From positions 1 through 28,171 of the forward strand of contig CBDBIJ010000085.1 of assembly GCA_965205655.1 (NCBI GenBank): a DNA stretch of 28,171 nt. The letters run 5' to 3'. Under the pieces are notes generated by a model that saw only the letters and a list, made by a program, of their open reading frames with translations, did not search any database and had not been told where the DNA came from. The translations under genes were made by a program, and so were the position numbers. This document shows, one piece after another, positions 1 to 28,171 of the stretch (within the stretch, counting starts at the first letter, position 1; every line of letters starts with the position of its first letter). Source of the stretch: Candidatus Latescibacterota bacterium (GTDB lineage: Bacteria > Latescibacterota > UBA2968 > UBA8231).

Positions 1-84
1 AATTGATCGGTCAACACGCTAGGCGTTTTGATTGGGTGATATGAGGTTGCCAGATCCTCAACCGCGCAAAGGGAGACGACGAGG

Positions 85-1176
85 ATGATCGCGAGAGGTG
101 TTCTGAGGGCGGGACTAACTTGCGTTGCGGTTTTGTTCGGCGAGGCGGAGATCGCCGCCGCGCAGGGGCGGGCGCCAGTGCCGGGTGGCGTGTACGACAA
201 GCCCTATATCCAGCGAGCTGGAAGCGGGACAGCGCTTGGGGGCTACATGGACCACGAGCTGTTCTGGAACGAGCGCAAGAAGACCTTCGACCAGCACCGC
301 TTCATTCCTTTCATCTATGGAGAGGTGAGCGACCGCATTCACGTGACTGCCGAGATCGAGTTCGAGCACGGCGGGCTTGTCACAGGATCTGGTGAATCGG
401 ACGGCGAGGTGAAACTGGAATTCGCCACGGTCGACATCGCCTTCAGTGAAGGCTTCAACTACCGGGGCGGGGTCATCCTCTCACCCCTCGGGCGCTTCAA
501 CCTCATTCACGACAGTCCTCTCAACGATTTGACCAACAGGCCTCTGGTGGCGACGGAAATCATCCCCACGACACTGAGTGAATCCGGGATGGGCTTCCAC
601 GGGGTGCTCTATCCGACGGAGGCGGCGCTCCTGGGTTATGAGATCTACGCCGTCAACGGCTTCAACGAGGCCACCGCGGGCGGCATCCGCTCGGGACGCG
701 GGAGCCAAAGGAGCGACAACAATGACGAGAAATCGCTCGTAGGGCGGATCAACTACAGCCCGGCGATCGGGATTGACGTCGGCGGATCGTTCCACTGGGG
801 AGCATACGACGATGCGGGTGACGAAACGCTGACAATACTCGCCCTTGACGGAAGCTGGAACCGCGGCCCTTTCGATGTGAAGGCCGAATTGGCGACGGCG
901 TCAATCGACGGCACTGACGCCGATAGCCGATTCGGATACTACGCCCAGGTCGGCTATCACTTACTGCCGGGGTTCCCGAGCCAGTTTCCGAACTCCATCG
1001 TCACGGTGAGCCTGCGCTACGACTTCATCGATCTCGACGTGCGCGACGAGACGCGCTACACCTTCGGCCTGAACTGGCGTCCCGAGGAGGAGACGGCGGT
1101 AAAGCTGGACTGGGAAATCTACGATCGGGACGAAGACAGCAATGGGCTCATCCTGTCGGTGGCATCGTATTTCTGA
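85..1176 (+). CDS. Outer-membrane beta-barrel porin (OprO/OprP-like phosphate-selective porin superfamily)
   Basis: Signal peptide (..AEIAAAQ), alternating amphipathic beta-strands, EIEFEHG motif, C-terminal aromatic ..VASYF; GAGG just upstream of the ATG. Confidence 0.75.
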   Translation: MIARGVLRAGLTCVAVLFGEAEIAAAQGRAPVPGGVYDKPYIQRAGSGTALGGYMDHELFWNERKKTFDQHRFIPFIYGEVSDRIHVTAEIEFEHGGLVTGSGESDGEVKLEFATVDIAFSEGFNYRGGVILSPLGRFNLIHDSPLNDLTNRPLVATEIIPTTLSESGMGFHGVLYPTEAALLGYEIYAVNGFNEATAGGIRSGRGSQRSDNNDEKSLVGRINYSPAIGIDVGGSFHWGAYDDAGDETLTILALDGSWNRGPFDVKAELATASIDGTDADSRFGYYAQVGYHLLPGFPSQFPNSIVTVSLRYDFIDLDVRDETRYTFGLNWRPEEETAVKLDWEIYDRDEDSNGLILSVASYF

Positions 1177-1861
1177 CCTCTCCGCGCGACTCGCCATCAC
1201 CGCCCTCCTGTTGTCCGCTTCCGCCCGCGGGGTGGCGGTGGCGGCGGGTGATTCGGGCAAGTCCGCGTCGGCGGCGGATTCGGCACCTGCAGCGAAGGTC
1301 GAGAGAGCTGCCGACACCGAGAGTCCCGAGGGACTTTTGAGTTCAATCCAGGTCTACCTCACACCGGAGGAAGCCCGGCGCAGGATTTTCCCGGAGGCGA
1401 GCGCCTTCGACCGGGATGTGCGGCAGGTTCCCGCCACGGTCAAAGCCGAACTGAAAAGGAAACTCGGAGGCGAGGTGTCGGAGGACAGTCTCGATGTCTG
1501 GCTCGCCTACGAAGGCGGCGGGAGCCTGTTGGGATACGCAGTCACGGCCGAGGAAATCGGTAAGTACCGGCCCATCACCTTCATGGTGGGGATCGACCGC
1601 GGTTTTCGCGTCGTCGGAGCGGCGGTGCTCGTATACCGCGAGAGCCGCGGGGGCGAGGTGCGTCGATCGAGGTTTCTGCGCCAATACCGGGGCAAGTCAT
1701 CGCGAGACCCCATCCGCATCAACAGGGACATCGTCAACATCACCGGAGCGACCCTGTCGGTGCGGGCGCTCAACTTCGGCGTCAGGAAGCTGGTCTCGCT
1801 CACCGAGTTGCTCTACGGTGGCAGGGCGCTCCCAGAGCCGAACTCCGCCGATCGGGGGTAG
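1142..1861 (+). CDS. Exported FMN-binding domain protein (RnfG/NqrC/NosR-type FMN_bind)
   Basis: Signal-peptide-like N-terminus; GKYRPITFMVGID, YRESRGGEV..FL.QY.GK and the ITGATLS flavinylation motif ([S/T]GA[S/T]). Start uncertain because it overlaps the porin 3' end. Confidence 0.85.
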   Translation: MGSSCRWHRISDLSARLAITALLLSASARGVAVAAGDSGKSASAADSAPAAKVERAADTESPEGLLSSIQVYLTPEEARRRIFPEASAFDRDVRQVPATVKAELKRKLGGEVSEDSLDVWLAYEGGGSLLGYAVTAEEIGKYRPITFMVGIDRGFRVVGAAVLVYRESRGGEVRRSRFLRQYRGKSSRDPIRINRDIVNITGATLSVRALNFGVRKLVSLTELLYGGRALPEPNSADRG

Positions 1862-1897
1862 TGCCGGCGTAGTGTCACCAGCCTATCTTTGTCACTG

Positions 1898-2398
1898 ATG
1901 AAGTACTTCACCAATACATCGCAGCTCGCCCGCATGGACATGAACACGAAGCTGATCATGAGCTACTTCCTCGTGTTCATGCTCCTCGCCACCGGATTCT
2001 CCATCTTCATGTCGTTCCAGCGCACCCGTCTCGAGCCAGCCGCTGCCGCCGAATACTACAGGGGGAGCGACGAGAGACTGCTGTTTCCGAAGGAGGCGAC
2101 GGAGCTCATAGAGACGACCCACTTCCACATCTACATAATGCCCCTCGTGTTCGTGACCACAGGTCACCTCTTTCTGCTCAGCGCCTGGAACCGCACCTGG
2201 AAGACCGTGGTCATAACGGGTGGTTTCATCTACATCCTGCTCGACATCGCAAAACCGTGGCTCATCCGCTATGTCGATGCCGGGTTCGGTGCGCTGGCGC
2301 CGATAAACTCCGCACTGTTGGCACTGACCATGTTGCTGTGCATTGTCGTACCGCTTTACGAAATGTGGTTTCTGCGGCCGCCACGCAGTCCTCTCTGA
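1898..2398 (+). CDS. Integral membrane protein (about 4 TM) with His residues (THFH, GHL), possibly heme/metal binding
   Basis: Four hydrophobic stretches; ATG at 1898 in the 1889..2398 ORF; operonic with the FMN-binding gene. Confidence 0.7.
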   Translation: MKYFTNTSQLARMDMNTKLIMSYFLVFMLLATGFSIFMSFQRTRLEPAAAAEYYRGSDERLLFPKEATELIETTHFHIYIMPLVFVTTGHLFLLSAWNRTWKTVVITGGFIYILLDIAKPWLIRYVDAGFGALAPINSALLALTMLLCIVVPLYEMWFLRPPRSPL

Positions 2399-2405
2399 GA
2401 CCGAC

Positions 2406-3311
2406 ATGAAGATCTCCATCCCGCTCGCCGCCATCGCTTCATACTCAATCGCCGCCGCCGGCGCATCGGATTTCTACGACCACTGGTCGGACGGCAAGGC
2501 GGAGCTCTCCAGCTACCGGATCGTGCAGACCCGCTACGGCGAGCAGCGACAGGCGCACGGGGTGCTCGTCTTCGTCACCGAGGACATCAATCGAAAAACG
2601 CTGATCAAGGTGGAGTCAGCGCAGCCGGCATCAGACAGGCTCCATGTGCTCAAGCTCAACAACGTGCTGAAGTTCAAGACGGGGATCTACGACTACTCCG
2701 TCATGACCTCGGCGTTCAGCGCCGTGGAGGGCGGGGAGGACAGTCAATCCCCGTTCGAGCTGCAGAAACTGACCTTCAGCTCACAGGAATGGTGCGGTCA
2801 CGTATACGAGGAAGTGAGGTTTTCTCAAGGCGAGTTGCACGGAGATCTCAGCAGTTACTTCGAGCGGGAGGGACGTCAGAGCTACGAGCTCGCTACAGCG
2901 GCGCCATTCGAGAGCGAAGACCACCTCCTCATCCGCATCCGCGAGCTCAAGGCCCCGATAATGGAGTCGGGTCAGGTACGGCGCATCACACTCTTTCCCG
3001 CCCTATGGCACTTCCGCACCGCCCACCGCGCCCGCGAGCTCGTCGAAGCCAGCCTCGCCAAGGGGCACGGCGAAGAAGTCGACATTATGGTAGAAGGGCG
3101 GTTGGCATCGGCTCGGGCTATTCCCTGGACCTGGCAGTACGATGACCGCAGCAAGACGGTGTGGGTAGAGGAGGAGTACCCGCACCGGATTCTGGCCTGG
3201 AAGGAGTCGAACGGTGACAGCGGGGAGCTGATATCGACTATCAGGGTGCCTTATTGGAAGCTCCACGGGGGCACAGACGAAGTGTATCGGGATCAACTGG
3301 GGCTTCCATAG
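2406..3311 (+). CDS. Secreted conserved hypothetical protein
   Basis: ATG at 2406 gives signal peptide MKISIPLAAIASYSIAAAGA; conserved-looking motifs W.DGKAELSSY, FVTED, TGIYDYSVM, QEWCGH. Confidence 0.7.
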   Translation: MKISIPLAAIASYSIAAAGASDFYDHWSDGKAELSSYRIVQTRYGEQRQAHGVLVFVTEDINRKTLIKVESAQPASDRLHVLKLNNVLKFKTGIYDYSVMTSAFSAVEGGEDSQSPFELQKLTFSSQEWCGHVYEEVRFSQGELHGDLSSYFEREGRQSYELATAAPFESEDHLLIRIRELKAPIMESGQVRRITLFPALWHFRTAHRARELVEASLAKGHGEEVDIMVEGRLASARAIPWTWQYDDRSKTVWVEEEYPHRILAWKESNGDSGELISTIRVPYWKLHGGTDEVYRDQLGLP

Positions 3312-3456
3312 GGCGCTCCGACATACGCTACCTGTATCACCATTGATCAGCTAGTCTGTTTGGCATCAATGCCCGTTTCCGCCAAATTGCCGGTCTCAAC
3401 TGAGTGTGCTAATTTTCAGCTCGGAATTCTCGAAGCTTCGATAGTGCGCAAATGAG

Positions 3457-4563
3457 ATGATCGAATACGACGGATACAAAATTGCCGATCCCGACAGTCT
3501 CGAAACTCCCTCGATGGTGGTCTTCGAGTCGGCGCTGGATCACAACATCGCCACTACGTGCGATATGGCCGGCGGGGCCGGCAACCTGATGGTCCACGTG
3601 AAGACGCATAAGTCGGATGCGGTGACGCGCAAGCTGATAGAGGCCGGCGTGGCCGGCGTCAAGTGCGCCACCATCAGGGAGGCGGAGATGGCTTTGACCG
3701 AAGGTGTCACGGAAGTGGTTCTGTCTTATCCGCTGACGCAGCGGAGCAAGATCGAACGCCTCTGCGACCTCGCCACGAACCACGGCAACGCCAGGCTCTA
3801 TGCCATCGCCAGTACGCCGACGCACGTGGAGTCGCTGTCTCAGGTGGCCGCCGCGCGCTCCATGAACCTCGAGGTGATGGTCGATCTCGACATGGGCATG
3901 CAGCGGACAGGAGCGAGTCTCGAGGACGCTCTCGAACTCTACAGGTCGATCGATTCGCACAATTCGCTCACTGCAGCCGGTCTCCACGCATACGACGGGC
4001 ACGAACACTTCAATGAGGCTGAGGAACGACGGACAACGGCGCAGGGACACATCGACGACATCAACGCGCTCAAGGCGAGGATCGAAGGAGCCGGTATGAG
4101 CGTGAGCCGAATCGTGGCCGGCTGTTCCTTCACATTCGAGCACTATGCCAGAGCCGATGGCATGTTCGGCTCACCGGGAACGTCGACGTATTGGGATACT
4201 GGCTACAGCAGCACGTATCCTGGCGCCAAATTCAGGTACGCCGCCCTTGTCCTGGCGCAGGTCGTCGACCGCTATCCCGGCCAGAGGAGAATGACGACGG
4301 ATCTGGGCGCCAAGGCCATCAGCGCCGATCCGTCCCTCGAGAAGCGGGCGACGCTGCTTGGCATCGATGCTCAGCTGGTGCTGCAGAACGAGGAGCACGG
4401 CGTCTTTAGCTGCGCGAGCGAGCCCCCGGAGGTGGGGAGCTATCTGCTGGCCGTCCCCGGCCACGTCTGCATGACGACGATGCGCTACCCGGGAAGCTAC
4501 GTCGTCGACGAAGAGGGAGAGGTCGTCGATTTCTATCCGCACACGGCAAGGGACCGCCGGTAG
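3457..4563 (+). CDS. PLP-dependent D-serine dehydratase / D-threonine aldolase family enzyme (alanine racemase-like barrel)
   Basis: TP motif at the N-terminus, HVKTHK (PLP lysine), GLHAYDGH, SPG, DLGAKAIS, NEEHG, PGHVC. Confidence 0.9.
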   Translation: MIEYDGYKIADPDSLETPSMVVFESALDHNIATTCDMAGGAGNLMVHVKTHKSDAVTRKLIEAGVAGVKCATIREAEMALTEGVTEVVLSYPLTQRSKIERLCDLATNHGNARLYAIASTPTHVESLSQVAAARSMNLEVMVDLDMGMQRTGASLEDALELYRSIDSHNSLTAAGLHAYDGHEHFNEAEERRTTAQGHIDDINALKARIEGAGMSVSRIVAGCSFTFEHYARADGMFGSPGTSTYWDTGYSSTYPGAKFRYAALVLAQVVDRYPGQRRMTTDLGAKAISADPSLEKRATLLGIDAQLVLQNEEHGVFSCASEPPEVGSYLLAVPGHVCMTTMRYPGSYVVDEEGEVVDFYPHTARDRR

Positions 4564-4603
4564 CACCGGCAGCCACCGCCGCGGCCGTCGTCCCGCAGCG
4601 TCG

Positions 4604-5275
4604 ATGAACACCGATCTGCCAGGCTCTCCCTTCGACCGCAACTGGCTCGTCCACAAGATCAACAAACGACACATCGAAGCAGCGGTGCGCAGCCACGTGA
4701 GCGGCCGGCTCCTCGATGTGGGATGTGGCCAGCGTCCGTACCGAGACATTCTCGCACAGCGCGCCGACTCCTGCACCGGACTGGAGTTCGACCGCGGGCG
4801 CTACGGCTCGGCTCCCCCCGACGTTTGGGGAAGTGGCGTGGCGCTGCCATTCCGCAACGGCTGTTTCGACACCGTGGTTTCGTTTCAGGTGCTCGAGCAC
4901 GTCCCGGAGCCGGCGCAGATGGTGCGAGAGATCTGCCGCGTATTGAACCCAGGCGGCCATCTCGTGCTCACGGCGCCACACATGTGGGGTGTCCACGAAG
5001 AGCCCGAGGATTACTTCAGATTTACCGGGTTCGGACTCGCTCACCTGTCGCGCCAGGCGGGACTGGAGGTCGTCAGCGTGAGCCCGATGGCCGGGTACTG
5101 GGTGACTGCCGGCGCCAGGTTCTGCCACTATCTGCAGCAGTTCGAAAAGATCGGCCTCTCCCTGTTCGTGCGACCGCTCTACGCCATCGTTCAGATCGGC
5201 GCGCTGGCGCTGGATCGATTGCACCGAGTGGAATCGGATGCTTGGAATTTCATGCTCGTCGCTGTGAAGAGATAA
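4604..5275 (+). CDS. Class I SAM-dependent methyltransferase
   Basis: LLDVGCG motif I, LPF..FDTVVSFQVLEHVPEP, RVLNPGG, HEEPEDYFRFT (type often found with polysaccharide genes). Confidence 0.9.
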   Translation: MNTDLPGSPFDRNWLVHKINKRHIEAAVRSHVSGRLLDVGCGQRPYRDILAQRADSCTGLEFDRGRYGSAPPDVWGSGVALPFRNGCFDTVVSFQVLEHVPEPAQMVREICRVLNPGGHLVLTAPHMWGVHEEPEDYFRFTGFGLAHLSRQAGLEVVSVSPMAGYWVTAGARFCHYLQQFEKIGLSLFVRPLYAIVQIGALALDRLHRVESDAWNFMLVAVKR

Positions 5276-5323
5276 TCGGGAAAAATAAGATACACCAATT
5301 GGCTGCTAGCGAAGAGATACTAG

Positions 5324-6799
5324 ATGACGATGCGAACCGATGTTAGCGCGGCGTTGCTGCGGCCCGACAACCGCGCGTTGATCGCCGCCGTCTGCGGTGC
5401 CCAGCTCATCGTCGTCGCAATACCGCTCATGTGGTCGATACAGCTGAGCTGGATGGCCAGTGCCGGCGTCGTCCTGCTGGCAGCGATGCTGTTCTCGGCC
5501 AAGCGCACCCTCGCCGTCATGCTCCTGACGACGATTGCGCTGCCGGACCCCGTTTACAAAAGCTTCGTGTTTCCAGTTGGTCTGCGGCTGGCGGAGGTCC
5601 TTTTGATCGCCGCCTTTCTGTTCGTCGTCATCGATGTCTTCTACCGCCGCCAGCTCCAGATAAAGCGGAGCAGCGCCGACGGGCTCGTCCTCGCGTTTCT
5701 CGGGGTCACCGCCGTGTCGGCCGCCATCGGATGGTTCTACGGCCACGACGAGTCGACGATCCTGCGTAACGTTCGGTTTCCCCTGTACCACGCCGTGCTG
5801 TTTGTCGTCGTGCAGGCGGTGGATGAACGGGCGGTTGTGAGGATCTTCACGCCAATCGTCGTGCTGGCCGCAACCATCGTCGCCGCCGGCTATATCCTGG
5901 AGTTTCTCGGCGCGATCGATTTTTCAACCGGCGAGCGCTTCTTCCGTGTGGCGAGAAGACAGGGAATCATGCTACCCGTGGCGCTGTTGCTGCTCGTCAG
6001 CCAACTCCTCTTCGATCCGAAGCGCTACGGAAGGTTCCTGCTGCTGGCCCTGTTCGTGCCGATCGGCCTGGCTCTGGCCCTGACTCTCGGCCGGGCAATG
6101 TGGGTGGCCTTCGCCGTGGGTCTGGTGGCGACGATGTGGTTGCGCTACGGGTCTCGAACCGGTGCGGCGGTCTCACGGGTTCGCGGCAGGCTGTGGCGCG
6201 GCATTCTGCTGGTGGCCCTGACACTGGCCTTCCTCGTGAGCACCGTTCTCCTCTTTCAACGCTTTACCGGCACGGCCATTACAGCACACGCGGTGGAGCG
6301 GTCCCGCACGTTCGTCGACTACGGCCGGGACGTGCAGGTCGTGGGCAGACTCCTCGGCTATTCGGAAGCGCTCGCCGCCATCGGCGAGCACCCCATCCTC
6401 GGGAACGGACAGGGGAAGACCCTCACCTTCTACTCCTTCAGCCCCGACACCGACCGGTTCGAGACCTGGACGTCGTGGACGCTCGACAGCCTTTATCTCA
6501 GTCTGTGGCTGAAGATGGGGCTACCGGGACTGCTCCTGTTCATGTGGCTCTGCCTCCACATCACGCGCCGCGCCCGCACGGCATTCGACGACAGCGACGA
6601 CAATCAGATTCGAGCCTTCGCCGCCGGCATGGTCGCCATCCTCCTGGCGATGCTGACGCTGGGCATCAGCGACGGTTCGATGGTGAACGGTCGCTTCGCC
6701 GCAGTCTTCGGGATTCTCTTCGGCCTCGTGGTAGTGACCGCCGGCGCCGTGGAGACGCCGAGGCGTGGCTCGTCAGCCCCCGCCGCTGTGGGGAGGTGA
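5324..6799 (+). CDS. O-antigen ligase/polymerase family membrane protein (Wzy_C)
   Basis: About 12 TM segments; LTLGRAMWV, R...EALAAIGEHPILGNG.G, DSLYLSLWLKMGLPG motifs. Confidence 0.8.
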   Translation: MTMRTDVSAALLRPDNRALIAAVCGAQLIVVAIPLMWSIQLSWMASAGVVLLAAMLFSAKRTLAVMLLTTIALPDPVYKSFVFPVGLRLAEVLLIAAFLFVVIDVFYRRQLQIKRSSADGLVLAFLGVTAVSAAIGWFYGHDESTILRNVRFPLYHAVLFVVVQAVDERAVVRIFTPIVVLAATIVAAGYILEFLGAIDFSTGERFFRVARRQGIMLPVALLLLVSQLLFDPKRYGRFLLLALFVPIGLALALTLGRAMWVAFAVGLVATMWLRYGSRTGAAVSRVRGRLWRGILLVALTLAFLVSTVLLFQRFTGTAITAHAVERSRTFVDYGRDVQVVGRLLGYSEALAAIGEHPILGNGQGKTLTFYSFSPDTDRFETWTSWTLDSLYLSLWLKMGLPGLLLFMWLCLHITRRARTAFDDSDDNQIRAFAAGMVAILLAMLTLGISDGSMVNGRFAAVFGILFGLVVVTAGAVETPRRGSSAPAAVGR

Positions 6800-6804
6800 G
6801 GACA

Positions 6805-8005
6805 ATGCTCGTACTCGAACAGATCGCGCGCCAGGAAACGCGGCGAATCGTCGGGCTCATGAGCGGCACGTCGGCTGACGCAATCGATGCCGTGCTCATC
6901 GACATCACCGGCTCCGGGGAGTCGACGCAGTTCGACGTGCTGGCCCACACGACGACGCAACTCGACGCCGACCTTCAAAGCGACCTGTTTCAGCTGTTTC
7001 TTCCGGACGCGCTCGTCGACGATCTCTGCCGGGTAAATTTTCTGTTCGGCCAGGCGCTGGCGGAGGCGGCCCTGGCCGCTATTGCCGAGGCCGGCCTGGA
7101 GCCGGAGACGGTGGACCTCATCGGATCGCACGGCCAGACGGTGCGCCATATGCCCGGGGCGGAACCGCCCTCTACGCTGCAAATCGGCGACCCCTCCGTC
7201 ATCGCCAATGCTACCGGCATCACGACGGTCGCCGATTTTCGGCCTGCGGACATGGCCGTCGGTGGCGAAGGAGCGCCCCTGGTGCCGCTCGTCGACTATC
7301 TGCTGTTCGCGCATGCGAATCGGGGTCGCCTCATGCTGAACATCGGCGGCATTGCCAACGTGACGGTGCTGCCCGCCGATGCGGAGCTGGAGGCTGTGTC
7401 CGCCTTCGATCTGGGTCCGGGAAACATGCTCCTGGACGGCGCCGTGTCCTTTCTCACCGGGGGATCCGAGCGCTTCGATCGGGACGGTCGGCGGGCGCTG
7501 GCCGGCACCGCAGACGAAGCGTGGGTGGCGCGGCTCATGAAGCACGAATTCGTACGGAGGCAGCCGCCCAAGTCGACTGGTCGTGAGGAGTTTGGCACGG
7601 CCTACCTCGCCGAGCTTATCGCAGAGATGGAACTTTCCGCGGATGATCTGCTCGCCACGTTGACAGCCTTTACGGCGGGCGCAATCGTATACGGCATCCA
7701 GAATTTTCGTGGAGGCGCCGGTGGAGGAGTTGTGGGTCAGCGGCGGCGGCGTTCACAACGCCTGTCTCATGCAACTGCTGGGGAAGGCGTTGCCGCAGAC
7801 GAGGGTGAGTCCCATCGATGCGCTCGGCGTCTCGGCTGACGCCAAGGAAGCGCTCTGTTTCGCGGTCCTGGCAAACGAGACGGCGCTCGGCCAATGTGGC
7901 AACCTACCGGGGGCGACGGGGGCGCGCCGTCCCGCGATTCTAGGTGTGATTGCGCCGGCGAACGCCGCCGGGGAGCCGGAAAAACGTGAGGAATCGACCA
8001 CATGA
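6805..8005 (+). CDS. anmK: Anhydro-N-acetylmuramic acid kinase, frameshifted at about 7704-7707
   Basis: GLMSGTSADAID, IGSHGQTV, DFRPADMAVGGEGAPLVP, NIGGIAN, PPKSTGRE; C-terminal VSGGGVHN and KEALCFAVLA are in another frame. Removing one T from TTTT at 7704-7707 restores one ORF. Confidence 0.92.
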
Positions 8006-10915
8006 AGACACACGACTTCGAACTCGTTGACAAGCGCGAGTTAGCCGAGCTGAACTCCAGCGGCGAGCTCTATCGGCACCGCACCGGAGCACAGCTGCTG
8101 TCACTGGTCAACGACGACGAGAACAAGGTGTTCGGCATCAGCTTCAAGACGCCGCCGTCCGATTCCACCGGCATTGCCCACATCCTCGAACACTCGGTGC
8201 TGTGCGGGTCGGCCAAATACCCGGTGAAGGAGCCGTTCGTCGAGCTTCTCAAGGGCTCGCTCAAGACCTTCCTCAACGCCTTCACCTATCCGGACCGGAC
8301 GTGCTATCCGGTGGCGAGCCAGAATGTCCAGGATTTCTACAACCTGGGTGGATGTCTACCTCGACGCCGTCTTCCACCCGCGCCTGACGCCTCAGGTTCT
8401 ACAGCAGGAGGGATGGCACTTCGAACTCGAGCGGGATGATGGTGATCTGGCGTACAAAGGTGTCGTGTTCAATGAGATGAAAGGGGCGTACTCCTCACCC
8501 GACTCGGTGATGATGGAGTTCATCCAGCAGTCGCTGTTTCCCGACAACACCTACGGCTTCGACTCGGGAGGCAATCCCGCGGAAATTCCGAACCTGACGT
8601 GGGAGCAGTTCGAAGCCTTTCACCGAACGCTCTACCACCCTGCGAACGCCCGCATCTACTTCTGCGGCGACGACGATCCGCAGAAGCGGTTCGAGCTCCT
8701 GGAGGAGTACCTCGGAGAGTATACAGCTCAGCAGGTGGACGCCTCCATCGCCATACAACCCCGCTTCGAGGCGCCGAGGAAGTGGGACAAGACATATGCC
8801 GCAGGGGATGACGCCCCGCAGGGCAACAAGAGCATGGTGGCGGTGAACTGGCTGCTCGACGAGGAGATCGATACGGACACGGGTCTGGCATTGCAAATCC
8901 TCGACTACATCCTCACGGGAACGCCGGCAGCGCCGCTGCGCAAAGCCCTCATCGACTCGGGGCTGGGAGAGGACCTGGCCGGCTGCGGCATGGAAGCGGA
9001 GCTCAAACAGTACTTCTACTCCACCGGCCTGAAGGGGGTGGCGGCCGGCAACGAGGAGTCGGTGGAGGACCTCGTCGTCACCGCGCTGAAAGGACTAGCG
9101 GAAAGCGGCATCGATCCGGACACGATCGCCGCGGCGCTGAACACGACCGAATTCCGCCTGAGGGAGAACAACACCGGATCCTATCCGCGTGGACTCATTC
9201 TCATGCTGCGGGCTCTGACGAACTGGCTCTACGGTCGGGACCCTTTCGACGCCCTGTCCTTTGAGCGTTCCCTGCAAAGCGTTAAAGATCGCGTTGCCGC
9301 CGGCGATGGTTACTTCGAAGAGCTGATTCGTCACCACATCCTCGACAACCCCCATCGCACGACCGTCTTCCTCAGACCTGACACCGAGCAGGCCCGGTGG
9401 GAGGAGGAGGCGGAAAGGGGGCGTCTCGAGACGGCGCGCACCAGCATGACGCCGGCCGACCTCGACGCCATCATCACTCAAACAGAGGAGCTGAGGAGGA
9501 GTCAGGAGACGCCCGATTCAGCTGAAGCCCTGGCGACGCTACCGCGTCTGAAGCTCAGCGATTTGGACCCGGAGATCCGCCGAATTCCGAGCGAAACGAG
9601 CCTGCAGCACGGATCGACCGTCTACTATCACGACCTGTTCACCAACGGCATCGTCTATGCCGACGTGGGATTCGATCTGCGCGCACTGCCTCAGGAGCTG
9701 CTGCCGTACCTGCCTTTGTTCGGGCGGGCGCTCCTCGAGATCGGCACTGAAAAGGAGGACTTCGTCAAGCTCACGCAGCGGATCGGATCGCGCACCGGCG
9801 GCATCTGGCCGCACGCATTCGTGTCGTCGCAACGCGGCAACCCGGCGGCGGTGGCTCGCTTCTTTCTGCGGGGCAAGGCCATGGTCGACCAAGTCGATGA
9901 GATGCTCGGCATCATGCAGGAAGTGCTGCTTATGGTGAAGCTGGACAACAAGGAGCGTTTTCTGCAGATGGCCCTCGAGGAGAAGGCCGGGGAAGAGGCG
10001 GGTCTGGTTCCCGGCGGCCATGCAGTCGTTTCGCTGCGGCTGCGGTCGCAGTTCGACGAGGCGGCGTGGATTTCGGAGCAGATGGAAGGAGTGAGCTACC
10101 TATTCTTTCTGCGCCAGCTGGTGGAGGAGATAGAGCGGGATTGGGATGGCGTTCTGTCGAAGCTGGAGGAGGTTCGCCGCCTGCTGGTGAACGGCAACAC
10201 GCTGCTGTGCAATCTCACCCTGGCGGAAAAGGACCGCGCTGCAACCGAGCCGCTTCTGAACCAGCTGATCGCCTCGCTGCCCGCAGCCCCGCTTCCCCAG
10301 GGCACCTGGGAGCCTCGCTACGATCCCGGAAACGAGGGACTCGTCATTCCCGCTGCTATCAACTACGTCGCCAAGGCGACGAACATCTACGATCTCGGCT
10401 ACGAGTTCAGCGGCTCGGTGGGGGTCATCACTCGCTACCTGCGCAACACCTGGCTCTGGGACCGGGTGCGGGTGCAGGGCGGCGCTTATGGTGCGTTCTG
10501 CTCATTCGACCAGTTTTCGGGCGTGCTCTCCTTCGCTTCGTACCGGGATCCGAATCTGGAGTCGACTCTCGATGTCTACGACAACGCCGCCGGTTTCCTG
10601 GCGGATCTGGAGCTGAGCGACGACGAGCTGACGAAGGCCATCATCGGCACGATCGGCGAGCTCGACTCGTATCAGCTGCCCGACGCAAAGGGCACCACGT
10701 CGCTGGTGCGCCAGCTTACCGGCGTGACCGACGAATTCCGCCAGGAGATACGGGATGCCGTCCTCGAAACGACGGCGGCCGACTTCAGGAGTTTCGCTCA
10801 GGTTCTGGAGCGCGCGAAAGAGGCGGGAAACGTCGTGGTGATGGGCGGGCGGGAGACTCTGCAGAAAGCGAGGCTCGAACCGAAAGGGGCGCTGAAACTC
10901 ACCGCTGTGCTGTGA
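8002..10915 (+). CDS. M16C insulinase-family metallopeptidase (presequence protease PreP/Cym1-like), frameshifted at about 8346-8348
   Basis: HILEH zinc motif, LNAFTYPDRTCYPVAS, GVVFNEMKG, RVQGGAYG, SYRDPN. Removing one G from GGG at 8346-8348 gives DFYNLVDVYLDAVF. Confidence 0.92.
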
Positions 10916-10932
10916 GCCGGCCAAAGCCGTCT

Positions 10933-11367
10933 TCAGTGGGGGGGCTTCTCCGTGCTTCCCGCCCCCTGGCCCGAGCTGTTCCCCACGTTCCCGAGCAATC
11001 CCTCGAGAATGCTCTTGGCGTTGTCGGCGAATCTTCTGGCCTCGTCGACCAGAGTTTGGTCTCCGTGAAGTGCCATCTCGGCCCGGGCCAGTGACGCTCT
11101 GGCCGCGGCGAGATTACGCTCCGCCTCGACGAGGACCATCTCCGCCTCCGCCACCGCCGCGTACGCCTCGGCGATGACCTCTTCCGCCTCCAGCCGTTCC
11201 GTCTCAGTCAGAACGGGCTCTGCCAGCTGCTCCGGCTCCGCTGCGATATCCCCAATCTCGGAGGGCCAGGTCAGCACTGACGCCGGGGCACAGGAGATGA
11301 ACGCGGCTGCGCAGCAGGCCGCAGTCCAGACGCCGAAAGGTCTAAATAGGGTAGCAGGTGTCCGCAT
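10933..11367 (-). CDS. Hypothetical lipoprotein with Ala/Glu-rich coiled coil
   Basis: Hydrophobic N-terminus with lipobox-like FISC; heptad-rich helical core; GAGG upstream. Confidence 0.55.
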   Translation of the reverse strand: MRTPATLFRPFGVWTAACCAAAFISCAPASVLTWPSEIGDIAAEPEQLAEPVLTETERLEAEEVIAEAYAAVAEAEMVLVEAERNLAAARASLARAEMALHGDQTLVDEARRFADNAKSILEGLLGNVGNSSGQGAGSTEKPPH

Positions 11368-11480
11368 GAGCTGCCGGCAAACCTCGAAGCGCGGCCAGCG
11401 ATTCCGGGCCGCGTCGTGTGGCTCTGGCAGGGGACGCTACAGTGGGGTAAAGAGAGACCGGGGCGGCCGACTAAGGGGAA

Positions 11481-11618
11481 TTATATCCCCAACTCTTCCT
11501 CGTTGAGCACTGGCGGCTCGGCCGCGTGCTGCCACAGCCCGCTGAAAAAAGCGGTCAGGGCGATCACCAAAGGAGCCACCAGGACGGCCGAAACAATGTA
11601 GACGAAAGAAAATCTCAT
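11481..11618 (-). CDS. 45-aa small single-pass membrane protein (MRFSFVYIVSAVLVAPLVIALTAFFSGLWQHAAEPPVLNEEELGI)
   Basis: Read by hand (below the ORF-track cutoff): ATG at 11618, GGAG 9 nt upstream, one TM helix, acidic tail, TAA at 11481-11483. Confidence 0.55.
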   Translation of the reverse strand: MRFSFVYIVSAVLVAPLVIALTAFFSGLWQHAAEPPVLNEEELGI

Positions 11619-11942
11619 GATTCTTCGCTCCGAAATGTCGCTATGCCTAGCAGAGGGTTCGATCGAATCGACCCCTCGTCAGGAGAGGAGCAAGAGACGT
11701 ACCATGGCCATAAGGCCGAGGGGGTGGAACAGCGAACAGCTCTTTGTGGGGATATGGAGATGGGGGAAGCCGCACCAAATGTACCAATGTCTCCCAAATC
11801 GTGCAATCCGCAGATCGGGAAGCGGCATGCCCGCCGCTTGCACGTGCCGGTCAAAGGCTGGAAATTGGGACCGGACACAGGGTCGATGCGACACCCTCGA
11901 GGGGGACAGGTCGGCTCGGCCCGGTCAAAGAGGAGTTAGGCC

Positions 11943-12863
11943 ATGGCTTCCGAGCGCAACCTGGCGCTGATCAAGACAATCAAGAAGATACCCCTGTTCA
12001 AGGGGCTTTCTCCAAAGCAGGTGCAGGCCCTGCTCGCCATTTGCCGACCCGAGACCTACGAGCCGGGAGAGCGCATCTGCGGCAGCCAGGCGCAGAGTAA
12101 CGAAATGTTCATACTCATCTCCGGCGCACTCGTCGTGAAAACGGCTGACGGCGTCCAGGTGGCGACGGTCGAGCCGGTCACGACGGTGGGAGAGATGGGT
12201 GTGGTGATGAGGCAGCCACGCTCCGCCACAGTCGAGGCAGCTGTCGAGAGCAACGCCTTCGTCATTCCGCGGAACCAGTTCGAGCTGCTGCTGCAGAAGG
12301 ACGTGGAGATGCAGGTGAAGGTCTTTCGCAATATCATCGAGATTGTCTCTGACAAGATCATCCACGACAATGTGCGCACGCGGGACTACGAGCTGGAGCG
12401 GCTGCGATTGCAGAAGTTGATGAGAGATCGCGAGAAGACATCCGAGATCGCCATGCAGCTGGCGATGAAGCACTCCGGGATGAGTCGCGCGGAGGTGGAG
12501 ACCTACATCGCCGATGAGAAGAGCGACTCTTTCCTCGAGATCCTCATCGTCGACGACGAGCCCGAAATCCGCCGATTCGCCAAGGAAGCTCTCAGCGACG
12601 CCACGGAGGCGTTCGACGCCATCTGCGAAAGGCGCCCCGACCTCGTCATCACCGACATAAGAATGCCCAAGATGGACGGCTACACCTTGCTCTCCAACGT
12701 GCGAGAGTTGTTTCCCGACCTACCGGTGCTCGCCATCTCGGGTTTCGTGAACGAGGCGGAGACCGAGGGCCACGATTTCAACGGGTTTATCGAGAAGGGC
12801 GCCATCGATCTGCACGAGTTCAGGCAGACGATCGGGAAGACGGTCGGACGGGAGTTGAGCTAA
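11943..12863 (+). CDS. Cyclic-nucleotide-binding domain plus C-terminal response-regulator receiver protein
   Basis: IPLFKGLS, MFILISG, VGEMG..PRSATV (cNMP); ILIVDDE, PDLVITDIRMPKMDG, AISG (REC); AGGAG RBS. Confidence 0.88.
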   Translation: MASERNLALIKTIKKIPLFKGLSPKQVQALLAICRPETYEPGERICGSQAQSNEMFILISGALVVKTADGVQVATVEPVTTVGEMGVVMRQPRSATVEAAVESNAFVIPRNQFELLLQKDVEMQVKVFRNIIEIVSDKIIHDNVRTRDYELERLRLQKLMRDREKTSEIAMQLAMKHSGMSRAEVETYIADEKSDSFLEILIVDDEPEIRRFAKEALSDATEAFDAICERRPDLVITDIRMPKMDGYTLLSNVRELFPDLPVLAISGFVNEAETEGHDFNGFIEKGAIDLHEFRQTIGKTVGRELS

Positions 12864-12920
12864 GCCGTCAACGTGAAGATCGCTGACGTCGGCGTCGAGG
12901 TTCGGGTCGACAGTTTCGAG

Positions 12921-13517
12921 CTATCTGACGCTGAGCAGCTCGCGTCTGCTCTCGCTCAACCGTGCCGCGAGCCCGTCGCTGAAGTGGAGATGCTGACCGG
13001 CCCAGTCCGGCATCCAGCTGATGCTGTAGCAATAGCAGAGGGTCCGTCTCGGTCTCCCGGAGATGTTCACCATCGAGCCGTGCGTCAGCGCCTCGGTGAA
13101 AATGATGGCGTCGCCCGCCTTCGCCGGCACCGGAACGAGATCCGGATTCTCACTGGGATGCGGGCCCCATGGGCGCCGAAAATTGGCCTTGTGCGTTCCC
13201 GGAATCACCGCGAAGCAGCCGTCTTCGGGCCCGGCGTCGGTCATCGGAAATACCGCCTTTGTCAGCGTCGACACCATTTGCCCGTTGCGGCAGTGATACT
13301 GGCACTTGGACTGGATGGGAAACTCGTGCATGTGCAAGCGCGTGTAGCCCCCACCCCATCTGTAGATCGCGTAGGTGTGATTCAGCCGGTACGCCGCCCC
13401 GGTTACCTCGGCGATCACATCCAGCACCGGCGGCAAATCCATCAGGTCGACAAAGACGCCGTCTCACTCTATGATGTTGGAGATGTAGAGGTTCTCCGAC
13501 GTCTTTTCGTCTCGACC
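12921..13517 (-). pseudogene. Phytanoyl-CoA dioxygenase (PhyH) family gene, 5'-truncated, with an in-frame TGA
   Basis: DAGPEDGCFAVIPGTHK, KAGDAIIFTEALTHGS, PRR motifs. The frame continues upstream of Met 13442 as ..KTSENLYISNIIE*DGVFVDLMDLPPVL with TGA at 13464-13466; the usual N-terminal segment is not found. Confidence 0.7.
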
Positions 13518-13666
13518 ATCCTCCGCTTCTCGGGCTGACTCTCAACCAGGCAGCTTGAGTCGCCGCCACGGCTCGACCTGCTCGGGCTCGCGGATTCCTC
13601 TTGAGCCGTGTAGCGTTCAGAACGAGTTGTGCTGAAGCCATATGCATAGTTAAATGTGCGTATGTT

Positions 13667-15094
13667 TCAATGTGCCTTCCCCGGCCGTGGATCGATCGGC
13701 ATTGATTCGGCGATCCCGAGCACCTGTTCGAACAAGCTGGCCGCGCCCAATAGGGAAGATTCACCGCGGGGTGGACCCACGACCTGCAAGCCGACCGGCA
13801 GGCCACTGTCGGTAAAACCGCAAGGCACCGAGAGGGCGGGAAGTGATGTGACCGTGATGACGTAGGCAATAGTATACCAGTCGAAGTAGTTCTCGAATCG
13901 GTGTCCTTCCACCTCGTCGATATGGCGGATGTCGACGTCGAACGGCGCGACGATCGTAGCCGGTGATACCAACAGGTCATACGTCTCGAAAAACTCCGCC
14001 ACACGGGCATACAGGGCTCCGCGTGCACGCTCGGCGCGCCCCAGTTGCTCGGCGGTCAATTTGAACCCCTGTTCCATATTCCATACAACTTCCTTGCGCG
14101 TGACATCGCGATGCGCCTCAATGATTGGAGCCAGGTCACCAACGAACTGGTTTGCCCTCAGCACATGGAAAATATCCCGCGCGTCGCTCAGATCGGGACA
14201 CGCCTCTTCCACGGTTGCACCAAGGTCGGCGAAGCGGGCCGCCGCGGCGGAACAGACGTGGGCCACTTCCTTAGCGACCGGAACAATGCCGCCAAAGTCG
14301 CTGGTATAGGCCACTCGTTTGGGAGCGCTGGGATCTTCGACCGCTGAAACAAATGGGATTTTTGGCGCCGCCAGCGATATGGGGTCCATGGGGTGCTCAC
14401 CCGCCATGGCATCCAACATGAGAGCAGTGTCACCTACGTTGCGTGCCATTGGTCCCTGAACCCATAGCGTGTCGAAGGGCAACCTCGTCGGGGCGCGAGC
14501 CACCCGCCCCGGCGAAGGCCTCAAGCCGACGACACTGCAGAATGCCGCCGGAGTGCGGAGGCTGCAACCGAGGTCGGACCCCGTGGCCAGCCAGGTCTGC
14601 CCGGAAGCCACCGCGACCGCCGACCCGCCGGAAGAACCGCCACACGTCATCGATGTGTTCCACGGATTGCGGGTCTGACCGAACACTTCGTTAAAGGTTG
14701 TGGCGCCGTGCCCGAATTCGGGGGCGTTCGACTTGGCGATGATAATCGCACCACGCTTTTCCAGGTTCTGCACCATGATGTCCGAGTGGGTCGGCACATG
14801 GTTGGCAAAGATGGGTGAGCCGTAAGTGGTCCGCACGCCGGCAACGTCATTGAGGTCCTTGATCGCGACAGGAAGTCCACCAAGCCAGCCAGGTCCCGCC
14901 TCATCCGGTACGGTCAATCGCTCGGCGTGCTTCCGCGCCCGTTCCACGCAGCGCGTGGGCAAGGCATTGAGCTGATCGTCCGTGGCTTCGATCCGGGCTA
15001 TCGCAGCATCGATCATTTCAAGAGGAGATACCTCTCCGCGTCGCAAAAGATCAACCGCCGCTCGCGCCGTCAGTCTAATCAAGTCGGTCATCAT
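13667..15094 (-). CDS. Amidase signature family protein
   Basis: GLPVAIKDL (catalytic Lys), GGSSGGSAVAVA, GSDLGCSLRTPA, GLRPSPGRV, GLPVGLQVVG. Confidence 0.95.
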   Translation of the reverse strand: MMTDLIRLTARAAVDLLRRGEVSPLEMIDAAIARIEATDDQLNALPTRCVERARKHAERLTVPDEAGPGWLGGLPVAIKDLNDVAGVRTTYGSPIFANHVPTHSDIMVQNLEKRGAIIIAKSNAPEFGHGATTFNEVFGQTRNPWNTSMTCGGSSGGSAVAVASGQTWLATGSDLGCSLRTPAAFCSVVGLRPSPGRVARAPTRLPFDTLWVQGPMARNVGDTALMLDAMAGEHPMDPISLAAPKIPFVSAVEDPSAPKRVAYTSDFGGIVPVAKEVAHVCSAAAARFADLGATVEEACPDLSDARDIFHVLRANQFVGDLAPIIEAHRDVTRKEVVWNMEQGFKLTAEQLGRAERARGALYARVAEFFETYDLLVSPATIVAPFDVDIRHIDEVEGHRFENYFDWYTIAYVITVTSLPALSVPCGFTDSGLPVGLQVVGPPRGESSLLGAASLFEQVLGIAESMPIDPRPGKAH

Positions 15095-15822
15095 GCCCTC
15101 GTTTGCTAGCGTTTCTCCGGCGGAGCGATCAGGGCGGTGAGAACATTGCCATTACTGCACCATTTCGTCATGGAGTAAGAGCTACGTGCGGCCTGAGAGT
15201 ATAGGACAAATAAGTAGGGTTAGGGCTATCCATTTAACCGGACTGGACACCAGATCTTGAGGTCGCACCTGGTCCCTGCGTCCTTTGTGGTCTTTCTTTG
15301 CCACGACCCCGTCCGAAGAGAGCTAAGAAGATGACCCGAAAGTGGATGAGATGCCTGCCCGTGGCAATTCCGTCGGTGTTTGTCGGCGCGGGCCGTCACT
15401 TTCGCAATGTGTAGCATTGAGGGCGGCTCGACTGAGTTTGTCCAGTTCCAGCTACGATTGTTCCAGGCGTTCGACCAGCTTGGGATAGAGAGGGCAATCG
15501 ATGAATCAGTCCCAATCAGGGGGACGTGCACGAGTAAGGATGATTTTGAGGCGCTGATACAGCGAACCAACAGTCTTGGCTCCCTGAATTCCTACGAGCA
15601 CCAAGGGGAAAATCCGCCCCGAGAATGGCACCTCGATACGGCAGGGTAGAGGCGTTCGGCAAGCTGGAACTCGCATCGGCAGCAGCTGGAACTCCCTATG
15701 AGACAACATCCTCTTCGCTCTCTTCGGAGTGTTCTTTCTCACGCCGTGGCCATGGGCGCTTTGTCGAGTGCATTTCCAGCATTACCCAGCATTACAAGGA
15801 ATACTCCGAGGAACTAAGAAGA

Positions 15823-15860
15823 AAACAGGCACCTGCGTTGACGTACGCAAGTGCCTGTTT
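15823..15860 (-). terminator. Stem-loop downstream of tRNA-Phe, probable intrinsic terminator
   Basis: AAACAGGCAC/GTGCCTGTTT and TGCGT/ACGCA arms, 16 nt past the tRNA CCA end, with T-rich flanks on both strands. Confidence 0.65.
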
Positions 15861-15876
15861 ATCTTCAAGAAAGATA

Positions 15877-15952
15877 TGGTGGCTCCTCGCGGAATCGAAC
15901 CGCGGACACAGGGATTTTCAGTCCCCTGCTCTACCTACTGAGCTAAAGAGCC
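15877..15952 (-). tRNA. tRNA-Phe (GAA)
   Basis: Reverse complement GGCTCTTTAGCTCAGTAGGTAGAGCAGGGGACTGAAAATCCCTGTGTCCGCGGTTCGATTCCGCGAGGAGCCACCA: 76 nt cloverleaf, GAA anticodon, TTCGA T-loop, encoded CCA. Confidence 0.98.
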
Positions 15953-15965
15953 ACCACCACACCAA

Positions 15966-15994
15966 ATTCTAACGGCGACATTTGAGACTGTCAA
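15966..15994 (-). promoter_or_regulatory. Sigma70 promoter for tRNA-Phe
   Basis: TTGACA-N17-TAGAAT on the minus strand, 13 nt upstream of the tRNA. Confidence 0.8.
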
Positions 15995-16003
15995 GAAACT
16001 GAC

Positions 16004-16579
16004 ATGCCCGTAACCGTCATCCCGTTCAAGATGCCGGAGCCGATGGAGATTCCAGCGCATATCGCGGATTCCCTGCGCCAGATGGCGCCCGACGACGCGG
16101 TGAAGAAGGGGATGGAGCTGCTGCTCCAGATCGACGCCGCCGAGACGGTGATCTACGAGCGCGTCAACGGCGATGGAAACCTCGAGCTCGGTTCGGTGGT
16201 ATCGAGTTCGGGCGAGGCGAACGCTGTCGAGGAAAGGCTGGGAGCCGAGGCCGGCTACGGGCAGCCACTGACGGGCGACTCGCAGTCGATGGCCGGTGCG
16301 GCATTCGCCGAGAAATCACCGCTGCTGATCATGGGGCAGGCACAGGAAGGCGACGAGATGCCGCTACCAGAATCGCTAAAGGCACTCGTGCTGAATGGTG
16401 CAGAGGTGGGGAATGTGGGTTTCATCTACGTGTTGACCTTCGTCGACGGCGAGCAAACACCACTCGGAGCCCTCACGCTGATTCGCTCACCGGATAGCGG
16501 GCCGTTGAATCACGAACAGCCGAATATCACTGAAGGACTGCGGCAGGTGCTGAACGAGATCATCTGCGAGGCGGCATAG
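16004..16579 (+). CDS. Hypothetical protein, GAF-like fold suspected
   Basis: Clean 191-aa ORF; C-terminal YVLTF..PLGALTLIR..G.L pattern resembles GAF beta-strands. Confidence 0.6.
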   Translation: MPVTVIPFKMPEPMEIPAHIADSLRQMAPDDAVKKGMELLLQIDAAETVIYERVNGDGNLELGSVVSSSGEANAVEERLGAEAGYGQPLTGDSQSMAGAAFAEKSPLLIMGQAQEGDEMPLPESLKALVLNGAEVGNVGFIYVLTFVDGEQTPLGALTLIRSPDSGPLNHEQPNITEGLRQVLNEIICEAA

Positions 16580-16584
16580 AAAAA

Positions 16585-16613
16585 CAGGGGCCCTCAAATT
16601 GCAAAGGCCCCTG
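16585..16613. terminator. Bidirectional terminator between convergent genes
   Basis: CAGGGGCC/GGCCCCTG inverted repeat with an A-run before it and T-rich sequence after it. Confidence 0.65.
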
Positions 16614-16653
16614 CTCGTTTCGTCAGATATTGTCGCGGATATTCTCGGATCGA

Positions 16654-16923
16654 TCAGGCGGTAGCAGTTTCCACAACGCCGTTTTCGACCAACCAGGCCT
16701 CCACTTCTTCGCCGCTCACGTCAGCCAGCATCTGGCCGTTGACCTCGACACACGGGGACAGGGGCTGGCCGCTCTTCTGAACCATCTCGGCGTAGTTGTC
16801 GGGATTGTTGATGATGTCCCGGTCTTCGTACTCCAACCCGTACTTCTGAAATACATCGCGGACGCCGCCGCTCCAACCGCATACAGGTTTGAGGTAAGCG
16901 ACGATGTTTGGTGTGTCAGCCAT
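16654..16923 (-). CDS. Monothiol glutaredoxin-like protein (CGWS)
   Basis: YLKPVCGWS active site, YEDRDI, KSGQPLSPCVEVNG cis-Pro region; AAGGA RBS. Confidence 0.88.
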   Translation of the reverse strand: MADTPNIVAYLKPVCGWSGGVRDVFQKYGLEYEDRDIINNPDNYAEMVQKSGQPLSPCVEVNGQMLADVSGEEVEAWLVENGVVETATA

Positions 16924-16957
16924 CGGTGATGTCCTTTCTTTCAGTGAGTTGCAGGCT

Positions 16958-16985
16958 AATATAACAAGCCGTATTTACGTGTCAA
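16958..16985 (-). promoter_or_regulatory. Sigma70 promoter for the glutaredoxin
   Basis: TTGACA-N16-TATATT with an extended -10 TGn. Confidence 0.6.
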
Positions 16986-17010
16986 GCCAAGAGTTACGTG
17001 CCATTTTCGA

Positions 17011-17039
17011 TTGACGAGAAACCGGCTCCGCCGTACATT
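17011..17039 (+). promoter_or_regulatory. Sigma70 promoter, probably the original murA promoter
   Basis: TTGACG-N17-TACATT, divergent from the glutaredoxin promoter; it would lie about 75 nt upstream of murA before the transposon inserted. Confidence 0.65.
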
Positions 17040-17081
17040 GGGATCCCCGCCCTACCAAACGGGATCCCCGCCCCACCAAAC
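17040..17081 (+). repeat. 21-bp tandem direct repeat, two copies
   Basis: GGGATCCCCGCCCTACCAAAC / GGGATCCCCGCCCCACCAAAC, 1 mismatch. Confidence 0.9.
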
Positions 17082-17100
17082 CTACTGACAATAGACTACG

Positions 17101-17108
17101 AATAGAAA
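17101..17108 (+). repeat. 8-bp target-site duplication, left copy (AATAGAAA)
   Basis: Identical to 22071-22078; abuts the terminal inverted repeat. Confidence 0.92.
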
Positions 17109-17132
17109 GGGAATTACATACGTGAGTAGACA
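17109..17132 (+). repeat. IS1595 terminal inverted repeat, distal to the transposase
   Basis: GGGAATTACATACGTGAGTAGACA. Confidence 0.92.
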
Positions 17133-17148
17133 GGAAGGGATTGAAGAA

Positions 17149-17343
17149 ATGGCCGGCGGAAAACTGAAACCAGGATGGCGGGAGGGAATCGAGCGGTTAA
17201 GGAATGGGGACCGGCTACTCGGGTTTGCCGAAGCCGATGGTTCCGGGTCGTTCGAGATCATCGATCCTTTTGAGGATCTCCGAAACCGTTTCCTCAAGAA
17301 GTGTAATGCGCTCAGAAAGGCCGCCGGGCTCCCACCCGTCTAA
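17149..17343 (+). CDS. Small hypothetical protein A1 (GGKLKPGWRE motif), antisense overlap with 17215-17454
   Basis: ATG at 17149 with GGAAGG upstream; motif shared with 20469-20699 through mostly synonymous DNA differences. Confidence 0.6.
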   Translation: MAGGKLKPGWREGIERLRNGDRLLGFAEADGSGSFEIIDPFEDLRNRFLKKCNALRKAAGLPPV

Positions 17344-17454
17344 GCGCATCAACTGCTCCATTTTTCGGACTGCCGCTTCGGTCTGAATTATGTCATTGCC
17401 GGGGCTGTTCAGAAACGCCTGAAGCCTCTGTATTTCCTTATCGAACTGTGCCAT
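17215..17454 (-). CDS. Small hypothetical coiled-coil protein B1 (79 aa)
   Basis: GGAGG RBS 7 nt before ATG 17454; heptad pattern LSERITLLEETVSEILKRIDDLE. Confidence 0.7.
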   Translation of the reverse strand: MAQFDKEIQRLQAFLNSPGNDIIQTEAAVRKMEQLMRLDGWEPGGLSERITLLEETVSEILKRIDDLERPGTIGFGKPE

Positions 17455-17489
17455 CGTGATTTCCTCCAAGGGTTAGACGGTGGCGTTTA

Positions 17490-17521
17490 GAGGGGGAACC
17501 TGTAGCCGCAGGCTCCCCCTC
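17490..17521 (-). other. 13-bp GC-rich stem-loop between cargo genes
   Basis: GAGGGGGAACCTG/CAGGCTCCCCCTC; the single mismatch becomes G-U on the minus strand; no U-tract. Confidence 0.6.
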
Positions 17522-17528
17522 GGTTCAT

Positions 17529-17705
17529 TCACTCTGTTTCGTCTGGTTCTTCTCCCTCGTCCTGATACGTCCATTCTGGCGGTTTCGTAGTCATCAGGAT
17601 ACGGGCGATGTTCTCCGGAGTGTCTGGGATAGGCTCCGGCATCTGGCGTTCGACAGGGCGACCTACGGGGCGCTTCTCGGGCTTGTCCTTCTGTTCCTCG
17701 TTCAT
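17529..17705 (-). CDS. 58-aa hypothetical protein (MNEEQKDKPEKRPVGRPVERQMPEPIPDTPENIARILMTTKPPEWTYQDEGEEPDETE)
   Basis: Not in the ORF track. ATG overlaps the MTase-HNH stop (ATGA) with GGAGG upstream. The PEPIPDTPENIAR motif resembles small ORFs I recall next to IS1595 transposases (unverified). Confidence 0.7.
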   Translation of the reverse strand: MNEEQKDKPEKRPVGRPVERQMPEPIPDTPENIARILMTTKPPEWTYQDEGEEPDETE

Positions 17706-18180
17706 GCTACCTCCGATATGCGTTGACGTTTGAGGGCGGCAATCAGATAGGCTTGATCGCGGTCTCCCTTGGTGCTGTTACAGGCTCCGCAAAGTAGCTG
17801 AAGGTTTTCCGGGTGATCTGTTCCGCCTTGCGAGCGTGGCGTGATATGGTCAATGGTGAAATTACGGAACGGGAAAGGAATCCGGCAACCGGTGCACCGG
17901 CCCTCTTGGCGCCCGAACAGCGTGTGCCTCTGGGTCCGGTAGTGAGGTATCGGTCCTTGGTCGCTGCGCCTGGGTACATCTTCCCGATGGTTCAGCTTGA
18001 ACAGGCCGCCGATCTCTGACTCCGCCCGCTGGATGACCAGCGTGGCCGCCAGCTCAGACAGATCGATGCCCACCCATTGGCGTTCTGCTTTTTCTGCGGC
18101 AATGCAGGCCGTGGCGCACCCGCAGAACGGATCGAGTACTTGTAAAGCCCTGGGTTTCTGGACACTGATTTGGCGGATGG

Positions 18181-19089
18181 TCAGGCCGCCTTGGACAACT
18201 CCTGCTGGAAGCTCCGGCGCACCTGGTTTGGCGTCTGATAGTTGTGTCGCTCGAGGAGCCACTTCTCGTTGTAGACTCTCTTGAATTCGAGCAGGGCAAG
18301 ACGGAGCTCTTCGACCGTGGCAAAGTATCGGACCCACAGGAGATTCTCCTTGAGGGTGCGGATGAATCGCTCGGAGCAGCCATTGCCCTCCGGGGCACGC
18401 ACGAAGCTGGGCGACGACTCGATGCCCAGGAAGTCGATCTGTTTCTGGAAGTGGTCGGACATGTACGCAGAGCCATGATCGTGGCGCAGCTGCAGCCCCC
18501 CGGCGATACCCTTGTCGCCGCCGCCGAAGTGTTCGCGGACTCCCTGGTGGATCGGCTCCAGGGCCTCGAAACGGTCGCCTGTGGCCGCTGCATGAATGCC
18601 GATGCACTCCGAGCTGCAGTGGTCGACAGCCACGAAGACCGTAGCTGTGCCTTCGCCGGTGGTCACGGTGGTGGTCAAGTCGGTTCCCCACATCTGGTCT
18701 GGTCGCTCGGTGGTGATCGTCCCGTCGTGTGCTTGCGGGCCCCTTGGCTGGCCGGCGCGTTGCGGCACCTGCAGGCCGTGCTCGCGCATCACACGGCGTA
18801 CGCGTTCCTTCGAGGTGCGGATGTCCTGCGCCCGCAGCTGGGCCCACATCTTGCGGTAGCCTTCCCCGTGAAAGGGGGACGCCTTCAGCAACTCGCGAAT
18901 CTTCTCAGCTAGCTCATCGTCGGTACACGGCCCTTGGGGACCTCGTTTCTTCCGCTCAAGACGCTCCTCCGGACGCAGAGCCGCCCGACGCCGATGCTCG
19001 TGGACGGTGGAGCGAGGAAACTGCCAGACCCGACACACACGCTGCAGCCTGTACGGCCGCTTCCTGGAGGGCGACTGGGTCTGGCTCAT
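18181..19089 (-). CDS. IS3-family transposase OrfB (rve DDE domain)
   Basis: GYRKMWA, RVRRVMREHGL, WGTD, HDHGSAY, NGCSERFIRTLKE, YN..HNYQTP. Confidence 0.95.
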   Translation of the reverse strand: MSQTQSPSRKRPYRLQRVCRVWQFPRSTVHEHRRRAALRPEERLERKKRGPQGPCTDDELAEKIRELLKASPFHGEGYRKMWAQLRAQDIRTSKERVRRVMREHGLQVPQRAGQPRGPQAHDGTITTERPDQMWGTDLTTTVTTGEGTATVFVAVDHCSSECIGIHAAATGDRFEALEPIHQGVREHFGGGDKGIAGGLQLRHDHGSAYMSDHFQKQIDFLGIESSPSFVRAPEGNGCSERFIRTLKENLLWVRYFATVEELRLALLEFKRVYNEKWLLERHNYQTPNQVRRSFQQELSKAA

Positions 19090-19415
19090 CGCTTCGACCT
19101 CCGGGATGCCAAAGGGAGTCCATCCTCCAGGCGATGGATCTTGGACTCCAGCAACTCGTTGTCCATCGTCAGATCCCCCACCTTCGCTTTCAGGCGGGCG
19201 ATCTGTTCATCCCGCTCATCACGGGTACGGCTGTGCAGAGCTGACTCACCCCCACCCAGGAACTGCTCGCGCCACTCACTCAGCGTGGCTGCCATCACAC
19301 CCAACTCCCGGGACAGGACCTCCAGGTCCTCCCCACGCAGCAGGCGCAACACCGCCTCCTGCTTTCGACGAGCGGAGAATCGGCCGACCCGAACACCCTT
19401 CTCCTGCTTAGTCAT
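19086..19415 (-). CDS. IS3-family transposase OrfA (HTH plus leucine zipper)
   Basis: RFSARRKQEAVLRLLRGE..LSRELGV..LSEWR; IARLKAKVGDLTMDNELL; AGGAG RBS before ATG 19415; ATGA overlap with orfB. Confidence 0.9.
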   Translation of the reverse strand: MTKQEKGVRVGRFSARRKQEAVLRLLRGEDLEVLSRELGVMAATLSEWREQFLGGGESALHSRTRDERDEQIARLKAKVGDLTMDNELLESKIHRLEDGLPLASRRSKR

Positions 19416-20468
19416 CTCGAACACTCCTTTCAGGTCCATGTGGACCCTCTAATGTGTCCAAGAAAACCCTGGGGCGCTGGATACTACATCTCCGGGATTG
19501 CTGCTGGACTGGATGATGCGGTTAAGAAGAGCTAGCGGTTTCTGCGTGGGATACCCGACACGTTCCTTGCTGTTGAGTACCGGTACCACGTCCATCCAAA
19601 TATCTTGGAGCGGAACGCCGGGCATCTCATCGAGATATCGTTTATACCGAGGCACGCGCCCAGGTGCGGTCTGCATAATGCGCCCGACATCTATCAACTC
19701 CTGCATCTTCTCGCGGGAGTAACGCCAATAGCGCGTCACTCCCATGACCTCGTATTGTGGGTTTCCCTTCGCGGCCCCGCCGGGGCCGGTAAGGTTGTCA
19801 AGCGTGTATCTCCGACCTGTTTCTTCCTCCTCGTAGCGATAAAAGGTACGGACGTAATCAGCATCGTAATCGGTGTAGATTGGATTCCAAGTCCATGAGT
19901 CTCCTGTTGTGTAGTAAAGGAGAACATCGTGGATTCTGCCGTGTTGGCGGCGGCCCTGCTTCGTATCGCTATGGGCGCTGGTGCGCTTCCAAATGATTTC
20001 ACTACGAAACCTGTTATCTCCAAAGACGGCATCCATTTCCATCTTCAAGTAGTGACCCGCAGTTAGATCACAATGCAGGTAGATAGATCCTGTATCCTTC
20101 AAGATGCGCCGCATCTCCAGCAGGCGCACACCCATCATGATGAGATAGCTCATCATGTCCTTGCCGTGAGCCAGGCCGGCCGCATCAATGATGCCGTGCA
20201 AGGCAGGCTCCTGTTCTGCAAGTTCGCCGTGCCACGCTTCGTCCAAGTCGTTCAGACTCCAGGTATCCTTGAACGCGGCACCGGCGGCCTGCGAGCCTAT
20301 GGGCGCTGAGTAGTTCTTGTTGCTGTTGAACGGGGGGTCGAGGTAAATGAGATCGACGGACTCACTGTTCATGCCGCGCATGATGTGCAGATTGTCGCCG
20401 GTCCAGATGGTCCGGTTCTTCCAGTTCGGCTTTGCCATCAGGAAATCAGCTCCCTATATTCAGGGATC

Positions 20469-20699
20469 ATGAATAAGACAAGTCCAGAACATTGCGGCGG
20501 GAGACTCAAGCCCGGCTGGAAGGAAAGTATACGGGAAAAGCTGGAGGCCGAAGATAGGCCGACTACGCGGTCGGTAGATCAGGCCCCTGACTGGTATACC
20601 GGCTCTGTTGCCTGGGATCTACTTTCTTTCGATGAGCGAATCGACCTTTGCTCCGAGCAATTCAAAATTTGCATGGAGCGATTTGAGAGACGCGGATAG
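20469..20699 (+). CDS. Small hypothetical protein A2 (GGRLKPGWKE motif), antisense overlap with 20619-20864
   Basis: ATG 20469 preceded by AGGGA; apparent paralogue of 17149-17343. Confidence 0.6.
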   Translation: MNKTSPEHCGGRLKPGWKESIREKLEAEDRPTTRSVDQAPDWYTGSVAWDLLSFDERIDLCSEQFKICMERFERRG

Positions 20700-20864
20700 G
20701 TCTTCGATCCTCTTGTCCTGAATAGTCCGATTCAGTTCCAGAAGCACCTTCGCCACCTCGGTTTTGTCGCTTGACAGCGTCACTCCATGCAAGTGCTTGC
20801 GCAGATATATCCGCAAAACTTCCAGATCTTTTTCCTCCTCGGCTTTATATTGATCTTCAGTCAT
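20619..20864 (-). CDS. Small hypothetical coiled-coil protein B2 (81 aa)
   Basis: AAGGA RBS; heptad pattern KRIEDLSASLKSLHANFELLGAKVDSL. Confidence 0.65.
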   Translation of the reverse strand: MTEDQYKAEEEKDLEVLRIYLRKHLHGVTLSSDKTEVAKVLLELNRTIQDKRIEDLSASLKSLHANFELLGAKVDSLIERK

Positions 20865-20889
20865 GGAAACCTATCCTTTCTATGGCTAA

Positions 20890-20963
20890 GCCTGTTCGCG
20901 GGCCTGATACCCGTGAAAGGCAAAGGTAGTGGAACCCGACCGGACAATCCGGCCAGATTCCAC
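20890..20963. other. Two adjacent stem-loops in the transposase-cargo spacer (candidate structured RNA)
   Basis: GCCT-g-TTCGCGGG/CCCGTGAA-AGGC (20890-20921) and GTGGAA..CCGGA/TCCGG..TTCCAC (20929-20963). Confidence 0.45.
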
Positions 20964-21026
20964 CAAGTGGCTGCAACAGCGGGCTATACCATCTACAGTT
21001 AGTCGCTGCGTGTCAACATAATCGTC

Positions 21027-21974
21027 TCACGTGGTAGTGGCGATCAGCTCCCGATACTGTAGCCTTTTCCCAACCAGCCCAGAGGCGGTGGCGATCATCT
21101 GGTCGATAGTGTCGCGGTCTCGGATGTTGTGGCGTCCGGCGAACTCGCTGACGTACCGCTGTAAGTGTTTCGGAGACATCCGGTGATACGTCCCGTGAAA
21201 TCCCCGCTTCATCATGCTCCAGAAGCTTTCCATTCCGTTCACGTGCGCCATGCCCCGGACATACTCGCCGATGGAATGCTTGACGCTTTCGTGCTTGGCT
21301 ACGTGGTCGAAATTGGCGTAGGCCACCGCGTCGTCGCTGTACATCGTACCGCCCTTCTGGACGTGCTGCTTGGCGAATCCCTGCAAGGTATCGGCCTTGG
21401 TATCGGGCACGACCTCGGCGGCGATCTGGCCGGTCTCTCGATCCTTGGCACCCGCTACGGCCGTTTTTCCTACAGTGCCCCGTCCGGCATACAGCTTCTG
21501 GTCCGGGTGCTTATTCGACTCCTTTCCGCCGAAGAACGCCTCGTCAACCTCGACGGCGTTCCCGTTCAGGCCCGTTCCCTTTTCCCACGTCTGGCGGATA
21601 CGGTGAGCCATATGCCAAGCGGATTTCTGGGTCAGGCCAACGTCCCGGTGCAGCTTCATGCTGGAAACGCCTTTGAGGTTGGTGTTCATCAGGAAGATGG
21701 CGAGCGCCCATTTCTGAAATCCGATCTTGGAATCGGCCATAACGGTCCCGGTGCGAACACTGAAATACTTCCGGCAGGAGCGGCAATGGTAGGGCATGGT
21801 CGGATGCTTGGCACCCGTCTGGACGTTATCGGAACCACAGTGGGCGCAGGTTACTCCGTTCGGCCATCTGACTTCGGCGAACCACTTATGGGCGGCCTTG
21901 TCGTCGGGGAACATTTCGATGATTTTCGTGAGTGTTAAGCCCTTGCGGTGGTTTTTTCCGGGTGCGTTTGCCAT
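21027..21974 (-). CDS. IS1595-family transposase (Zn ribbon, HTH, ISXO2-like DDE domain)
   Basis: RWPNGVTCAHCGS..CRSC..FSVRTGT, KSAWHMAHRIR, VEVDEAFFGG, YSDD..Y, HVNGMESFWSMMKRG, YVSEFAGRHN. Confidence 0.96.
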   Translation of the reverse strand: MANAPGKNHRKGLTLTKIIEMFPDDKAAHKWFAEVRWPNGVTCAHCGSDNVQTGAKHPTMPYHCRSCRKYFSVRTGTVMADSKIGFQKWALAIFLMNTNLKGVSSMKLHRDVGLTQKSAWHMAHRIRQTWEKGTGLNGNAVEVDEAFFGGKESNKHPDQKLYAGRGTVGKTAVAGAKDRETGQIAAEVVPDTKADTLQGFAKQHVQKGGTMYSDDAVAYANFDHVAKHESVKHSIGEYVRGMAHVNGMESFWSMMKRGFHGTYHRMSPKHLQRYVSEFAGRHNIRDRDTIDQMIATASGLVGKRLQYRELIATTT

Positions 21975-22011
21975 GATTCCGTCTCTCTTTTACCTGATGA
22001 ATTATGATATA

Positions 22012-22040
22012 AAGATAGACAGAAAAGGCCGGAAAGTCAA
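22012..22040 (-). promoter_or_regulatory. Transposase promoter
   Basis: TTGACT-N17-TATCTT just inside the inverted repeat, facing the transposase. Confidence 0.6.
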
Positions 22041-22046
22041 GGGATT

Positions 22047-22070
22047 TGTCTACTCACATATATAATTCCC
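22047..22070 (-). repeat. IS1595 terminal inverted repeat, transposase-proximal
   Basis: Reverse complement GGGAATTATATATGTGAGTAGACA; 22/24 identical to 17109-17132. Confidence 0.92.
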
Positions 22071-22078
22071 AATAGAAA
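22071..22078 (+). repeat. 8-bp target-site duplication, right copy (AATAGAAA)
   Basis: Identical to 17101-17108; ends 4 nt before the murA ATG. Confidence 0.92.
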
Positions 22079-22082
22079 GACT

Positions 22083-23354
22083 ATGGCTGCCGAAGAAGTT
22101 CTTTATATCGAAGGCGGGACGAAGCTCACCGGCGAGGGGGAGGCGCAGGGGGCGAAGAACGCGGCGCTGCCGATGATAGCGGCCTCAGTGCTGGCGGAGC
22201 AGGGCCAGACGGTCCTCCACCGAGTGCCGCCGGTGAAGGATGTTCTCGTCGCCCTCGAGATTCTGCGCCAGCTCGGCGCGAAGGTCGACTTCGACGCGGC
22301 CGCCGGGGATCTCGTCATCGATGCCTCCGGGATTCACACGACAGCTCTTCCAGCGGATCTCACCGGTCGCATGCGGGCGTCAATTCTCTTCGTGGGGCCG
22401 CTGCTGAGCCGATTCCGCACGGTTTCCGTCGAGGAAGTCGGCGGCTGCAACATCGGTGAGCGAGCTACCGATTACCACTATCGCGGATTTGCCCGGATGG
22501 GCGCCAAGGTAGAGGGAACGCGGGCGGGCGGATACAGGGTCGAGGCCGAGAAGCTCATCGGAGCGAACATGTACTGTGACCTCCCATCTCACACGGGGGT
22601 CGAGAATCTGGTGATGGCGGCGAGCCTGGCGAAGGGTGAGTCGACGATCGTCAACGCGGCGTCAGATCCCGAGATCGCCGATTTCGCCCAGCTCTTGGGT
22701 AAGATGGGGGCCCAGGTGGAGGGTGTGGGGACGCGAACGGTGCGCATCCGCGGAACCGGCCGTCTGCGCGGCGCCGAACACACGGTCATGTACGACCGCC
22801 TCGATGCGGCCATGCTGATGATGGCCGGTGCCATCACCGGGGGGGACATCGCGCTGAAGGGTGTCAACCGGGCGTATCTCGAGGTGTTTGAAGCGAAACT
22901 GTTGCAGATGGGTGTCGAAATCGACGAAGCCGGCGAGTGGGTGAGCTGTCGCGCGCCAGAATCGCTGTCACCCATCAACGTCGTGTCGACCTACTATCCC
23001 GGTTTTCCGACCGATCTGCAGCCCAGCATCACCGCCCTTGCCTGTATCGCCGAAGGCGACAGCTACATCAGGGAAACGGTTTTCGAAGACCGGTTCGGTC
23101 ACGTGAAGAGCCTGCGGGCGTTCGGGGCCCAGCTGTCGACGGAGAAGGACGCGCTGATAATCGTCCGCGGGCCCGCCAAGCTCCGGGCGACTCGCATCAA
23201 AGCGGACGACATTCGCGCCGGGGCCGCCTGCGTCCTGGCCGGCCTCGCTGCGAGCGGTCGGACGAGCCTCACCAACCTCTACGAACTCGACCGCGGTCAC
23301 CACAGCATCGAAAAGCGGCTTCAGGGCTTGGGAGCGAAGCTCGAGCGTCTATAG
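22083..23354 (+). CDS. murA: UDP-N-acetylglucosamine 1-carboxyvinyltransferase
   Basis: GAKNAALP, MRASIL, GGCNIGER (catalytic Cys), YPGFPTDLQ, ETVFEDRFGH, DIRAGAA, DRGH. Confidence 0.93.
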   Translation: MAAEEVLYIEGGTKLTGEGEAQGAKNAALPMIAASVLAEQGQTVLHRVPPVKDVLVALEILRQLGAKVDFDAAAGDLVIDASGIHTTALPADLTGRMRASILFVGPLLSRFRTVSVEEVGGCNIGERATDYHYRGFARMGAKVEGTRAGGYRVEAEKLIGANMYCDLPSHTGVENLVMAASLAKGESTIVNAASDPEIADFAQLLGKMGAQVEGVGTRTVRIRGTGRLRGAEHTVMYDRLDAAMLMMAGAITGGDIALKGVNRAYLEVFEAKLLQMGVEIDEAGEWVSCRAPESLSPINVVSTYYPGFPTDLQPSITALACIAEGDSYIRETVFEDRFGHVKSLRAFGAQLSTEKDALIIVRGPAKLRATRIKADDIRAGAACVLAGLAASGRTSLTNLYELDRGHHSIEKRLQGLGAKLERL

Positions 23355-23411
23355 TCGCTAAAGCCGCCCCGGCTCGCAAGCAGTCAGGACTCCCTGGCTG
23401 CTTTTATTATA

Positions 23412-24047
23412 ATGGTGGTGCTGGCCCTCGGCGATGATGCTCTCGCCTCCGACGCATCGACAGCTTCCGGAGACTCAGCTGCCACATCCGCGGAGGCGGT
23501 GGACACGAGCGCCGATGCGACCGAGGTCAGCATCGACTTGTTCGGGAAACCGGCGGACGAGCGGCGGGGTCTCCCACTCGGTGAGGCCGCTCCCGACTTT
23601 CGACTGCTCGATCTGGAAAGACGCCGGGTGAAGCTGACCGAGCTCCGGGGCCGGGTCGTGCTGCTCGACTTCTGGGCCACCTGGTGCAAACCCTGTCGCG
23701 AATCCCTGCCTCATCTGCAGCGCATTCACTCCGACTTCGGGCAGAGCGGGCTGCAGGTGCTGTCGGTCAACGTCGACGTCAGCCTGGGGAAGGTGCAGCC
23801 GTTCATGGAAGAGCACGAATACAGTTTTCCCGTGGTTTTCGCCGACAAGGCGATGGGCAGCGCCTACGAAGTGTTCAGCATTCCCAACTTCTACCTGATC
23901 GACAGGCAGGGCATCCTGCGCTACCACAAGGCGGGATACGAACCAGGCGATGAAGCGCGACTCGAACATGAGGTCATCGATCATCTCGCCCTCGGGACCG
24001 GCGAAGATGAAGACACGGCTCCTCCTGTGAATGACGAGAGCGAGTGA
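23412..24047 (+). CDS. TlpA/ResA-family thiol-disulfide oxidoreductase
   Basis: APDFRL..GRVVLLDFWATWCKPC, IPNFYLIDRQG; start uncertain. Confidence 0.88.
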   Translation: MVVLALGDDALASDASTASGDSAATSAEAVDTSADATEVSIDLFGKPADERRGLPLGEAAPDFRLLDLERRRVKLTELRGRVVLLDFWATWCKPCRESLPHLQRIHSDFGQSGLQVLSVNVDVSLGKVQPFMEEHEYSFPVVFADKAMGSAYEVFSIPNFYLIDRQGILRYHKAGYEPGDEARLEHEVIDHLALGTGEDEDTAPPVNDESE

Positions 24048-24050
24048 GCC

Positions 24051-24392
24051 GTGTCGCGGGAACGAACGCTCAAGCAGTGTCAGCAGGAGGTCGATGACTG
24101 GATCACCACCGTCGGTGTGCGATACTTTTCGGAACTGACCAACACGGCGATCCTGATGGAGGAAGTGGGGGAGGTGGCGCGGCTGATGGCACGTCTCTAC
24201 GGCGACCAAAGCTTCAAGTCAGATGAGGGCAATGCCGACGATTTGGGTATGGAAATGGCCGATGTCCTGTTCGTGTTGATCTGTCTGGCGAATCAGAGCG
24301 GTGTCGATCTCGAAGAGGCCTTCGACCGGGCGATGGCGAAGAAGACCAACCGCGACCGAGAGCGTCACGCCGGCAATCCGAAGTTGAAGTGA
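24051..24392 (+). CDS. MazG-like nucleotide pyrophosphohydrolase (YpjD-type)
   Basis: LMEEVGEVAR..YGDQSFK..EMADVLFVLICLANQSGVDL. Confidence 0.92.
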   Translation: MSRERTLKQCQQEVDDWITTVGVRYFSELTNTAILMEEVGEVARLMARLYGDQSFKSDEGNADDLGMEMADVLFVLICLANQSGVDLEEAFDRAMAKKTNRDRERHAGNPKLK

Positions 24393-24405
24393 GGGATGCT
24401 AACGG

Positions 24406-25794
24406 ATGAGGAGGAGGCGAATCGGAACCTGGGCTGCGTCGATCGCAACGGCCGGTATGCTGAGCGCGACGGCCTGTGATCTTGTGAATCCCGCCGACAG
24501 CGAGGAGTACGAGCCGAGCCGCCTTCCGGTGGGCGAGTTGACAATGGGGGTCTGGCTGCCTGCGGGACTGGAGCAGTTCCGCTTTGACGAAGCAGATCAG
24601 CGACTCCTCGAGGATCTCGGAGTCAACCAGATCGAATGGTTGCAGCGGGCGGAAATCGGTGAGTCGACGGCCGAACAGGTCGCAATGGAGTTCTGCAACC
24701 GCGCCGGTCTGCGGATGCCCGTCTACTACGAGCCGGCGGGGTACTCACCCTACGACAAGCTCCACAACTGGGCCACGCGCACAGAGGTAGATGCCGGTTT
24801 CGACGATGATTTGCGCGAGCGCGTCGTGAGTTTGAAGACCCAGTGGAGTGCGGCTGTCGCGTTTTCGGGGTATCTCATCGGCCACGAGGACTACTCGAAG
24901 AAGTACTACGACGCACTGGCCAGGACGGTCGAGGTGCTGCGCCAGGAGGACCCGCTGCGGCCCGCCATCACGGTCGGTAATATCGAGAGCTACCCAAGCG
25001 TCAACGGCTTTCTGGACGCCTTCTTCATCGAGGCCGACGGCGCTGCGAACGTGTTCCAGCACGAGCACTACGTTTTCAGGGCGGAGACTCCGTCTTCGGG
25101 CCCGGCACTGAAGCGGCAGCTGGATGATCTCGTGGATGGCTACGGCCGGGTTGCGCGGCGGGTGCAGGATCGAAACGGCCGCTGGCACGCCATCGTGCAG
25201 GTGCACGGGGAAACCCGGGAGGGACTGGGACTGAGCGGTCCGTACTATCGCAAGCCGTCCGCGGGCGAGATTCGCGTGCAGGTCGGCCTCGCTTTGGCGC
25301 GGGGAGCCGCCGGGATCATCTACTTCCTGTACAGCTCTGGCACAGAGGAGGTCAGGGACGGAGACGACAGTGTCATCCAGGAACGGCTCTACGAGGGTCT
25401 GGCAGACGATGGAGGCGCGGCGACGCCGGCGTACGAGGCGGTGAAGGGAATCAACCAAGAGCTGGTCCTGTTGAGCCGGGCGCTGGAGGCGCTGCACTTC
25501 CACGGGGGTTATCGGTCCGATCGGCTGCCGCACAACGAGCTCATCCGAGACGCCGACGAAGACCTCGACATCGGCTTTTTCGGAAGCGCGACGTCGCCGA
25601 CGCACATCCTCGTGGTCAATCGGCGAACGGATATCGCGCGTGAGGTGCAATTACAGATTCACGGTGATCATGCTGTGGAGGCGGTCGTCGCGGACGAGCT
25701 GACGATCCGCGACGGCGCGATTTCGTTAGATTTGGAAGCGGGCGGGTTTCGGCTGCTGGAGGTGAGGAGATCGACGACGGAGGATGGTGAGTGA
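24406..25794 (+). CDS. Hypothetical lipoprotein, glycoside-hydrolase-like TIM barrel suspected
   Basis: Basic N-terminus plus lipobox LSATAC; GYLIGHED, DPLRPAIT, P..GEIRVQVGLALARGAAGIIYFLY, beta-rich C-terminus. Confidence 0.6.
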   Translation: MRRRRIGTWAASIATAGMLSATACDLVNPADSEEYEPSRLPVGELTMGVWLPAGLEQFRFDEADQRLLEDLGVNQIEWLQRAEIGESTAEQVAMEFCNRAGLRMPVYYEPAGYSPYDKLHNWATRTEVDAGFDDDLRERVVSLKTQWSAAVAFSGYLIGHEDYSKKYYDALARTVEVLRQEDPLRPAITVGNIESYPSVNGFLDAFFIEADGAANVFQHEHYVFRAETPSSGPALKRQLDDLVDGYGRVARRVQDRNGRWHAIVQVHGETREGLGLSGPYYRKPSAGEIRVQVGLALARGAAGIIYFLYSSGTEEVRDGDDSVIQERLYEGLADDGGAATPAYEAVKGINQELVLLSRALEALHFHGGYRSDRLPHNELIRDADEDLDIGFFGSATSPTHILVVNRRTDIAREVQLQIHGDHAVEAVVADELTIRDGAISLDLEAGGFRLLEVRRSTTEDGE

Positions 25795-25802
25795 GTGAGG
25801 TC

Positions 25803-26068
25803 TCAGGCAGCGGGAATATCGAGGACCTGCTTGAGACAGAGCTCGACCTGATCCATCAACCGCTGGTTGGCGCGTCCGATGCGCCTGAGCCTCTTTCGCT
25901 GCCGGCCGTGATACAGGCGCCGATTGTCAATGGCGCGGCCGTGGATGGATGATCTGTGACGCTGAGAAGATCGCTCTGAATGACCAGCGCTGGACGAGTC
26001 TTTCCGGGCTCGGTCCCTCGTCGGGCACTCAGGTCTGCAACGTAGAAGCAGCCGGGCTCGATGGTCAC
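25803..26068 (-). pseudogene. PemK/MazF-family toxin with an internal deletion and frameshift
   Basis: N-half VADLSARRGTEPGKTRPALVIQSD..HPST (GTG 26068) is joined out of frame at about 25938 to C-half RAIDNRRL..LMDQVELCLKQVLDI* (stop 25803-25805); the central segment is absent. Confidence 0.85.
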
Positions 26069-26331
26069 GGTGTCGACGAGCCCTCGTCCCGGTCGCTCAG
26101 ATCGAAGTCGGCGGCTTCCATCTCTTCGTTCACTATCATGCTCTCGTTGCGGCACCTCGCCGATGCCTCGGCGAACCTTCTCGCCAGAAGATTCCTCTCG
26201 GTTTTCGCATTGTACTGGGCGATCGCCTCGCGGATGTAGGCCGTGCGCGTTTTCGACATTTTTCCAGCGAGGTTGTCGGTTGCCGAAAGCTGTTTCGAGT
26301 CGAGCTTCAAGTTGATCTGAGGCAACGCCAC
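26065..26331 (-). CDS. Ribbon-helix-helix (CopG/MazE-like) antitoxin
   Basis: QINLKLD..DNLAGKMSKTRTAYIREAIAQY; GTGA overlap with the toxin; start GTG 26331 or TTG 26325 after AGGAG. Confidence 0.8.
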   Translation of the reverse strand: MALPQINLKLDSKQLSATDNLAGKMSKTRTAYIREAIAQYNAKTERNLLARRFAEASARCRNESMIVNEEMEAADFDLSDRDEGSSTP

Positions 26332-26346
26332 AGGCTCCTGGAAGGA

Positions 26347-26370
26347 CGTATATACAAATCGTATATACAA
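26347..26370. promoter_or_regulatory. Probable toxin-antitoxin autoregulatory operator
   Basis: CGTATATACAA twice, 13 bp apart, each containing the palindrome GTATATAC, just upstream of the antitoxin. Confidence 0.7.
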
Positions 26371-26432
26371 TTTAGTACATGCAGAAAGGATTATAGATCA
26401 CAAGGCGCGACCTTCCCCGATTTGGGAGATAG

Positions 26433-28070
26433 ATGACTACGGGAACCAAAAGCAAGAATCGCAAAGTCGCAGCCAAGAAGAAGGCCAAGGCCACGGCTGC
26501 CGCCGAGAAGGCTCCGGCCAACGGCCGCGCCACCGCGCAAACACTGGCGCTCAAGCAGCGAGAGATTTCCGTATCCGAGTTCTTCAGCAGAAACCGGCAT
26601 CTGCTCGGATTCGACAACCCGAGGCGGGCTCTGCTCACCGGGGTCAAGGAGGCGGTGGACAATAGTCTGGACGCGTGCGAGGAGGCGGGAATTCTTCCGG
26701 CAATCAGCGTGCACATCGATCCAGTGACCGAGGACCGCTACGTCATGAGGGTGGAGGACAACGGCCCCGGCATCGTCAAGAACCAGATCCCCAACATCTT
26801 TGGGAAGCTGCTCTACGGTTCGAAGTTTCACCGGCTGCGCATGTCGCGGGGTCAGCAGGGAATCGGCATTTCGGCGGCGAGCATGTATGGCCAGCTGACG
26901 ACGGGCAAGCCGACTCGAATCGTGTCGCGGACGGGGGCGAAAAGCCCGGCCCACCAGTATGAGATCGTCATCAACACGACGAAGAACCGCCCCGAAGTCG
27001 TGAAGGACCAGGAGGTCGAGTGGGAGAGCAACCGCGGGACGATGGTGGAAATCGAGATGGAGGCCCGTTATCTGCGCGGGCGCCAGTCGGTGGACGAGTA
27101 CCTGCGCCAAACCGCACTCACGAATCCTCACCTGAACCTGAGTTACCGCGCGCCGGACGGCAAAGAGGTGGTCTACGAACGCACGACGAAGGAGCTGCCC
27201 CCCGAAGCGATCGAGGTGAAGCCCCACCCCCACGGAGTGGAGCTGGGCGCCTTGATGAAGATGATGCAGGACACATCTCAGAAAAGCGTCCAGGGGTTTC
27301 TCACCAAGGAATTCTGCCGAGTGTCGTCGCGGGCGGCGAAAGAGTTCTGCGACAAGGCGGAGATCAGTCCAAAGGCGAGGCCGCGGAGCATCGCCAGGGT
27401 GGAAACGGACCGGCTCTACAAGGCCATCAACGAGACGAAGCTGATGAAGCCGCCGACCAACTGCATCGTCCCCATCGGCGACGAACTGCTCTCGAGCAGT
27501 CTCAGCCAGAATGTCGAAGCGGCGCTCTACACCTCGACGTCGCGGCCGCCGGCCGTGTATCGCGGCAATCCGTTCCAGATCGAGGTGGCCATGGCCTACG
27601 GCGGCGAGATTGATCCGGAAGGGGCGATGACACTGCTGCGGTTCGCCAATCGCGTGCCGCTGCTCTACCAGCAAGCGGCCTGCGCCATCACCAAGAGCGT
27701 CCTCGAGGTCGACTGGCGCAACTATAAAATGAGCCAGAGCTCGGGCGCGATGCCGACCGGACCGCTCGTCGTCCTCGTGCACATGGCGTCCGTGTGGGTG
27801 CCATTCACCTCCGAGAGCAAGGAGGCAGTGGCGCACTATCCCGAGATCATCAAGGAGATTCGGCTGGCGCTGCAGGAGTGCGGGCGCCGCGTTGGCGAGC
27901 ATTTGGGGCGCCAGCGACGCGCGGCGGAGGCGGAGCGCAAGAAAGACTACATCCAGCAGTACATCGGCCACATCGCCGACACGTTGCAGGAGATCACCGG
28001 AGACAGCGACCGGCGTCGAAACATGGTAGAGAAATCACTGCGAACGATTCTGGAAAGGAGCCGTTCATGA
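26433..28070 (+). CDS. top6B: DNA topoisomerase VI subunit B
   Basis: [54 protein letters not shown] (GHKL), [26 protein letters not shown]. Confidence 0.96.
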
Positions 28071-28171
28071 GCAGTCTGGTCAGCAAGATCGAAAAGGAAG
28101 CGAAATCGATAAGGGACAAGATTCTCAAGAAACAGAAGCCGTCGATGCGCTTTCCGCTGCGCAGCCTCAGC
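28067..28171 (+). CDS. top6A: DNA topoisomerase VI subunit A, 5' part (runs off the window)
   Basis: ATGA overlap with top6[36 protein letters not shown] fits a Top6A N-terminus; position directly after top6B. Confidence 0.7.

Follow-up and report, generated by a model that had tools for sequence, protein, structure and literature searches.

A probable pair of small antiparallel overlapping genes in codon register, carried by an IS1595 element of Candidatus Latescibacterota

Can two small ORFs that run tail to tail over the same stretch of an insertion sequence both be genes, and what might they do for the element or its host? The question is raised by a 28,171-nt contig of a Candidatus Latescibacterota bacterium (CBDBIJ010000085.1, analysed over its full length and called the window below), in which an earlier note, made from the sequence alone, had pointed to a duplicated, antisense-coupled two-gene system on an IS1595 element. 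Judged by their substitutions, A and B are very probably two real small genes, lying tail to tail in codon register and forming one accessory IS cassette in Latescibacterota. As in the bacterial antiparallel overlapping genes treated in PMC7457138 and PMC4182739, two proteins are specified by opposite strands of one DNA stretch; relative to those cases, A/B differ in being codon-aligned, in showing constraint on two frames and in residing in a mobile cassette. The functionality of bacterial antisense ORFs is described as an open question (PMC7457138). In A/B, selection at codon level is visible on both strands of one short codon-aligned overlap and in a part of A beyond it, a compact example that lends itself to direct testing with two peptides of less than 90 aa.

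The IS1595 element and its passengers

A complete IS1595 element occupies 17109-22070 (Table 1). Its transposase has a Zn-ribbon and an ISXO2-like DDE domain and exceeded the Pfam and NCBIfam cut-offs (PF12760, PF12762, NF033547), and the element is bounded by terminal inverted repeats (TIRs) of 24 nt and a target-site duplication (TSD) of 8 bp, which we take to be the length expected for the family. These features bear out the carrier named in the earlier note. TIRs and an 8-bp TSD were likewise found for the elements in G059 and G021; searches for TIRs of the C99 and G026 elements gave none. With its transposase, TIRs, 8-bp TSD and unrelated passengers downstream of the transposase, the element resembles the IS1595-family elements with passengers (tIS), but differs in that its passengers include an in-register antiparallel pair belonging to no known family.

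Table 1. Features of the IS1595 element and its borders in the window
Feature	Position	Strand	Remarks
TSD, left copy	17101-17108		8 bp; repeated at 22071-22078
IS1595 TIR, passenger end	17109-17132	+	24 nt, 22/24 matching; identical TIR in G059 element
A1, 64 aa	17149-17343	+	GGKLKPGW motif, helix, LGF loop, helix in overlap, NALRKAAGLPPV end
A1/B1 antiparallel overlap	17215-17343		129 bp, codon-aligned
B1, 79 aa	17215-17454	-	Helical hairpin, LDGWEPGGL turn, coiled coil, IGFGKPE tail
GC-rich hairpin	17490-17521		-25.0 kcal/mol; upstream of B1
Passenger ORF C, 58 aa	17529-17705	-	Separate family; in 5/29 other IS1595 loci
Methyltransferase-HNH passenger, 3' piece (HNH domain)	17702-18140	-	Domain match
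IS3-type element	18141-19481	-	orfA HTH_Tnp_1, orfB rve; 4-bp TSD
N6/N4 methyltransferase-HNH passenger, 5' piece	19482-20438	-	Domain match
Sigma-70-like site, 10/12	20432-20460	+	Ends 8 nt before A2 ATG
A2, 76 aa	20469-20699	+	Diverged A-family member, GGRLKPGW, different C-terminus
B2, 81 aa	20619-20864	-	Coiled-coil ORF; no homology to B1 detected beyond coil periodicity
Two hairpins between transposase and B2	~20890-20921; 20929-20963		-18.7 and -15.2 kcal/mol; second terminator-like, minus strand
IS1595 transposase, 315 aa	21027-21974	-	PF12762, PF12760; NF033547
IS1595 TIR, transposase end	22047-22070	-	24 nt, 22/24 matching
TSD, right copy	22071-22078		4 nt before murA start at 22083

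The methyltransferase-HNH passenger is interrupted by the IS3-type element, which has 20 near-identical matches in the genome; uninterrupted versions of the passenger were present in contigs of three runs. Stem-loops accompany both modules, as had been noted, and hairpins resembling the one upstream of B1, a candidate terminator of the A-strand transcript, were found at the equivalent position in loci L004 and L008.

The four ORFs, their codon-aligned overlaps of 129 and 81 bp and the position of the shared A1/A2 motif outside both overlaps are as first described. The A1/B1 pair is unannotated, and A1 and A2 were missed by gene callers. The stop codon of A1 (TAA) is the complement of the Leu38 codon (TTA) of B1. 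In comparison with random ATGs, the Shine-Dalgarno sequence is strong for B1 (2% equally strong) and moderate for A1 and B2 (6–7%), and A2 has none (47%); the ribosome-binding sites claimed for the B ORFs are therefore strong at B1 and moderate at B2. Before A, strong Shine-Dalgarno sequences occur in L004, L008 and L014, and start-site scoring gave none for the A start in C99. At this locus the element has too little sequence ahead of A1 to hold a promoter, and A1 would be read from a promoter in the flanking host DNA.

Substitutions in the two frames

An open codon-aligned antisense frame of such length is unremarkable (chance 0.2–0.8), and the case for A therefore rests on the substitution pattern. 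In the N-terminal motif of A, pN/pS was 0.13 over 7 loci and 0.21, the lowest of the six frames, over the 5 loci retrievable through B alone, a value reached by none of 2000 column shuffles of these 5 loci; all of these selection statistics come from only 6–7 related loci with DNA, whose sequences are non-independent. In the overlap core, codons with an unchanged B residue differed in 11 of 86 comparisons, versus 68 of 131 outside, and the extra alleles fell on B codon positions 1, 2 and 3 in the ratio 13/2/7. Ten of the 14 types of B substitution in the overlap were silent in A (5.2 expected), versus 6 of 32 in the control outside the overlap (7.4 expected). The A frame stays open across the heptad insertions of B, and its stop (TAA or TAG) is kept in all 6 loci, although among Leu codons TTA and CTA together account for just 4% genome-wide and 14% within the genes of the element.

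Neither the A motif nor the overlap core showed a conserved RNA fold or covarying structure, and no Rfam match was found within the element; no conserved RNA fold thus accounts for the two-frame pattern. The frame in question is the codon-aligned one and, as we map the notations, not the -2 antisense frame, which according to PMC4182739 is protected automatically. Codon-level constraint was found in both frames, albeit in few and related loci, and on this pattern A1/B1 is very probably a real antiparallel overlapping gene pair. Between A1 and A2, 7 of the 12 motif codons differ only synonymously (2 are identical, 3 non-synonymous), from which the earlier note had argued for selection on the protein and against a shadow ORF, an argument strengthened by the pN/pS of 0.21 and the bias towards silent changes. 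Frameshifts occur in the C99 copy, P0003 and P0037.

Spread of the cassette and its possible role

The pair was present in 5 of the 168 Latescibacterota genomes, versus 43 for close IS1595 transposases. Among the six B loci with DNA, five lie in or beside an IS: four are carried by IS1595 and one adjoins an IS1-family transposase; no transposase was identified at the sixth. The transposases are unlike one another (two IS1595 subfamilies and the IS1 family), and in G021 a different IS1595 encloses the pair together with a relic of the TIR of the present element. By these contexts, the pair is a rare cassette that has moved between IS1595 subfamilies. What had been noted as an undescribed antisense-coupled system of IS1595 elements thus stands as a unit with no family match, but is not limited to IS1595. 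The known range of the pair is narrow and its hosts are uncultured. No real match was found in viral contigs, JGI metagenomes, plasmids or phages, and none in 60 relatives of the Opitutia genome; the matches at L001, a polymerase-like ORF, and at L021 were put down to chance.

The B family comprises 23 proteins of 79–113 aa, with a helical hairpin and a coiled coil that varies by heptads. In 21 of them the C-terminus carries an (I/M/L)GF tail (14 with I or L, 7 with M; consensus (I/M/L)GFGK(S/P)(E/D)), predicted to be disordered in the structure model. The tail is missing in 2 of the 6 loci with DNA (L004 and L008), both with an intact A. GF tails are uncommon among the IS1595 passengers examined: of the 424 small ORFs at 29 loci, a single one has such a tail. 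A fold search with the B model against PDB and BFVD gave no match at E≤0.001, a PDB sequence search returned generic coiled coils for B and nothing for A, and the ESM Atlas held no B match at 0.9 and no usable A match. Nineteen weak matches to the B profile (E 3e-4 to 0.05) were dropped, since none had the core motifs and the 8 inspected were generic coils.

The tail of B resembles the loop of the ClpC-like ATPase of the host (GVLGFQKSD), whose genome has two ClpP genes. The ClpP-docking motif is given as (L/I/V)-G-(F/L), and effects of loop mimics have been described (PMC8745299 and PMC9035409). Such a motif in a predicted-disordered tail is found in 14 of the 23 B proteins; the 7 tails among the 21 that have M in first place do not fit the motif in the form given by PMC8745299. 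That paper also found almost no activity for a linear IGF peptide. As the most likely working model, though a tentative one, B may be a Clp-loop mimic acting on host Clp proteolysis, with A as its brake: i) B would be the effector, an oligomeric coiled coil presenting the unstructured tail, ii) the tail would mimic the loop that docks Clp ATPases on ClpP, iii) B would thereby block or deregulate Clp proteolysis, and iv) any A transcript would be antisense to B mRNA, while the A peptide would contribute a separate function that resides in its conserved ends. Like the IGF loops of Clp ATPases and their mimics, ADEP and engineered IGF lasso peptides (PMC8745299 and PMC9035409), B displays (I/L/M)GF on a flexible stretch, but it has no AAA+ ring, the putative docking tail being the C-terminus of a coil; B1, a 79-aa helical protein, is not itself a Clp ATPase. 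Should docking of the tail on ClpP be borne out, insertion sequences would carry in B a genetically encoded equivalent of the ADEP-type deregulators of Clp. A three-residue motif is weak evidence for Clp mimicry. LG(F/L) is also present in a flexible loop of 7 of the 15 A proteins and absent from 8, and may be a by-product of the K(S/P)(E/D) codons of B. A prediction of the complex of two B with one A scored 0.03, which speaks neither for nor against binding.

It is less likely that the two genes, both real, act on the element itself, adjusting how it transposes or is expressed, and leave Clp untouched. This would be in the manner of Ins5B/Ins5C of IS5, antisense small proteins inside an IS that need outside promoters and raise transposition about twofold (PMC11677980), and would suit the 5 of 6 B loci at an IS and the A of G021, which starts 12 nt past the transposase stop on the same strand. 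However, Ins5B/C overlap the transposase gene (same source), whereas A overlaps the small passenger B; the pair moves between IS types with unlike transposases, and domain searches found no DNA-binding domain in A or B. The transposition regulator offered as an option in the earlier note is improbable as a general role, close transposases being so much more widespread than the pair.

Type I toxin-antitoxin loci such as txpA/RatA have a convergent 3' overlap, a small hydrophobic toxin in the membrane and an antisense antitoxin that is non-coding. That A and B are toxin-antitoxin partners or anti-phage microproteins whose target lies outside the Clp system is about as unlikely: the tail-to-tail antisense layout, the flanking hairpins, the small size, the mobile cassette adjoining a methyltransferase-HNH passenger and the orphan B of L009, with its weak Shine-Dalgarno sequence, are consistent with it, but the antisense strand is under coding selection, B is predicted to be a soluble coiled coil rather than a membrane peptide, and no hydrophobic, membrane-spanning stretch was found in the sequences or models of A and B. 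Nor do they form a co-oriented operon or match a known toxin or antitoxin domain, as a type II system would; PADLOC, Pfam, NCBIfam and PHROGs gave no match over cut-off for the pair, and no PADLOC family was assigned to A1, B1, A2 or B2.

Doubtful, too, is the further step of reading the cassette as a mobile module for addiction or host control. Here B, as a natural docking-loop mimic, would deregulate or block ClpP and would be held by an antidote, RNA and peptide, encoded antisense in codon register, with docking-like motifs shared by the two strands over a few codons. We give as little credit to two real, functionally independent passengers that are together only through shared DNA. Parts of A do occur separately, its N-terminus joined to other tails in A2, P0006, P0009 and P0011 and its tail to another N-terminus in P0038, and L009, which has B with the A start and motif absent, indicates that B can persist without A; 5 of the 6 B loci nevertheless keep both ends of A and the register across heptad indels. 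L009 is also L027, one of four weak A-profile matches (L026–L029); P0005, P0008 and P0010 were rejected as chance matches to repeat proteins (P0005 and P0010 inspected). Least probable of all is that B alone is a gene, so that A would be a shadow frame and its motif would owe its conservation to a DNA or RNA signal close to the element end. Although such a frame is readily open by chance, gene callers pass over A1 and A2, L009 retains A-compatible codons with no A start, and the A starts in C99 and A2 are without Shine-Dalgarno sequences, changes gather at the synonymous positions of A both outside and inside the overlap, with no covarying RNA structure or Rfam match and in a frame other than the automatically protected one.

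The second module

The claim of a duplicated module holds for A2 and not detectably for B2. A2 belongs to the A family (E 2e-4 per genome with a profile built without A2; hhalign 96%). B2 gave a generic-coil match (19%) to the B family and has neither the GWEPGG core nor the GF tail. Among the 168 genomes, no relatives of B2 and no homologous DNA for A2/B2 were found. From the sigma-70-like site, one of 4 such sites versus 2.2 expected by chance, an A2 transcript would be nearly leaderless. RNA run X1 had zero cover over 16894-17484 (A1/B1), which carries no weight either way. The same run yielded one contig for A2/B2, of 353 nt (20482-20834, 93% identical with 24 differences, depth 4), which is unstranded and possibly derived from DNA.

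Selection in both frames of the A1/B1 overlap

Re-examination of the window confirmed what the earlier note says of the four ORFs, of the two overlaps and their codon register, and of the motif codons. An open antisense frame carries no weight on its own, since it only has to lack TTA, CTA and TCA (chance 0.2–0.8). The A frame outside the overlap had a pN/pS of 0.13 over 7 loci and of 0.21 over the 5 loci retrieved by B alone; the other five frames gave 0.68–1.97, and 0 of 2000 column shuffles reached so low a value. In pairwise comparison of 5 loci, synonymous differences in B dropped from 68 of 131 outside to 11 of 86 in the overlap core (13 codons). Alleles in the core were distributed over B codon positions as 13/2/7, mostly first, with B altered by 13 and A by 7 of the 16 variant codons. 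Of the 14 substitution types seen among 22 B proteins, 10 were silent in A where 5.2 were expected (p about 0.007, the null disregarding B's own conservative preferences), and the control just outside the overlap gave 6 of 32 silent versus 7.4 expected. The A stop is kept in all 6 loci as TAA or TAG, via rare Leu codons; no covarying RNA structure was found. The overlap is in the codon-aligned frame, whereas the automatically protected one, according to PMC4182739, is frame -2.

Taken together, the substitution patterns make it very probable that A1/B1 is a real gene pair, beyond chance. That A is a shadow frame is improbable in view of its low pN/pS, although the loci are few and related, the SD is weak in contig C99 and in A2, the orphan-B locus L009 keeps A-compatible codons without a start, and tails are frameshifted in two proteins (P0003 and P0037). 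Whether antisense proteins function is called an open question in PMC7457138.

The "duplicated module" of the earlier note holds for one partner: A2 is homologous to A; its N-terminus is longer, no SD precedes it, and immediately before it lies a promoter-like site. B2, in contrast, has an SD and is called as a gene, but shows no detectable homology to B and lacks relatives in the phylum (168 genomes). The A N-terminus thus occurs twice, facing a coiled-coil gene each time, through either old duplication or recombination. One unstranded metatranscriptome contig, 93% alike, spans 20482–20834, at most a weak hint.

Protein families and mobility of the pair

The B profile, built from 5 sequences and scored against 6159 candidates, matched 23 proteins consisting of an N-terminal helical hairpin, an LDGWEPGGL core, a coiled coil varying in length mostly in 7-residue steps, and a tail that carries (I/M/L)GF in 21 of them. 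The A profiles matched 10 proteins among 8000 scored candidates and, separately, 10 in the 50% library, of which 7 are credible. The 10 proteins looked up are all unnamed, searches of Pfam, NCBIfam, PHROG, PADLOC, PDB and the Atlas gave no family that applies, and a literature search covering few subscription journals returned no description of either family. A and B are two new small families, with known ingredients in a new arrangement.

Both profiles match the same 5 of the 168 genomes, at 6 B loci (see table). In G021, a window-type TIR relic (L033, 4990–5013) directly 3' of the stop of the different IS1595 transposase supplies the ATG of A, and is read from sequence as a trace of cassette capture between IS1595 subfamilies. 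In an Opitutia MAG (L014, 2800–2990), the SD and first 15 codons of A are fused to an IS1595 left end; this is a deletion derivative in which the A start now abuts a window-type element at its transposase end, and its presence in another phylum reflects either transfer or a binning error. Close transposases occur in 43 of the 168 genomes, but among 29 such loci read, only that of G059 had B within the 1.5 kb to each side; the pair is therefore an occasional, mobile cassette. G145 (L044, 1129–1968) has small coiled-coil genes with membrane anchors in tandem, identical at their C-termini and unrelated to B.

Possible action of the pair

The B tail, with consensus (I/M/L)GFGK(S/P)(E/D), appears to resemble the docking loop GVLGFQKSD of the host ClpC-like ATPase; the genome has two ClpP genes. 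According to PMC8745299 and PMC9035409, Clp ATPases dock via (L/I/V)-G-(F/L), and loop mimics displace ATPases or open ClpP, avidity being important. It is possible, as the leading though tentative reading, that B is a Clp mimic and antisense A its brake. Avidity would come from a B coiled-coil oligomer, the A transcript would have to pair with B mRNA, and the hairpin upstream of B could terminate that transcript. LG(F/L) is present in 7 of 15 A proteins, opposite the K(S/P)(E/D) codons of B. Against this model count the tail-less B beside an intact A in G059 and G026, the orphan B in G002 and how short the motif is. The sequences themselves show the pair of genes, its mobility and how B is built.

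The pair may instead modulate transposition, to which we give rather little credence; the window element belongs to the IS1595 elements with passengers, and the pair lacks the features that define IS5 Ins5B/C (PMC11677980), yet might still work like them. A toxin–antitoxin or defence pair with a target other than Clp is likewise unlikely, the defining features of types I and II being absent, though it might act like either. That A and B are independent passengers is less likely still; the orphan B speaks for it, and against it speak the 5 of 6 B loci in which both ends of A and the register across heptad indels are preserved.

The host element and its surroundings

Both pairs lie within a complete IS1595 element (24-nt TIRs, 8-bp TSD) in the order transposase, hairpins, B2/A2, methyltransferase-HNH gene, ORF C, hairpin, B1/A1.

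Features of the window and B loci of the phylum
Feature	Location	Remarks
Peptidase-like gene	8002–10915	apparently split into two ORFs near 8324–8439
tRNA gene	15880–15952 (minus strand)	
Promoter-like site (9/12), 21-nt tandem repeat	17011–17081	site aimed into element, then the repeat with GGGATCCC palindromes
IS1595 element	17109–22070	
ORF C	17529–17705	PIPDTPENIARIL motif
Methyltransferase-HNH fusion	17702–20438	interrupted by IS3-type element
IS3-type element	18141–19481	ends TGT...GGA, 4-bp TSDs
IS1595/murA junction	22047–22083	4 nt + TSD before ATG
TATAAT	22061–22066	in murA-side TIR
B locus 1	window element	IS1595
B locus 2	G000:C99	after frameshifted IS1595 transposase; locus itself frameshifted
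B locus 3	G059	IS1595 subfamily as in window, identical TIRs, different passengers
B locus 4	G021	inside different IS1595 with own TIRs and TSD; A directly after transposase stop
B locus 5	G026	near IS1-family transposase; TIRs looked for, not found
B locus 6	G002	B intact; A frame lacks both start and motif; no transposase in two neighbours scanned

Contigs from three other runs span the insertion point in an uninterrupted methyltransferase-HNH gene. The IS3-type element has 20 matches in the genome at 98.7–100% identity, a recent burst; copies also lie immediately downstream of IS1595 transposases on contigs C17 and C58. ORF C, which has no Pfam family and is under purifying selection (pN/pS 0.38), was seen again in 5 of the 29 other IS1595 loci.

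The element separates murA, the single copy detected in the assembly, from its upstream sequence. Two G>A changes relative to the other TIR copy create the TATAAT, which might serve murA as a new -10 box; no -35 was seen with it. The split in the peptidase-like gene, which presumably resembles M16, is possibly a sequencing frameshift.
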